DNA of 64,000 nt, taken from the IMG/VR virus record IMGVR_UViG_3300031555_002904; one strand, 5' to 3'. The translations under genes and the position numbers were made by a program. Origin of the DNA: a virus. Taxonomy: Duplodnaviria > Heunggongvirae > Uroviricota > Caudoviricetes. The notes under the pieces were generated by a model that ran no database searches, was not told the DNA's origin, and saw nothing but the letters and a program-made list of their open reading frames with translations. This document shows positions 1 to 64,000 of the stretch, one piece after another. Positions within the stretch are counted from its first letter, which is position 1; the number at the start of each line of letters is the position of its first letter.

Positions 1-114
1 TGCAGCACTAAGCGCAGCATCATAACTTTCAAAATAGCTTCGTGCATCAAGAGGGAAAGCGGAAGTAGGATTAAAAGCTACAGAGCGATTGCCCTTACCA
101 AAGTTCATAGCCAT
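1..114 (-). CDS. Partial gene (5' end only), probable tail/structural protein
   Basis: ATG at 114 after AAGGAGG; MAMNFGKGNRSVAFNPTSAFPLDARSYFES runs off the window edge. Confidence 0.6.
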   Translation of the reverse strand, partial: MAMNFGKGNRSVAFNPTSAFPLDARSYFESYDAALSAA

Positions 115-131
115 AAATCTTTACCTCCTTA

Positions 132-1592
132 TTAAATAGTAGCAGTAAATACATTTGCTGCATCGTAAGGATTTGCAAAATCCATTACATAAACCTTATA
201 ATCAATAGCGCTGTGATGATCTGCGCCTTCAACTGCAATAATTTGAGGTTCGCCAAAACCAGATACAATATTCGCGTTAGAGTCGTTCTTATCCAAAACA
301 CTTGTTAAATCTTGAATAGTTGCTTCATAAGCAATAACAACTCTCATTGTTCCTACTGGAATATTAACAGTCATAACTGAACCTGCAGTTACATCGGCAT
401 TAGTTTTATTTAAACCTCTGATAATATCAGAAGTTAAAGTATTCTTTTCAGTCAAAGTTCCATAGAAAGCATTGCGATAACCTTTTACTGCATCAGTAAC
501 TAAATCAATAGTGCCGGCCGCAATCTTTTTACTTTCTACTGGATTTCCTAAATTGGAAACAGGAACAGCACCCTCAGTATAGCTAACAGTAGCACTGATT
601 TTATACTCAGTAGTATCATCTACAATAAAAGTAGATAATTTACCAGATGCCACATCATTAGATCCACCATTGGTGTCGGTTACAGCATATGTTGCAGTAA
701 TACCTGTGTCAGGGCCATAAGTATATTTGCCTTTACTAAAAGTAATAGCATAACTTGGCTCATAGGAAGTTCCAGCCTCAACACTAGCAGCACTCTACAA
801 AGCAATAGATGCACTAGGTTTAGTAGCGGATGGATTCTGCTCAGCTGCGAATAAGCCTGCAAAAAATTCTTTCAAATTTTTGCCTGCTGCTTTTACAGTG
901 GTACTACCAGAAGAAGGAATGGTTACAGTGCCTAATGCTTTAGTGAAAATAAAATCTTCATCAAAGTAGACATTTTCAGCATTATAATTACCATCCATCG
1001 CCGCCCATTCTAAACCGTCATAAACGTAGGCAGTATGTTGATAATTACCTTCGACAATAATATCTTTAACGATTGCTATGTCGCCAATTGCCAAAGTCTT
1101 TCCAGTAGTGTTGCTACCAATTAATTCAATATGATCAACATTATCAACATTCTCTAACTCAAACACTTGAGCTGTAATGGCCACCCATTTACCATCACTA
1201 CGTAAATAGCGATTTACATCTCCGGCGGCGGGGGCTGGAACAAGACCAGCTTGTCCATCAGAAGTTGAATTAGCTCCAATCATAACGCTAATGGCTTCTG
1301 CTAAAGGCTTATTTACCCAAGCGCCATTAGTGCCTGCGGAAGGATCATAAATCAATAGATCTTTATTAGCAAGACCTGCATTGATAACAACGTCGCTTAA
1401 TTTAGCTAATGAAGTAGCACCAATAGATTCATCATTGGCACCGCTTGAAATTAACTTAGAACCTAAATACAAATCAGCTGTTGAAGCATCATTATCATAA
1501 ATAAAATACAAAGTATCTAATTCAAGCTGATCTTTTGGTAATGCTTTAAAAGCTTCAGTTGTACCTCGTCTAAATTTTACATAATTAGCCAA
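132..1592 (-). CDS. Tail fibre/structural protein, 486 aa with TAG=Gln
   Basis: ORFs 795-1592 and 132-653 are in frame and joined by one TAG at 795; contains GLVPAPAAGDVNRYLRSDGKW fibre-type motif. Confidence 0.7.
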
Positions 1593-1652
1593 AATAATCT
1601 CTCCCTTCTTTTCAAAATTATTATATATAAACTTCCCTCAAAAAGAAAGAAA

Positions 1653-2468
1653 TTATACTAAAGAATTAACTTTTTCTTCAAGAGTTTTTACTTGCTCTTG
1701 TAAGGATTTAATATTTTCAGATAATAAACCAGTGGTTTGAACTAAGCCCTAAATACTAGCAGACAACGTACCAATTTGAGCTTCAGTATAATCTTTTAGA
1801 TTTAAAATTGACTATGTTAATGTAATATCTTCATCTTCTAAAAGGATTCGAAATGAATCTACATTGCCAATAATTTCACTAATTGATTCATCACTATCAT
1901 CAGTTACTAAACTAAAATCCCCAATGGTATCATCTAAAGTATTAACCTAATCATTTAATTTATTAATACTTTGAGCATTGTCTTTAATTTCTTTATTCAT
2001 TGTACTAGTAACTTCTTCAAGCTCATCTACAGCAGTTTCCAAATTATCAATATCACTAATAATATCAATAACGGGCATGCGATAATAAACTGCTTCATTA
2101 GAAGCGGGTAAAATATGTCCCGCTTCATCATATTGAATAATAGGAACTTTAAAATAATCTCCAGAAGCCAATTCAGTAACTGAAGATGGCGCTGGAGGAG
2201 ATTCACTTTTTTCAATCCCCTAAATAATAGTTGGGGTTATAGTATTTGGTAAACTATGCCAAATTTTACAACCTTCATTATCAGGCTAAATTTGAATCCA
2301 TCGGTTACCACTATCAATACCAAAGACACCTGTGCGGCTATCGGCCTCGAGAGAGCCATTAGATGGCTTATTAGTTAAAAATTGTTTTGAATCCCAACCG
2401 GAATTTTTAAATAAAATTTTTGCAAAAGATTGCGCAACTTGATAATATATAGAACCATAAAAACTCAT
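1653..2468 (-). CDS. Hypothetical tail-region protein with C-terminal coiled coil (5 in-frame TAG)
   Basis: Hand translation through TAGs at 2286, 2220, 1947, ~1812, ~1749 to TAA at 1653. Confidence 0.7.
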
Positions 2469-2815
2469 ACATATACCTCCGGTCCATCATACACTATATC
2501 CACGATGAGTCTATGATTAATGCTTTCACTATTATTATAAGTTTTAGTTAATACCTTATCATCAAATCTCAAACCGGTAATACGACCAACACCTTCTAAA
2601 TCAAGTTCATAAATACCTGTATTACCAATAGTAATAGGGTTGTTTCCTCCATTTAAATAGAAAACAACCCCCGGTTCGCCCTATATACCAAGATGAGATA
2701 CTGCTCCATAGTTATAAAATAAATTATTTGCCCAATCTCGTTCAGCCAATGAGCCAGATGGATAATTATTTTCATTTCCAGGACCATGATAGCGGAACTA
2801 CATCATTCGTTTCAT
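2465..2815 (-). CDS. Hypothetical tail-region protein, 116 aa (2 in-frame TAG; absent from ORF track)
   Basis: AGGAGG SD, ATG 2815, MKRMM*FRY...LGI*GEPGVVFYLN...IGNTGIYEL, TGA overlapping next ATG. Confidence 0.7.
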
Positions 2816-2828
2816 ATCTCATCCCTCC

Positions 2829-5276
2829 TTATATAATATTCTCTGCGGCCTTTGTCGCAGTAATAGACATTGTACCATTATAAGATAATGGTAAAGTAAT
2901 TTTACTTACAATATAATCTCCATCCAATCCTGTATCATCATCATGTAAATAAATACGAGTATTTGGTTGAAGATAATAAATTGGAATAGCTGTAATTGTA
3001 GCACTTTCAATACAATAACTGTGCTGATATAATAACTCATCTAATCGCTCTTTTGCGGATTTACCTTGCGCGCTAATTGAAAACATACCATCAATCTCAG
3101 CGCATTGAATATAGCGAAAACCAGGTAAAGCGCCCGTCTCACCGGGAGCCGCATAAATAACATTAGGAGTTTCTCTAAAGTAAATGGACTTTACATTAGA
3201 GTCATTGATTGCTTTTGGCCGTGCGCCAATGTTCTTTACATCGTATTTAGATAATTCACTAGATTTCTTTTTATCTTCATGTGAACCATCTAAAAAATCA
3301 AACCAAAAGTTTAAAGTTTCAGGTTTTTTATATACGGCCTTGTTCCAATATCTATGATCTCCGCTCTAATAATAATTTTCATTTCTGTCCTCAATTAGTT
3401 GCTCTACTTTTATAGTAATTTTATCTAATTCATAATTTAGATTTTCTAAACGATCTTTTTCTCTAAAATATAAATCGTTTAAAATTCCCATTGCGATATA
3501 AGGATCAGAAACATTAATAAACAAAGAAGCATACTGTGGATACTAATTTTTAAATTGAATTAATATCTAATTGGCTTCTGTTTGATCATCATCAGATAAT
3601 TCGTTATTAATTGCAGCTAAATAGTTTTCTAGTCCTCCGATACGATTATCGGTATTTGGATTTTCTTCTCCAAAAACAATCACAGTCAAAGTGTCTACCT
3701 ATTGTTGTAAATTAGTCTATGTGTTTAAAGCCTCTTGATATTGTTCATCCAATTCTGGATAATATAGCTATCTCCAAAAGCCTTGTAAGTCAATATAATA
3801 AATTTCATATCCTGTGCGGCCAGTCGGATATAAATCTCCATTCGCTTTGGCTACTCGCAATTCAAAGTCGCTTAAAAAATTATATTTATAATAATCAAGT
3901 GCCATTTGATAAATTACTTCACGCCAATCTGATTCATCTGCTGTAATTGTAGAAGATTCCTATCCTTTTACATTTACTTTATAATTATTATTATAAGTTT
4001 GTAACTCTTTATTATTATCTTCTACAAAAATTTTTGTATATTGTTTTGGTTTGCGATCAATAGCATAACGAATATGTACTGGAATTTTTGCTCCACTCAC
4101 ACTTTCACGTTCACCCCAAATTGAATAATCATTTTTAAGATTTAATAAATTGGGATTATTATTAAATGCTGTAATTAACTCACTACCACTAAACATATAT
4201 GAATGTGTTGAAGCGAGCGCTAGAGCCTGGCTCATAGGTGCATTTGAAGTTGTGGCCGCAGGTGACCACATTGTAGAAATAAAGGACTATTTTTTCTAAA
4301 AAATAAATCTTCCATCTATATCATAAAAATATTCAAATTCAACTAACATATTTTTAATTTTATCTAATACGCTAGTTAAACTTTCACCTACATTCGCAAT
4401 TAAGTCTCCTGCATATACTAAATCAGTTTCTCTATAGCCCGCAGTCTAACCATACTCAACTTTTGCTACATACCACTCTTGACCGTCCATTTCAATAATT
4501 ACATTAGTTAAAGTTCCTGTAAATGGATCAACTAACATTTCTAATTCCTCTGGCCGCAAACGATCGAGAGTCTTCGTCTCTCCGGTTTTTTGGACCCTAC
4601 AGATTTTTTTTCCATCAAGGGTAGCATTACGATAAGACTAATCATGAATACTTCTATACAAATACATTGGAATATCATATCTATATTCTAGCAATTCTAA
4701 ACCGTATGTATCTAAATCATTAATAATGATATTATGTAATGGTTCTCCACCATATACATGAACTGCATTACGAATAATATCTTGGATAGGAATCTTTCTA
4801 AGAGTCCATACACCTTCAGCATTTTCTTCCTCAATACAGCCAAAATCAATTGAAGATTCTAATGTACCTCCAATTTCACCATTTAATAAAGCCATTTTAT
4901 CTTTGCCTTGAATGGTTATAGAAAAATTATTCGTACTACGAGAAGTATTAAAAACGGTAATTAAAAAAATACCTTGATTAAACCAGATAATTTTAGGATA
5001 CTTAGTATCAATAGTATTTTCAACACCAACTTCTAACTTAAATTTAGTATTTAAACCCCAATAAAAATCATTATATTTAAAATCTTGTGCCACAATAGTT
5101 AGAGAACAGGTACGACGGACCGCAGAGGATCCATCAATATTAATAGACCCCTGCGTAACACGTCCTTCAATAGTTTCAATGGGTAGCTCTTGAAAAGTAA
5201 GAGCAGTAATACGAGCATAAATAATTTTATTTTTTGATTTATCTAATTTTAATAAAAAATCTTTATCATATAGCAT
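2829..5276 (-). CDS. Tail/baseplate hub-type protein (DUF5048-like), ~815 aa with TAG=Gln
   Basis: Fragments 4638-5276, 3960-4271 and 2829-3086 share a frame and are separated by TAG; motifs RRTCSLTI, GKDKM, IPIYYLQPNTRI. Confidence 0.65.
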
Positions 5277-7818
5277 TTATGCTCCCCCTTCCTATAGTAG
5301 CTTCATATGTCGAAATCAAAGCTCGATAATATTTTTCAAATAAACTATAATTCTCAGGGTCTTTTTCCCAATCTTGTCTCCACTATAAAAGTTTACCTGT
5401 TTCAAAAGTATAATATTTTGTATTTAATTGATATACAATATCTACAAATAAAGCATTACCTAAATACATATATTTAATATCGGATAAATTGGTTAAAATC
5501 ATACGACCTGCAGTTCTAATACTACTATATTGACCAGAAATTAAACTACCATCCTCCTTAGTCTTGTTATTGGTAATATCAAATGTGTAATCTAAATCTA
5601 ATGAAGAACCAATTAATTTTCTAGTCCATCCATCATAATATTTATCATCACATTTTACAATAACATCGATAGTTGGATGATATTCTTTGCTACCATCCCA
5701 AAAACGATATTTACCACCTTCAATAGCAGTAACTGATAATACAGTAATAACAGGTCGTTCCTGAACTTTAAGATAATAAACATTACCAATGCTTTCTCTT
5801 AATGGAGAAGCAAGATTAAACACTGAATTATAAATACCTTTATCTAAATGAGCCTCAATCTCATCTCGATTCTAACCAATCCATGTATCAATTTTGTCTT
5901 CAATTTTAACATCTTCAATGATACTGAAAGGCTCAATAGTAGCTTCAGTATATTGCGCATAAGTTAATACAGCGCTACTCCAAGAGGCAGAAGACTAAGC
6001 TCTAGCCTATAAAAATACTAGCGGATTTTCAGCTAACAAATATTTATCAAATTCATAAATACCAGTTACACCCAAATCAGCTTCTTTAATATTATCATTT
6101 TGTAGTTGATAATAAAAACGAATATTTGGCTACCCGATAATCGTAGCCATAACAGCGTTACCTCTCCAAATACCAAACTATGAACTTGGAATATCACTTA
6201 AAGTAACTTGAATAAACTCTAAATCACGAGTTTCTAATTTTTCTTCCATAAGCATACCATAAGCACGTAAATTTTCAAAAGTACAATCTGCAATTTCATA
6301 AGCTGTGCTTGTAAAAGTATGAAGCATACGACTTAAAGTATCATTAGGACTCATTGAAGTATTCATTAAACGCACAATAAAACTGCCCTCGCCAGGAGAC
6401 CGGAAAAGTTTAGGTTTACCATTAGTTAACCATTCTAAGACTTCCATTTTAAATTCTCGTTCCTTATGAAAATTATCTGCGCTCAAATCAGTATGGCTAC
6501 TAGTTAAATCACCGCGATACTCTTCTGAATTAATAAATGGAGTATTTACTCGATAAGGCTCTATAGTTTGAAGCCCCTCAATAAATTCGTTATTCTCATC
6601 CGTTAATACACTAATAAGACCTGAAATTGGAAATTCTTTATATTTTACATTGCCATTGCGGAAAAAGAAAGGATACTTTCCGCCAATAGTATCCATTTTA
6701 GATTCTAGAATAGTATTTTTAAAAGAAGATACTTTTGGATTGTAGCGAATACGCAATTGGCGTTTACCATCACTTAAATACATATCTTCAAAATCAACGT
6801 CTAATATATCAGTTTCAATACGCTTAGAATAAATGCCTGCCGCATTAAAAGCTTGTAGTGCATATTTATAAGATACTCCTTGAGATACACAGTAATCTCG
6901 ACATAAATACCTACGGGACTAACTATCCCAATTAGCCAAAACAAATTCAGTTAACTAATACCAACTTTGATAGTTATCTTCATTAGAAGCACGAAGCAAT
7001 AAAAATTGTCCATTAATAAATTTGCGGTCTTCTGGTTTTGTCGTGCTATGAGGCTCAATTGAAAGCTCCACGTATGCGCCGGCCGCATCATTTCTAGCAA
7101 CAAATTGATAATATTTTAAAATATCTGTATCAACTGCTTGATTATCAGTGATACGATATTTTTGGCTTTCTTCTACTAATCCATTAATTGTTTTGACACA
7201 GTATTGAATAGTAAAATCTCCATCACATCCGTATCTTGTTGTCCAGGTATCCTATGATTTATCAGTAAATTCATCAGTAGAAGAATTATGCAATAATTCT
7301 CCACTAGTCTACACAGGAGTATCTTTTCCTAATTCAAATATATTAAACCAATAAGAATAAACTTTTTCTGATGGGTCTAATGCATTCTCATAAACTCCCG
7401 TATAATTATAAATATTTGTATTAATTTTAATACCACCCTCTAAATCTTTTATAATTAAAGAGGGCTATGAAGTATATTTAAAAGTTCCTACTGAAGAATA
7501 GAAACCATCATTATCATTTTCACCATCCATATTGACATATGCTAATTGCACTTTATAATACTAACCAATTGAAAAATCAGATTGATTAATTGGAAATAAA
7601 GCAATCCATTGGTTATTCTTATAATACCACTAATCCACTTCACAAGTTGCAGTAGTAATTTGAACATTAGTCTATACAGATTTAATAATCGCTCTCATTT
7701 TTACCACATCACCTTTAGCAACAGAGCGATTCATTTGAAAGGGAATGCGTAATGTATCTCCCTTTTGAGCTACAATAACGCCATCAATAAGTGGCGGATT
7801 TAATTTTACAACTGCCAT
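5266..7818 (-). CDS. Large tail/baseplate protein, ~850 aa with TAG=Gln
   Basis: ATG 7818 after AAAGGAG; fragments 6178-6783 and 5383-5823 in same frame; linker 6177-5824 checked, only TAG stops. Confidence 0.65.
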
Positions 7819-7847
7819 TTTAGTTCTCCTTTCTCACCTTATAATAA

Positions 7848-7877
7848 AGTAAGGTGTCAGATTTCTGACACCTTACT
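7848..7877 (-). terminator. Intrinsic terminator-like hairpin
   Basis: AGTAAGGTGTCAGA-TT-TCTGACACCTTACT perfect stem just after gene 7885-8253. Confidence 0.6.
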
Positions 7878-7884
7878 ACATATA

Positions 7885-8253
7885 TTAGTCAATCATAAAC
7901 ATTAAAGCTTCCATTTGAGCAGTAGTCAGAGTCAAATCATCACTTAAAGCATCGACACTAATCTTAGAAATATTAACATCCTGCTCTAAATTAAACAAAT
8001 CCTCTAATTCCTTGCTAGCCTCAGCAAGCTTATCATTAGGAATCTGATATTGCTCGCCAGACTCATCTAATACACCATAAGTCTGAGCAATTTCTAAACG
8101 AGCCTTTTCAATATCCTGTGCCAAACTCAGAAGAGTATTCTTATTCTTCTGAAGATAGAAGTTAATCTTAATAGGTAACTTCTGTTCGCCATCCTGGAAT
8201 GCATCCATTAACTGACGAGTATAAGTATAAATTTCATTATTTGTCATTTTCAT
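7885..8253 (-). CDS. Hypothetical helical protein, possible fibre chaperone
   Basis: Intact 122-aa ORF with AAAGGAG SD, no TAG, directly after the fibre gene. Confidence 0.7.
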   Translation of the reverse strand: MKMTNNEIYTYTRQLMDAFQDGEQKLPIKINFYLQKNKNTLLSLAQDIEKARLEIAQTYGVLDESGEQYQIPNDKLAEASKELEDLFNLEQDVNISKISVDALSDDLTLTTAQMEALMFMID

Positions 8254-8304
8254 AAGAAAAAAATCTCCTTTATCTCAGTTTTTATTTTTTTTTATGTTAA
8301 CTAA

Positions 8305-11300
8305 TTATACATAAGAATAACCAGTATAAATAGTAACCTGTTCGAGAGTGCCACTACTATTCTACGCAGCATATAATATCCCAGTACTACTTTTATATAA
8401 AGTAATAGAATGTCTATGATAAGTAGATTGCCAAGATGGCCCACTGTCATTGGCACCAGTACCATTACCTATCCAAGCGTAACCACTAGATCCTTTAGAT
8501 GTTGGAGCATATGGATAAGTGGATCCCTATGATATTGTTTTCCACTCTAATCCAGTAGCATCACTATTAGTTGCTAACACTTGACCTGCAGATCCTACAG
8601 AAATTGCAACAGGTATACCATCAGAAAAGTATACCGGCCAATTAGTACTGCCAACACTATATTTTGTACCAGAACCATTGGCTAAAGTTAAAGCACTATT
8701 TGCAATTGCTACTTTATTATCTCCAATTAAAGTAAATCCTCCGCCAAACTCAGCAATATAATTTGGCAATGTATATGTTACATTACCCACACGGATATGA
8801 GTATCTTCTGGAATTTCTAAATAGTGATAAATAAGAGTAGAACATTCTGTATTACCTACTCCCAATTGTACTTTATTTGTAGCCAAAGTAATTGTCGAAC
8901 CATAAAACCACATTCCGCCACCAGAATCTTTGTTTACCAAAAGATAGGTATCTGCATCAGAAAAATATAAAGTGCCTGAAAAATAGCTTTTACCATTAAC
9001 TCTTAAATCATAATTATTATCTGGCTCAATTCCAATTCCTAAATTTCCTGTAATATAAGTGTCTCCACTCACTTTTAATACATAATCATCAACTGGATCA
9101 GTACCAATACCAGTATGACCACCAATTCGAGTTTTTCCATTAACTCGTAAATCCCATGTATCATTTGGAGCAATACCAATTCCTACGTGTCCAGTTAAAT
9201 AAGATTTTCCATTTACATATAAATGATAATCATTATTATAACTACTCTAACCTATTTTTAAATGACCAGAAATCCAACCTTCACCACTTAATTCAAATTT
9301 ACCTGTAGTTTTAACAGCTAATGTACCATGAACCGTTAAAGAAGTTAATTCTGCATTAGTAGCAGTTAATTTGCCTCCTGAAGTAACATTAAATGTCTCT
9401 CCTGCTTTGATACTAGAACCTGAAATATTAGTACCAGAAATAGTACCACCAGAAATGGCTGAACCACTAATAGCTCCAGTACTACCATTTAAAATAACGC
9501 TATTATTAGCGCTCTATAAATTACCATCTGAAGTAACTTTCCAATTGCCGATAGAACCAGTGCCACTAACATTAAGATTACCACTAATATTTATATTACC
9601 AGATAAATCAGCATTAGTAAATTTAGCATTACCAGCCGCATCAATAGACCAGGGAGATGTCGATCCTCCCTAAATACTACCATCCCATTTAATTTTAAAA
9701 GCATTACCAATTTCAATTGGTATTCCATTAGGATTATTCGTAATGGATAAAGTATTAGTACCACTATCTCCAGTAAAAGTAATTAAGCCTGCTCCATCAT
9801 TATCATATGCATCAATAATAATATTACTTGAACGTAACTCAAAATCAAATGCATGAATGTGACCAGTACTTAAATCAATTTTCATACCAGCACCGGGTAC
9901 GCCATTTGCTCCGATTGGATCAAAATCATCAGATTTTAAATAATATCCATCAGAACCAATATAAATTAAATTATTTCCACTCGTATTATTTTTTACAACT
10001 AAAAATGCAGTAGCTCCATCACTAGAATCAATCATTACATTTTTAGAAGTTAATTTAAAATTAAAAGCATCAATATAGCCTTTAACTAAATCAAAATAAG
10101 TACCTTCACCTCGATCATTAGCAACTCCGTCAGTAATCCAATAGGTACCAGACCGATAATTTCGAGACTATAAGAAATAATTATTTAATCCAATAGAAAT
10201 CAATGGTTTTAATTGCCAAGCACCTTCAATACCACTAGAATCCTTATTCCAAGGAACTTCAATTAAAAAATACTAATTAGTATTAGTAGATCCGTTCGTT
10301 CCAGTAGCACTTAATAAAATATGATTTGCATATCTACTAGCAATAGTATTATTAATAGCTTCTGTCGTGCCATCTTCTTTGTAAACAGTTTCATAATACT
10401 TATATCTATTCCCATCAGAACCTAAACTTGCACCACGAATATCAATATATCCGTCATTCAAATCAATTTTCATGCCTGCGGGAATATCATAAATAATAGC
10501 GCCATCTTGTTCACTACGATCTAACCGAGTCTATTCATAAGAAGCACTTGTAATCGCACCTTTATTGCCATCGAATTTAATACGACCACGACCTGCTTTA
10601 CCAATAAAAGCAGTGCCATCAATATTAAATCCAAAACTCTAGGCACCATCATTAAAACCATATACACCATATCCAGTTTTTGCGTCAAGATCAATACCAG
10701 CATTACCGCCAATATCACCCATCAACACACCTTGAAATGTATTATTTTCAGTTTTCCGTCCAGCACCTACCATTGATGATAATATTGTACCATTTTTTTT
10801 GTCAATTGTCAAGCTACCGTCCCAATCATTGAGTACAGAAGATGCAAAACGATTCTATGTAATTACAATAGGCTGAGACCATAATAAATCATTTGTAATT
10901 GCAGAATATGCTTTTACAACAGCATAACAATCAATATTATCCAAATATAATGAAGCTGGAGTTAAACCACCCGCATCATTAATAATTGGCATATAATTAC
11001 GATAAAACTAATACTCTTTATTGTTTTCATCTGTAAATTGTACACCATTTGCGTTATAATATTCAATATCCCAATTAACATCAATTTGATCATTGGGATT
11101 ATAAGTCTTAGATCCTAAAGTTATTTTTTTCATTGCAAATAACTTATAAGGATTATCAAACATACTTCTATTATCAATAGTACCAAAACTATTATAGACA
11201 ATAGAAGTTGGTCCAGAAATATAATAATCTCCTGCAGCCGCTGGTATTGCACGCACTGTCTCTAGTGTTACCGTACGATATTTCACTGTTCCTGCAGTCT

Positions 11301-14235
11301 CCTCAGCAGCCCCGGCCGCACTTAACTGAAATTTCGTACTTGCCTTAACAATACCACAACTTCCACCAAAAGCAGTTAAACCAATAACTTTATTTCCATC
11401 TTCAATTTTTGTAGGAGCATTGCCATTTAATTTAAACAACCAAGAGGAAGTAAATTCAGAAGTCTATCCGACTCCATTAGCTCCAATACTGAGATCAATT
11501 TCTTCATTATTAAAATCTCTTAAAGATACATCTAAAATTAAATTTTTAGTGGGTAAAGTTGCTACCTAATTTGTAGCAGGATTAATAGATAAAGTATATT
11601 TAGTACCATTGCTACCTATTACTCCAAAATTAAAAAATTCTTCGCCACTTACAATATCATTATCAGTAGCAGCTCTAAATTCACATTTAATAGAATTAAT
11701 ACTTGCGGAAGCATCATAGTACGGTTTAATTTTATACCAAAAATCTCTTGTATCAAATCCATTACCATCCAAGAAAGTCCATTTACCAGACTCATCTTTT
11801 TCTCCCTAAATCTATTTATAAAAACAAATATATCCAGCTTTTGAATAAGGTGGTTTTGGATTCATTTCATAATCAGTGACAAATCCATGAGCGATAAGCT
11901 CATCAATATTAACAGTTAACATAGTTGAAGTAATAGGAACGTACCAATAAATACCTCCGCTAGCAAGGATTTCATCACCATATAATAAACCATCATATTT
12001 AACTCGAATTTGTCGTAAATGGCTTGCGTCAGCGCTATCCATTAAATAATTAGTTAAATTATAGCATTGATAATCATTGCGAGATTTATCAATATGTTCA
12101 AAGATTAATAAATCTCCTGTTTCAATATTTGCGGTTTCGGGTATCCGATCTTCGTTAGTAAAAATTAACTCATCGCTTTCATACATTGCATGATTATAAA
12201 ATAATACTGCTTTGTATTTTTCTTCAGATTCATTAAATCTCATTATAACATCAATTAATCCCTCTCCTGGAGCGAGTTTAATTGCATTATAAGTTTTACC
12301 ATCAATTTTTTCACCTTTACCAGGAACACCTATATTGCGAGGAAGTTCAGTTAATCTACGCCAACCGTTAGATAAAAACTAATGAACTTCATTATTAACA
12401 TAATCTTTATCATATCTAAACCAATAAATACAATACTTATTATCATAAGCACTTAAATCTTTCTTAATATAAGATTTCCATTGAGTTTTTGTATTTTTGT
12501 AAGATTGTAAAGTATTATAATCAACACCATTAAAAACATCAATTGGAAAATCATATTTACTTTCTGGATCTAAATACTCTTCCAAAGTATTTAGCACTCG
12601 TTCCAATCGTATTTTATAAGTGTCATAAACTCCTGCATATCCACTATATGCGGCAGCATCTCCATACACTCCTGGTTTAATGACATTATTTAATAACGCT
12701 TCAATCTTTTGTCGCACAGTTTTAAAAGCAATCTTTATATTATTTCCATAGTGAATATCCCATTTACTATTCCAGTTATTTATTTTTTCACTATCGCTAG
12801 CCCATTCAAGATTTTGAGTTTTTACACCATGTGCTAATACACCCTTATATTGTGCTTCCAAAAGCTCAAGATTGTCATCAATATCTGCGGCAAGGGCAGC
12901 TAAAGAATCGGACCCTCCGGCGGCCGCAAGCGCAATTAATTTATCAATTTCATTTGTAAAAGTAGTAACTCCTTCTACCTAAGAACGCAAAGCTCTTAAA
13001 GTAGTTGTTAAATCCTAAGTGACTACTTTCATTGCCTTTGTAATTAAAGGAATAGCTTCTTCTAGATTAGCAGCAAGATTTAAACTATCTCGGTCTGTCG
13101 GGATACCTTCTCTACCCATCTAAGCAGTTAATCTAGTATCTTCTTTTGCTAAATTCAAATATTCTATTTCATCATAATCAGGGTCATATAATCCGTCACT
13201 AAAACCTAAATATTCATTTAAATCATTTTTATTATACCACAATAAACCCAATCGCTTTTCATTAGTAACTTTATTAATTTCATTAGGATAGCCTAATTTT
13301 TTATCATAGGGATATGGATTATGACCATAATATTTATATTGTGGATCACTTTCAGTATAAATTTTTAAAGTGTTATCACCAACTGCAACTAAATCGCTAC
13401 CAAATCCTAGCTCAATATTTTCTACAGTAATATTGCCAATTAAAGCAGGTTCAATTTTATTTCCATTAATATCAAAAAAATTACCATCTTGATATAATGT
13501 CAGTAAAATATCTGTAATAATACCAACTGTTCCAATATCAAAAATTTTTGTCTACTAAGTAGCAATAGAAAATGCATATGGATTACCAAACATTTCAGAA
13601 CTTTCTAAATAAGCAGTTTTTAAAAGTTTGCGTGTACTATTTCTGTTTGGTTTTACAACTAAATCTAACTATAAACCATATGTACCAGATTTTACATTAT
13701 AATTATGTAAAAAAGTTTTAAAATCTGCTTTTAAAGTAATTGTATTATAAATACCATTAGTTTGAAGATCAGCAAAAGCACCATCAGCTAATGGAATACA
13801 ACAAATTAAATGATGTTTTGGGTCAGGATCATCTTCAGTAATTTTTCCATTTGCAATAATGCTCATTCCCTATTTATCATTTGGAATTAAATTACCTGTA
13901 ATATTAACTACTGTATTTAAAGGTGATACATATGTAATTGGCTAAGTGTAATTATCAGTTACATATTTACCAACAATAAATTTCTTTTTTGTAAGATCAC
14001 CCTTAATAATAGAAACACGAACCTAATCATTCACTTTGTATTTATCATTATCACTATATGCTTCAAAACGAACGGTACCATCAGTTACTTGATATCTACC
14101 ATTTTTACTATCACTTGCATCAACAATAGTACAAATAATAGTTGTATCAAATGATATATCTTTGAGCTTTCGATCAATAAGGATATCTACACCCTAAAAC
14201 AACTGCTCTAAATAATCAGTATGATTATTGTCCAT
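8305..14235 (-). CDS. Very large tail fibre/host-specificity protein, ~1,976 aa with TAG=Gln
   Basis: Eight track fragments share one frame; ATG 14235 with SD, TAA 8305; C-terminal Gly-rich beta repeats (GHVGIGIAP, GNLGIGIEP). Confidence 0.7.
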
Positions 14236-14264
14236 GTAACCAATCTCCTTTCTCTCCTTAATCT

Positions 14265-14293
14265 ATTATATCATAAAAATTTAGAAAAGTCAA
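14265..14293 (-). promoter_or_regulatory. Sigma-A/70-type promoter
   Basis: TTGACT-17-TATAAT on minus strand upstream of 14235. Confidence 0.55.
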
Positions 14294-14315
14294 TTTTTTT
14301 ATTTAGACCAAATAG

Positions 14316-14349
14316 AAAAAGGGTGAGTTATGTTTTCATAACCCACCCT
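14316..14349 (-). terminator. Intrinsic terminator after tape measure gene
   Basis: GGGTGGGTTATG/CATAACTCACCC stem followed by T-run on minus strand. Confidence 0.6.
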
Positions 14350-14354
14350 AAAAT

Positions 14355-17300
14355 TTATTTACGATTCGCGTATTGAGATGCTTGATTTACTAAATTATTA
14401 AATGCCTCTTCGATTTCATTTCTATCACTGACGCCAGGGAAACTAGCTTCGATATGAACATTCTATTCAATTGTAGTTTCATTATTATTTCCTCCATAAG
14501 AAGGACTAGATAATAATCCACCCAGTTGCGCATTCATGCTATGTAAATCAATAACCTACAAAATACGCTCTAAAACTTCCATGCTAGCCAAGAAATTAGC
14601 TGTATCGCCCTAATTCAAAACCAATTCTTTTTCATCTAAGATACCAAGTTTACCATAAGATCCCCAAGAACCAGTATATCCACCAGTATTAAAACGAGAG
14701 AAAATATACTTACTATAATCGCTAGGCCAATTAATACCATTAGCAGCAATTAACGCCTAAGAATTACCAAAATAAGTATTTACCAAACCTTGAATTTCAT
14801 TATAACTAAATCCTTTAGCTTCAAGATTCTTTTTTCGCGTAGAACCGTTACCCCAACCGGCCGCAGTTGCATTTCTAATAATTGCTAAAGCGACTCCTGC
14901 CTTAGTTCTTGTATCATACTAGCTAGCTGCACTATTTTCACTTTCAGCACTATCGTTTTGTGTTTGCTAATTTGTAGTAGTATTGTCAGTAGCATTTTCA
15001 GCATTTGCATTTGCTTGTTTAGCAGCTTCTTCTTCAACCTTTTGAGTCTAATTAATTTCGCCTATTAATAGTTCATGGTCTCCAATTAATCCTTGAATTT
15101 GTTCTCTAACTAATGCATAAGCACCTGTTAAATTACCAACTTCAGTAATTTCAGCCTAAATAGCATTAACAACTCCACCTTTACCATCTTTTCCAATTAA
15201 AGACTCTTTTAATTTATCACTTTCAATAGTAATAGATAATACTTGATTATCAACTTTATCTAAACCAGTTTGATCTAGCGCAGTTTTAACAGTTGTTGAC
15301 CATCCCAATAAAGTATTTGCACTATCTTTAGTATATTGATTTACAGCATTCTATAACTCACCAGTTTTGTAAATCATATCATTAAAATCTGAACTCCATG
15401 CATCATTTATTACTCTACTATCAGTGGTTAAAGCCACTTGATAAAGACTAGAATAATCTTTTAGCTTGTCAAAATAATGCTATTTTGCTGCAGCCATTTT
15501 AGCATTATATTCCTCTTCGTTAGCAATTTCACCCTCTAAATATGCCTATTGCAATTCTGCTAAAGTATCATACATTTCTTGCATTGTTTCAGCATATTTC
15601 TAGCTATAATCGTTTGCACCTTCTAGTCCAATATTATATAGTGAATTTTGAGCATCTTCAAGCTCTTGCTAAGCCTAAGCAACTTTATCTTGATCTGCGG
15701 TATAGACGTAACCAAAATTACCTTCAGCATCACGCTATAGGCGAACAGTAGATTTTGCATTTTGAGCTTCTTCTAAAGCAATTTCTGCCAAAAGCAAATC
15801 ATATTTCGCCTACTAAATTTCTAATTCATAATTACTCAATTTAGTTTGATTCTATAATTGCTCAGTCTCTTGGATAAATTGAGTTAATCTGCGTTTTGCC
15901 ACAGTATTTTGAGTTTTATCAATTTCTTGTTGTGCGGTACGCATTAATTTATTAGTTTCATAAATCTAATTAGTAGTAGTTAAATATTCTTCTTGAAGAC
16001 TGCTTGCACGCTCCATAGATTCAAGCATCGTATCAAAATCAGAGCCTCCTGTTAAAGTCTCTTCTAAAGTTTGATTTAACTCAGCCATATTATTTTCAAC
16101 AACAGCTTTCATTGCTTCAATCCATGCTTCAGTTTTTGAAAGCATATTATCTTGAGCATCATTAGCTGCAGTTTGCGCAGCTTCCCAATTGGCCTTATAT
16201 ACTTTCCAAGCATCAGAGCCCTCAATTGCGCTATCCATTTGCTCTTTCCATCGCTTTGCCTCAGCGTCGTACATTGCATATGTTGCCTGTGCTACTTCTA
16301 ATTCATTACGAGTAGTTTTTGCCTATCCCTCTAGAATAGAACCCATAACTGCATAATCTTGTTTCTTACCTAACAAATCCATAATACTGGAATAATGATC
16401 TAAAACAGAAGTAAGATGTTCCATTTTATCAGTATATTTACTTAGCTCTTCATTTGCCGCATCTAAAGTATTTCCATAATACTCTATCATTTGACGGTCT
16501 AAGTCGATTAGTGCTTGAGCATTTTCCATAGTGGCATCTTTTGCATTTTGCAATCCTTCAATATAAGCTGCTTGAGAGATTTCACCATTTTTATAAGCTT
16601 CTTCTAAGTCAGCAACGTATTGTCTTTGTAATTGAAGATTTTCTTCATAAATAGAACTAGATTCACTAAGTTTAGCGTAAGCTTCAGCCATTAAATAGAA
16701 ATCGTCTTCCATTTTATTCATATGATATTCAATCATAGCCAAATCATCTTCATTAAACTGTATTTCAATTTCTAGAGCATAATTTAATTTTTCAAAATTA
16801 TTATCCTGAATTTCATTGCGTTTATCCTATTCTTCATTCTCTAAATCTTCAATTAATTCACGAGTTTCATCGTATTGAGTAATAGCTTCTTTAAGTCTAT
16901 CTAATTTCTTATCAAAAGCATCTAATGTTTCTTGTTCAGTATCATCAATCTCTTCACCAAAACTGTCTAATAGAGCTTCTCTCTCATTATACAATTTTGT
17001 CATTTGAGACTCATAATTAGCAATATTGCCATCTTGATAATTGAAAGAAATCCCTAAATCAGCGGCAGCCGCATTTAAATCATCTCTATCAATCTTTAAA
17101 TAAGCTTCAGCCTCAGACCTTTTTTCTTTAATTAATTCAATCTCATCTTCTAAAATCGAATTAATCTTTTCCATTTGATTAATACGAGCAGTACCCCATA
17201 AACGATCGGCCGCTTTAGATGCATCATCCAAAGCATCAGCCATATCATCAAGCTTATCATTTACTGGTTTATAGCGTTCAACCGTATCAGATTTTTTTTG

Positions 17301-20300
17301 GCGAGCCTCTGAAGTTTTCTTTGGTTTAGAACCTCCACTCTATTTGCCAGTTGTGGTAGAAGATTGACTTACTTGAGGAGCAGGTAATGAAGTAAAAGCT
17401 GTAGTAACATCTCCATCACCTTCAGTACCTTCAATTGTATATTGAGGAACCCATCCATTAACTTCTACTGGTTCTCCGCTATAAGTCTAAGTATATTTAC
17501 GATACATTGGTAATTGAGCTGTAATTGGAGTACCATCTTCCTAATAGCCAACTGTATAAGTTTGTTCTCCCCGTTTTTCTAAATATTCATCAGTAATAGT
17601 AGTTGGGACAGAGGTAGTTTGCTAAACATAATTAGTTTTAACATTAGCACTAACATTTAATCCAGCTAATGCAGCTTCAATTTGTTCTTTAGTCATGTTA
17701 CCAGCTTTAATCATTTCATTAAATGAATCAATTAAAGCAGATTGATCTACATTACCCGCAGATACTCCTTCGGCCATATTTGCTTTTAAATATTCCCACT
17801 ACGTTTGAACTGTTTGAATATTTTCATCGCCTTCAATATCTAAATTAGCAATAATATCATCTGCTGCGGCTAATCTTAATCTTAAAATCGCATCTACATC
17901 GCCATCAAGCGCCAACTTTAAATCTTCAGAAGCTAAAGCATCTTCTGCAAATTGATCACTTAACATTGACCCATCTGCGACATTTACTATATCAGCTAAA
18001 TCTGTTTTTAAATTTGATAAAGTATTAGACCACTCAGCGCTACCTTTATTGGTTGTATTTAAGGCTTTTTTATAATCATTTAAATTATCATTTAAATTAC
18101 TTACGCCTCGATCTAAACGCATATTAGCAGTTGCTAATTTTGTAGCATCTTTAATACTTAAATTAGAATCTTTATGTAAATCTTTTAATCTTTTTGTATA
18201 ATCTTCTAATTCTTCTGCATTTAAATCATATTTTTCTGCCAATTCACCCACTTCAACAGCAGCCTCTAATGCGCTTTGAGCAACTTTAATCTCTGTTTCA
18301 CTGCCAGTTAGTAAGGCTTTAGAATATTCTTCTGCTTCTTCTGTGCAATTACTATAATTCTCAGCTAAGGTTAAAAGAGCTTGGCCATATTCATATGTAT
18401 CGAGTCCTGACTCTTCACTTAAACCAACAGATTGGATTTGTTTTAACTCTTCTAAAGAAGAAGCCTAATTAGCTAAAACTGTTAATTGTTTATCATAAGC
18501 AGCTTCATCAATTAATCCTTGACTAAATAAATTCTATAAATCCTAAATAGAAGTAGCAGTAGATGCCATCATTTCATTTAACTATTCTTCAGAGGTCTCT
18601 AAATTTTGAGTCATATAATCATCAACATATGTAAGCATTGTCTCAAGACGCTCTCTATTACCATCTCGAGCTTCCTGAAGGATAGTGTTAATAGTAGTTT
18701 CATCATAATTATTATTATCTAAAATTTCTTTTATTGCAGCATTATTATCAATTAAATTTTTAGTTTGATCTGCCATAATGTTATTAATCATATCTTCGCC
18801 GCTCTTGTAGCCATGATTAATACCATTCTGATTACTTAGCTTACCGTCTTTACCATCGCCATATTGTTTATCAATGGACGTAGCAGAAATTTTCCAATCA
18901 GCTTCAGAATCAATAACTTGCTCAACCAATCCTTTTCTTACTGCTAAATCTTCACGTTGAGTCGCAATATTTTCTCTAGTAGCATTTAACATTTCTGCGG
19001 AATCGCCAATAAATTTGCGAGTTCCATCAGCTTGTAAAATAAAGAATTTTTCCCACTCTTGATTATAAGCAACTAACTTCTCATAATCTTCGTCTTTAAT
19101 AACATCACCGAAATCTAAAGAACCTAAAATTGCACTTATTTCTTGTAAATTTGTTTGCAATTTAGTAAAATCTGGAAAAGCTCCATTAGCTATCCGCATA
19201 TTTTCAATAAAAGTTTTCCAGTAAGAATCAGTGGTATTAATCTATTTACCAAAACTTGCTAAAATAGTTTGAGCTTGTTCCATAGCATCCCAAGAAGACC
19301 AATCAATTCTTGATAACTATTCTAATGCAGTCATTTGATCCTCTTCATCAATCTATGACAACATAGAATTAAGGCCTTCTATATATTGATCACCAGCTTG
19401 CAATCCCAATGAGCCCAAATTCATTTTATCTGCAGCTGCCTCAATTGATTGAGCAATTCCTAAACTTAAGTCATCAAAAACAGATAAGCCTTTTGCAATA
19501 TCTAACTTATCTACTTGATCTTTAAAACTAGAAACTTGTGTATTGAAAGATTCTAAATAAGCCTCTGCACTCATGTAACCCTTTGATTTCCACAGAGCTT
19601 CAAAAGCTTTATCATCTATATCTAAATAATCTTGTAAATCTTGAACAGTATTAAAAGTTTGAATATCACCGTTTGCATATCCTACTGAAACATCTGAGAT
19701 ATCTCCTCCAGAAGCTTGAGAATATGCTAAGGCTCCAGTCAAATCTCCAGACTCACTTTTTTCAGACAATTTATCTAAGTTCTTTGCAAAAGTTTCTAAA
19801 GATATGCCAACATTTTCTAAAGCTTGCTCTTGAGCCATAAAAGCTTTAATACTGTCATTAGAGAATTTAATAGTTTGTCCAGCAGTATCTAAAAATTCAA
19901 CAATTCCATCTTTTTCAGAAACAAAAGTTAAATCTTTCTTTTTGGCGTACGACTTCTATAAATTTTCCCTTTGTTTCTTATCATATTTGTCATACTAGTC
20001 AAGAATACGCTGTGATTCAGTCATCATTTCTGCAGCAGCTAAATTATTTAATGCTGTTTTATGCTCTGAGTCACTATATACTTCGTTATCTTTCCAAGCA
20101 TTATTAATAATAAACTTATTATTTTCAAGAATTGCCTATGTATTTGAAGATAATGTGTTCATTAAGTCCTATAAAGCAGCTTCAGTCATTCCTAGGGCGT
20201 TTAATAAATCATCCTTAGAATCAATACCTTCAAGACTTAATTCTCTTACAATCTTATTAAGATTACCATCATAACTATCCCAATATTTTAAAACTTCATC

Positions 20301-23300
20301 TAAAATTCCGATTTGCTATTTATTTTGATCTTCTTGCTATTGAATATCACCAAAACTTGCAATCCAAGAATAAATTAAATTACCTAATGCAGCTCCAGCC
20401 GCTGCTGAAGGATCACTATATGTACCAATACTATTATTATAATATTGATTATCCATATTTTCTAATAAAAACTCACCCTAAGTTTTATCTTCCTCAGCTG
20501 CTAACTTAGCAAAAGCCTGATGATTTTTTGCCGCGGCGAGTGCATTTTGAGCAACTGCATTATCAATATAAGCTTGTTCTAATTTTTTATTATATTCAGC
20601 CATTCCATTCTCTAATGCATCGTCAGAGATTTCCCATAATCCGCTTTCAGCATTATATAAACCTTTTATGCCATATGTGTCCATTAGTTCACGAGCATAG
20701 TCATTGGCCTCTTTTAACTAATTTTTAAACTCTTCTGTACCCTCTATTAAAGTATCTAAGGCATCTTTTGCACCTTGATAATCTTCAATTGTATCGGTTA
20801 AATCTTGATATGCATTCTTTGCATCATCAATAGCATTTGCTGCGTTCTCAGCATCCTATGAAGCCTATTCTAATTTTTTATTAGCATTATCTAACGTCTG
20901 TCCATAGACATTTAAATGATTAATTAAAAGAACAATACCAGCAATTAAAGCAGCAATTGCAATTGCAATTAAAGTAATTTGCCACATTGCGATAGAAGTT
21001 GTAACTCCAAATGCAGTCACAGCAACTTCTGCAGTGCTAAATGCTGGTACAATAGATGTTATAGTAACAGTTAGCATTCCAATACCAGATATTAAAGCCA
21101 TAATTTTATCTTTAGTAGTGGCTTCTTCATTATTAAATACATCAATAATACCAGTAATAGTAGTAATGGCTTGTCCCAATGCCATAGCTGCCCCGGCAGC
21201 TTTAGAAAAAGCTTCAGCCATTGGAATAGGTTTCTATTTTGCCTCTTCCATGCTTTTATTATGCTCTTTCATCGCCACAATTACTTTTCTTAATGCAACT
21301 TCAGCACCTTCGTTTTTATTTTCAAACTATTCTAAAACTGCATTATACTCTCGAATAGCATTTTCTACTTCTTCACTTGTCATACCACAAGCTTCCATCG
21401 CAACTTTTAATTTTGATTGGATACTTGTTCCAGCAGCTGTACTTGCAGTTGATAATCTATTAAATACAGCAGTAATCTATTCAAAAGAAACATTTTCACT
21501 ATTTTTAATAGTTTGCCATAATTCATTAACTTCTGTTGTTGTAAGATTAACTTCCGGCAATAACGTTTTTAATGAAGTTTTTAATTTTTCAATACCTTGA
21601 GCATCTGTTAATTTATTAACATTTTTTAGTTTTAACATTTCTTGAACAGTCTCTGACAATTCCTTTTTTAATTCTTTAGCATCTTCAGCCTATTCATTCA
21701 TGCCGATAGATTTAAAAGCAGTATTTGCTACTGCTTGGAATTTAGAAGCATTTTTTGATAAGTCTTCATACTGTTTAGACAATGTTCGAACTTGAGCGAT
21801 TTGATCTGAAGATCCTTTTCCAGCTTTTTGAGCCTAAAATACAAGGATATTTCTTTCAGCAGCAATTTTTTCTTCAATTATTTCTAATTCTTCGCCAGCT
21901 TTAATCGCATTATCTACTAAGGCTCGATTTCTATCCATTAAAATCTAATTAATAGCCTACTCTTCTTCACTCATTCTTTCAATATTTTGAATATAAGTTA
22001 ATTGATTTTCACCTAAAGCTTTATAAGCTTCTGCGCTATAACCACTAGAAGTAGTTCCCTAATCCTTTAAACCACTAACTAATAATTTATTGGCCTTTTC
22101 CTTCTATTTAACTTCTGCCTCCAAAATAGCCTTTGGATTTAAAAATCCTTTAATACTAAAAGCAGCATTTTGAATACTCTAACTAATTTGCTTAGAAAAA
22201 ACACTTGTTACAATACTACCAATAGCTAATAAAACACCTTTAATACCACCTAAACTATCAATAAAAGTTTTAACTCCATCTATAAGATCAGCAAAACTAT
22301 TAGTTAAATCAATAAAGAACTCATCATTTAAAATAGCAGAATAAACTGCTTCAGTAGAAGCCTTTACTCTCTTGTTTGCAGCCTCCCAAGATTCAGCATA
22401 AATATCTGCTTGATTCTGTAAGGTTCCTGTAGAATTAGTCGCAGTAGTTAAGTTTGCGACCATACTATCACTGTCACCACTATCCCAGTTATTCATTAGG
22501 GCAATTAATTGGTTATATTGACGAACACCAGCAACAGTCTGTGCCAATGCTACTTGCTAAGAGTTATTTAAGACATCCCATTTTGCAGCCATTTCATCAA
22601 GAATATTATCCATATTCTTCAATTCTCCAGTACTATCAAATATACTAATTCCAACTTTTTCAAGTGCTTGAGAATATTTATTTAAAGTAACTCCATCATC
22701 AAGAGTTTCACCTAAATTCAAACCTTGAATACGAGCAAAAATAGTCTTTAAGGCAGTACCAACAACTTCTTCACTCTAGCGAGTATTTGAAGTAATTGTT
22801 GCCAAGGCTGATGCAGCATATTCATAACTTAAACCAATTGTTTTACCGATGGCTGCAAATTTCTCTAATCCGCCAGCAATCTCATCAGTACTAGAAGCAG
22901 TTGCCGCACCGAGAGCAGTCATGACATCAGCATAATACTCTAAAGATTTAGTACCATCATAAAAGTTATTCCAAACAGCGGTTAACTAATCAGAAACTTC
23001 TTGGGCACTTGCGCCCGCAGCATTAGCCATTTTTATAGTAACATCAGTACGCTCTTTAACCTATTCATCACTTAAACCCTATTGATAGAAAATCAAAGAA
23101 GCTTTAGTATAATCTGTTGTAGTTGTACTTAGCGCTTTTGCGGCATTATTTGCCTCTTTCGCAAACTCAGCCATCTTTTCAGTACTTGCGCCAGTAACAA
23201 TTCTGATATCATTTAAAGATGCATTTAAATCTTTTGCATACCCATAAGCGCTTGATACTGCACCCATGAATCCATGCATTGCGCTAGAAGTTAGCTGCCA

Positions 23301-23723
23301 TCTAGCAGTATTTTTCATAGTAGTCCATAATTCATCTAATAATTTACTACTGCGTCTCAAAGGTACATCCGCCATAGTAATAGCCTTTGCTAAGTCCGCA
23401 AAAGCTTTTTCACCGGCAGGTCCAAGCTAGTATAATTGATTTTGGTATTTCTCTAAAGACATACCACTTTTTTTCATTGACTCGCTGAACTTAGTCAAGT
23501 CCAAGTTTCCAGTTTTTGTATTAACTGCAGCATCTAATTGAACTTTTAATTGAGCTGCTGCACGACTCGCTTCTTGAAGGTCTTTAGTAAATTCAAAATG
23601 CGGAATCTTTAAAGCAATACTGTTAGATAATTCATTCAAAGACTTTTTTAAACTATTTAGTTCAGCTCTAACTTTTGATGAATCAGCAGAAAAAGATAAA
23701 CTAACATTTAAATTCTTTGCCAT
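14355..23723 (-). CDS. Tail tape measure protein, ~3,122 aa with TAG=Gln
   Basis: Twelve track fragments share one frame; N-terminal TMP motifs (LNDIRIVTG, AQTVAGVRQYNQLIALM), Ala/Glu-rich helices, C-terminal FNTGGYTG...KELVLN. Confidence 0.85.
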
Positions 23724-23764
23724 ATAAAAGCTATCTCCTTTCTCTCCATTTTTATTTTATAAAA

Positions 23765-23804
23765 TAAAAAAGAGGGATGAGAATAATCACTTATCTCATC
23801 CCTC
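23765..23804 (-). terminator. Intrinsic terminator
   Basis: GAGGGATGAGATAA/TTATTCTCATCCCTC stem plus T-run on minus strand. Confidence 0.6.
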
Positions 23805-23852
23805 GACTATTCCTATGATAATTTGAAAAGTTTTCCTATAAAAATAACTTAA

Positions 23853-24377
23853 TTAGCCCAGCTTACTCATTACATCCTATAAAAATTCTACACCATTGCC
23901 TTCAGCTAACTTTTTTTGAATTTCTGCAGCCTCCAAAGATAAGCTACTATAATCATTAGAAATATTGTCTAATAATCCCAATACAGAATTATTATATTCA
24001 TAAACTTTAGAAATAGTTTCCCACATTGCAGATACTAAATCATCCCATTCACTCTTGGGAATATTACTAATTACCTGTTCAAATAAACCGGAACTTACAA
24101 CAGAATCATAAAGTTTTAAATAATTCTCTTTAGCTTTTTCAGTAAAACTTAAATTAGTATATGCGTACAAAGCTTCCAAGGTTAAAAATACTTTTACTCG
24201 CAAAGGATTATAAAATTTATTATCATCTGCAGAAGCATTTAAAACATTTGTAATCAAATTTGCCTTTTCTTCCATGGGTAAATATTTACGAATTTCAATA
24301 TTATATTCCCCCCATGTTAATAAAGCAATTTCAGAATTTACTTTTACACCAAGTTTGGAAAATGGAATTTTTGCCAT
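23853..24377 (-). CDS. Probable tail assembly chaperone (1 TAG near C-terminus)
   Basis: Reads through TAG 23877 to ...FL*DVMSKLG-TAA; immediately upstream of TMP; function inferred from position. Confidence 0.6.
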
Positions 24378-24411
24378 AGTCAAACTCCTCCTTTATCTCA
24401 CTTTTTATATT

Positions 24412-24440
24412 ATTATACCAAAAAATTTCTTAGTTGTCAA
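24412..24440 (-). promoter_or_regulatory. Sigma-A/70-type promoter
   Basis: TTGACA-17-TATAAT on minus strand. Confidence 0.65.
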
Positions 24441-24443
24441 ATT

Positions 24444-25637
24444 TTAATTTGAAAATCTACTTCTAATAGAATTTCTGGATGAAGTATATAACTGTTCTAA
24501 TCCGACTTTAGAAGTTAATTTATCTTTATTTGTTGGTCTTACAAAAGACAGTAAATATGACTATCTTCTAAAATCTTCAATAAAATCAACCATCCATTGT
24601 CTTTTATTATTAGAACTAAATAAAACATTAGATACACCTAAACTTAATAAAATATTTTTAAAACGTGCTAAGAAATGTAAAGCCTATAAAGAACTATATT
24701 CATTTCCACCTTCGCTTAAAAATGCAGAATACAAATCTGCTCTATTACCAATTTCAAATGTATCACTTTTCCCTAGACTTTTAGATTTTACCTACTCACC
24801 AAAACTATCAATCTATTGAGACAAAGATAATAATATATCCTCAATCCCTGGTGGTTCCTAAAGAGAAGATATCATCTAAGTAACTTTTACATTTTGCGTT
24901 AATCCATTTTCTAAGTTATCTAATGTTGAAATAAAAATATCCATTTCAGTATCGCGTCCGCTCATTTTTGTACCACCAGTATGATAAACATTTAAAAAAT
25001 TATTTAATACTTTTTCTAAAGCTTCATACTCATGCAACTCTTTATAATAACCACCTAAAGACATCGCATATTTAAAACGAGAGCCTTCAGCAAATGATTT
25101 CTCATTAAATAATTTACTATATAAATAACGAATAAAATATGAAGATGCTTGTGCAACAATATCAGCAGTATCTCCAGAAGTTCCTTGAACACTAAGCATA
25201 TTTTCAATAAATTGATTATTAATACCTAATTCAGCAAAAATTAAATCTTTATTTAAATTTAATTTCTATTTAAAAGTTTGTTGGGCATTTTTAATTTTAT
25301 CTTTTTTATCATAAACTTGTTTATGAATTGATTCCAACAATTCTTTAGCTCCTGCAGTTGAACCACTTTCAATTAAATTTACTACTGCTGCTTCAATATT
25401 ATTTAATGTGCGTTGAGCATTTTCATAGCCTTCTCCCCATCCACTTGCGTTTTGTAAAATTAACATATCTATATCATTAATAAATTTTTTATATTCTTCA
25501 TTTTTTAATTTAACTTTTGCTGAATTAGTAATCTAATCTAACATTTTTTCTTTTAAATTTTTATAATGAAGCATGGCCTAATCATAGCCAGACGTATCAA
25601 TAGGAGTATTTAATAAACTTTGCCAACTTTCTAACAT
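24444..25637 (-). CDS. Hypothetical AT-rich protein, ~397 aa with TAG=Gln
   Basis: ATG 25637 after AAAGGAG; fragments 25266-25466 and 24876-25199 in frame; TAA 24444. Confidence 0.6.
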
Positions 25638-25663
25638 ATTTTTCTCCTTTCTCTCAAAACGAC

Positions 25664-25698
25664 AAAAAGGGGAGAGGTTATTTAAAACCTCTCCCCTT
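25664..25698 (-). terminator. Intrinsic terminator after tail tube gene
   Basis: AAGGGGAGAGGTT/AACCTCTCCCCTT stem with T-run on minus strand. Confidence 0.7.
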
Positions 25699-25717
25699 AA
25701 ATTTATTTAATTGTCAA

Positions 25718-26713
25718 TTACTCAACAGCGTTAAATCCTGCGAAAGGACGAGCGCCAGTAATCATACCATTTGCGTCAGCATAGTCCAAAGAATGAGTGC
25801 TTACACGCATGATGTCTTCAGCTTCATTACCGCCTTCGATAATCTGGATAGCAGCCAAGACTTTCTTAGTTCTGTCGAAACGAGTATAGTCAGGGAATGC
25901 GTCCATAGTGAAAGTGAAGGTGGAAGGATCGCCAGAAGAAGCCATAGTGAAAGTGAAGTTAGACTGAATCTTGCAGTTAGGAATTACAAACTCTGCAGGC
26001 ATATCGACACCATCCTGAGTGCGGAACAGAGTAGAAGCCTCTAGGTAGTAGTTACCACCGAACTTATCGGGAGTAATAGTAATCTCCTGAGCCTTACCCT
26101 TGCGCTCAACATAGTAATCAACCATTACAACACAATGGTTGTAGAAACCAGACAAATCATTGCCACGAGGCTTGATATTGCCGGTACGACCCTCATCTTC
26201 CCAAGCGGGAGACAGAGTTAAAACCTTGCCCTCAACAGCACTGGGAATGAAAGGCTCAGAAACAACTTCGCCGTTCTCCATCAGCATAACATAAACATAA
26301 TCCTCAGCATCGTCAGCTACATTGTAAGCAGCTTCTTTCAGAGTAATGGTAACAACACCGCTATCAGGATCAACAGCAACATTGTCAGTCTGCTCAGTAG
26401 TATGAACCTTAATAGGAGTTGCCTCAGAAGCCTCAATCAAGCCTGCGCCAGACAGAATCATAAAGCCAGCGGGAGAAATCAAAGCATCTTCCATAGTGAA
26501 GGTGATAGTACGCTCACCTTCCCAAGCAACTAGACGAGAGTTACCACGACCGCCCTGTGCATAAACAGTGGTAGCTGCGCCTTCCATGCTAGAGGTCTTC
26601 AAAGTGTCGAAGTAAATAACAGGCTCATTTTTATAGAAGATTTTGTTACCAATCTTCTGTGCGGCCTTTGCCTTCAAAACAACATCACAAATTTCGCGAA
26701 CACCAAATTTCAT
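25718..26713 (-). CDS. Major tail (tube) protein
   Basis: 331 aa, beta-rich (GGRGNSRL, FTFTMASSGDPSTFTFTMDA), codon-biased, no TAG, upstream of TMP, strong terminator. Confidence 0.75.
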   Translation of the reverse strand: MKFGVREICDVVLKAKAAQKIGNKIFYKNEPVIYFDTLKTSSMEGAATTVYAQGGRGNSRLVAWEGERTITFTMEDALISPAGFMILSGAGLIEASEATPIKVHTTEQTDNVAVDPDSGVVTITLKEAAYNVADDAEDYVYVMLMENGEVVSEPFIPSAVEGKVLTLSPAWEDEGRTGNIKPRGNDLSGFYNHCVVMVDYYVERKGKAQEITITPDKFGGNYYLEASTLFRTQDGVDMPAEFVIPNCKIQSNFTFTMASSGDPSTFTFTMDAFPDYTRFDRTKKVLAAIQIIEGGNEAEDIMRVSTHSLDYADANGMITGARPFAGFNAVE

Positions 26714-26739
26714 GGTTTATATCCTCCTTAAATTTTCAT

Positions 26740-27465
26740 TTAGTGAATATTTTTCATCCAGTTGTCAGGCTAGCTATCTGGTTTTCCGCCAGCCAAACGG
26801 CACCGAACGTCCATATCCCAATTAATATATAGCATATATCTTTCAACTAGATCATATAATTGGAACATGGTTAAATCCATCGCATCCTAAAGTGACATTG
26901 AACCCAATCCCACTGTTAGTATTGAAAGATATTGGCTAAATATACTAGTATTAGATTGCCCCTTTTCAGCAGCTACTTTTGCGCGCCCACGCATAAGTTT
27001 TTCCGCGATTTCTCTTGCCTTTGAGTTTGCGGGATTAAAAGCTGTCTAATCCATAGGGCCAGTTTTCATACAACAGATATTTGAAATTGCTGTTTGTAAA
27101 TATTCAAAATTACTTTCATCAATCTACATGGTCTATCCCTCTCCACTAATAAGCACAGAGCGTGGAGTGAATACAACTTTATACTTTGGGAAAAATAAAG
27201 TACAAACTTGCTATACAGCAATTTTTTTATCTATTGCTTCTTTTTCTGACATTATCGTCATAAATATCTAAAAGTTATTCACATTTGATAAATCACTTTC
27301 GTCCTTAACGAACATTGATTTATTTAAACACAAACACTAAACACCTGTAAAAAAATCCTATTCGCCGATAAAAGCAATTTCTTTAATGCGAGGCTAATGA
27401 ATGATAATCTAACATTGCGGAACTGGATAATCAGTACCACACATTAAACTTAATCGAGTATCCAT
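26740..27465 (-). CDS. Tail-associated protein, 241 aa with 11 in-frame TAG (absent from ORF track)
   Basis: Hand translation MDTRLSLMCGTDYPVPQC*IIIH*PRIKEI...NPANSKAREIAEKLMRGR...DNWMKNIH-TAA fills the gap exactly. Confidence 0.8.
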
Positions 27466-28058
27466 TAAGCTCTCTGTGGATTAAACATCGCATCAAAGTT
27501 TGCAACCATATCGGCTTCAGTATTAGGATTAGGCATTTTTTGTTTATCTTCATCTCCATGAATTGCTTGATACATAACACATAAACCAGCATATTCATCA
27601 GTTAAAATCATTTGATTTGCTCCTAAAAATTCTAACTTACCAATTCCTGTCAATCTTTTTTCATTAAACATAGAATCCAATTCAGCAGCAATTTTATATG
27701 GACGCAATTCAAAATCTCTCATATGCCATTGATCAAAATGACATATAATATCAAATTCAACAATATTATCCCTAAATTCTGGATTCGTAGTATTAGTAGT
27801 AAAATTATCAAAACTAACAATAATATAATTTAATACTGAACCATCAACATAAAGTTTTGGGACAATTTTAATATTCTTACCAAATAAATCCAAAGTTTCA
27901 TCCTCTGTTAAATTTGGCTTACTTAAACAATCTCTAGTTGTATAATGAAGCATTTTTTTCAAACGTTCATTTTTCATAATCATTTGAACGATAATATTCA
28001 TATCTTTTTCAGCTGATAAAAAACTAGATTTTGGATAACTATAAGTTTCAATCTTCAA
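27465..28058 (-). CDS. Probable tail completion/terminator protein
   Basis: 197 aa, FDIICH and LRPYKIAAELD motifs; located between head-closure and tail genes. Confidence 0.55.
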   Translation of the reverse strand: MKIETYSYPKSSFLSAEKDMNIIVQMIMKNERLKKMLHYTTRDCLSKPNLTEDETLDLFGKNIKIVPKLYVDGSVLNYIIVSFDNFTTNTTNPEFRDNIVEFDIICHFDQWHMRDFELRPYKIAAELDSMFNEKRLTGIGKLEFLGANQMILTDEYAGLCVMYQAIHGDEDKQKMPNPNTEADMVANFDAMFNPQRA

Positions 28059-28086
28059 TTTAATACACTCCTTTATCTCTCACATA

Positions 28087-29139
28087 TTAAAACAATGATT
28101 CCACAATAATAGTCTTCTTATAAGTACCATACCATAAATCAAATTGACCACTATAAGAACTAATCCATTTTAAAGAAATGTGTCTTGCATCTTGAGGATC
28201 TGGCGTTAATATAACTGGATATCTACTATCAACTTTCCACTCAGCAGCTAAAGTTCCGTCAAAATTAAAATCATAAGATTTTTTAATTTTAATAAAAGTA
28301 TCACCTAAAATTTCCATTCTACCTTGTTCGATATTTGGATCTTTTGGTTCTTCTATTAGACCACCAATAATACCGGCTTCAATATCATCTTCGGTTTCAT
28401 TGGCGTAGTATTCTACAGCAACAACTTCTAAAATGCCAGGAGTAGAAATCCAATCGGTTGCTTCAACCCTCCAACAAGTATCACAACCTTGTAAATAGAA
28501 TTTACTATATCGTTTGAAATAATTCATTGCATAATCATTTTTTGGCATCAAAATACTCAATGAGTGATTAGGAGTATCTACACTGATACCATGTTTTTGA
28601 ATAAAATTTATTTTAGTTTCTACTGGACCTCGAATAGCAGCATAAGTTTTATGTTCGCCATCTTCATCTTTCCATATAATTTCATAAGAACACTTACGAA
28701 TATCTCCCCTAAAATATGCCAACTCAGTTAAATCTTGTAAATAGATTAACCACTTAGTTTTAGTTCCTAACCATTCAAAAACATCACCACAGTGAAAATT
28801 ATATTCAAATCCAACTGAAATAATCTTATCATCATAATCTTGTTTCAGCTTATTCGGATTAATAAGTGCGCGAACCGGTTTACGATCCTCTGCATCAATT
28901 TTAACGACCTCCGCCGCTTGGTAAGAATTCCAAACTGCGTGATCTAAAGAACGACGTTTATCTTTAATCATGCGTTCTTGCTATCTATTACCGCCCGCTT
29001 GTTGTAAACGAATAGCCTAATCAGCTACACCTTCAACAGGTGTTTTATCTACATCAAACGGTCTTTTATCATAAACTCCCAATCGACCTTGCATTAATCT
29101 AAAAGGGACTCGACTACTTAAATCATAACCTGATGCCAT
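28087..29139 (-). CDS. Probable head closure/connector protein, 350 aa (2 TAG)
   Basis: Track ORF 28087-28971 extends upstream through two TAG to ATG 29139 with AGGAG SD. Confidence 0.6.
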
Positions 29140-29431
29140 GGTTTAGCTCCTGTAAAAGACTAATGCTTTCAAACACAGTCTTTCTATATAGCTCAAAATC
29201 TGTTTCCTAGATCTTTAGTCCCTCTAATTTACATAACAGCTACAAGAAATGCGGGGCCATAAAAATTTCATTTAACCCCGCAATTTCAATAATAACAGTA
29301 TCTAATTGTTTAGGCCAATCTTCGTCGTGCTCTCGCATTGGAATTAATTTCCATAATTGGTTGGTTAAACGACGAATATTTACATCAATACTTTCTCCAC
29401 TGAATTCAAAATTATATTTAGTCAATGGCAC
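29123..29431 (-). CDS. Hypothetical head-tail region protein, 102 aa (2 TAG)
   Basis: Read-through gives ...LLCKLEGLKI*ETDFELYRKTVFESISLL...TGA. Confidence 0.6.
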
Positions 29432-29993
29432 TTACCTCCATTAGACTGGACCAGTTACTCTTGTAACTGCCATCCGCAAATTTTCTACGCTTATACAATC
29501 TTTGCATATGGAATGAATCTCTACGGCTCTCTTCTAATAAAGTTAACAATTTAGACAAATGATTTGCCTAAGAAGTCATTTTAAAATCAGAACCGCTATA
29601 TTTCATTCTAGTATTTTCAATGGAAGTAACTTGACGCTAAACCCAACCTTGTTTCATTAAAAGCGCCAAAATATTGATTTCTTCTGGAGTAAGTTCAACG
29701 TTAAAACGAGACTTATCTACCATTACATTAGGAGTTAATGATGTATCTATGATATCTCCCCATACAACACCAAGAATAAAATCGTCAGGAGTGATATCAT
29801 CCTCGGGAATTTCTTTAACTTCAATTGTATAATCATATAAATTCTAACGAGGAAACTCAAAACCTGGGATAGCATTAATTAAAAGATTCTATAAATCTTT
29901 TAAAGTATCTTCTGGCGTTAATTCTAGATACAAATCATCGGTAATTTGTCCAAGAAAGCGATTATAAACAGCCGAAAATTGTGTCTCAGCCAT
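29418..29993 (-). CDS. Probable head-tail adaptor, 191 aa (4 TAG; absent from ORF track)
   Basis: AAGGAGG SD; MAETQFSAVYNRFLGQITDD...ELTPEEINILA...DFKMTS*ANHL. Confidence 0.7.
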
Positions 29994-30015
29994 ATAATTG
30001 CCTCCTTATCTTATA

Positions 30016-30615
30016 TTATTCAGTGGCCTCTTCAGCCTTCTTGATAACGTTATACTTAGGAGCGGCAGGTGCGGTATACTCTGGATTAGTTCTGCGGCCC
30101 GCAGGTGCAGCTTCCGCCTTTACGCGGCGCTCGCCAGTCTGCTTCAAGATAGTAGTCTGGTTATCTTCCTTCTCTTCCTCAATGTGACGAAGAGCGGCGT
30201 CAACATCAAAACCAGTCTTTTCCTTCAAAGCCTTGCGCTTATTCATATCGACCAGAGGAATATCAACACTCAGTTTCTTAATAAGATCAATTACAGCAGT
30301 GGGAGCGAAATCCAAAGCATCCAAGAAAGCATCCAAAGAACCAGTCTTAATCAAGTTAGCAACATCGCGCTCACTCATATGATATTCAGGCTCAGCATGA
30401 ATGCCGAAAGACTTCAGAGCATCCTGCTCCATAATTTGCAAATAGTTAGTCAAAATAACCATACCACCGGGCTGGAAGGTCAGCTTCTCAAGCTCAGCGT
30501 AGCTAATTTCCTTAGTCTCACCAGGAGCGAAGGAACGACGAACTCCATCTTCTGGAATCTTATAAGACACATGACCTGCGCCTCTATTCTTTACTAAACA
30601 AGTATTCTTGCTCAT
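30016..30615 (-). CDS. Conserved-looking hypothetical protein downstream of capsid
   Basis: 199 aa ORF with SD, no TAG. Confidence 0.75.
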   Translation of the reverse strand: MSKNTCLVKNRGAGHVSYKIPEDGVRRSFAPGETKEISYAELEKLTFQPGGMVILTNYLQIMEQDALKSFGIHAEPEYHMSERDVANLIKTGSLDAFLDALDFAPTAVIDLIKKLSVDIPLVDMNKRKALKEKTGFDVDAALRHIEEEKEDNQTTILKQTGERRVKAEAAPAGRRTNPEYTAPAAPKYNVIKKAEEATE

Positions 30616-30640
30616 ATTATTATCTCCTTTTTCTCAAATA

Positions 30641-30678
30641 AAAATAAGGGGAGGTGGGGATGTCCCCGCCTCCCCTAA
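30641..30678 (-). terminator. Intrinsic terminator after major capsid gene
   Basis: AGGGGAGGCGGGGA/TCCCCACCTCCCCT stem plus TATTTTT on minus strand. Confidence 0.7.
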
Positions 30679-30703
30679 AAGTATATATTATATTATATCT
30701 AAA

Positions 30704-31813
30704 TTAGGCGTTCTCGGTATGATAAGCCTTTACCTCAGTAATGTAGTTGGAGCTATCCCAGATAGAATCAGCCAACTCCAAGCTCATCAAAGAAGTGTCG
30801 CAGTAAGCGCAAATGTTGTTAGCCAACATAGCAACAACGCCAACCTTCTTATAAACCTGAATCTCACGAGAACGATCGGCATTAGTGTATTCATCAACAA
30901 TAGTGCCGCCTTCGAAAGCAATCTTGACAGGCTTGCTGTCAGCGCCAGAAGGAATGATGTAGCAGTAACCAGAATTGATTACCTTGCGAGTGTTAGTCTC
31001 GTCTTCCAAGCCCTGAGGCAGGATAACAACCTTGCGGCCCTTGTAGGTAGCCAGATGACCAGTATCCCACAACTGCTGCTTCATGGACTCAGTGTATCTC
31101 CAACCCTCGGTAGGAACCATCTTTACTGCGAACTCGTAAGTGCAGTAGATAGTGGGCTCACCGTAAGCGGAAGCGATAACCAGTAAACGATCGAACTCTT
31201 TCTCGTCGAAGTCGTTAGCAACAACGATGTTTGCAGGAGGCAACTGATTTACAGAAGCGGCCAGAGCATGACCAACCTCACGGAAGATCAACTCGTCCAT
31301 GCCTTCCATAACGATAGCAGTTACTTCAGCGAAGTCAACACGACCATCCAGGAACTCCTCGAAGCCGATCTGAGCGGCTCCACCGATAGCGCTAGTACGA
31401 ACTTCGAAGCTCTCGTCCTCAGCAGGACCCAGCTTGAAGACTTCGTAAATACCAGCCAAGCCAACGCGAGTGATGAACTGCTTTGCGCGGCTACGTACAT
31501 CTCTCTTACGACGGAAGATGGGCTTGTCGCCCTGAGCGAACTGCTTGGTCTCAGCGAACTGCATATAAGCCTGCTCGACCTTCTTAGGCAGAACCTCGTC
31601 TAAAGTCTCTTCGATAACTGCGAAGATCAGATTCTTGTTCTCACGATACAGAGAATAAGTGCCAGCAATCTCATTGAACTCACGACGCAGAGTCTCGTTC
31701 AATGCCTCGTAGGAGAAGTTCTCTCCGTTGAAGCTGTAAGAAACGGAAGCAGAAGGATCAGCTTTTGCTACAGTCTTTGCTAGCTGTACTAAGTTTTTCT
31801 TATCTAAAGCCAT
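30704..31813 (-). CDS. Major capsid protein
   Basis: 369 aa, strongest codon bias, follows scaffold and accessory head genes, ends at strong terminator. Confidence 0.8.
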   Translation of the reverse strand: MALDKKNLVQLAKTVAKADPSASVSYSFNGENFSYEALNETLRREFNEIAGTYSLYRENKNLIFAVIEETLDEVLPKKVEQAYMQFAETKQFAQGDKPIFRRKRDVRSRAKQFITRVGLAGIYEVFKLGPAEDESFEVRTSAIGGAAQIGFEEFLDGRVDFAEVTAIVMEGMDELIFREVGHALAASVNQLPPANIVVANDFDEKEFDRLLVIASAYGEPTIYCTYEFAVKMVPTEGWRYTESMKQQLWDTGHLATYKGRKVVILPQGLEDETNTRKVINSGYCYIIPSGADSKPVKIAFEGGTIVDEYTNADRSREIQVYKKVGVVAMLANNICAYCDTSLMSLELADSIWDSSNYITEVKAYHTENA

Positions 31814-31832
31814 TATTCTTCTCTCCTTTCAA

Positions 31833-32660
31833 TTACTTAATTCTCAAGATCTTTACACCGCGCTGATGGTCAGGCATAGTGTAAACCTTAACAACCTGCC
31901 ACTGCATATCAGCAGAATCGGCACCGGCCTTAGCCAAGATACCCTTGCCCTCTGCACCAGGCTGAGGAGTCAACAGATCGTTAACAGCCAATACATCTTC
32001 ATTTACCATGTTAGTAGTGTAGTGGTCACCAACATTGGTCTTGAATACACGAGGAACCATAGTGGTACCTGCGGGCATCATAGCTTCAGGATGCTTAACA
32101 GCACGAAGCTTCATAAACAAACGCTTGCGATAATCTTCCTCAATATCGGGATTATTAATATCGCCCATCTCATAGTAATCATATACTTCAGAAGCTACAC
32201 TATAGTCAGCAACAGAACCGTCACCCTGAGGATCCTTTACCTCTGCCAACTCAACGAACTTCTCGCCATCCCACTTCTCGCGGCGTCCCTGCAGCAAACG
32301 AGTGGGACCATACATCTCCTCAGCGGACTTATTGCCATCCAGAGGGCTGTAAACACGGGCCTGATAGTTGCCCTTAATCATTGCGAACTCGCAATCTAAC
32401 TGATGCTCACGATACAGCTTGGTTTCGTTGTAGACCAACATCCATTCGCCTGCACCAGTAAAGTTTACAAGGCCAGCTGCATAGTCATACTTAACAAACT
32501 GTCCCTGCTCTAAAATCTCAATAGAGGGATCAGCAGGTAACTGAGCATAAATCTGGGCGGTACGCTGTGCGGACAGATGGTTAGGCTCAACCTGGCCATA
32601 GCCAACTTCAACATACTTAGCCTGAGACTTAATATGCTTTTTCAAAATTTCTCTAAGCAT
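31833..32660 (-). CDS. Head decoration/minor capsid-type structural protein
   Basis: 275 aa, GYGQVEPNHLSAQRTAQIYAQLP; between scaffold and capsid, no TAG. Confidence 0.6.
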   Translation of the reverse strand: MLREILKKHIKSQAKYVEVGYGQVEPNHLSAQRTAQIYAQLPADPSIEILEQGQFVKYDYAAGLVNFTGAGEWMLVYNETKLYREHQLDCEFAMIKGNYQARVYSPLDGNKSAEEMYGPTRLLQGRREKWDGEKFVELAEVKDPQGDGSVADYSVASEVYDYYEMGDINNPDIEEDYRKRLFMKLRAVKHPEAMMPAGTTMVPRVFKTNVGDHYTTNMVNEDVLAVNDLLTPQPGAEGKGILAKAGADSADMQWQVVKVYTMPDHQRGVKILRIK

Positions 32661-32686
32661 TTCTATATTTCCTCCTTATTAGTTTT

Positions 32687-34234
32687 TTACATTTCACTCG
32701 CAACAGAACGAAGAACTTTTACCCAAGCAGGTACGGTCTCGTCACCTGGTACGCCACCATTTAAATTGAAAGTGGTTGGGTCTTTCTTTTCGCCCTTATC
32801 ATCATCATCAAGGCTGAAACTGACCTTGTTGCGAACACAAATAACTGCTAGCTTAGCTTCAATTTCATCAACAGAATAAGTGTCAATGTTGTCGATAACA
32901 TCTTTCTTCTCTTCATCAGAAAGAACAGAGAAGCTATCAATCATCTTCTGCTTTTCAGCACGATCAACCTTATTCTTGAATTCAGTCAAAGCGCTGACCT
33001 GGGCTTCCAGATCGGCAATCTTCTGCTGTGCGGCACTGTAATCAGTTTCCATAGCAGAATATTTTTCGCTTAGCTCTACATATTCTTGAATTTCATCAAG
33101 ATTGTATTTTGCTTTCTTGCCCTTTTTCTTGTCATCATCATCGTCATCATCGCCTTCGTCGTCGCATGTGCACTCGTCCTTAGGCTTGCCGCACTTGGGG
33201 CATTTCTCCTCATCATCGTCATTGTCATCATCGTCGTCGTCGTCCTTCTTGGGAGGATTCTTTTCCTCATCCTTCTTGGCCTTATACTCTGCGACAGCAG
33301 CTGGGTCGAACTGGGGCTCTTCCTCTGGGGCATATTCTTCCAGTAAGGTAGCCTCGGCCGCAAACTCAACTACATTTTCCTCGTTGATGGAGAAGTCTAA
33401 ACGGTAATACTTATCATCGGAAGTCAGAACTGCGAACTTCTGCTCGCCATCCTCACAAACGCTCTCGATGCCGTAAGTACCTTCTACATGGCTATAAAGA
33501 GCGGTCCATAAAGCGTCACCGATTTCAACAGCATATCTAGTAAACACTTTTTTCTCCTCCTTATTCAAATATTCTTTCAATTCGTTCATCATAGAGAATA
33601 ACTGCTCTTTAAAACCATCTTCAAAAGCGAATTGAATAATTGGTGCAGTGATTTGAGATCCCTCGAAACAGGGTTCATTATTTACACCAAGAGTGCAAAG
33701 TTTAGAAATAATTGCTTCATTGATAATAAAAAACTTGGGATTTCCATTACCATCTTTTGTCCAATGAGCGTCAATTGTATCTTCATCCAGCTCCATGGAG
33801 TGATTATTACCCTGGGATAAAATTCTACGGCACTCGGGATACTGACCGATCCATAACCAACCTTCAGTCATCAAATACTCGCGCTCGTTCATTCCATCAT
33901 CCAGGAACTTCTGGAACCAGACCTTCGCATTCAAATCAACAAAACCATAAGGTCTTGTAGTATCCTTGATTTCAAATTTGCCATTTGAAATATCAATAAT
34001 GCGATTATGCTCTTCAAAATCCTTGGTCTCTTCATTATAGAAACCAACGATGGGGCAACCTGGCAAAGAATTTGCCATTTGCTTAGCAGTTTCCTTAGTG
34101 ATGATACTTCTATTTCTATTGGGTTCATCACCTACATAACATACTTTAATTTGACATTTTGAAATCAAAGGATTTAGAGGAGTGATGTTGATAAACTCGA
34201 TAGGAGTATCTAATTTAATACTTGTATGCATCAT
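32687..34234 (-). CDS. Prohead protease/scaffold fusion
   Basis: N-terminal protease-like part (NRNRSII, HSMEL, LCTLG...EPCFEGSQI) and acidic coiled-coil C-terminus; between portal and capsid. Confidence 0.7.
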   Translation of the reverse strand: MMHTSIKLDTPIEFINITPLNPLISKCQIKVCYVGDEPNRNRSIITKETAKQMANSLPGCPIVGFYNEETKDFEEHNRIIDISNGKFEIKDTTRPYGFVDLNAKVWFQKFLDDGMNEREYLMTEGWLWIGQYPECRRILSQGNNHSMELDEDTIDAHWTKDGNGNPKFFIINEAIISKLCTLGVNNEPCFEGSQITAPIIQFAFEDGFKEQLFSMMNELKEYLNKEEKKVFTRYAVEIGDALWTALYSHVEGTYGIESVCEDGEQKFAVLTSDDKYYRLDFSINEENVVEFAAEATLLEEYAPEEEPQFDPAAVAEYKAKKDEEKNPPKKDDDDDDDNDDDEEKCPKCGKPKDECTCDDEGDDDDDDDKKKGKKAKYNLDEIQEYVELSEKYSAMETDYSAAQQKIADLEAQVSALTEFKNKVDRAEKQKMIDSFSVLSDEEKKDVIDNIDTYSVDEIEAKLAVICVRNKVSFSLDDDDKGEKKDPTTFNLNGGVPGDETVPAWVKVLRSVASEM

Positions 34235-34242
34235 TGTCCTCC

Positions 34243-35892
34243 TTAACTCATAGATTCTTTATTTTGGATAGTCTTAGTACTCTTCTGATCGTCGGGTTTC
34301 TCCGGCCGGCCCGCAGGCTTATCACCAGAAGCAACTTTCTATCCTCCTGTATTACTTTGAGTTTTGTTAGTTTGAGTCTGTTGAGAATTGCCCTTCAAAT
34401 CTTCCATTTTCATTGTAGAAGACATAACGGGAGGAATCATAATCTCACTCAGATGTAAAACTTCATTCTCAAAATAAGCAGTATTCAAAATAGAGCTTTG
34501 AGAATGTCCAAGAGCAATCTATGGAAGCATCTTGGAATATCCAATTTGAACTTGCTCCTTATATAACTTTGATAACTCTTTATAGTTATATTGAGTAGTT
34601 TCTAACATATATAATCTGAAATTATATTTCTTTTTATTAGCTCCGCAAGCCTGGGTCAGTCTATCAAAGAACACACCAAATTGTAATAATAGAGTTCGTA
34701 CACTACCCTCATCATTCAAAACAGACTTTTCTAATGATAAGTTACCATCAGTATTGAACATATTACTGGAAACACCAAAAGCATTATATACAGTACGTTC
34801 AACCTTCATCAAGTCGTCTTGGGAAGTAGTAGTATTTTTATCTGACATATCAATGCTATCAATATCCGCAAAAGTAGTCAGTACGTCAACGCCGACCGCA
34901 CGTCTCAACATTTGAACCGCATTATTATGAATATCTCTTGCTTCATCTACGTCAAAAATCAAATCACCATTTTTATCCATTGGCAATTTCTGAACTACAA
35001 TTTTCAATAATTTCTGCATTTGCTTACGACGATCTAGATCTTGAGCAGCATCCAAATCCAAAATAGCAGGAATGGCATTTACAAACAAAGGAATGTCTGC
35101 GCCACCAAAACCACCATTACTAAAACTAAACTTTACAGTTCGCTCAGTTTCCAAAAGATACCATCCAGATTCATCAATCCAACGACGAGCCATAATACCA
35201 CCAGTGCTTGTTGGTTCACCATTGGTACGATAAGGATTTAGCTTACCATTTTTATAAGCGATATATCCTTTCTTAAATTCGTCGGGGAACAAATTCAATA
35301 CTTTGATTCTCTCATTAGTGTCTGGGAACATAACATCAAAAAACTTCATATTGAACTCGACCGCAGGTAAATTACCTACACTAAAACGAGAACGACAGAA
35401 ATTTACTGGCAACTCCTGGATAACAATACCATTTGCAGTTGGAACAATATAACCATAATAAGCGCCATTCTTGATAACGCCAAGAGCCATATCACCACAA
35501 ACTTTCTTGATATACGAATTATCTAAATAATTCAAAACCTTATGGAAATCACCAACAATCTTATCTTCCTTAACTGTTGTATCATAAACCTCTGGTACAA
35601 CATACCAATCATATCTATACATCGTAGCAAAATAATTACATACTCTTTGATAAATACCGCTAGTTTTATAGAAGTAATTAGAAATCTCTCTCAATTTTTC
35701 GACATCATTATCAGCAAGCGCACGATAAATAACTGCCTTATTGATTTGATTTTTACCTTCTCTTTGGATGGAGCCGAGATTTAGGACAGCATCTTCAAGT
35801 TGCTTTGTTCCAATCTTGATCTTACCATAAGTTGTTCCACCCATATCAAAACCTTTGGCACGGATTTCTTCTTGTCTAGTCAATTCTTCCAA
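34243..35892 (-). CDS. Portal protein, 549 aa (2 TAG)
   Basis: Track ORF extends through TAG 34519 to ...PAGRPEKPDD...ESMS-TAA; follows terminase. Confidence 0.75.
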
Positions 35893-35905
35893 AACTCCAC
35901 CTCCT

Positions 35906-36262
35906 TTAATATCCTGCTAAATTCATAATATAATCATAGGAAATTAAATTCTCGTCAGTATATGGAATTTCTATTAATTTGAAATCATGTATAGCACAAA
36001 AACGTCGTTTCATGTTATCATTATACTATTGTTGGAAGAAGCCTTTTTTACCACCGAATTTTGCGCTTGGCTCATAATGCTATTTACCTTGATATTCGAT
36101 AATAAAATCAATTCTTCCATCATCATCAAAAACAACAAAATCAAATCTCAAAGGGCGACCATTTGGACTCCTTAAGTCTTGGAAAGTATACTCCATTTTG
36201 AAAGGGAGTTCTGCTTCCTTCAAGATTTCTTCGATCTTGATTTCGCCTCTCGAAGCTCTCAT
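35906..36262 (-). CDS. Vsr/DUF559-like PD-(D/E)XK endonuclease, 118 aa (2 TAG)
   Basis: SRGE...LRFDF...IEYQGK*HY...ND..KR...LIEIPY; TAG sits at the Gln of the EYxGxQHY motif. Confidence 0.75.
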
Positions 36263-36274
36263 AATTCACCCTCC

Positions 36275-38014
36275 TTAATTGTAAAACGCATAATCAGCAA
36301 CGTTAAACTTCTTCTTCTTTTTCTTTCTATCTTCTTCTTGTTTGATATAGTATAATCCATATTCAAAAGCGGAAAATTTATCCTTCCTAATACCACGATT
36401 TGCCTGCTTCAAAATGATGTTTATACCTTCATTTTCTTCACGCAAATTCATCATTTCCTCTTTCAATATGGAAGTTAAGGTAAATGGTTTAAGATATTCT
36501 GCCCTTTCCTCAGGCTTCATTTTCTAACCTTTAGCTGTACCTAATAATTTTTCCTTAGCCGCACGTTCATCAATCAAGAATTTTACCTTACCTGCTTGCA
36601 ATTGTACTTGCGCATTGGTGTGACACTCAGTATTGATCGGCGCATTTGCTTTGATAATATACATAGCATCATATTCAGTATTATTAGTTCTATACTTTTT
36701 ATAATAGCCTTCATCATCATTTTCAACACCGAAATCTGCATAGAAATCGCCATTTTCATCTTCTTGAGATTTTACCATATAGTCAACAAGACCTAAACCA
36801 ACACCATTACCATCAATTACAACAGTGCGAGCCTTGTATCTATAATACAACTTCTTTATCATAATAGCTTGTTCTTCCATATGAGTATCAGACATTGTAT
36901 AAATATTTACAAGTGATTTGATTGCGGGTCCTTGCGCCTATGGCGTTACTTTGAAGACACAAATAACTGAATCGCATCCTTTACGGCCTACGTCAACTGA
37001 TAGTATATAGTAAGCACCGGCCGCACTTCGACCAGAATGTTCGTATTCAGGTTGTAATAATTTTCTATTTCTTGTAAAATGTTCTCCGTTAAAGAATGCA
37101 TCTTCAACTGTTCCAGACCACTTACTCTCATACTCTCGATCGAATGAAGCTTCATTGTAAGTACCTTCATTCTTCTGGTCGGTAATAAAGGTTTTACTCT
37201 GTAATCCCATACCAACTGGTGTGCGCCAAGTGCCACCTAAGACCATACAACGGTCAGGCTGAGTAACCATACGCACTAAGAAACCAATTAATCTATCATA
37301 TGGGAATGTTCCCTTATAACCAGCAGTGGTAATATAAATCTGTGATTTATTGAGCGGTTCGCCCTCATTTGTGGTACCATCTTTAGCACGACGAGAAATA
37401 GCCATAACTGGAATAATAACCTCTCGAAGGATTTGGTCATCAATACCAACACATTCCTCCATAACGCCGCCATGACGACGCTGACCACGCGTAGATTCAC
37501 GGGCCGCAAGGTTATCAAGAACAGAGCCATTTTTGAAAACATATCGAACCTTATCTTTACCGGTTAGAGTTTTACCACGACCCCAATCAATCTCACGAGA
37601 GAAGCTTGGAATCAATCTACAGATTTCTTCAACTTTGCTCTATAAGATACTTGCACCCTGTTCCTTACCGCCAGAGGTAACAAACAAGTGTGCATCTGGA
37701 TATAGAATACATCTACACATCAATGCCATAACAGTTAGGAATGATTTAGAATATGCACGAGGGAAAACCGCATATACATACTAATATCTCATAACTGAGC
37801 GCAAGAAAACTCTTTGATAAAAATAAAATTGGAACTCTCCATCTTTGGGTTCAGTGCGAGTTCCACGCACCATAAAATCAACGAATAAGTCAGGATATTC
37901 TCTCCACCAAGCAACATATTTGCGGATCTCTGGCATTACTGCCTCAACACGCTCGGGCGAAAGACCAATCTTTCGCCGTTGCGTGGATAAATTCAATAAG
38001 TCTTGTAGAGCCAT
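36275..38014 (-). CDS. terL: Terminase large subunit, 579 aa (4 TAG)
   Basis: Four same-frame fragments; Walker A-like FPRAYSKS, RGQRRHGGVMEE, ITTAG, nuclease motifs SVDVGR, IDGNGVG, KDKFSA. Confidence 0.9.
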
Positions 38015-39210
38015 TATGCTCCGCCTCCATTCAGAAATGAAGCGTCGGCCGCAGCTTCTTCATCTAAGAAATCATCAAAATCAGAGAAATCCTAATCTTT
38101 CAATGTAGCCTCTAAGTCATCTAAGCTGATTTCAACATCATCAATAATATCGGTCTCATCATTAGCCGCGTTATCTTTATCTTCTTTATCAATTTCACGA
38201 AGAGCCTTTTCAACCATGTTTGGTAGATTAGTTTCCTCTTCAATCAGAGTTCTTGTATATCTTTGCATATCCGCGATAGTCAAGTCAACTCTATCTTTTG
38301 GAGAATCAACATAGTATCTTTCAACATATCCTTCTTTTTCACACATTTCAATCAGCTCGCCAATTGAATCAATGAAATCACCAGATTCCGCTTTATTTTG
38401 AGCTGCTGTAAATTTACCAGACTTCATCAAACTGTCATAAACTTTACTCATCTTTTGGAAGCCCTCAATGTCGCCAATGTCGATTAATTGATTCGCCTTT
38501 AAAGATGTCTTACATACTAATTTCAAAGTATCAATGTGTCCGGCACCTTGAATATCATATGAGGCCATCATTTCCTCATATAGCTATTCTAATCTAATCC
38601 ACTCTTCTGGTTTATAGGTTTTACCCCATTTCAAACGAAGATAAGTTTTATCTTCCTCAGTCAAATCATCAACAAAGTCATCTTGACCGCCATTAATTTC
38701 TCCAAAATAATCTTCATTACCTTGAGCTAAGAATGGATTTTCTTCAACATAAACCGGCTCTTGTAACGGAGCCGTAGGTACGGGGATTGTAGATGTGGCG
38801 ATCGCTTGAGCGATTTCCGCAGCTTCATATCCCTAACGCTTCATAGTTTCTTCAATTTTTTTATTTGCAACTTCTTGCAAAAACTCAGTGTCTTTCCAAC
38901 GATAATCACGATATTGTTTTAATTTCATCTTTGATAAATATCTACCAAGAATAGTCATACCAGTTAATTTAGATTTATCTTTCGCATAACTAACTAATAA
39001 TTTATTCCACTCATCTGGTACATATGGGACATCACATTCTTGTAAAATCCATAAATAAGTATCAGGATTGAAATTATCAACATGCATTGTAATACACTTT
39101 TTACATTGTCTTAATTTACCATCAGGATATTTTTCTAAGTTATTTGAACTATAAAACTAAGAAGCGTCCATTGTTCTATTACATTTTTCACAGTAATAAC
39201 TTTCAGCCAT
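38014..39210 (-). CDS. Zn-finger protein, candidate terminase small subunit, 398 aa with TAG=Gln
   Basis: CEKC...CKKC at N-terminus; fragments 38833-39087 and 38092-38571 in frame; stop abuts terL start. Confidence 0.55.
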
Positions 39211-39253
39211 AATTTTTCCTCCTTTTTATTTAGATAAAAATAGCAGGCAAGAA

Positions 39254-40306
39254 TTATGAACTTTTGGCCTTAGCATTTCGGCAGCACTTACAGATGCTAT
39301 AAAAACCATCCCGGCTTGTCTTATTCTTGCTAAAGTACTTGTTGTGTGCCAGTTTGACCTGGCCGCATCTACTGCATTTTTTATACTTCCCTTTCATTTC
39401 GTTCAGGAAGTACCAATCTAATAAACGATCTTCAGCTTCAGAAGCAATTAGCTTAGGAATTTTATTTCGCCATAAACTGGAAATATATTCTAAACTATGC
39501 TTGATACCAAATTCCATTTGAATTTTCTCTTGAATGTCAATGTTTTGTAATCCATCAATTTTATATTCTACAATACGCTCATATAAAGGATACTCCTTTA
39601 GTGCGGCGTCCGCAACCCTATCAAAATCATCCATCAAATACCATAGATCTTTTTCAAACTCTCCCCAGCTTTCCTATTTGCATAAGGAATAGTTACATAA
39701 GATTGCTTCTACAACTTTTGGATCACATAAAGAAACTCCCTATGGAATTACAAAACCATCATCGTCAAAATCAAAATCATCATCTAAAGGAATAAAATGT
39801 CTTGAACGAGTAACTTGAGTACATACGATAGGTTTGCGATATGCATTTTTTAATACATACTAATCCTTTCGTAATTCAATAATTGCACTCTTAATAATAT
39901 ACGCTTCACGTCCGGAGGCACTTTTCAATTTTGTTTCCCACATTTTGATGGCTTCTCTTAATTGCTTCATCCCAGGGATTTCTTCTACATCTTGTTTAGT
40001 TATCATTACTTTCGGTTGGAAAATAGTATTCTTATTATTAGTTATCATATTATATATGCCGTCTTCGCCATTCTCCAGTTGGGAAACAAGACCTTCATAG
40101 GATGTTTCACGCTTATTGACGGTAGCCATTCGGTTATCAGTCAGTAGTTTGCGCTCCTTTTTCTCTTGTTTCTCCATACAAAGAACTAAGTAATCAGCGA
40201 GAGTTTCCAAATAAGCTTCGGAAGGATTCTCGACCTCTGCGAGAATTTTCTCAACCAATTCCTTTCTCTCTTCTGGAGATTCTAAAGTGTAATCTAATTT
40301 TATCAT
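39254..40306 (-). CDS. DNA-binding protein with HTH-like region and C-terminal Zn finger, 350 aa (3 TAG)
   Basis: GGAGG SD, MIKLDY start; linker checked; KKCSRC...CKCC at C-terminus. Confidence 0.6.
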
Positions 40307-40334
40307 CACTTTACCTCCAGTCTTTGATACTACT

Positions 40335-40473
40335 ATTATACCAGAAAAATTTTCTTTTGTCAAGTCGTAGCGAAAAAATTTTCCCAACTTATATATAAAA
40401 TTTCTAACAATCGGATAAACCAATTCTGCCCTGGTGCACATCACTTGACAACGAAAAAATTTTTTGGTATAAT
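40335..40473. promoter_or_regulatory. Divergent sigma-A/70 promoter pair
   Basis: Minus TTGACA-17-TATAAT at 40363-40335; plus TTGACA-17-TATAAT at 40445-40473. Confidence 0.7.
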
Positions 40474-40509
40474 AATTATAAGAAAAAAGAAAGGAATAGA
40501 GTATAGACT

Positions 40510-40938
40510 ATGGGCATTGTTATAGCTATCCTCGCGGTGCTACTACTCGGAGCGGCCGCATTTATTTTTTGGTTATTAAAGGTACTAAAAAATACCTTTG
40601 TAGTTACGGAAAATCTAGTAAATATAGTACAAGGTAAACCTCCTCGCGCAATGAAAGAAGCTTATGATGGAAAATATTATCCAGCAACAGTAATCGCACA
40701 AGTTAAATTTGGTCAACCAAGCGAAGGTAAAGTTGTTGATTGGTCGCTATATGAAAAAAAGAAAATAATCGGATTTTTTATGCTTACAACAGATAAGCCG
40801 GAAGATTATTATGGAAAAGAATTTATTGAAAATTTGGAAGAAGAAGAATTAGAAGAGCTTCTCAAACCTGTAATAATCAAAAATGCATTAGTTTATGCAG
40901 TAAGGGAGGATGATTGGTTTTGGAAATCAGTGGAATAA
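40510..40938 (+). CDS. Hypothetical protein with N-terminal membrane anchor
   Basis: 142 aa, hydrophobic first ~25 residues. Confidence 0.7.
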   Translation: MGIVIAILAVLLLGAAAFIFWLLKVLKNTFVVTENLVNIVQGKPPRAMKEAYDGKYYPATVIAQVKFGQPSEGKVVDWSLYEKKKIIGFFMLTTDKPEDYYGKEFIENLEEEELEELLKPVIIKNALVYAVREDDWFWKSVE

Positions 40939-41141
40939 TTATTATAATACTGTGGACTGCAATGTCACTCTTGGTAATGATTGACTATGCACCATATTGT
41001 AAAGATTTAAAGCCAAGCGAACAATTAATTGTTGGTATCATTTTTATAATTGGTGGACCCATTTTTACCATTGCCAATGTCCTTGAAGCTATTCTTAATT
41101 ATTTCTTACCAGAAGGATGGGATGAAAATGGACCAGGTTAA
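40914..41141 (+). CDS. Small two-TM membrane protein
   Basis: 75 aa, two hydrophobic segments. Confidence 0.55.
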   Translation: MVLEISGIIIIILWTAMSLLVMIDYAPYCKDLKPSEQLIVGIIFIIGGPIFTIANVLEAILNYFLPEGWDENGPG

Positions 41142-41349
41142 AAAAGCATATATAGAAATTGGAGAATATTTTCCACATACAATAAAAGAAAAAGAATATC
41201 ATGTATATTGTTATCCTGAAGATATCTCTGAATGGGAACTCGCAGAAGAGATTATGAACCTCGTTGAGTTCTACGATGAACTGGTCTATCCGATCTACTG
41301 GCCGCCGCATATTAGAAAAGAAAAGGTGATTGCATGGATAAATGGATAA
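41128..41349 (+). CDS. Hypothetical protein
   Basis: MDQVKKAYIEIGEY...; overlaps neighbours in operon fashion. Confidence 0.55.
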   Translation: MDQVKKAYIEIGEYFPHTIKEKEYHVYCYPEDISEWELAEEIMNLVEFYDELVYPIYWPPHIRKEKVIAWING

Positions 41350-41642
41350 GTATTTTATTGACTGTAGAGCATATGTGGGAAGAGTCGCGTGAGCGCATGG
41401 TGGCCGCAGAATATCCAATGACAGAATAGTATCGCATTGATAGAGATTTTTACAAAGCACAGCGTATTTTTGATTTATATGGATATGAATGGTTCCGCCG
41501 ATTCATTGACCGGTGTCCGCACATCCATCATCTCTTAGATGATTATGTTCCTTGTAAAAAAATATCAGATGATTGTCAATGTACAATGTTTTGCCACAAA
41601 TATGATTTTGAAAAGGGGTGTATGTTAAATGCCACAAAGTAA
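41334..41642 (+). CDS. Cys-rich hypothetical protein, 102 aa (1 TAG; absent from ORF track)
   Basis: AAAGGTG SD; MDKWISILL...PMTE*YRID...CQCTMFC...TAA. Confidence 0.6.
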
Positions 41643-41859
41643 ATGGATTGATAATGCATAGTTAATTCCAGAGGGTAAAACTTATAAAATTGATAGTGCA
41701 AGTCGTATTGCATTACCTGCACATATTCGTGCAAAATTTGGTATTGCCCTTGGAGAAGATATGGATTATTATACTACTTTTGTTGATGGTAAGTGGTTTA
41801 TGTGTGTAACTCAACATATTCCAGTGCCAGGAGAAGAAGCTGAGGATGAAAAAAAATGA
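41629..41859 (+). CDS. AbrB/MazE-family DNA-binding protein, 76 aa (1 TAG; absent from ORF track)
   Basis: KIDSASRIALPAHIRAKFGIALGEDMDYY fits the swapped-hairpin pattern. Confidence 0.6.
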
Positions 41860-42431
41860 GAACTATTTATAAGTATAAACTTCCAAGAGATGGTCAAACA
41901 ATTACAATTGCAGAATATATCATTGAGGTTCTGTACATCGGCACGCAAGATGGATGGCCTACATTATGGGCGGTAGTGGATACTGATAAAGTCCAAGAGA
42001 CTGAAGTCGTGGCATGGGGTACTGGTTGGCCGTTACCTGATGATGTTTATTTTGAAACTGACTACTGGGGCACGGCAGAAGATGGCGCAGGATATGTTTG
42101 GCATTACTTTGCGGCGACCCGGTCTTCCGATCGTTGGACTGAGGACGCTACATTTAAGTATGTGAACCCGGCCGATAAAGTTGCAGCATTGGAAACTACT
42201 GCATAGCCATATAGTCCATACACAATTTCAATTAGCTGTGATGGTAATACAGCGATTGATAATTTAGTAAGTGATAAATTGGCTTATGATCCAACCATTT
42301 CCACTGCATGTACTGGAACAATCAGTACAGATACATATCATAATTATAAAGTTGATTTAGATAGAATCATTGGTATGGTCGAGAAGTACGTAGGAAGTAG
42401 TGATACGGTAACTAATGCGAGCATCCGATAA
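41856..42431 (+). CDS. Hypothetical protein, 191 aa (1 TAG)
   Basis: Frame stays open 74 codons after TAG 42204, to TAA just before a terminator. Confidence 0.65.
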
Positions 42432-42439
42432 AAAAAATT

Positions 42440-42474
42440 ACCGATAGGTCGAAATGGCCTATCGGTTTTATTTT
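42440..42474 (+). terminator. Intrinsic terminator
   Basis: ACCGATAGGTC-GAAAT-GGCCTATCGGT followed by TTTATTTT. Confidence 0.7.
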
Positions 42475-42837
42475 GCCCGTAATCCGAAATCTAAAATCGA
42501 TTCTGGGATTGTTATGCCCAGACAAAAACAATTTGACCAAATAAAAAAATTTTTTTCCCGAAATACACCCCCGGTTTATGTTTTCTATCTGAGGAAAAAC
42601 ACAAAGTCTATAGTCTGTGAAATTTCTGAGAAAACGCTGGTGAAGGCCTCCACCCCCACACAATCAGCGAGCCGCTGACAGGCGGCGAGGCCGTAGTTTG
42701 CATAAATAATCTGCTTACGAAAAAATTTTTGTGCAAAATGACGAAGAAAATAAATAAAAAAATTTCCCAAAACCTCTTGACAACTCGCTGTCTTTGTGCT
42801 ATAATACAGATACAAAGAAGAGAGAGAGGTACACAAA

Positions 42838-43026
42838 ATGTACGAATGGCAGGCAGAGATTGAAAGAGAACACAAGGCACAGAAGAAGAGATGGAATGGT
42901 AAGGTCATCACTACTGGTAGACAGTGGGCAGAGAACGCAGATGGTGCAAGAGAACCTGCCAATTACAGCTATGATAAAATCTGGGATGCAGTGAGAGATT
43001 ACCAAGACAGCAGACAGTGGAATTAA
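42838..43026 (+). CDS. Small early hypothetical protein
   Basis: Promoter, GAGAGG SD, 62 aa. Confidence 0.75.
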   Translation: MYEWQAEIEREHKAQKKRWNGKVITTGRQWAENADGAREPANYSYDKIWDAVRDYQDSRQWN

Positions 43027-43050
43027 TCCCCACAGAAAGGACACAAGACA

Positions 43051-43233
43051 ATGAAGACTTACGCAAGATACAAGTACACCACAGACTACACAGCCAAGCG
43101 CATTGGCGCAGGCTGGCACATCGTAGAGAGAGAGTATGTGCAATACTATCCTTCTGGCAGACACAATACATTGGTGATCAATGGTTGTGCAGTAAAGGCT
43201 TGCCACTGTGAGATAGTACAAGTCATTGAATAA
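43051..43233 (+). CDS. Small early hypothetical protein
   Basis: GAAAGG SD, 60 aa. Confidence 0.7.
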   Translation: MKTYARYKYTTDYTAKRIGAGWHIVEREYVQYYPSGRHNTLVINGCAVKACHCEIVQVIE

Positions 43234-43307
43234 ATAATAAAAAAAAGCTTGACAAATAATCACTCTTGTGCTATAATAAAGGTACAAAGAGAGAGGAGAG
43301 AAACACA

Positions 43308-43442
43308 ATGAATGCTTACTGGATGAATGAACTTGTTTACGAAGGAACTACTTGTCCCGCTTGGCTTGGCTGGACTTTGATTGGTCTGGTAGCGCTTTTT
43401 ATTATTGCCACAATTACTACAATTATTTTAGTAAATAAATAA
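43308..43442 (+). CDS. Small membrane peptide, 44 aa
   Basis: Own promoter, GAGGAG SD; MNAYWMNEL...WLGWTLIGLVALFIIATITTIILVNK. Confidence 0.65.
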   Translation: MNAYWMNELVYEGTTCPAWLGWTLIGLVALFIIATITTIILVNK

Positions 43443-43510
43443 AAAAAATGCTTGACAAATAAATCTTTGTGTGTTATAATAAAGACACAAAGAGAGAGAG
43501 GTAAGACACA

Positions 43511-43819
43511 ATGATCAATGTAAGAACAATCAAGAAGCTCGCTAACAATGAAGGCTTGACCATTAAGGCAGGCAAAGTCATCACATACAAGAGCGGCTGG
43601 CAGGTCGCTGACTATGGTGTAGAAGCACACACAGCAGAAGAGTGCATCAAGGCAGTGCGTATGATGAAGGGCAACTGCGGTGTATGGTACAGTGATGGCG
43701 TGTACTACATCGACCACAGCTACCGAGTAAACACCAAGAGAGAGGCAATGTCCATTGGTAGAGCACACAATCAGATAAGCGTCCTTTGCTGGAAGACTAT
43801 GGGCTTAGCGTACTGCTAA
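43511..43819 (+). CDS. Early hypothetical protein, possible SAM-lyase-like fold
   Basis: Own promoter and SD; GVWYSDGVYYIDHS...AMSIGRAHNQISVL. Confidence 0.7.
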   Translation: MINVRTIKKLANNEGLTIKAGKVITYKSGWQVADYGVEAHTAEECIKAVRMMKGNCGVWYSDGVYYIDHSYRVNTKREAMSIGRAHNQISVLCWKTMGLAYC

Positions 43820-43979
43820 GCCTTTTTGCTACGCGCGCCCACGGATCTGGCGCGCGTTATTTGCGCTAAATAAAACCTACAGAAAAATAAAATTCTGCAA
43901 AATAATTTATAAAAAGGTATTGACAAATCCCGAAACCTGTGCTATAATACAGATACAAACAAGAAAGGAATTGATTACC

Positions 43980-44180
43980 ATGAAAGAACAGATTAGAGAA
44001 CTCCTCGCCCACCATCCCAACGGACTTCGCCTGCGTGAGATTGCGATGTACCTGCAGGTCAATCGCTTCTCCCTCATCAACCTGCTTGATGAGTTGAAAA
44101 AGGCGGGTGTCATCACTGGTATCGGAGTGAATAACTTCGTACAGGGTGAGAGTTACATCCTCTGGAAACTGGCAAAATAA
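43980..44180 (+). CDS. Small winged-helix DNA-binding protein
   Basis: MKEQIRELLAHHPNGLRLREIAMYLQVNRFSLINLLDELKKAGVI. Confidence 0.7.
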   Translation: MKEQIRELLAHHPNGLRLREIAMYLQVNRFSLINLLDELKKAGVITGIGVNNFVQGESYILWKLAK

Positions 44181-44255
44181 ATTGCCAGTTTCCAAAAAGA
44201 ACTCTTGACAAAATAAAACATCTGTGATACAATTAAGGTACAAAAAGGAAAGGAA

Positions 44256-44444
44256 ATGAATACCATGTACAAGACTTTACAGAACATTTACAAGCAACTG
44301 CGTGAGCAACGCACCGCAATCTACTGCACGGACAATGATGACAATGCCGAGTATGTAGCAAACCACTTCCGCAAAGAGAAGTATAAAGTCGAAGTAAAGA
44401 ACAACTGCTGTGTGACCATCTCCAAAAGATGGTGGATGAAATAA
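44256..44444 (+). CDS. Small early hypothetical protein
   Basis: Own promoter, AAAGGA SD. Confidence 0.7.
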   Translation: MNTMYKTLQNIYKQLREQRTAIYCTDNDDNAEYVANHFRKEKYKVEVKNNCCVTISKRWWMK

Positions 44445-44457
44445 GGGGGTAAATAAA

Positions 44458-44766
44458 ATGACTACTATGAAAATGAGCTACCACGCAAGAGTTGAGCGAC
44501 TGGACCGACTGGTTGCTTGCATGACCCACATCGGCTACAATGAGTTTGCCTACGAAATCCCCGACCCTCGGTCTCCCAGCCACATCTACACCATCACCGA
44601 CACTGGCATTATTCTTGTGCGGGGGGCAGATGATGGAACAGTGGTAACTGGCTACATGGCTACCATCAAGAAGCTGACCGCAATCTTCAACGGCAATGTT
44701 CCTACTGGTCTGAAAAAGGTTGTTGTCCGCAACGAAAAGAAATACGCATTTCTTCTGAAAATGTAA
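44458..44766 (+). CDS. Early hypothetical protein
   Basis: 102 aa, AGGGGG SD. Confidence 0.7.
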   Translation: MTTMKMSYHARVERLDRLVACMTHIGYNEFAYEIPDPRSPSHIYTITDTGIILVRGADDGTVVTGYMATIKKLTAIFNGNVPTGLKKVVVRNEKKYAFLLKM

Positions 44767-44836
44767 AAAATGGGGGTTGACAAAACCCCCAACCCATGTT
44801 ATAATTAAGGTACAAAAAAGAAAGAGGTACAGAGCA

Positions 44837-45019
44837 ATGACTGAATTTGAAATCATTAAGAAAGCACTGGCAAGAGTAAGAGCAGATGTAGAAATCTACG
44901 ATTTCCCCACATCCAAAAGCATTCACATCCCTGTCGATACTCTGCTTGACCCCAACGCAGAACTGGAACTGGAATTTGATGGCGAAGGCAAGCTGATAAA
45001 TACTTTTGTTTGGGACTAA
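44837..45019 (+). CDS. Small early hypothetical protein
   Basis: Own promoter, AGAGG SD, MTEFEIIKKAL. Confidence 0.7.
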   Translation: MTEFEIIKKALARVRADVEIYDFPTSKSIHIPVDTLLDPNAELELEFDGEGKLINTFVWD

Positions 45020-45086
45020 AAAAGTCCTTGACAAATAGTAAATGTTGTGGTATAATACAAGTACAAAGAACAAGGAGTGATTGAAA

Positions 45087-45239
45087 ATGGCTAAGAAGAA
45101 TAAGAAAGTCGACCGCAGAGCCTTCAAGAAAACTGGTGAAGAATTACAGCAATGGCTTATCTTCACTCGCAGAGGTAGCAAAGTCGAAAGCGGTAAGAAG
45201 TACAACCGCCAAAAGTTCAAGAGAGGTGATAAAGAATGA
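45087..45239 (+). CDS. Small highly basic protein, 50 aa (absent from ORF track)
   Basis: Own promoter, AAGGAG SD; MAKKNKKVDRRAFKKTGEELQQWLIFTRRGSKVESGKKYNRQKFKRGDKE. Confidence 0.7.
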   Translation: MAKKNKKVDRRAFKKTGEELQQWLIFTRRGSKVESGKKYNRQKFKRGDKE

Positions 45240-45514
45240 TGAATGAAGTCCGCTATGCAGACCTACTGGATAAACTGGGAGAAATGAGCCAAGCCCAGTT
45301 GGCAGGTCTGCTAACCGCCACAGAAGACCGAATGACAGAACGGCTCGACCGCTTCAAGTATCTGTGCGGACAGGTCAAGATGTATCTCGATGTAATTTTC
45401 GAAGAGTTCCCCAACTCTAAACTGCCATTGACCAAAACCACCGCAGGCGAAATTGATTTAATGGACTACATCGTGCCAAGCGATTTCGTAGAAAAATGTG
45501 AAATTGGGGATTGA
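45236..45514 (+). CDS. Early hypothetical protein
   Basis: ATGA overlap with previous gene; stop TGA lies in the next -35 box. Confidence 0.7.
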   Translation: MMNEVRYADLLDKLGEMSQAQLAGLLTATEDRMTERLDRFKYLCGQVKMYLDVIFEEFPNSKLPLTKTTAGEIDLMDYIVPSDFVEKCEIGD

Positions 45515-45570
45515 CAAATCCCCAATTCTATGCTATAATCAAGGTACAAAAACGAAAGGAAATGATGAAG

Positions 45571-45867
45571 ATGAAAGCAACTGGTATCATTCGTAGAGTG
45601 GATGACCTCGGCAGAGTGGTTATCCCCAAGGAAATCCGCAGAACTCTGAAAATCAAAGAGGGCGACCCCCTTGAGATTTATACCGAAAGGGATGCGGTTG
45701 TGTTCAAGAAGTACGGGGTTGACCTCGTTGGTGAGGCTAACTCCCTTTTGGAGAATGTGGTCTGCTATCTCGACGCAGACGCACCCTGCCGTGATGAAGT
45801 GCGGATGGCACTTGAACGGGTAGTTCTCCTGCTGAAGAAACAGAAGAAGGAGGAAGAACAATGGTGA
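45571..45867 (+). CDS. AbrB/SpoVT-family transcription regulator
   Basis: MKATGIIRRVDDLGRVVIPKEIRRTLKIKEGDPLEIY closely resembles the SpoVT/AbrB N-terminal domain. Confidence 0.9.
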   Translation: MKATGIIRRVDDLGRVVIPKEIRRTLKIKEGDPLEIYTERDAVVFKKYGVDLVGEANSLLENVVCYLDADAPCRDEVRMALERVVLLLKKQKKEEEQW

Positions 45868-46097
45868 AGATACTCGACCAGCGCCAAGAGCGCGGTATCC
45901 GCTTCAGCGAGATAAGTAAGGGGCAGACCTTTTGGTCTCCTACTTACCTCTGCTTCATGCTGAAAATTGAAGAGTGCGGTTGCGATGAGTGCGACGGCTT
46001 TGTAAATGCGGTCAGCCTGTCCGAGGGCAGTATCTACGGCATTGAGCCGACCGAAATCGTTGAGCCGTGTCACGCAGAAATCAAAATCTTCAACTGA
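45861..46097 (+). CDS. Small early hypothetical protein
   Basis: AGGAGG SD; followed by terminator hairpin 46096-46122. Confidence 0.7.
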   Translation: MVKILDQRQERGIRFSEISKGQTFWSPTYLCFMLKIEECGCDECDGFVNAVSLSEGSIYGIEPTEIVEPCHAEIKIFN

Positions 46098-46295
46098 GCG
46101 AGGGGTCAAACCCTCGCTTTTTCTATTGAATTTTCGGCCGCGCGCCCACGATTGTCATGGGCGCGAATTTCCATTATACCACAGCCCCAGCAATTTGTCA
46201 ATAGGCAATTTCAACAAAATAATCATCCCACAAAATCCCGAATTTGTGCAACATTACCAGTTGACTTTGTGTGCGGTCTGTGGTATACTATCATT

Positions 46296-46812
46296 GTCAA
46301 GAGGGAACGCAAACTGTGGCGCGAATGTAGCGCCCGATTCAGGAGAAGCGGTACCGACAATAACAGAGCGAAAAAAGTTGAAAAAATTTCAATTTCCCTC
46401 TTGACAAATCACCCAAGTTGTGATACAATAAGGGTGTCAAGGGGGAGGGAAACCCCAATCGAGTATCCTCCCCAGTAGCTCCCTCGCGAAAAGGTGAGAA
46501 AAAGTTGGGAAAACCCCTTGACAAATCCCTTAGAGTGTGATACAATAAGGGTACAAAAGGCGAGGGTAAGGCAACCGCGAAGATGGCGGATTCCCACGAG
46601 AGTATGTAAGACCATTACCCGATGACCCGACCGCAAGGTGTTCCTGTTTGCGGTATACAAATGTGAACCAGACCCCACAGGCTGAAAAAATGTTGGGGAT
46701 ACGCAGGATACAAAAGCCACCACCCCTACTGCGGGAGAAGGAAAACTACCCCGGAAAACCACGAGGTTCTCGCCAAGTATCTTCTCGGAAAAATATAAGA
46801 CTTGGCAAAAAA
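46296..46812 (+). ncRNA. Cluster A: three promoter-driven ORF-less RNA units
   Basis: Promoters at 46261, 46401, 46518 with no SD-ATG gene; third unit ends in hairpin GCCAAGT...ACTTGGC. Confidence 0.5.
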
Positions 46813-46873
46813 AATGCTTGACAAACAAATCAAGTTGTGCTATAATTAGAGCATCAAAGGAAGCCGAAAGGAA

Positions 46874-47491
46874 ATGATTGAAATGGTACACGCAATTCAC
46901 CCCACCCCCACCCTCACAATGCAGGACTACCGCAATGGAAATGACCTTGTTGGTGCATACAAGAGATACCAGTCAGCCACTAAGAATTGGCAAGGTCGTT
47001 GGTGGAAAGTAGTCGAGGACATTTTCAATGCCTGCACCGCCTGGGCAAAATACTTCATCCTTGACCCCATCAAGCGAGAGCTGAAAAAGTTGGGCAGAGG
47101 TCGCATCCCAAATCCTGCCACTCTTGTCAATCACAATCTGATTTTTAATGTTCCGGCAGAGGGTTGCGGTGCTTACATCGTTCAGCATTTCAACAAGAAA
47201 GGCAAGCACCTGTGGATTAAATGCGGAAAGGCTGACGATGCAATCCGCAGACTAAATCAGCATTTCACAGTTGACTACGCAAACGAAGCTGACAGCGGTG
47301 TGGTGCTTGGTTGGTATCCCTGCAAAAATAAAAATCACGCACTCGCTATGGAAGATGTTATCCGTGACCACTTCGAGAAAAAAGGTCTGACCCTCTTGGG
47401 CAATGACCGCTTCCCCGAACTGCGAGAAATCACCGCAGAAGATGTGGCAGAACTCAACCGCAAGGCTGAAATTTTGGCAACGATTTTCTAA
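46874..47491 (+). CDS. GIY-YIG/T5orf172-like domain protein
   Basis: GAYIV...IKCGKADDAIRRLNQH...ALAMEDVIRDHF...GNDRF. Confidence 0.6.
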   Translation: MIEMVHAIHPTPTLTMQDYRNGNDLVGAYKRYQSATKNWQGRWWKVVEDIFNACTAWAKYFILDPIKRELKKLGRGRIPNPATLVNHNLIFNVPAEGCGAYIVQHFNKKGKHLWIKCGKADDAIRRLNQHFTVDYANEADSGVVLGWYPCKNKNHALAMEDVIRDHFEKKGLTLLGNDRFPELREITAEDVAELNRKAEILATIF

Positions 47492-47560
47492 AAATAAGGC
47501 TTGACAAACTCCCAAATCTATGATACAATAACAGTACCAAAAGGAAAGGAACTGAATACT

Positions 47561-47968
47561 ATGGACAGCTTACAAACTATTCTCTACAATGTTTCCGCAG
47601 GTGTGGAACTCTCTCCCTCGCAGGTGCGTGAACTCTCCGCACTGGTTTCCCTCGGCTTCAACACAAGAGGTCGCATCGACAGAGACTACGAACTGCGCTC
47701 CGACATTCTCGCAACAATGCCCCTCGGTGTGCCTCTGCGTGTAAAGGAAATCCAAGCACGCAACGGCAAAGTTGACGACTACTCGGTGCAGAAAGTCGCC
47801 GCCGCACTCAAGGCTCTGGTGTGGGCTGGTGTGGTCGAACGGCAGAAAACCGATGAAGTCGAAAAGGTTACCATTCAGCGGTGGGTTGGTTGGAAGAGGG
47901 GCGTTTCCTCTCCTTACAAGGACGAAGAAATCCTCGTTCCCATCATCAAGTTTGTGCGGATTATCTGA
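47561..47968 (+). CDS. Winged-helix-like DNA-binding protein
   Basis: PLRVKEIQ...YSVQKVAAALKALVWAGVVER, similar to C-termini of 51612 and 55432 proteins. Confidence 0.6.
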   Translation: MDSLQTILYNVSAGVELSPSQVRELSALVSLGFNTRGRIDRDYELRSDILATMPLGVPLRVKEIQARNGKVDDYSVQKVAAALKALVWAGVVERQKTDEVEKVTIQRWVGWKRGVSSPYKDEEILVPIIKFVRII

Positions 47969-48026
47969 AAATGGGGGTTGACAAAACCCCCACAATCTGC
48001 TATAATAATGCCAAGAGGTGAGAACA

Positions 48027-48257
48027 ATGAAAACAGCGGCTCAAATCGCCCAAGAGTGGCAAGCGCAGTTGAGAGACCCGCGCATTCGTTGCCCTAACTG
48101 CGGAAGTAGCGCCCAAGCGGAACTGGTATACCTGGACTCAACAAGCAACCACAAAGACAAAACAGACGAATACATTTGCGGGTGCGGGTGTCGGTTTTCG
48201 GCACGCTTTGCACTCATTCAAACCGACATACTGGAAATCGAAGCGCCCTATCATTAG
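48027..48257 (+). CDS. Small Zn-ribbon protein ending at TAG
   Basis: CPNCG...CGCGC; TAG lies inside terminator-like hairpin GCGCCCTA/TAGGGCGC. Confidence 0.7.
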   Translation: MKTAAQIAQEWQAQLRDPRIRCPNCGSSAQAELVYLDSTSNHKDKTDEYICGCGCRFSARFALIQTDILEIEAPYH

Positions 48258-48432
48258 GGCGCAATTTTCAGCTCAAAATTCGGCGGCGCGCTATCGGTCC
48301 TGGCGCGCCGATTTTCGTCAGAATAACCAACCCCAGGATTTATTTTGGGGAATAATTTGTGCAAATTGATTATTGACAAATCCCATAATGCGTGTTATAA
48401 TTAAGACACAAAGAACAAAGGAGATGCAAACT

Positions 48433-48588
48433 ATGTGGATTTTCGCAGTAATTAGTGCCATTCTTGGCTTAGGATGCATTAGCTATAATCAAGAGAATAA
48501 TGTCAAGCACAACATTCTGCTTGGCTTCGTTGGCTACACCCTTGCGGTGCTTGTACCAGTTGCAATAATTGGCGGATTTTATTTCTAA
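48433..48588 (+). CDS. Small two-TM membrane protein
   Basis: Own promoter, AAAGGAG SD, 51 aa hydrophobic. Confidence 0.65.
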   Translation: MWIFAVISAILGLGCISYNQENNVKHNILLGFVGYTLAVLVPVAIIGGFYF

Positions 48589-48646
48589 AAACCCCTTGAC
48601 AAATAGTAAATGATGTGCTATAATTAAGGTACAAAAAGGAAAGGAA

Positions 48647-49105
48647 ATGAAAACTATGAAGACTATGAACATCACCATCAACTTCGATATGGACGGAACA
48701 ATCGCTGACCTGTACGCAAACCCCAACTGGTTGCCCCTGCTCCGAGCCTACGACCCCACTCCCTACGCAACGGCAAAGCCTCTGCTCCGCTTGTGCGACC
48801 TCGCCCGCAAGCTGAATACTCTCCAGAGAAACGGCTACCGCATTGCGGTAATCAGCTGGCTCAGCAAGGAAAGCACTGCCGAGTATGATGAAGCCGTTAC
48901 CAATGCAAAACTGGAATGGCTTGCAAAGCACCTGCCGAGCGTCAACTGGGACGAAATCACAATCGTTCCCTATGGCACTCCGAAAGAAAATTTCTGCCAC
49001 AACCCCCTTGACATTCTGTTTGACGATGAAGAACGCAACAGAAACAACTGGACGGGCAGAGCCTATGGAGTTGAAAACATCTTGGAAATTCTCAGAGAAA
49101 TCTGA
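48647..49105 (+). CDS. HAD-family phosphatase, 5'(3')-deoxyribonucleotidase-like
   Basis: FDMDGTIADL motif I, K, ILFDD motif IV. Confidence 0.8.
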   Translation: MKTMKTMNITINFDMDGTIADLYANPNWLPLLRAYDPTPYATAKPLLRLCDLARKLNTLQRNGYRIAVISWLSKESTAEYDEAVTNAKLEWLAKHLPSVNWDEITIVPYGTPKENFCHNPLDILFDDEERNRNNWTGRAYGVENILEILREI

Positions 49106-49285
49106 GAATTTTTTTTGTGCATTTTGCCTATTGACTTTTGAGCCGAGCGCGCACGGCCCACGCGCTCGGAATTTGGCATAATAAACAACCCAGGCAATTA
49201 TTTTAGGCAAAACTTTGTGCAATATTCACAATTGACATTTCCCGCAATGTGTGATAGAATACTATCAGAAAGTGAGGCGAGAAGA

Positions 49286-49450
49286 ATGCTGAAACGAGGA
49301 ACTAAGTTCCGCATTGCCCCTTACGGTGTGTGCGTGGTGTCCAGTTACGATGATACCAGCGGTAAATACATTATGAGGGTGTGGAACTCAAGCGAAACTT
49401 TTTACGCAAGTGCGGAAGAAATTGAAAAAAAGTGCTTGACAAACCGTTAA
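49286..49450 (+). CDS. Small early hypothetical protein
   Basis: Own promoter, GTGAGG SD, MLKRGTKFRIAPYG. Confidence 0.6.
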   Translation: MLKRGTKFRIAPYGVCVVSSYDDTSGKYIMRVWNSSETFYASAEEIEKKCLTNR

Positions 49451-49527
49451 ATCTATGATACAATGTACTCACAGTTGAGGGAGCGACGGCAAACCCACAA
49501 CACACTAATGAAACGAGGTAAAGACCA

Positions 49528-50190
49528 ATGAAAACAATGTACGCAACCCTTGATACCGAAACAGTTGGCGGTATCGACCACCCCAAGGGATTTTACAATG
49601 TGGGTGTGGTTATCCACGATAGAGAGGGCAACATCTGTGCGACCACTTCTCTGTTGGTGATGGAGTTCTATGACGAAATCAAGAACGACGACTACGCAAA
49701 GAAGAATTTCCACATCTATGCCGAGCGACTGGCAAGGGGCGAAATCTCCGCAGTTGCCACCGAAGCCGAAGCACTCAACATCGTGCGAAATCTCCTGCGT
49801 TTTTATAATGTCAAGTACATCTGTGCTTACAATTCCGCTTTTGACCTCTGCAAGACCTGTTGCCGTGAGTTGGCTGACGAGTTCCAGTTCATCGACCTTT
49901 GGTTGATGGCATTGCAGACCATTACTCATCAGAAAGGCTATGCCAAGTTCTGTCGAGAGAATGGCTACAAGTCCAAGGGTGGAAAGACTTGTGCCACCTC
50001 TGCCGAAAGTGTGTACGCATACATCAGCGGAAATGGTGAGTACATCGAGGAACACACCGCACTGGCTGACGCACTGATTGAAATGGCAATCTTTGTGCGG
50101 TGTGTCCGCACCCACAAGCACTATACAAAGAATGTGCATTGTTGGGATTGCACCGAGCGAAACAAGGTATTCCCCAAGTGGGCGGTGTAA
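49528..50190 (+). CDS. DEDDh 3'-5' exonuclease
   Basis: LDTETVG (ExoI), AYNSAFD (ExoII), HTALADA (ExoIII). Confidence 0.85.
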   Translation: MKTMYATLDTETVGGIDHPKGFYNVGVVIHDREGNICATTSLLVMEFYDEIKNDDYAKKNFHIYAERLARGEISAVATEAEALNIVRNLLRFYNVKYICAYNSAFDLCKTCCRELADEFQFIDLWLMALQTITHQKGYAKFCRENGYKSKGGKTCATSAESVYAYISGNGEYIEEHTALADALIEMAIFVRCVRTHKHYTKNVHCWDCTERNKVFPKWAV

Positions 50191-50287
50191 CAACCGCCCA
50201 ACCCCCAAAAAAAAGTTGAAAAAACCTCTTGACAAACCGCCAAAAGTGTGCTATAATGAGTTCATCAAAGGAAAGGAACTGATAACT

Positions 50288-50779
50288 ATGAAAAACTTCA
50301 ACTACTCTGTCATCATCACTACCGAGGACAACCGCTTCACCTACGAAACGAATGATGTGCGTGAGGCAATCCGAGCCGTGTTTGAGTGCGACTTCGAGGA
50401 CGCTCACATCTGCATTTGCAACGGCTACACGGGCGAGGTTCTGTACCACAATGGTGAAGAGCCGTGGTGTACCGATGAAATGGCACTGATGATGCTCGGC
50501 TTTGTGGTCGAGCAGGCAGGTGCCGAGGAAGAAGAGGACGAGGACAGCAACCTGCCCACCTGCGGAATGTGCGGTGGTGATGTGGTTAATGGGGTCTGTG
50601 AGTTCTGCGGTCGCAAGGTCGAACCCTACACCGAACGCATCCCCTACATTGGTGAGGTAATGGTTGCTCTTGCCAAGCAGATGGCTGACGAGCTGGGGGT
50701 TGAGGTTATCCCCCTGCCCGGCAGGGACTTGGATGTGTCCCCTTGCTTACTCCCCATTCCCAAGGATCTGCCCTCCTAA
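50288..50779 (+). CDS. Acidic protein with Zn ribbon
   Basis: Own promoter and SD; CGMCGG...CEFCG. Confidence 0.7.
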   Translation: MKNFNYSVIITTEDNRFTYETNDVREAIRAVFECDFEDAHICICNGYTGEVLYHNGEEPWCTDEMALMMLGFVVEQAGAEEEEDEDSNLPTCGMCGGDVVNGVCEFCGRKVEPYTERIPYIGEVMVALAKQMADELGVEVIPLPGRDLDVSPCLLPIPKDLPS

Positions 50780-51076
50780 TGGCTCTTGAGGGGTCGAGCC
50801 AATCGACCCCATCCCACTTGAAAATCCGCTTGGTGGTGCTTGCGGATTAGACAATTCATAATCTCCTTTCTGGCGGTCCGCCACTCCAAAATGGGGTGGC
50901 GGATTGTCGGCTTTTTCGGCGACTCGCTCACGGGCGCGCGAGCCGAAATTTTATTATACCACAGACCCCAGCAATTTGTCAATAGGCAAACCGCACAAAT
51001 AAATCAGCGCAAAATCTCCCATAATTGTGCAACATTACCACTTGCATTTTGGCTCAAGATGTGATAGAATACTATT

Positions 51077-51532
51077 GTCAAGAGGGGACAGCAACTCCCC
51101 ACAGCCGTGAGGTTGAGCCACAGAATGGCGAAAAAAAGTTGAAAAAACCTCTTGACAAACGGCACAAGATGTGCTATAATGAGTATGTCAAGAGGGGACA
51201 GCAACTCCACTCGGTAGGTCGGGTCAAGTTGATGGACAGACCGAAACGAAAAAAAGTTGAAAAAACCTCTTGACAAACCCCACAAAGTGTGGTATAATGA
51301 GTGTGTCAAGAGGGGAACACATCGAGATACTCCCCTATGGATTGGTGGAAACGGAAACACTGCGGATTGAAACCAAGACCCATTGACCAAGTATGTTCGC
51401 CAAAGGGTAGAACGAACGGCAGAATGGTGCGGTAGACTCAGGGCAAGTAAGGACAGAATACAATCCCAATGACGGCATGAGGTCTGTTGTATAATGAAAA
51501 AAGTCCGGAATTTTTTCAGAAAACCTCTTGAC
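51077..51532 (+). ncRNA. Cluster B: three promoter-driven ORF-less RNA units
   Basis: Each begins GTCAAGAGGGGA 7 nt after the -10 box; first two share a 22-nt leader and tail GAAAAAAAGTTGAAAAAA. Confidence 0.55.
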
Positions 51533-51611
51533 AAATTCAACCACTTGTGGTATAATCTAAATGTAATCAAGGACAGGTTCAAGTCCCTAAAACCGAAAGG
51601 AATTGATAACT

Positions 51612-51986
51612 ATGGCTAACACTACCTCTACCCCCAAGCTGACCAAGACTCAGAAGTTCGCTATCATCGCCGAACTGCCCGAGGTCAAGTCCAATCCCAT
51701 GCTGAGCGAGTTCATCGCCCATGAGGTGGAACTGCTCAACAAGAAGAACTCCGCTGAGAAGAAGCCCACCGCTCAGCAGACTGCCAACGAGGGCATCAAG
51801 ACCGCCATTCTGAACGGCATGGAGAGCGGTAAGGCGTACACCGTCACCGAGATCATCAAGTCCGTTCCCGAGTGTGCCGACCTCACCAACCAGCGTGTTT
51901 CCGCTCTGATGCGTCAGATGGTGGAGAGCGGTGCGGTGGTGCGTACCGAGGACAAGCGGAAAGCCTACTTTACCAAGGTAGGCTAA
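51612..51986 (+). CDS. Winged-helix DNA-binding protein, paralogue of 55432-55806
   Basis: YTVTEIIKSVPECADLTNQRVSALMRQMVESGAVVRTEDKRKAYF; strong codon bias. Confidence 0.8.
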   Translation: MANTTSTPKLTKTQKFAIIAELPEVKSNPMLSEFIAHEVELLNKKNSAEKKPTAQQTANEGIKTAILNGMESGKAYTVTEIIKSVPECADLTNQRVSALMRQMVESGAVVRTEDKRKAYFTKVG

Positions 51987-52095
51987 GCCGACCGCCCAAG
52001 GGGGAGAGAAATCTCCCCCACCCACCCCGAAAAAAGTGCTTGACAATCGGGGTAAACTGTGCTATACTGTAAGTACAGAAAGGAAGTGAACCCCG

Positions 52096-52449
52096 ATGGA
52101 AGAGAAAATCCAAAAGCTGATGAAGTCGCTGAACATCAGCCGAGAAGAGGCAATCGACCTCATCGAAGAAGATAAGCGAATCGACAGGGGCGAAAAGTTG
52201 TACGAACTTGACCCCGAACTGGAAAAGGGTGCGAAAAAGGCAAGACAAGCCGACCGCAAGAAGTCCGACACTCCCACCAAGAGAGAGCGAAAGCCGAAAC
52301 CCGAAAAGGCTGAAATCTGCTCCGCTATGATGGCAGGACTTGCGGAACTGGGTGTGGCTGATTTCAACATCACCAACCCCGAGCGAGAGTTCCTATTCAC
52401 CCACAACGGCACGAAGTACAAGGTCACCCTTGCGTGCCCCCGTTCCTAA
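52096..52449 (+). CDS. Hypothetical protein, paralogue of 55905-56273
   Basis: Shared MKxLxxSREEA...EDKxIDRGEK motif. Confidence 0.8.
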   Translation: MEEKIQKLMKSLNISREEAIDLIEEDKRIDRGEKLYELDPELEKGAKKARQADRKKSDTPTKRERKPKPEKAEICSAMMAGLAELGVADFNITNPEREFLFTHNGTKYKVTLACPRS

Positions 52450-52785
52450 GGCTCTCTGAGTGGGGTCGAGCCTATCGACCCCCATCCCAGCGGGGCAGAA
52501 AGAAGACTGCCCAACTGCGGCAAGGGGGTTTTACTGTGGTCGTAGAGCCTAGCCAACCGAATCAAACTCCGAAAAAACTCCCCAGTGTTTGACCACGGCA
52601 CTGGGGAGCGGTTTTGTGCATTTTGACGAAAAATTTGGCCGGGCGCTGACGTGCGTGGCGCCCGGAATTTGCATTATTATACATCCCACACAAATTTTTA
52701 TTCAGAAAAAAAGTTTTACAAAACCCCTTGACAAATCCCGAAAGGTGTGCTATAATTTAGATACAAACCAAGGAGGTAATGACCT

Positions 52786-53001
52786 ATGATGAACTGCTTA
52801 ATCAACCAACTCGACCTGCACCTGCATAACTGCAAAAAGTTCGGTGAGAACCACTTCCCCACCGCCCGCACCTACTTCGACCAAGCTTTTGGTATGTTAC
52901 TGATGGCTTGTGCCTACGACCCCAACAACTGTGCCAAGTATGAACAGCTGTGGAACGAAACCTACAAACCTGCTTTTGAAAAAATAGTTTTCAAAATCTA
53001 A
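52786..53001 (+). CDS. Small early hypothetical protein
   Basis: Own promoter, AGGAGG SD. Confidence 0.7.
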   Translation: MMNCLINQLDLHLHNCKKFGENHFPTARTYFDQAFGMLLMACAYDPNNCAKYEQLWNETYKPAFEKIVFKI

Positions 53002-53101
53002 AAAAAGGGGTTGACAAACCCCACAAAGTATGCTATAATGTAATCACGGTTGGGGGAGCGATGGCAAACCCCCAATACAAAAATGAAATGAGGTAACTAC
53101 T

Positions 53102-53545
53102 ATGTATCGTAACACTTTTTCTCACACTGTCCCCACCATGTTCGCACTGGCAAAGGTAACCGAGCAGTTTCTGCAGAGCCTGCCTGCCGAGTTCACCAAG
53201 AAGCAGTTTGACGAACTGCGTAAGAGTTGCAAGGAACATCCGCTGAGCCTGCAGACCTGCCGCGAGTATGGCTTCATCGTTGTAGCTCGCACCGAGCCTG
53301 CCACCTACACCAAGGAAGAGAGTGTGTGGGTTGACTCCAAGGGTCGCAAGTACAACGAAGAGGAAATGGGTCTGTTTGACCGCAGAGCCATCGCCACTCT
53401 GTTTGACCGCCCGGACTTTGTAGACAGATGGGGTTCTATCTACACTCTGCCTTACCACGAAGAGCCTGTGGAACACGCCTGCGAGCGTAACATCTTCCGT
53501 TTCAATGTGGAAAAGTTCAAGCGTTTTCTCGCAGAAAACGCTTGA
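53102..53545 (+). CDS. Early hypothetical protein
   Basis: Own promoter, GAGG SD; TGA stop inside the next TTGACA. Confidence 0.75.
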   Translation: MYRNTFSHTVPTMFALAKVTEQFLQSLPAEFTKKQFDELRKSCKEHPLSLQTCREYGFIVVARTEPATYTKEESVWVDSKGRKYNEEEMGLFDRRAIATLFDRPDFVDRWGSIYTLPYHEEPVEHACERNIFRFNVEKFKRFLAENA

Positions 53546-53602
53546 CAAATCCCCCAAAGTGTGCTATAATCAAAGTACCAAAAGACGAAAGGAAATGATA
53601 CT

Positions 53603-54028
53603 ATGTTAGAAATCCTGCTCTCTGTACTCATTACTTGGATGGTAATGGGTGCCCTCTACACTTGGAAAGAGGAAACCTGCAACAACACTCTGTGGAACAT
53701 TTTGGACTATGCCATCTCTCTGCCGTGGGTGGTGCTGACGGGTATCTTCATCATCATCTGGTATCCGTTTATGCTGATTTGGAAGTTCATCCGCAACGCA
53801 GTCAAGCCAGTAACCCAAGAGGCTTGGGATAGGGTCAAGATTGAGAAGTATTTCAAGATTGGCAACCTCTACATCTGCTACGACCAAAAGGCAAGAGCAT
53901 TTTGCAACAAGCTGTTCCTTGTGCGAATTGCCAAACCGAGAACCGCAATCGCTCACGACCCTGTGTTGATTGTGATTGATGAGCCGAGTGTTCCCGAGGG
54001 TGAGTTCCGCATTGGCAAGGGGGAGTAA
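53603..54028 (+). CDS. Membrane protein
   Basis: Two hydrophobic segments at N-terminus. Confidence 0.7.
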   Translation: MLEILLSVLITWMVMGALYTWKEETCNNTLWNILDYAISLPWVVLTGIFIIIWYPFMLIWKFIRNAVKPVTQEAWDRVKIEKYFKIGNLYICYDQKARAFCNKLFLVRIAKPRTAIAHDPVLIVIDEPSVPEGEFRIGKGE

Positions 54029-54219
54029 CATCCCCCACAACCCCCATCCGTGTTCGCGGGTGGGGGACATTTTTTGGCCGGCCCTTCACGTACGCGCGGG
54101 CCGGTTTTTCGGCAAAATAACCAGTTTCAACAATTTTTTGGGTAAATCTTTTGTGTAAATTGACACTTGACATTTCCCGTATTTGTGGTATAATACTAAC
54201 AGAAAGTGAGGTAAATAGA

Positions 54220-54693
54220 ATGAATACAAAACTGCTCTTAGTGTTCGTTGTACTGAACATCGCCAATGTCATCATTCAAACTGTAAAATCTATCGCCACT
54301 GTCAAGTGCGGAAAGGCAACCGCCGCAGTTGTCAATGCAGTTGCCTACGGTCTGTATACTATCGTCACTGTCTATTTGATGTGTGAACTTGACCTTTATC
54401 TCAAAGCAGGTATTGTTGCCTTGTGTAACCTTGTCGGTGTCTATGTGGTAAAACTGATTGAGGAAAAGGCACGAAAGGATAAACTGTGGAAAGTGGAAGC
54501 AACCGTTCCTGCCAAGTACCAAGGTGCGGTGCATTTCGATTTGAAAGACATTCCCCACAACTACATTGAGGGTGTCGGCAACTACACCTTATTCAACTTC
54601 TACTGTGCGACCCAAGCCGAGAGTGCGAAAGTCCGTGACATTATCAATCAGTACGAAGCCAAGTACTTTGTGAGTGAAAGCAAGACCCTGTAA
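54220..54693 (+). CDS. Membrane protein, DUF5698/DUF2179-like
   Basis: NVIIQTVKSIATVKCGKATAAVVNAVAYGLY...NLVGVYV plus soluble C-terminal domain. Confidence 0.65.
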   Translation: MNTKLLLVFVVLNIANVIIQTVKSIATVKCGKATAAVVNAVAYGLYTIVTVYLMCELDLYLKAGIVALCNLVGVYVVKLIEEKARKDKLWKVEATVPAKYQGAVHFDLKDIPHNYIEGVGNYTLFNFYCATQAESAKVRDIINQYEAKYFVSESKTL

Positions 54694-54754
54694 AAAGGGT
54701 CTTGACAAACTCAATAATCTGTGCTATAATAACCACAGAAAGGAAGTGAATGAA

Positions 54755-54967
54755 ATGATGAATTTCTTATTTGAAGATACCATCGATGGTGGTTTCTTCT
54801 TTGTACAGTGCAACAGTGTAGAAGAGGCTTACGAAATCATTTGGGAAGAAATCGCTTGCGAACATTCCGGCTTGGTGATGGGGTGTTCCGATGTTCCCGA
54901 CTGGTACGACTATCTCGGTGAGTACACCGACGCACAAACGGAAGCAATGGGATACGACACATTTTGA
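54755..54967 (+). CDS. Small acidic protein
   Basis: Own promoter and SD; terminator at 54966-54990. Confidence 0.7.
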   Translation: MMNFLFEDTIDGGFFFVQCNSVEEAYEIIWEEIACEHSGLVMGCSDVPDWYDYLGEYTDAQTEAMGYDTF

Positions 54968-55162
54968 GCGAGGGGAAACCCTCGCTTTTCCCATTAAGAT
55001 TTGGCGGCCCGCGGACGTATGTGCGCGGGCAGAAATTCCATTATAACAGACCCCCAGCAATTTGTCAAGAGGAAATTTTGCACAAATAATCATTCTGTAA
55101 AATCCCGTTATTTGTGCAAATTACTACTTGCAATTTGCGGTGCGATGTGGTACAATTAAGGA

Positions 55163-55330
55163 GCAATGAGGGTGAGCAACAACGCAGGACAGAGCGAGCC
55201 GAGCGAAAAAAAAGTTGAAAAACCTCTTGACAAATGCCCCAAGATGTGATACAATGTAAGAGCAATGAGGGGAACACCCCAAGCCAAGCGGTTGAAAAAA
55301 AGTTGAAAAAACTTCAAAAAACCTCTTGAC
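55163..55330 (+). ncRNA. Cluster C: two short promoter-driven ORF-less units
   Basis: Both begin GCAATGAGGG and end GAAAAAAAGTTGAAAAA before the next promoter. Confidence 0.45.
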
Positions 55331-55431
55331 AAACCGCACTGAATGTGCTATAATAAGAACACAAAGAGGGAAACCTCTTGTGAATATTACCGACAGGTTC
55401 AAGTCGTAAAAACCGAAAGGAAGTCGATACT

Positions 55432-55806
55432 ATGGCTACTAACACTACCTCTACCCCCAAGCTGACCAAGGCACAGAAGTTTGCTATGCTCCGTGCCATC
55501 CCTGCCGTTGCGGAGAACGCAATGCTGGTCGAGTTTATCGACCACGAGGTCGAGTTGCTGACCAAGAAGAACTCCGCTGACAAGAAGCCCACCGCACAGC
55601 AGGTGCAGAACGCAGGTATCGCCACCGCCATCGTCGAGGGTATGGAACCCAACCGTCTGTACACCGTTACCGAGGTCATCAAGTCCATCCCTGCGTGTGC
55701 TGACCTGACCAATCAGAGGGTGTCCGCCCTGCTCCGCCAGTTGGTCGAGGCTGGCAAGGTCAAGCGTACCGAGGACAAGAGAAAGGCATACTTCTCCCTT
55801 GTCTAA
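55432..55806 (+). CDS. Winged-helix DNA-binding protein, paralogue of 51612-51986
   Basis: Near-identical motifs TTSTPKLTK, KKNSAxKKPTAQQ, DLTNQRVSAL. Confidence 0.8.
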   Translation: MATNTTSTPKLTKAQKFAMLRAIPAVAENAMLVEFIDHEVELLTKKNSADKKPTAQQVQNAGIATAIVEGMEPNRLYTVTEVIKSIPACADLTNQRVSALLRQLVEAGKVKRTEDKRKAYFSLV

Positions 55807-55904
55807 CCCTGCCGAGGGTCGAGGGGGCAATCGCCCCCTCAAAACTCCCTCTTGACAACCTGCCCCAAGTGTGCTGTACTATGTAATGAAAGGGGGCAAC
55901 CACT

Positions 55905-56273
55905 ATGGAAACGCAAGTTGACCGCATTATGAAAAATCTGCGTTGTAGCCGAGAGGAAGCCGAAGCCGTACTTGCCGAGGACAAGAAGATAGACCGAGGG
56001 GAAAAGGTCGATTTTGACTTGACCGACGAGCAACACAAGCAGGCTATGAAGAACGCCAACGCAGGCACACGCACCGCCAAAGAGGGCAAAACCGCACGAA
56101 AAGCACCAGAAAACCCCACAAAAGAGGGTGTAATTGCTAAAATTGCGGAGTTTTTGACCGAAAATGGCTACAATTCCGTCGAAATCACCAACAAAACACG
56201 GCAAATCGCCTTCAAAATTGGTGAAGATGCCTACGAATTGACGCTAATCGCTAAACGCAAGCCGAAAAGTTGA
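55905..56273 (+). CDS. Hypothetical protein, paralogue of 52096-52449
   Basis: Shared motifs; terminator at 56275-56301. Confidence 0.8.
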   Translation: METQVDRIMKNLRCSREEAEAVLAEDKKIDRGEKVDFDLTDEQHKQAMKNANAGTRTAKEGKTARKAPENPTKEGVIAKIAEFLTENGYNSVEITNKTRQIAFKIGEDAYELTLIAKRKPKS

Positions 56274-56474
56274 GAAAAACCGCCTAAAATGGGCGGTTTT
56301 TCGCGTTTTTGTGTAATTTTTTGTGCGGTTTACATAATTTTCGGCCGCCCGCAGACAAATGTCGCGGGCGTTATTTAGCATTTTGCACAACCCAGGCATT
56401 TTTTCAAATCGAATTTTTGTGCACTATTACCACTTGCATTGTCCCGCAATTATGGTATAATACTATTGTCCGAT

Positions 56475-56571
56475 GGGGATGGGCTGGCTAGGAAAGTCAG
56501 AGGATGCTTTGGTCTAAGCCTTCATCCTGCCGAGGGTGTGCAAGGGGGTTCGATTCCCCCCATCTCCACCA
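56475..56571 (+). tRNA. Non-canonical tRNA-like RNA: Ala-type acceptor, CUA in anticodon-position loop
   Basis: GGGGATG/CATCTCC-A-CCA acceptor with G3:U70; T-arm GGGGG-TTCGATT-CCCCC; 6-bp D-like stem; own promoter at 56434-56461. Confidence 0.7.
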
Positions 56572-56640
56572 AAAAAAGTGCTTGACAAATGGCACAAAGT
56601 ATGCTATAATAAGTTCATCAAATGAAGGAGATTGATACCC

Positions 56641-57246
56641 ATGAGAAACATTAAACTTTTCGAGCGTGAGTTGGCGCTCATCGTAAATGAAGACCTGCGC
56701 ATGGCTACCAAGTCTTATCTGGAAGAAGCCACACCTGACTACTTTTGGACGGACGGCGCATCCAGTTCCGGCAAGTATCATCCGAAGTTCGCCCACGGCA
56801 TCGGCGGTACTATTCGCCACACCAAGGCAGTTGTGATGTTTGCAGAAGAGTTGCTCCGCATGAGTTCCTATGCGTACATGAGAGCAGAGTACAAGGATTA
56901 TGTCATTGTCGCCTGCCTTATCCACGACACGAACAAGTACGGCATCAAGGACTTTGACAAGTCCCAGTACGCAGACCATGCACGAAACGCCGCCGAGAGT
57001 TTCACCCATTGGTGCGAGGAACAGTACGGATTTACTCCCCATTTCTTGCTGACAAATGCGGTTGCAAGCCACATGGGGCAGTGGTCTACCGACAGAGAGG
57101 ACAGACCTTTTACTTCCGTAGACAGATGTGTTCACATGGCGGACTACATGGCAAGCCGTTCTTTCATCGACATTCCTGCAATCAGCGAGGAATACAGCAC
57201 GATTGCGTGCGAATGGGCGGCTCAAAACCACGAACTGCCTTTCTAA
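56641..57246 (+). CDS. HD-domain phosphohydrolase
   Basis: ASSSGKYHP...RHT...LIHDTNKYG...SHMGQW...VHMADYMASR. Confidence 0.85.
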   Translation: MRNIKLFERELALIVNEDLRMATKSYLEEATPDYFWTDGASSSGKYHPKFAHGIGGTIRHTKAVVMFAEELLRMSSYAYMRAEYKDYVIVACLIHDTNKYGIKDFDKSQYADHARNAAESFTHWCEEQYGFTPHFLLTNAVASHMGQWSTDREDRPFTSVDRCVHMADYMASRSFIDIPAISEEYSTIACEWAAQNHELPF

Positions 57247-57318
57247 AAAAAACGAAAAAGGGGGTTGACAAAACCCCCAAGGTATGCTATAATACATTCA
57301 GAAAGTGAGGTGCAGATT

Positions 57319-57444
57319 ATGAACTGCTTGAAGTGCCCTAACTACTGGAAAACCGACATTGACGAAACCAAGTGCGACCAGTGCGGAACGCAAGAACAGC
57401 CGACCGCAGACCCTAAGGAAAGCGAGGACAAGAACAATGGCTAA
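57319..57444 (+). CDS. Small Cys-rich peptide, 41 aa
   Basis: Own promoter, GTGAGG SD; CLKCPN...CDQCG. Confidence 0.55.
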   Translation: MNCLKCPNYWKTDIDETKCDQCGTQEQPTADPKESEDKNNG

Positions 57445-57607
57445 AAAGCATCTCGGCTGTGCCGATAGCAACTGTGGCTACTACTGGCAAGATGAAGGGG
57501 AAGACCACCCTTCCTGCCACTACCCCAGCGATAGCCCTTTCCCCGCCCCCTGTGAAGAAGATGACTGGGATGCCGAACCTGCAGAGGAGGACGAGGACTA
57601 TGAGTAG
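57437..57607 (+). CDS. Small acidic Cys-rich peptide ending at TAG
   Basis: GAGG SD; 8-nt ATGAGTAG overlap with next gene. Confidence 0.6.
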   Translation: MAKKHLGCADSNCGYYWQDEGEDHPSCHYPSDSPFPAPCEEDDWDAEPAEEDEDYE

Positions 57608-57770
57608 ATGTTGGCGTTGCTCCCATGTGGGACAGGAAACCACGGACGATGTGGCCTGTTGCAATCTGTGTGAAGAGGGTGACGAGTGTTGGGACTTCTT
57701 CGACCCCGTCGAAGACCCTTACAACGAGGATGACCCCTATGTAGTAACAAACCCCATGGCTCATTATTGA
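57600..57770 (+). CDS. Small acidic Cys-rich peptide
   Basis: MSRCWRC...CCNLCEEGDEC. Confidence 0.55.
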   Translation: MSRCWRCSHVGQETTDDVACCNLCEEGDECWDFFDPVEDPYNEDDPYVVTNPMAHY

Positions 57771-57859
57771 GTCATGGGGTCATTTTTTGGCGGGCCGTAC
57801 ACTAGCGCTTCCGGCCCGAATTTCGATTTGTCAAGTGATTTCAAGTATTTTTTCACAAA

Positions 57860-58140
57860 ATGCGGCCGGGGCGAACATCCGTTCGGATTCCCGAAACTCG
57901 ACGGGCCGAGGACGCCAGTACTGGCCCGATTTTCCGATCGGTACACCCCATATGCAAATTTTCTGCTACTTCTAGCGACCTCTATATGGCCTCAATTTTT
58001 CCCGAAAACCAAGTCCCCGCAGGGCCGATCGGGAATCCGCATATGGCCGATCTATTTGTATAAAGCCGATCGGCTTATTATTATTCTCTTCCATTATAAT
58101 TATAACATATTTTTTTATAAAAATCAACCCGATCGGGAAA
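57860..58140. repeat. Non-coding region with repeated CCGATCGG palindromes
   Basis: CCGATCGG at about 57934, 58025, 58066, 58129, plus GGCCG variants. Confidence 0.55.
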
Positions 58141-58231
58141 TTTAGTTTTTTTTAATATTATACCAAAAAAATTCTTATTTGTCAAGGCCGCACCGACCGC
58201 AATTGACTTTATAAAAAAAATATGATATAAT
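58099..58231. promoter_or_regulatory. Two leftward and one rightward sigma-A-type promoters
   Basis: Minus TTGATT-17-TATAAT (58127-58099) and TTGACA-17-TATAAT (58185-58157); plus TTGACT-17-TATAAT (58203-58231). Confidence 0.65.
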
Positions 58232-58266
58232 AATAATACAATAAAGAAGAAATGAGGTATATACCA

Positions 58267-58704
58267 ATGATTAGTGAAAAGGATATCCTGGCCCGTCTGC
58301 GCAACGGTGAGTCTATGGATACTATCGGGCAGTCTATTGCCGACGTGCTGAACGCCGCTCAGAGTGCCTATGATGCTGAGGTTGAGGCCACCAAGAAGGC
58401 CGAGGCCGCAAACGCTCTGGCTACCCAGAAGCGCGAGCTGGCCGAGGAGTTTATTCATCTTATGCAGAGATACGGTGACCTGGTTTGTCCCGGCAGTCGT
58501 GACATTCTGTCTGAGTACACCGATGAAGACCTGGACGAAATGATCGCCGCAATCGATCAGATGTTCAATCTACTTCAGTTTGCAATTCAGATGCGCGCCG
58601 CCTTGGAAGAGAAGCCCCAGACCAAGAGCCACATTACTCCCGCCACCCACGCTTCCAAGAGCGATGATGAAGTATTAGCCAATTTCATCAAGAGTTTGGT
58701 CTAA
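58267..58704 (+). CDS. Hypothetical helical protein
   Basis: GAGG SD, strong codon bias; terminator at ~58779-58815. Confidence 0.75.
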   Translation: MISEKDILARLRNGESMDTIGQSIADVLNAAQSAYDAEVEATKKAEAANALATQKRELAEEFIHLMQRYGDLVCPGSRDILSEYTDEDLDEMIAAIDQMFNLLQFAIQMRAALEEKPQTKSHITPATHASKSDDEVLANFIKSLV

Positions 58705-59017
58705 GTGAAGAAACTCTCACAAGAAGGCTATAACTAAGAGCGTAGCTACCAAGAGAAGAGCTAGCGCAATATGATTTCAATCCCGAGGACTTTCCATGGT
58801 CCCCGGGATTTTTTATGTTTGGAAACTGATAGGGTGACGATAACGATGACGGGCAAATTGATCGATGAGTCTAGGCCCCGATCGGCCACCACACTCCACT
58901 AACTTTGTACCATATAAAACAAAAAAAAGGAGAGGTTTTACCCTCTCCTTCTCAATATTAAATGTATTGCCACAATGCCAAGAGCATAACCAATGCACCA
59001 GCCAATTATGAATTCAA

Positions 59018-59482
59018 TCATCCCTTAGCTTCCAGTCCATAGTTGAATCCATCCAAGAGAGAGTCAACGGTCATCTCTCTCGCATTCTTCAATACGGCAT
59101 CTACATCAATGCCAATCTTGACATCTCCAATAGGCCCACAATCTGCGGCCGCTGCTGTTCCGTCACACTGACTTGCAGTCTTTCCGCATACTGCATGAGC
59201 CTGTTCCTTGTAATACTGCGGACTCTGGTATTCCTGCACGTAAGATCTGGGACTGCGATACTCGTCCACATTGCCGGCTTCACTTACAGTACCATATTCA
59301 AACCAGTCGCCATTCTTGTAACGTACAATCTTATTATTGTCATCATAGACAATATAATAGACTCCGCTACTCTTATTCTTCAGTCCATGCTGAGAAGAAG
59401 CGAACACCGGCACTCCGTGCCAGTTGCCGACTCTATTTCCACCTTGATCTGCACTTTTCAAATTACTATATGAAAATTTCAT
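59018..59482 (-). CDS. Hypothetical protein
   Basis: GAAAGGA SD, MKFSYSNLK; promoter TTGATT-17-TATAAT at 59600-59572. Confidence 0.7.
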   Translation of the reverse strand: MKFSYSNLKSADQGGNRVGNWHGVPVFASSQHGLKNKSSGVYYIVYDDNNKIVRYKNGDWFEYGTVSEAGNVDEYRSPRSYVQEYQSPQYYKEQAHAVCGKTASQCDGTAAAADCGPIGDVKIGIDVDAVLKNAREMTVDSLLDGFNYGLEAKG

Positions 59483-59588
59483 TTCAATTTTCCTTTCGTT
59501 TTTCATTTCATTTTTTCAAATGAAAAATCATTTTTTCAATTCATTTTTTCATTTCATTTTTTCCTACAATTATTATATCAAAAAATAA

Positions 59589-59789
59589 TTAAAAAATCAA
59601 ATGGGAATTTTCTTCGCCCTCTTCTTTAACTTTAGTATAGTCATAAGGTATTTCAGAAACTGGTACTATATAAATAGCAGGATCTCCACTTACCATATAT
59701 AATTTAATCTCTTCAGCATCATATGGTAAATCCTCTATACTACCTATCTTAAATTTTACATCGCCCTTAGGCGCTTTAAAATATCTCAT
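59589..59789 (-). CDS. Small hypothetical protein
   Basis: AAAGGAG SD, 66 aa. Confidence 0.6.
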   Translation of the reverse strand: MRYFKAPKGDVKFKIGSIEDLPYDAEEIKLYMVSGDPAIYIVPVSEIPYDYTKVKEEGEENSHLIF

Positions 59790-59859
59790 AATCGCACTCC
59801 TTTATCACTTCATCGCCGGTAGGCGCAAGCGGATTGGTGCCAACGGCACCAAACGCACC

Positions 59860-60180
59860 TATTATCATTTACATTATCATTATCATTAACATTATCATAC
59901 ATTTGTAAGTTTTGTATTATTTGTATTTTTGTAATCATTTGGTAAAATCGTTTGTAAAATCTACTTTTATTTGTAAAATGTTTGTAAAAATTTTAGAAAT
60001 TCCACGGTTTTTGGCCGTCAACAAGCGCAGATGTTTCATCTACTTTACAAACTTCACCAATTTTACCAAACTCACCATCAGTACAAACTTTTGTATTTTT
60101 TGTAACTTTTGTATCATTTGTATTTTTGTAATTATTTGGTAAATTTGTTTGTAAATTTTGTGAATCTTTTTGTAAAAGTT
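59860..60180. repeat. AT-rich short direct repeats (TTTGTA, CATTAT), candidate replication origin
   Basis: More than ten TTTGTA(A/T) copies overlapping the 3' end of the 59993-60577 gene. Confidence 0.5.
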
Positions 60181-60577
60181 CTGGATAAGTAGAACGGATA
60201 ACCCCCAGCCGATAGCTCACTATTTGCTGCGTCAAGCCCAGTCTCTCCGCAATTTCACGCTGGCGCATGCCTCGCAGATGCAAGTCCGCAATCTGATCCA
60301 ATTTTTGATCCAAAATTTTCTTTTGTCTCTGCGTTTCCACTTTCTAATCATACTTAACATGATCCTTCCCCGCCACAACCTTTGTAGGTTCTAACATCAA
60401 TTCAACAATCATATCATCACTGCTAATCTATCCACATAAAACCATTTCAATGGCACTAATAGCCAACTCTCCGGCTTTCTCTGGATCAACAGCATATAAT
60501 TTCTTTATCTATTCAAAAGTGCTCTAATAAATAACACCACTTTGTCTAACTTCTAAATCTTTGAAATTCTCAATCAC
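59993..60577 (-). CDS. HTH protein, candidate replication initiator, 194 aa (4 TAG)
   Basis: GTG 60577 with GGAGG SD; SGVIY*STFE*IKKL N-terminus; GMRQREIAERLGLTQQIVSYRL HTH; TK/TN-repeat tail. Confidence 0.6.
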
Positions 60578-60761
60578 TGCGGCCGACCTCCCCCATAAGC
60601 GCCTCAAAGGCAGCTGTAAAGCGCGGAGTAGCCTCGTATACCCAACAATTTAGGTGCGGATTTTGCGGATTTTTCATTTCCGTAATATGTACGAATCCCT
60701 ATTGCTATAGCGCAACATGGAGTCGCAATGAATAAACTATTTTAGTCTTCGTATTTAGCAT
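60570..60761 (-). CDS. Small hypothetical protein, DUF5659-like, 63 aa (2 TAG)
   Basis: AAGGAG SD; KIVYSLRLHVAL*Q*GF...KNPQNPHLNCWVYEATPRF. Confidence 0.55.
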
Positions 60762-60774
60762 TAATATTGGCTCC

Positions 60775-60912
60775 TTATCTATCAAATTTTTCGTCTAATA
60801 ACTCTTTAATTAGACGGCGAATAACCTAAGATATGGTGAGATCATTATCTTCAGCATATTCTTGTAATAACTGTTTCTCAATATCATCAATTTTTATAGT
60901 AATTGAGGTCAC
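60775..60912 (-). CDS. Ribbon-helix-helix (CopG-like) protein, 45 aa (1 TAG)
   Basis: AGGAGG SD; MTSITIKIDDIEKQLLQEYAEDNDLTIS*VIRRLIKELL. Confidence 0.7.
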
Positions 60913-61022
60913 AGAATCACCTCCTATACTTATTATAAAAATCTAACTAATAAAATTGTCTTACCCTGTCCTACGCTGTCTTACCTTTCTTATTGTAAAT
61001 AAGCCCAACTAAATCTATCTAA

Positions 61023-61051
61023 TTGATTTTATAAAAAAAATATGATATAAT
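61023..61051 (+). promoter_or_regulatory. Sigma-A-type promoter
   Basis: TTGATT-17-TATAAT, nearly identical to 58201-58231. Confidence 0.6.
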
Positions 61052-61175
61052 ATATATGTAAGATAAAGAAAAAGAAAAAGACAAGTAACCGTCAGAATTA
61101 TCAAAATCCGTTTTTCGGAAATGTCTGACAACGTCCGACAAACCCACAAAAAAAGCCATTTGGAGGTAAAAGATT

Positions 61176-61436
61176 ATGAACGGCGTTGGCAATGATTTTC
61201 ACCCCTCAGCAATCGAAAATCACATCTATGATATAATCAACACTGAAGAGCATACCGTGTCGTCCAGTGAATACGATCGTACTATCGGTCCTGCAATTAT
61301 GGAATATCTTGAGGACTGTTCCGTACAGTTCAATATGATCGAAGATCCTTATCCCGATATGACGGGTGCATCCCTTTCCATTTGCTGGATTGAGACCGGC
61401 TACCTCCATCACATTGTACTCAATCTCAAGTACTAA
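61176..61436 (+). CDS. Hypothetical protein
   Basis: GGAGG SD, first gene of operon. Confidence 0.7.
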   Translation: MNGVGNDFHPSAIENHIYDIINTEEHTVSSSEYDRTIGPAIMEYLEDCSVQFNMIEDPYPDMTGASLSICWIETGYLHHIVLNLKY

Positions 61437-61448
61437 GGAGACCAACCC

Positions 61449-61733
61449 ATGAACTATATTCGTATCAATCACGATTTTATCAACCTGCGGCAGGCCTTGC
61501 ATATACGCGTCCTACAACCCAGTAACTCTGAGATCGCTATCCAGGTCATTTACCCGGATCGAGTAGAAACTATTCGCCTCGATACCCATGCCAGTGAGAT
61601 TTCTGAGCTTCCTGTTCTCACCCGAGAGGCCATCTCCGCAAGCATCCAAGATGCTATCGCCAGTTGCGCTGATGCGGACTGCGAGAATGTTGCATCATAT
61701 GTGGAGGACAATCTCGATGACGAAGATTACTAA
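61449..61733 (+). CDS. Hypothetical protein
   Basis: AAGGAG SD. Confidence 0.7.
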   Translation: MNYIRINHDFINLRQALHIRVLQPSNSEIAIQVIYPDRVETIRLDTHASEISELPVLTREAISASIQDAIASCADADCENVASYVEDNLDDEDY

Positions 61734-62184
61734 TAAGCACGAAGTTGTCCTCAACTTCATCGAACAGTTCCGCGCATTCGGCGACGCAGTCAAAGATTGT
61801 TTCAGCAACGGTATGTGCTGGCATTTCACAATGGTTCTGCGCGGACGCTTCGGCATGGAAAACCAGGTCATGTACGATCCAGTAGTCAACCATTTCGCCA
61901 CGAAGATCGGCGATCATATCTATGACATTACTGGCGACATTACTGATAATCCTGCTTACAAGTTTGAATACTGGGCCTCGTATTGGCTGAACGACCTCAA
62001 GGAAACCGCACGCATTCGCAGAGATTGTATATGGAAAATTCCCCACGATTTGTTGACCTGTGGGATTTGTCCCTATGGCTACGAAGATGATTTTGGCAAT
62101 TTAATCTGCGACATAGATAACTCTCCCGTCGACTGGGACGACCCCTGCAAGTGCGGCTACCACCCCGTGGAGGTGGCACAGTGA
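61717..62184 (+). CDS. Hypothetical protein with possible Cys-His-Asp triad
   Basis: GGAGG SD; FSNGMCWHF...NHFAT...IYDITG. Confidence 0.65.
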   Translation: MTKITNKHEVVLNFIEQFRAFGDAVKDCFSNGMCWHFTMVLRGRFGMENQVMYDPVVNHFATKIGDHIYDITGDITDNPAYKFEYWASYWLNDLKETARIRRDCIWKIPHDLLTCGICPYGYEDDFGNLICDIDNSPVDWDDPCKCGYHPVEVAQ

Positions 62185-62393
62185 TGTTTGTAAGAGTTAA
62201 CGGTCGATGGATTATCAATTTATCTAAGGTCAAATATCTTGGCCTATCCAATGAAAATCAAAGTAAGATCGAAGTCAAATATGAAGATGGCGAGTCAGTC
62301 ACATTCTCCTGCGACAGCGAAGAAACTGCACTGCGTAACATTCAACATATTCTTGATTTGTTCGATCCCGATGATGGAGGTGCAATCAAATAA
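62184..62393 (+). CDS. Hypothetical protein
   Basis: GGAGG SD, TGATG coupling. Confidence 0.65.
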   Translation: MFVRVNGRWIINLSKVKYLGLSNENQSKIEVKYEDGESVTFSCDSEETALRNIQHILDLFDPDDGGAIK

Positions 62394-62629
62394 TGGACGG
62401 AACTTATATCTGTTTATATTCCGTTATCTATCACGATGATAGCGGAGAGAATAAAGAGGACTTCGGTATGATTTTTGCCGACTCCTTTGCCAGCGCAGCT
62501 GAGTACCTGGAAAAGGTTCTCTATGGCGAGGATCTGGTTGAAATTACTCATATGGAATTGCTCGACACCTGCCCCATCTTCACCAAGGAAACTTGGGAAA
62601 TTATGAAGAAGGAGCTGAATAATAACTAA
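62393..62629 (+). CDS. Hypothetical acidic protein
   Basis: TAATG coupling. Confidence 0.7.
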   Translation: MDGTYICLYSVIYHDDSGENKEDFGMIFADSFASAAEYLEKVLYGEDLVEITHMELLDTCPIFTKETWEIMKKELNNN

Positions 62630-62973
62630 TGGGCGTAGATATCACTGCTCGTATTGGTATCGGATGGATAGTCACAGCCGAGCAGAGAGAAGAAATGATT
62701 GAGGCCGCCCTAGCCAATGCTTCAGAAGATGTATATGTGGAAGACGAATTCCATTTTATCAATGGCTATACCGATGATTCCGACTATTTCCTCGGCGAAT
62801 GGCTGAGTTCAGTCGATGCTGGCGAGTGGGAGGATTTGGAAGGCTTTTCTGATAACTTCGATGATGAAGATTTTATGCGAAAATATACAGAAATTCTTCG
62901 TGTTTGCGGCCAGGCCCTCAATCTCGATGACTGGGGACCACCTAAACTATATCTGATAAATCAACTATGGTGA
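62629..62973 (+). CDS. Hypothetical acidic protein
   Basis: TAATG coupling. Confidence 0.7.
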   Translation: MGVDITARIGIGWIVTAEQREEMIEAALANASEDVYVEDEFHFINGYTDDSDYFLGEWLSSVDAGEWEDLEGFSDNFDDEDFMRKYTEILRVCGQALNLDDWGPPKLYLINQLW

Positions 62974-62982
62974 GGTAAGCAT

Positions 62983-63459
62983 ATGGAACATAAATGCGGC
63001 CAGTGCGCCCTAAAGGCGCTAAAAGGTGGGATGTGCCCGATCTTCAATGCTGATATGAGTGAGAAAGACGGTTGTCCCTACTTCACCACTGAACTGCGGA
63101 CCTGCCATATCTGCGGGTCTGTGATACTCGGCGCAGGGGTTCTTGAAGCCGATGGAGATATCTGGCATGAAATGTGTCAGAAATGCGCTGCTGCATCACC
63201 CTGCAATGTATGTCAGCGCAAAGAGTGCAGATTCAATAACGATCAATCCTGCACCGAGCCGCCTTACGTAATGGTTCAACAAAGGCAAGGTAATGCAATT
63301 ATTCAAACGCAAGCACTGAACCCCAAGCGCGTTGAAGCCACCTGCGCGCAAGGTTGTCCCTGTTACAATCCAGAGGGTCTGGAAGATGGATTCTTCTGTT
63401 TGAGTACAGTGGGATGTGGCTGTAAAAACTATAAAACAAATTGGAGGAACACGAAATGA
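62983..63459 (+). CDS. Cys-rich (multi Zn-binding) protein
   Basis: Many CxxC pairs. Confidence 0.7.
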   Translation: MEHKCGQCALKALKGGMCPIFNADMSEKDGCPYFTTELRTCHICGSVILGAGVLEADGDIWHEMCQKCAAASPCNVCQRKECRFNNDQSCTEPPYVMVQQRQGNAIIQTQALNPKRVEATCAQGCPCYNPEGLEDGFFCLSTVGCGCKNYKTNWRNTK

Positions 63460-63869
63460 TTTTGATTACTGTACTTTTGATCGCACTCATTCTGACCGCC
63501 GCAGCCATCATCGTCCCCGCACTGTTCCATTACAGATCTAAGTGGCTGCACTGTGCTGTATGCGTTGGCTTGGCTATCTGCATTGTCTTCGGTGCGAGCT
63601 GCGTATGCGTTGGTAATGGTGCTCGTAATGACGCCGCTTGGCTGAAGAATGAGTCTGCTGACATCCAACTTTATTACAATACCATCGTATATTCTGATAA
63701 CGAATATGTGCGCTATGACTTCTACGACAGGGTAAAAGAATACAACCATTTCTATGCAGCCTACCAGGAAGCCATTGAGAATCCTTGGACCAGTTGGCTG
63801 TATGATGAAACTGTATTGACTGAGTGCGCGCCCATCGACTTCACGCTGCATACCGGCACATATGGCTAA
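63456..63869 (+). CDS. Membrane protein
   Basis: GGAGG SD, two TM segments. Confidence 0.7.
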   Translation: MILITVLLIALILTAAAIIVPALFHYRSKWLHCAVCVGLAICIVFGASCVCVGNGARNDAAWLKNESADIQLYYNTIVYSDNEYVRYDFYDRVKEYNHFYAAYQEAIENPWTSWLYDETVLTECAPIDFTLHTGTYG

Positions 63870-64000
63870 GGTAACAGCACCCTGTCAATATTGCGGCAGC
63901 TGCTCCATATGGCTGGCCGCATTTGAAGAGGGCTCTGGCCTCGACACAATGGAGCAGGTTGTCGAGGCCTGCAAGAAATATATGAATTGCCCTTATGTGG
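63862..64000 (+). CDS. Partial Cys-containing hypothetical protein
   Basis: MAKVTAPCQYCGSC..., runs off the window. Confidence 0.5.
   Translation, partial: MAKVTAPCQYCGSCSIWLAAFEEGSGLDTMEQVVEACKKYMNCPYV

What the first reader, a model, noticed from the sequence alone, without database searches (positions are those of the whole stretch)
46261..55330. Clusters of promoter-driven small RNAs whose 5' ends are complementary to the next promoter's -35 region
Seen: units starting at 46296, 46436, 51077, 51187 and 51305 begin 7 nt after the -10 box with GTCAAG(A/G)GG and have no SD-ATG gene. The four short ones carry a variable middle and a GAAAAA(A)GTTG tail. Each start is the reverse complement of the CC(T/C)CTTGAC closing the unit: 12 bp for 46296/46394, and GGGG/CCCC covarying for 46436/46514. 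Units 51077 and 51187 share a 22-nt leader, then differ in sequence but each keeps a stem (GCCGT/ATGGC; TCGGT/ACCGA). Units 55163 and 55262 are related (GCAATGAGGG). The tRNA-like gene occupies an equivalent slot. Inference: an sRNA cassette system (constant scaffold plus variable guide or decoy), or an RNA/operator feedback on the promoter array, perhaps with the winged-helix paralogues that follow clusters B and C.
Basis: partly seen in the sequence, partly recalled or inferred. Interest (0 to 1): 0.85.

Follow-up and report, generated by a model that had tools for sequence, protein, structure and literature searches.

The report
Promoter-embedded stem-clamped early phage RNAs
In the early region of a gut phage that reads TAG as an amino acid, several strong host-type promoters drive gene-less units whose first nine transcribed bases pair with the -35 region of the next promoter; this pairing co-varies in over a hundred related units, so these are real, uncatalogued structured RNA modules of unknown function.

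Summary
Observation confirmed. The window belongs to a phage of at least 176 kb. Its late genes need TAG read as an amino acid. Its early region (42.7-56.7 kb, + strand) holds about 35 near-consensus sigma-A promoters.

Five gene-less units (46296, 46436, 51077, 51187, 51305) start at +1 with GUCAAG(A/G)GG. Each ends with CC(U/C)CUUGAC, which is -39 to -31 of the next promoter.

The helix is real:
- CCYC precedes 16 of 17 promoters that follow such a unit, against 29 of 225 other promoters.
- Pair 7 co-varies: 29 A-U and 20 G-C against 3 G.U and 2 AxC (p = 1e-9). A second set of 59 units gives 34/18/4/3.
- Both pair types occur inside single contigs.
- The partner is the next promoter, not the unit's own.

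The family also occurs in the published phage phAss-1, where it is unannotated. It matches no Rfam family.

The "GAAAAAAGTTG tail" is better read as the next promoter's A-tract (UP-like) element. No + strand intrinsic terminator was detected inside clusters A-C. No guide targets, VIPR repeats or DNA operator role were found.

The ACAGCAA word in units 51077 and 51187 matches a "handle" RNA family that this scan has flagged in many other viruses. It is exact in only 3 of 116 units and is lost in an ortholog, so that link is weak.

Function is unknown. Most likely these are early, exonuclease-protected RNA modules.

The parts
46096..46119 (+). Intrinsic terminator closing the upstream operon; left boundary of cluster A
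   Evidence: Hairpin plus T-run; sequence
46173..46201 (-). Antisense consensus promoter reading away from cluster A into a GC-rich hairpin (about 46137-46165)
   Evidence: 12/12 promoter match with TG
46261..46289 (+). First promoter of cluster A (TTGACT-17-TATACT), preceded by the TTGTGCAA motif
46296..46405 (+). Unit A1, 110 nt; 12-bp clamp GUCAAGAGGGAA/UUCCCUCUUGAC; the 3' strand overlaps the -35 of promoter 46401
   Evidence: MFE -37.1, z -5.2; 45.9 bits
46401..46429 (+). Second promoter of cluster A
46436..46522 (+). Unit A2, 87 nt; 9-bp clamp GUCAAGGGG/CCCCUUGAC (the co-varying GGGG/CCCC form)
   Evidence: z -3.1; 51 bits
46518..46546 (+). Third promoter of cluster A
46553..46822 (+). 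Unit A3, about 270 nt, non-coding, no clamp (starts ACAAAAGGCGAGGG); similar starts seen by eye in L005 and L079
46818..46846 (+). Last promoter of cluster A, driving gene 46874-47491
50870..50910 (+). Intrinsic terminator; left boundary of cluster B
50953..50982 (-). Antisense consensus promoter upstream of cluster B
51042..51070 (+). First promoter of cluster B (TTGCAT-17-TAGAAT) with the inverted repeat TGCAA-N9-TTGCA over its -35
51077..51156 (+). Unit B1, 80 nt; clamp GUCAAGAGG/CCUCUUGAC, then GG-ACAGCAA
   Evidence: z -4.1; 59.8 bits
51152..51180 (+). Second promoter of cluster B
51187..51274 (+). Unit B2, 88 nt; same 22-nt leader as B1, different inner hairpin. Ortholog L184:491-578 differs on both sides of what I read as the inner stem (C-G to U-A, by eye) and changes ACAGCAA to AGAACAA
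   Evidence: z -4.2; 61.4 bits
51270..51298 (+). Third promoter of cluster B
51305..51532 (+). Unit B3, 228 nt, clamped, non-coding; conserved blocks in 6 metagenomic homologues
   Evidence: alignment A2; 9 of 40 predicted pairs keep pairing through a change on both sides
51528..51556 (+). Last promoter of cluster B, driving the winged-helix gene
51612..51986 (+). Winged-helix-like protein (weak BlaI/MecI-type match); paralogue at 55432-55806
52096..52449 (+). Partner gene of unknown family; paralogue at 55905-56273
55040..55068 (-). Antisense consensus promoter upstream of cluster C
55128..55156 (+). First promoter of cluster C (TTGCAA-17-TACAAT)
55163..55231 (+). Unit C1 (GCAAUGAGGG...), degenerate clamp with 6 of 9 pairs
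   Evidence: (the 33.2-bit match is 55064-55231 and also takes in the GTCAAGAGG at 55064)
55227..55255 (+). Second promoter of cluster C
55262..55330 (+). Unit C2 (GCAAUGAGGGG...), degenerate clamp
   Evidence: 28 bits, E 3e-4
55326..55354 (+). Last promoter of cluster C. Its mRNA leader starts with what reads by eye as a local hairpin CACAAAGAGG-GAAA-CCUCUUGUG, ahead of winged-helix paralogue 55432-55806
56434..56461 (+). First-type promoter of cluster D (TTGCAT-16-TATAAT) behind terminator 56274-56302
56475..56571 (+). tRNA-like / tmRNA-TLD-like RNA ending in CCA, in the slot that clamp units occupy elsewhere
   Evidence: Rfam tmRNA 38.9 bits, E 7.7e-13, below gathering score 47; not called by ARAGORN

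Best explanation
The gene-less units are transcribed, structured RNA modules of the phage's early programme.

Proposed sequence of events: host sigma-A RNA polymerase starts at the G of GUCAAGRGG. It transcribes a variable, hairpin-rich body and the A-rich upstream element of the next promoter. It then reads through that promoter's -39 to -31 (CCYCUUGAC). At that point the 5' end and this 3' segment form a 9-13 bp clamp that closes the unit into an independently folded domain with both ends base-paired.

In Firmicutes-type hosts such a structure would shield the RNA from 5'-end-dependent decay (RNase J1) and stop 3' exonucleases. After cleavage in the roughly 35-nt unstructured promoter-core linker, each unit could therefore persist as a stable small RNA, as tRNA-like RNAs do in the same slots. 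The RNAs would then act as products, for example as partners or sponges of a host or phage protein.

Shown: the promoters, the ORF-free units, the co-varying helix, the structural stability, the absence of detected + strand terminators inside clusters A-C, the slot equivalence with tRNA-like genes, and the wide distribution.

Inferred: expression, read-through, processing, stability and any trans-acting function.
For: - Promoter array: 40 promoter-like sites against 10.2 expected, 18 of them perfect 12/12 with TG.
- No SD-ATG gene in the units.
- Clamp: CCYC upstream of the -35 in 16/17 promoters after a unit against 29/225 elsewhere, while the upstream 4-mers of the units' own promoters are diverse.
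- Clamp pairing: 96.5% of cells paired, pair 7 AU27/GC17/GU3/other 4, 0/500 shuffles as high; Fisher p = 1e-9, and both pair types occur within 8 contigs; replicated on 59 units from metagenomes at 34/18/4/3.
- Strand: I counted about 12 G.U-type exceptions against about 5 AxC, which favours + strand RNA.
- All 26 short units fold with the clamp in the minimum-free-energy structure, z -1.4 to -5.5.
- What I read as inner stems differ on both sides between close homologues (C-G to U-A): L010 against L008 and L184 against window 51187.
- Slot equivalence: tRNA-like RNA at 56475-56571 behind the same promoter type. By my reading of the sequences, a tRNA is the cargo in L098 and L133 holds a CCA-ended tRNA-like RNA; neither was run through a tRNA caller.
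- In L095 the clamp's 3' strand lies 23 nt upstream of the next -35, so the helix exists without promoter overlap.
- Of 190 non-redundant GTCARRRGG starts, 126 clamp to the next -35.
- Model R1 hits lie on one strand, clustered within about 15 kb, in 4 of 5 complete relatives.
Against:
- No + strand intrinsic terminator was detected inside clusters A-C. Discrete RNAs therefore need processing that is not shown, and the units could simply stay as 5' leaders of the downstream mRNAs.
- Five of the nine clamp pairs are fixed by the -35 hexamer, so both-sided covariation rests on one pair plus the 10-13 bp extensions.
- Unit bodies turn over quickly between relatives, and short units are unrelated between the window and L008, which would also fit spacers without a function of their own.
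- No partner protein is tied to the family. phAss-1 has units but no DUF2828.
Confidence: 0.5

Rival explanations
1. Cis-acting leader modules of tandem early promoters. The array exists to load many polymerases, as T7 A1-A3 do. Each promoter's transcript needs a base-paired 5' end as a 5' stabiliser. The cheapest partner is the RNA copy of the next -35, and the bodies are spacers. No separate small RNAs act in trans.
For: No + strand terminator was detected inside the clusters, so all promoters feed the downstream gene. By eye, the winged-helix mRNA leaders begin with local hairpins built from the same words: window 55361 CACAAAGAGG-GAAA-CCUCUUGUG, G001 GUCAGGAGGGC-AAA-GCCCUC, and L001, L012 and L017. 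Minimal units of 51-57 nt exist. Bodies are poorly conserved between distant relatives. That a paired 5' end protects mRNA in Bacillus is established knowledge (RNase J1; ermC and aprE leaders), recalled rather than checked here.
Against: Bodies of 80-280 nt are strongly structured. Some are conserved with blocks and both-sided changes (and my reading). The same slots hold tRNA-like or tRNA cargo, which are trans-acting products. A simple local hairpin would do the stabilising job without any cargo.
Confidence: 0.3
2. Units 51077 and 51187 are members of the 'clamp helix + ACAGCAA' handle RNAs that this scan has flagged in many viruses. Those have been proposed as Y-RNA-like partners of the Ro60-like DUF2828 protein and resemble Dictyostelium Class I RNAs.
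For: Exact architecture: a 9-bp end-joining helix, 2 nt, then ACAGCAA. The only clean stem-plus-ACAGCAA sites in the 176-kb record are these two. The same handle occurs in relative L013/L014. The genome encodes DUF2828, cut by the contig end. The complete relative G001 has ACAGCAA words next to what read as closing stems in its 28-tRNA array upstream of DUF2828. Class I RNAs are defined by a short end-joining stem plus a conserved motif next to the 5' strand (PMC7919456).
Against: ACAGCAA is exact in only 3 of 116 clamped units. The general consensus after the clamp is RGARRR(C)AA(C). The B2 ortholog in L184 reads AGAACAA. There is no match to RF01414 or RF02553 even at E <= 10. phAss-1 has clamp units without DUF2828. 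No RtcB is present.
Confidence: 0.15
3. DNA-level reading: GTCAAGRGG and CCYCTTGAC are operator half-sites or ends of a mobile promoter cassette, bound for example by the winged-helix paralogues, giving feedback on the promoter array.
For: Inverted repeats flank the promoters, and winged-helix genes follow clusters B and C. A separate inverted repeat, TGCAA-N9-TTGCA, does overlap the first promoters.
Against: Arm spacing varies from about 50 to 280 nt. Exceptions are mostly G.U-compatible on the + strand. Partners are the next promoter's flank and not the unit's own; own-promoter pairs match in only 4 of 8 internal promoters that have a CCYC flank (my count). Unit interiors are unrelated, unlike copies of a mobile element.
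Confidence: 0.04
4. Guide or decoy cassettes (CRISPR-repeat mimics or VIPR-type guides), with the variable middle specifying a target.
For: Constant ends with a variable middle, several copies, each with its own promoter.
Against: No run of four or more GGYNN repeats anywhere in the window (vrRNA definition from bioRxiv 10.64898/2026.04.26.720920). Middles have no matches above chance in the phage genome, the longest being 12-15 nt with E >= 0.02. The middles are folded hairpins, not open spacers. Host genomes were not testable.
Confidence: 0.03

Closest known systems
Tandem host-type early promoters of lytic phages (T7 A1-A2-A3; the SPO1/SP82 host-takeover region), with upstream A-tract / UP-type elements (recalled, not checked here)
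   Same: Several very strong host promoters about 100-130 bp apart with no gene between them, at the head of early operons. A-tracts sit at about -40 to -60.
   Different: Here the inter-promoter segments carry a co-varying RNA helix from +1 to the next -35 and have structured, partly conserved bodies. I know of no such clamp described for T7 or SPO1.
Dictyostelium Class I RNAs (Rfam RF01414; PMC7919456) and the 'ACAGCAA handle' viral RNAs flagged elsewhere in this scan
   Same: A short helix joins the 5' and 3' ends; there is a conserved 5' G; a motif lies next to the 5' strand; the body is variable. Units 51077 and 51187 carry ACAGCAA 2 nt after the helix.
   Different: No covariance-model match. 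The heptamer is exact in 3 of 116 units and is not kept in an ortholog. The 3' strand here is fixed by a promoter.
Bacterial and phage Y RNAs (YrlA, RF02553) bound by Ro60/Rsr
   Same: End-joined stem, modular body, and a Ro60-like (DUF2828) gene in the same genome; tRNA-like cargo in some sister units.
   Different: No model match. No tRNA-like domain in the window's units. No RtcB. phAss-1 has units but no DUF2828.
5'-terminal stabiliser hairpins of Bacillus mRNAs (ermC, aprE, SP82 early RNA; recalled)
   Same: The first transcribed nucleotide is base-paired, and the sequence is purine-rich and SD-like (AAGAGG).
   Different: Known stabilisers are local hairpins. Here the partner lies 50-280 nt away, inside the next promoter.
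Phage small stable RNAs beside tRNA genes (T4 species 1 and 2 RNAs; recalled)
   Same: Phage-encoded, end-paired small RNAs of unknown function that share slots with tRNAs.
   Different: The T4 RNAs lie in a tRNA operon and are cut out by tRNA-processing enzymes. The units here each have their own promoter in the early region.

Membership tests
Tandem early host-promoter array (T7 A1-A3 type) | Two or more near-consensus host promoters in tandem with no ORF between them, ahead of early genes | tested here: met
   (40 sites against 10.2 expected; clusters of 3-4 promoters 99-300 nt apart)
Tandem early host-promoter array (T7 A1-A3 type) | Transcribed early by unmodified host RNA polymerase | not testable with these tools
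UP-type / curved A-tract upstream promoter element | A-tracts at about -40 to -60, present at promoters whatever lies upstream | tested here: met
   The same AAAAAAAAGTTGAAAAAACCTC precedes protein-gene promoter 50229; tail consensus in alignment A1
Class I / ACAGCAA-handle RNAs (RF01414) | Short helix joining the 5' and 3' ends | tested here: met
Class I / ACAGCAA-handle RNAs (RF01414) | Conserved sequence motif directly 3' of the 5' strand | tested here: inconclusive
   Exact ACAGCAA in 51077, 51187 and L013 only (3/116); the ortholog reads AGAACAA; loose consensus RGARRRCAAC
Class I / ACAGCAA-handle RNAs (RF01414) | Match to the Rfam covariance model | tested here: not met
   No match at E <= 10 in 46000-56700
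Y RNA / YrlA (RF02553) | Match to the model; tRNA-like domain | tested here: not met
   no tRNA called in the window
Y RNA / YrlA (RF02553) | Co-occurrence with a Ro60/TROVE-like protein gene | tested here: inconclusive
   DUF2828 is present in G000-G003 and G007-G009 but absent from phAss-1, which has units
VIPR vrRNA | 9-16 tandem YNNGG (GGY/NN) repeats | tested here: not met
   No run of four or more repeats in the window
Intrinsic terminator at unit ends | GC-rich hairpin followed by a U-tract on the + strand | tested here: not met
   + strand terminator-like sites of 8 or more pairs lie only at 46096, 48284, 48331, 50870, 52578, 52639, 54041 and 56274; none lies inside clusters A-C
tRNA / tmRNA tRNA-like domain (slot D RNA, 56475-56571) | Acceptor stem, T-arm and CCA recognised by a model | tested here: inconclusive
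   Rfam tmRNA 38.9 bits (E 7.7e-13) but below the gathering score of 47; ARAGORN negative

The most novel reading that the evidence does not exclude
These are a new, widespread class of early phage RNAs ('promoter-embedded clamp RNAs') in gut Clostridia-type phages, including TAG-recoding ones. Because the 3' clamp strand is the RNA copy of the next promoter's -35 flank, only polymerases that run through the next promoter complete the fold. That would couple RNA maturation to promoter traffic and yield abundant, nuclease-resistant RNAs that act in host takeover, for example as sponges for a host RNA-binding protein, RNase or ribosome.
Probability: 0.2. Interest if true: 0.8.

Novelty: new variant of a known kind. 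Interest (0 to 1): 0.6.

Why it matters
Large gut phages of Clostridia, including the stop-codon-recoding 'code 15' group, are almost unstudied at the RNA level. This locus shows that much of their early region is devoted to non-coding, promoter-driven, end-clamped RNA modules with an architecture I could not find described: an RNA helix strand doubling as the -35 flank of the next promoter. The family has at least 116 distinct members across IMG/VR, metagenomes and a GenBank phage, and none was annotated as RNA where I could check. If the modules accumulate as RNAs, they are candidate host-takeover factors and a compact natural design for stable RNA expression. If they are only leaders, they show a new way of protecting early transcripts.

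Tried and rejected
- Rfam at gathering and at E <= 10 gave nothing for the units.
- ARAGORN found no tRNA in the window or in G000.
- megablast of the region against GenBank phages found no match.
- Searching IMG/VR for the end of G000, to reach the tRNA array that other readers describe beyond it, found nothing because own records are withheld. That array could therefore not be read. It also explains why G000 has only a chance number of ACAGCAA words (18).
- VIPR GGYNN repeats are absent.
- Complementarity of the variable middles to the phage genome is at chance level only.
- Antisense-terminator reading (own-promoter flanks forming a hairpin plus U-run on the minus strand): own pairs match in only 4 of 8, whereas next-promoter pairs match in over 90%.
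- A second helix between the post-clamp segment and the A-rich tail is marginal: 10.89 against 10.31 +/- 0.27.
- Palindromes in the tail occur upstream of all promoter classes, so they do not discriminate.
- RtcB is absent.
- Near-identical copies L171 and L172 show no microdiversity to exploit.
- Literature searches for SP82 RNase III sites and for tandem-promoter small RNAs found nothing directly relevant.
Only units that passed the promoter-plus-next-promoter filter were used.

Full report
**Context**

The window is the reverse strand of bases 11579-75578 of a 176,574-bp IMG/VR virus record, estimated 92% complete.

- Bases 1-40,000 (minus strand, about 32% G+C) only give long reading frames, of 3133 and 1986 aa, if TAG is read as an amino acid.
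- The + strand of 42.7-56.7 kb (about 47% G+C) uses the standard code. It is packed with near-consensus sigma-A promoters of the form TTGACAAA-N10-TGTGnTATAAT.
- A strict pattern finds 25 promoters on the + strand, all in this stretch and none elsewhere in the 176 kb. A looser scan finds 40 promoter-like sites against 10.2 +/- 3.1 in shuffles, 18 of them perfect.
- Structural proteins are nearest to phage phAss-1, to roughly 160-kb Bacillus siphoviruses and to Lactococcus phages.
- phAss-1 is a published TAG-recoding gut phage with a predicted Clostridia host. Its paper never mentions promoters or non-coding RNAs (PMC10607447).

**The observation**

- Three clusters (46261-46846, 51042-51556, 55128-55354) each follow a strong terminator and an antisense promoter. 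Each holds 3-4 tandem promoters with no SD-ATG gene between them.
- Units at 46296, 46436, 51077, 51187 and 51305 begin with G seven bases after the -10 box and read GTCAAG(A/G)GG.
- Each ends in CC(T/C)CTTGAC, which is -39 to -31 of the next promoter.
- A fourth cluster has a tRNA-like RNA (56475-56571) in the same slot. Rfam's tmRNA model scores it 38.9 bits, below the gathering score of 47.

**Is the pairing more than a promoter habit?**

I fetched relatives through the winged-helix protein: 21 IMG/VR loci and 80 metagenome loci. I also used a pattern scan of IMG/VR.

- Enrichment. In the window and 12 non-redundant loci, the 4-mer upstream of the -35 is CCTC or CCCC in 16 of 17 promoters that follow a GTCARRRGG unit, but in only 29 of 225 other promoters. 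The 4-mers upstream of the units' own promoters are diverse.
- Covariation. In 75 non-redundant units chosen without regard to pairing, position 7 of the helix is A-T 29, G-C 20, G.T 3, AxC 2 (Fisher p = 1e-9). Eight contigs hold both pair types, mostly matched to their own partners.
- Formal count. On an alignment of 51 short units, 96.5% of cells are paired and 0 of 500 shuffles reach the covariation score.
- Replication. An independent set of 59 units from metagenomes gives 34/18/4/3.
- Strand. I counted about 12 G.U-type exceptions against about 5 AxC, which points to + strand RNA.
- Longer helices. Some reach 10-13 bp, including 12 bp in unit 46296.
- Folding. All 26 short units fold with the clamp in the minimum-free-energy structure, with z-scores of -1.4 to -5.5.
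- Overall share. Of 190 non-redundant promoters with this start, 126 clamp to the next -35.

I therefore take the helix as real and as RNA-level.

**What the tail is**

The A-rich "GAAAAAAGTTGAAAAAA" is present, with CCTC, in front of protein-gene promoter 50229, which has no GTCAAGAGG partner. A-runs at about -40 to -47 precede most promoters here. I read the tail as the upstream A-tract (UP-type, curved-DNA) element of the next promoter. It is transcribed as part of the unit but is not a unit-specific RNA feature. A second helix between the tail and the post-clamp segment is only marginal.

**What the units are not**

- Known RNA family: no Rfam match, including Class I RNA and YrlA, even at E <= 10.
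- VIPR guides: no GGYNN repeats.
- Guides against the phage itself: the middles match nothing in the phage genome beyond chance.
- Terminators: no + strand terminator-like site lies inside clusters A-C.
- Antisense terminators: own-promoter flanks match in only 4 of 8 cases.
- A DNA operator or mobile cassette fits poorly. Arm spacing runs from about 50 to 280 nt, unit interiors are unrelated, and the exceptions are wobble-type.

**Link to the ACAGCAA RNAs**

Notes from this scan describe a "closing stem + ACAGCAA" RNA family. They place it in this genome's tRNA array, which lies beyond the end of the record I could read, and in many other viruses. They propose it as Y-like partners of a Ro60-like DUF2828 protein.

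For the link:
- Units 51077 and 51187 fit that handle exactly: a 9-bp helix, GG, then ACAGCAA.
- The genome does encode DUF2828.
- The complete relative G001 carries ACAGCAA words next to what read as closing stems in its 28-tRNA array upstream of DUF2828.

Against the link:
- Across 116 clamped units the heptamer is exact in only 3. The consensus after the clamp is a looser purine-rich RGARRR(C)AA(C).
- The ortholog of unit 51187 in L184 reads AGAACAA. It differs on both sides of what I read as the inner stem (C-G to U-A).
- phAss-1 has clamp units, unannotated as RNA in GenBank, but no DUF2828.
- No RtcB is present.

I rate membership of that family as unproven.

**RNA products or leaders?**

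For products:
- The same slot holds a CCA-ended tRNA-like RNA here.
- By my reading, it holds a tRNA (L098) and another tRNA-like RNA (L133) in other phages. Neither was run through a tRNA caller.
- In L095 the clamp closes 23 nt before the next promoter.
- The 228-nt unit 51305 has conserved blocks in six homologues. Nine of its 40 predicted pairs keep pairing through a change on both sides.

For leaders:
- Nothing terminates the units.
- By eye, the mRNA leaders of the winged-helix genes begin with local hairpins made of the same AAGAGG/CCUCUU words. The clamp may therefore be an expanded 5'-terminal protective hairpin.

I could obtain no RNA data.

My estimate: 0.5 for structured modules that persist and act as RNAs, 0.3 for purely cis-acting leader or stabiliser modules of tandem promoters, and the rest for the other readings.

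**Novelty**

Tandem early promoters, A-tract upstream elements and end-paired small RNAs are each known. The ACAGCAA family has been flagged before in this scan on other DNA.

What I did not find described, in Rfam, in the phAss-1 paper or in the literature searches, is a helix running from +1 to the -35 flank of the next promoter. It recurs in at least 116 distinct units and forms arrays in the early regions of a large group of gut phages. I file it as a new variant of a known kind, of moderate to high interest, pending RNA-end mapping.

Noticed in passing
window 1-40000 (minus strand): The late and structural genes only open as long frames (3133 aa, 1986 aa, and others) if TAG is read as an amino acid. 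The early region at 42.7-58 kb has higher G+C (about 47% against 32%) and uses the standard code.
   Followed up: partly
window 56475-56571 (+): A 97-nt tRNA-like RNA (GGGGAUG...CAUCUCCACCA) behind its own promoter. It aligns to the acceptor and T-arm of Rfam tmRNA (38.9 bits, E 7.7e-13, below gathering score 47). ARAGORN does not call it.
   Followed up: partly
window 46244-46266, 49215-49237, 51025-51047, 55110-55133, 56413-56439: The first promoter of each cluster has a weaker -35 (TTGCAT/TTGCAA) overlapped by a conserved motif TTGTGCAA-N8-9-TTGCA, an inverted repeat TGCAA/TTGCA. It looks like an operator, possibly for the winged-helix proteins encoded just downstream.
   Followed up: no
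window 46129-46201, 50920-50982, 54996-55068 (minus strand): Three perfect antisense promoters each read into a variable GC-rich hairpin next to the upstream operon's terminator. In relatives (for example L005:4652, L008:5090) the same hairpin is flanked by convergent promoters.
   Followed up: no
window 46553-46822 and 51305-51532: Two long (about 230-270 nt) non-coding units share motifs such as GAGAGUAUGUAAGACC and GGCAAGUAAGGAC with long units in relatives. Unit 51305 ends in a palindrome GAAAAAAGUCCGGAAUUUUUUC that keeps pairing through changes on both sides. No Rfam match.
   Followed up: partly
window 51152-51180, 51270-51298, 55326-55354: By eye, the spacers of these internal cluster promoters hold the reverse complement of their own TGTGn element (for example GCACA-AGA-TGTGC). 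The strict 5-nt test found 3 of 8 internal promoters across the window and 12 loci, against 2 of 214 other promoters.
   Followed up: partly
G000 far end (G000:C1:175793-176557) and beyond the record: A DUF2828 (Ro60-like) gene is cut by the contig end. The record has no tRNA genes, whereas the complete relative G001 has 28, including a CUA suppressor, just upstream of its DUF2828. The missing ~8% of this genome probably holds the tRNA array that other readers describe.
   Followed up: partly
window 51612-52449 and 55432-56273: Duplicated two-gene module: a 124-aa winged-helix-like protein (weak BlaI/MecI-type match) plus a 117-122-aa protein of no known family. The exact 124-aa protein recurs in 27 sample blocks of public assemblies.
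   Followed up: partly
window 45565-45867 and 56632-57246: An AbrB/MazE-type (SpoVT-AbrB) DNA-binding protein and an HD-domain protein lie among the early genes.
   Followed up: no

What the first reader, a model, noticed from the sequence alone, without database searches (positions are those of the whole stretch)
56475..56571. Atypical tRNA-like RNA: alanine identity with an amber (CUA) loop in a TAG-recoding phage
Seen: acceptor GGGGATG/CATCTCC, A73 and encoded CCA; perfect T-arm; 6-bp D-like stem (CTGGCT/AGTCAG); an extended arm AGGATG/CATCCT enclosing CTTTGG-T-CTA-A-GCCTT; ~14-nt variable region; dedicated early promoter. Established: G3:U70 with A73 is the AlaRS identity shared by tRNA-Ala and tmRNA; long D-stems and 8/4 or 9/3 folds (also possible here) occur in tRNA-Sec and allo-tRNAs. 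This conflicts with the Gln reading of TAG. Inference: a non-standard suppressor, a mini tmRNA-like or decoy RNA, or a trigger of the code switch.
Basis: partly seen in the sequence, partly recalled or inferred. Interest (0 to 1): 0.85.

Follow-up and report, generated by a model that had tools for sequence, protein, structure and literature searches.

The report
Non-decoding alanine-type phage tRNA mimic
A gut phage that reads the TAG stop codon as glutamine carries a conserved, tRNA-shaped RNA gene with the marks for alanine loading but no usable codon-reading loop, so it is not the phage's stop-codon suppressor (ordinary ones lie elsewhere in its genome) but probably an early decoy for a host tRNA-handling enzyme.

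Summary
The 97-nt element is real. Five homologues (60-96% identical) from this phage lineage keep a five-helix tRNA-like fold by compensatory change: 7-bp G3·U70/A73/CCA acceptor, 6-bp D-stem, an elongated interrupted 'anticodon' arm, a V-arm hairpin and a T-arm. The CUA is not an anticodon. It sits in a 4-nt loop (CUAA) that reads UUAA, GAAUA or UGCAAAU in homologues. TAG aligns with Gln in terminase homologues. The same strain's tRNA array, just beyond the end of this contig, holds two canonical CUA tRNAs and two ordinary tRNA-Ala, and a complete TAG-recoded relative lacks the RNA. It is not a tmRNA tRNA-like domain either: its tmRNA score (38.9 bits) is like that of ordinary tRNA-Ala (33-42), against 72-78 for true mini-tmRNAs, and it lacks their motifs. 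It fills an exchangeable slot behind its own early promoter, swapped in sister strains for small ORFs or other RNAs. Best reading: an alanine-chargeable, non-decoding tRNA mimic acting as an early decoy. Target, charging and expression are not shown. No Rfam family. This scan noted Ala-type non-decoding phage mimics on other DNA before, but found no look-alike of this sequence.

The parts
56434..56461 (+). Dedicated sigma-A-type promoter (-35 TTGCAT, 16-nt spacer, extended -10 TG-TATAAT); predicted start about 7 nt before the mature 5' end
   Evidence: Sequence; homologues L043 and L109 have TTGACA-type promoters at the same place; inferred, not shown
56475..56571 (+). Alanine-type non-decoding tRNA-like RNA gene, 97 nt
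56475..56481 (+). Acceptor 5' strand (G3 of the G3·U70 pair); preceded by A(-2) U(-1) in all six homologues, an RNase P-type site (inferred)
56484..56500 (+). D-arm: 6-bp stem, loop AGGAA carrying the elbow GG
   Evidence: 4 of 6 pairs change on both sides; 6/6 paired in all six
56501..56528 (+). Elongated arm in place of the anticodon arm: 6-bp stem, 4x2 internal loop, 3-bp tip stem, 4-nt loop CUAA (56514-56517)
   Evidence: loop differs in homologues
56529..56543 (+). V-arm hairpin (13 nt) plus invariant AA before the T-stem, as in type II tRNAs
   Evidence: nearest outside match to the family model is a phage tRNA-Tyr
56544..56560 (+). T-arm, 5 bp plus 7-nt loop
   Evidence: Pairs 49-65 and 50-64 covary
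56561..56571 (+). Acceptor 3' strand with U70, discriminator A73 and encoded CCA
56274..56302 (+). Terminator-like hairpin of the upstream 122-aa gene, separating it from the RNA cassette (flank)
56582..57246 (+). Next cassette: consensus promoter and HD-domain gene (flank; present in relatives with or without the RNA)

Best explanation
An accessory early gene for a tRNA mimic that is loaded with alanine but does not read codons. SHOWN: a conserved five-helix tRNA-like fold; no anticodon loop; its own promoter-like site; an exchangeable slot among early small-ORF and small-RNA cassettes; the decoding tRNAs (Ala, Gln, CUA) are separate genes in the phage's tRNA array. INFERRED: it is transcribed at once by host RNA polymerase, trimmed by RNase P, folds into an L-shape through the D-loop GG and the T-loop, and is charged by host AlaRS, which reads G3·U70 and A73 and ignores the anticodon. 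Alanine identity is the simplest way to get an anticodon-less RNA charged and bound by EF-Tu. MOST LIKELY ROLE (inferred): bait that binds a host enzyme which recognises the acceptor end and elbow of tRNAs, such as a tRNA-cutting or tRNA-modifying defence or toxin enzyme or a tRNA-sensing alarm enzyme, and so protects translation early in infection. It probably arose from a type II tRNA (Tyr- or Leu-like) scaffold. About 0.85 that it is a functional non-decoding Ala-type mimic; about 0.5 for the decoy role.
For: Fold kept by compensatory change over 60-96% identity. Tip loop varies in length and sequence. Redundant for decoding: tRNA-Ala(UGC), Ala(GGC) and two CUA tRNAs in the same strain. Slot swapped in near-identical strains for a 67-aa ORF, a 75-nt insert or 141 other bases, and in other relatives for small ORFs or another T-arm RNA, the pattern of accessory host-conflict genes. 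It lies in an early region of more than 30 sigma-A promoters whose genes almost lack TAG (7 in 4,896 codons against 170 in 12,856 in late genes). tRNAs are frequent targets of anti-phage systems and phage tRNAs counter them (PMC11555353, PMC11464382, PMC12445682).
Against: No target identified; charging, processing and expression untested (RNA-run contigs gave no usable signal). Published rescue by phage tRNAs works by replacing a decoding tRNA, which needs the anticodon (PMC12445682), not by decoying. The G3·U70 pair was fixed in the patterns that found the homologues, so its invariance is not an unbiased result; two acceptor-free scans found no further member. Only six distinct sequences, four of them close (89-96%).
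Confidence: 0.5

Rival explanations
1. mRNA-independent alanine donor or poison: the charged RNA feeds or jams a pathway that uses Ala-tRNA without the 30S decoding site, such as RqcH/RqcP alanine tailing on split 50S subunits, or lipid and cell-wall alanyl transferases (MprF, Fem/MurM types).
For: Ala acceptor with an over-long arm that would not clash where no 30S is present (inference). The likely host group is Firmicutes (L113 contig binned in a Clostridia MAG), where RqcH tailing uses tRNA-Ala (PMC8373112). One homologue, L055, has UGC in a 7-nt tip loop.
Against: RqcH reads the anticodon loop, G35 in particular (PMC8373112); five of six homologues have no Ala anticodon at the tip. The phage already has ordinary tRNA-Ala genes. 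T-stem pairs look EF-Tu-compatible, unlike dedicated cell-wall tRNAs (own knowledge).
Confidence: 0.15
2. tRNA used as a stable scaffold to display the extended arm to a protein or RNA partner; the charge only protects the RNA.
For: Arm length and the internal loop are kept; the early region holds several other short ORF-less cassettes.
Against: The tip sequence is not conserved; no complementary stretch above chance in the phage's own DNA or tRNA array.
Confidence: 0.13
3. Mini-tmRNA (tRNA-like domain only) that titrates SmpB and blocks trans-translation, as described for the TLD-only RNA of phage DS6A; this would spare ribosomes paused at recoded UAG codons.
For: Best Rfam match is tmRNA, E 2.9e-14. 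Ala acceptor and an interrupted helix in place of the anticodon stem. The three divergent carriers are all TAG-recoded. Precedent in PMC4131195 and PMC11915505.
Against: 38.9 bits (L043: 32.1) is below the cut-off of 47 and in the range of ordinary tRNA-Ala (33.3 and 42.3); true TLD-only phage RNAs score 71.9 and 77.7. It has a covarying D-stem and a V-arm, which tmRNA lacks, and neither the 5' UCGAC motif nor the GAC connector that most of the TLD-only RNAs show. Complete TAG-recoded G001 lacks it.
Confidence: 0.12
4. Non-standard amber suppressor that inserts Ala at UAG, or the trigger of the code switch.
For: CUA at the tip in three of six sequences and UUA, which could wobble on UAG, in a fourth. 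Allo-tRNAs with G3·U70 engineered to CUA insert Ala in E. coli (PMC5389517).
Against: 4-nt loop; U33 is C in L109 and L112; GAAUA and UGCAAAU in the distant homologues; the arm is some 5-6 stacking steps too long (inference from the fold); TAG columns are Gln in 120, 90, 120 and 119 of 120 homologues; two canonical CUA tRNAs in the strain; absent from the slot in sister strains and from recoded G001.
Confidence: 0.04
5. Decayed tRNA-Ala or tmRNA remnant, or an integration scar, without function.
For: Patchy presence; not found by ARAGORN at default settings or by Rfam at cut-off.
Against: All stems paired in all six sequences with compensatory changes; both ends intact; promoter-like site directly upstream in five of six.
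Confidence: 0.03

Closest known systems
TLD-only (CDS-less) tmRNA of mycobacteriophage DS6A, and CDS-less organellar tmRNAs (PMC4131195; PMC11915505)
   Same: Phage-encoded short RNA with a G3·U70/A73/CCA acceptor and T-arm, no anticodon and no tag frame; proposed to act as a decoy
   Different: Has a 6-bp covarying D-stem and a V-arm hairpin; lacks the UCGAC and GAC motifs; tmRNA model score no better than a tRNA-Ala
Allo-tRNAs (Mukai et al., PMC5389517), including Ala-accepting ones with G3·U70
   Same: tRNA-Sec-like core: long D-stem, 6-bp proximal anticodon stem, V-arm, 12-bp acceptor/T branch; Clostridia-linked occurrence
   Different: 7/5 fold favoured (9/3 broken, 8/4 not excluded); D-loop 5-6 nt, not a tetraloop; no 7-nt anticodon loop; A73; short V-arm
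tRNA-Sec (Rfam RF01852)
   Same: 6-bp D-stem, 6-bp anticodon stem, V-arm
   Different: 14.2 bits against a cut-off of 47; 12-bp branch, A73, no UCA anticodon
Type II phage tRNA-Tyr(GUA) and tRNA-Leu
   Same: V-arm followed by two unpaired bases, A73; best outside matches to the family model (52 and 38 bits)
   Different: Acceptor carries G3·U70; anticodon loop replaced by a 16-17-nt folded loop
Canonical phage amber suppressor tRNA(CUA) of code-15 gut phages (Borges et al., 10.1101/2021.08.26.457843)
   Same: Same kind of host phage (about 200 kb, TAG read as Gln, gut)
   Different: That role is filled by two ordinary 75-nt CUA tRNAs in the strain's array (L162:17051-17200)

Membership tests
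Amber suppressor tRNA | CUA in a 7-nt loop with U33 on a 5-6-bp stem | tested here: not met
   4-nt loop on a 3-bp tip beyond an internal loop; position before CUA is C in L109 and L112
Amber suppressor tRNA | Anticodon conserved in homologues | tested here: not met
   CUAA x3, UUAA, GAAUA, UGCAAAU
Amber suppressor tRNA | Amino-acid identity matches the recoded meaning | tested here: not met
   TAG aligns with Gln; acceptor is Ala-type
Amber suppressor tRNA | Read-through of UAG in vivo | not testable with these tools
   Needs a reporter assay
tmRNA / TLD-only tmRNA | G3·U70, A73, CCA acceptor and T-arm | tested here: met
   (acceptor partly imposed by the search patterns)
tmRNA / TLD-only tmRNA | Unpaired D-loop (no D-stem) with the UCGAC-type motif | tested here: not met
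   6-bp covarying D-stem; motif absent, present in most of ten TLD-only phage RNAs printed
tmRNA / TLD-only tmRNA | Short GAC connector before the T-stem, no V-arm | tested here: not met
   V-arm hairpin plus AA
tmRNA / TLD-only tmRNA | RF00023 score above 47 bits | tested here: not met
   38.9 bits; tRNA-Ala controls 33.3 and 42.3; TLD-only controls 71.9 and 77.7
tmRNA / TLD-only tmRNA | SmpB binding | not testable with these tools
   No smpB in the held contig; binding needs an experiment
Allo-tRNA | 8/4 or 9/3 acceptor/T branch | tested here: inconclusive
   9/3 broken in two of six; 8/4 pairs in all six but shows no double change, whereas 7/5 has double changes at 49-65 and 50-64
Allo-tRNA | Long D-stem with tetraloop, and V-arm | tested here: inconclusive
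   6-bp D-stem and V-arm met; loop is 5-6 nt
Allo-tRNA | Anticodon stem-loop with a 7-nt loop | tested here: not met
tRNA-Sec | 13-bp branch, G73, UCA anticodon, RF01852 above cut-off | tested here: not met
   12 bp, A73, no UCA; 14.2 bits
AlaRS substrate | G3·U70 with G2-C71 and A73 | tested here: met
   All six sequences; identity rule from established knowledge
AlaRS substrate | Actual alanylation | not testable with these tools
   Needs an aminoacylation assay

The most novel reading that the evidence does not exclude
A new class of phage anti-host RNA: an alanine-charged, non-decoding tRNA mimic on a Sec/allo-type core that neutralises a host tRNA-targeting defence enzyme or jams mRNA-independent alanine tailing (RqcH), that is, counter-defence by a decoy tRNA and not by replacing a cut tRNA.
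Probability: 0.3. Interest if true: 0.8.

Novelty: new variant of a known kind. Interest (0 to 1): 0.52.

Why it matters
It removes a false lead: there is no Ala/Gln conflict at TAG in this phage, and the missing suppressor was an assembly gap. What remains is an undescribed, structurally conserved RNA family that standard tRNA and Rfam annotation miss. Known phage tRNA counter-defence works by replacing a decoding tRNA; a charged but non-decoding mimic in an exchangeable early slot would point to decoying, and gives a small, directly testable molecule (charging, pull-down, SmpB and RqcH assays). It also flags the early regions of these 200-kb gut phages as rich in unannotated small RNA genes.

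Tried and rejected
ARAGORN and Rfam at cut-off: nothing in the window. BLAST against GenBank phages: only T-arm/acceptor fragments. An exact D-arm pattern found nothing in viral contigs. HD-gene and 124-aa-gene relatives in IMG/VR and ENA mostly lack the RNA. Intron-containing tRNA-Gln(UUG), ARAGORN's relaxed call with a 9-nt intron: rejected, since position 33 and UUG are not kept in L110, L043 or L055. 9/3 fold: rejected. 'No canonical suppressor in the genome': an artefact, the contig ends about 3 kb before a 41-gene tRNA array. Expression: contigs of runs X19, X20, X22 and X8 laid on the locus; the two RNA libraries do not cover the RNA's middle and X19 is only guessed to be RNA, so this is no evidence either way. 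Antisense partner in the phage's own DNA: none above chance. Whole-contig search of sister strains L102-L108 was not possible, so absence of the RNA elsewhere in those strains is not shown. Four literature searches found no description of this family; the library is incomplete. The phage's clade within Borges et al. was not tested. No structure or complex prediction was run, as no protein partner is claimed.

Full report
Observation. The sequence at 56475-56571 is as described. ARAGORN and Rfam at cut-off report nothing in the window. Folded alone it gives another structure, no more stable than shuffles (z -1.16), so the cloverleaf had to be tested on homologues.

Context. The window lies in a 176,574-bp linear virus contig, estimated 92% complete. 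Reading TAG as sense raises ORF coverage from 0.71 to 0.93. The four TAG codons of the terminase gene align with Gln in 120, 90, 120 and 119 of 120 homologues, so TAG is Gln. The RNA lies in an early region with more than 30 sigma-A promoters whose genes nearly avoid TAG (7 in 4,896 codons against 170 in 12,856 in late genes). It has its own promoter-like site (56434-56461), after the terminator of a 122-aa gene and before the promoter of an HD-domain gene. Runs that hold the locus are faeces and bovine gut metagenomes; a homologue's contig is binned in a Clostridia MAG, a weak pointer to the host.

Homologues and fold. Pattern scans gave five further distinct sequences: L109, L110 (= L113), L112 (89-96% identical) and L043, L055 (= L111) (60-78%). 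The flanks of L110, L112, L043 and L055 are related to this phage's genes, and the two distant carriers are TAG-recoded too. RNAalifold returns the five-helix fold. Ten of 31 pairs change on both sides; 0/500 shuffles reach this and slid controls give 2-3. By hand segmentation every stem is fully paired in all six. The 7/5 acceptor/T fold is supported by double changes at 49-65 and 50-64; 9/3 is broken in L043 and L055; 8/4 pairs but shows no double change. Caveat: the patterns fixed G3·U70, so its invariance is partly imposed; acceptor-free scans found no member with another acceptor. Features conserved without being asked for are G8-G9 and the D-loop GGAA in L043 and L055, A(-2) U(-1) in all six, and the ACCA end in L109, L110 and L112.

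The CUA is not an anticodon. The 16-nt 'loop' folds into a 4x2 internal loop and a 3-bp tip; the U·G closing pair becomes C-G in L109 and L112, which confirms the tip and leaves a 4-nt loop. That loop reads CUAA (three sequences), UUAA, GAAUA and UGCAAAU. The arm is several stacking steps longer than a decoding arm (inference). The lack of tRNAs in the contig is an assembly gap: walking along contigs identical to it (100% over 6.6-20 kb), including one JGI contig that carries the identical RNA, leads into an array of 41 tRNA calls. It holds tRNA-Ala(UGC), Ala(GGC), Gln(UUG), Gln(CUG) and two tandem 75-nt CUA tRNAs with normal 7-nt loops (L162:17051-17125 and 17126-17200), the second with an acceptor like the phage's tRNA-Gln genes. 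Relatives G001 and G003 also have canonical CUA tRNAs. G001 is complete, TAG-recoded and has no copy of the RNA. The RNA is thus neither needed for nor suited to recoding.

Not a mini-tmRNA. The Rfam tmRNA match (38.9 bits) comes from the acceptor and T-arm. Ordinary tRNA-Ala genes score 33.3 and 42.3 on the same model, and real TLD-only phage RNAs found on the way score 71.9 and 77.7. Most of those carry a UCGAC motif and a GAC connector; this family has a D-stem and a V-arm hairpin followed by AA in their place. tRNA-Sec scores 14.2 bits. A model built from the six sequences scores members at 71-115 bits (by construction) and all else at 52 or less; the nearest outsider is a phage tRNA-Tyr(GUA), then tRNA-Leu. 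This suggests a type II tRNA scaffold given an alanine acceptor (inference).

An exchangeable slot. Strains with an identical upstream protein carry, between the same promoter and the HD gene, either this RNA (L102, L108, L151), a 67-aa ORF (L103, L104, L107), a 75-nt GC-rich insert (L105, L106) or 141 other bases (run X8). More distant relatives have small ORFs, nothing, or another T-arm-containing RNA there. About eight further short cassettes, nearly all without an ORF, sit behind their own promoters in the same region. This is the behaviour of accessory host-conflict genes, not of core translation genes.

Mechanism. Shown: conserved tRNA-like fold, Ala-type acceptor, no anticodon, redundancy for decoding, accessory early slot. 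Inferred: early transcription, RNase P trimming, alanylation by host AlaRS (anticodon-independent; established knowledge) and EF-Tu binding. Most likely role: bait for a host enzyme that grips the acceptor end and elbow of tRNA, such as a tRNA-targeting defence or toxin enzyme (0.5). tRNAs are common targets of anti-phage systems (PMC11555353, PMC11464382, PMC12445682), though the published phage answers replace a decoding tRNA. Rivals: mRNA-independent Ala donor or RqcH poison (0.15; RqcH reads the anticodon loop, PMC8373112), scaffold for the tip (0.13), SmpB sponge like the DS6A RNA (0.12; PMC4131195, PMC11915505), amber suppressor (0.04), remnant (0.03). Expression is not shown.

Novelty. 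No Rfam family and no paper found for this fold. It works like a non-decoding Ala-type phage tRNA mimic, a kind with one published example (DS6A), but fails membership of tmRNA-TLD, tRNA-Sec, suppressor tRNAs and, on the anticodon arm, allo-tRNAs (PMC5389517). Earlier notes of this scan describe Ala-type non-decoding mimics in other phages but no look-alike of this sequence in other genomes. Verdict: new variant of a known kind, interest 0.52.

Noticed in passing
L162:17051-17125 and 17126-17200 (same strain, beyond the contig end): Two tandem canonical CUA tRNA genes within an array of 41 tRNA calls; the second has an acceptor like the phage's tRNA-Gln genes. These are the likely TAG=Gln suppressors.
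   Followed up: yes
window 46295-46394, 46435-46511, 46552-46811, 51076-51145, 51186-51263, 51304-51521, 55162-55220, 55261-55319 (+): About eight short cassettes, nearly all without an ORF, each behind its own sigma-A promoter, several starting with the same GTCAAGAGGG leader; some are 73-92% conserved in relatives; no Rfam match. Candidate early small RNAs.
   Followed up: partly
L105 and L106, about 3565-3640: A different GC-rich insert of about 75 nt fills the same promoter slot in two sister strains; no Rfam match.
   Followed up: partly
L175:2319-2402; L055:6130-6232 (minus strand): Structured RNAs closed by a long terminal GAGGGAG/CTCCCTC helix; the L175 one contains a perfect T-arm (Y RNA-like layout) and fills the same slot; the L055 one lies directly upstream of the homologue. 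No Rfam match for L175.
   Followed up: partly
L004, L022, L024, L031, L045, L067, L076, L078, L079, L082: Many 81-111-nt phage RNAs that look like true TLD-only tmRNAs (UCGAC and GAC motifs; L024 and L078 above the tmRNA cut-off), suggesting the DS6A type is widespread in phages.
   Followed up: partly
L042, L047, L044, L053, L051, L062, L069, L081, L084, L101: Several other families of 87-113-nt G3·U70 acceptor RNAs with unusual cores in viral contigs, unrelated to this family beyond acceptor and T-arm.
   Followed up: no
L157 about 18870-18970 and 19775-19875; L162 about 13300-13410 and 16880-16990: Irregular T-arm elements in the tRNA array sharing an ACAGCAA motif, not called by ARAGORN.
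   Followed up: no
L202:1501-1635 (G012): A tRNA-Tyr(GUA)-like gene with an insert of about 50 nt in the D-arm region in a related complete phage, missed by ARAGORN.
   Followed up: partly
L197, L200 against L196, L198, L199: Terminase genes of relatives G012 and G006 have no in-frame TAG while G001, G002 and G003 have 3-9, so the code may vary within this phage group.
   Followed up: no
window 56641-57246; 48647-49105: HD-domain protein (named YqeK-like by JGI in homologues) and an NT5C-like nucleotidase among the early genes.
   Followed up: partly
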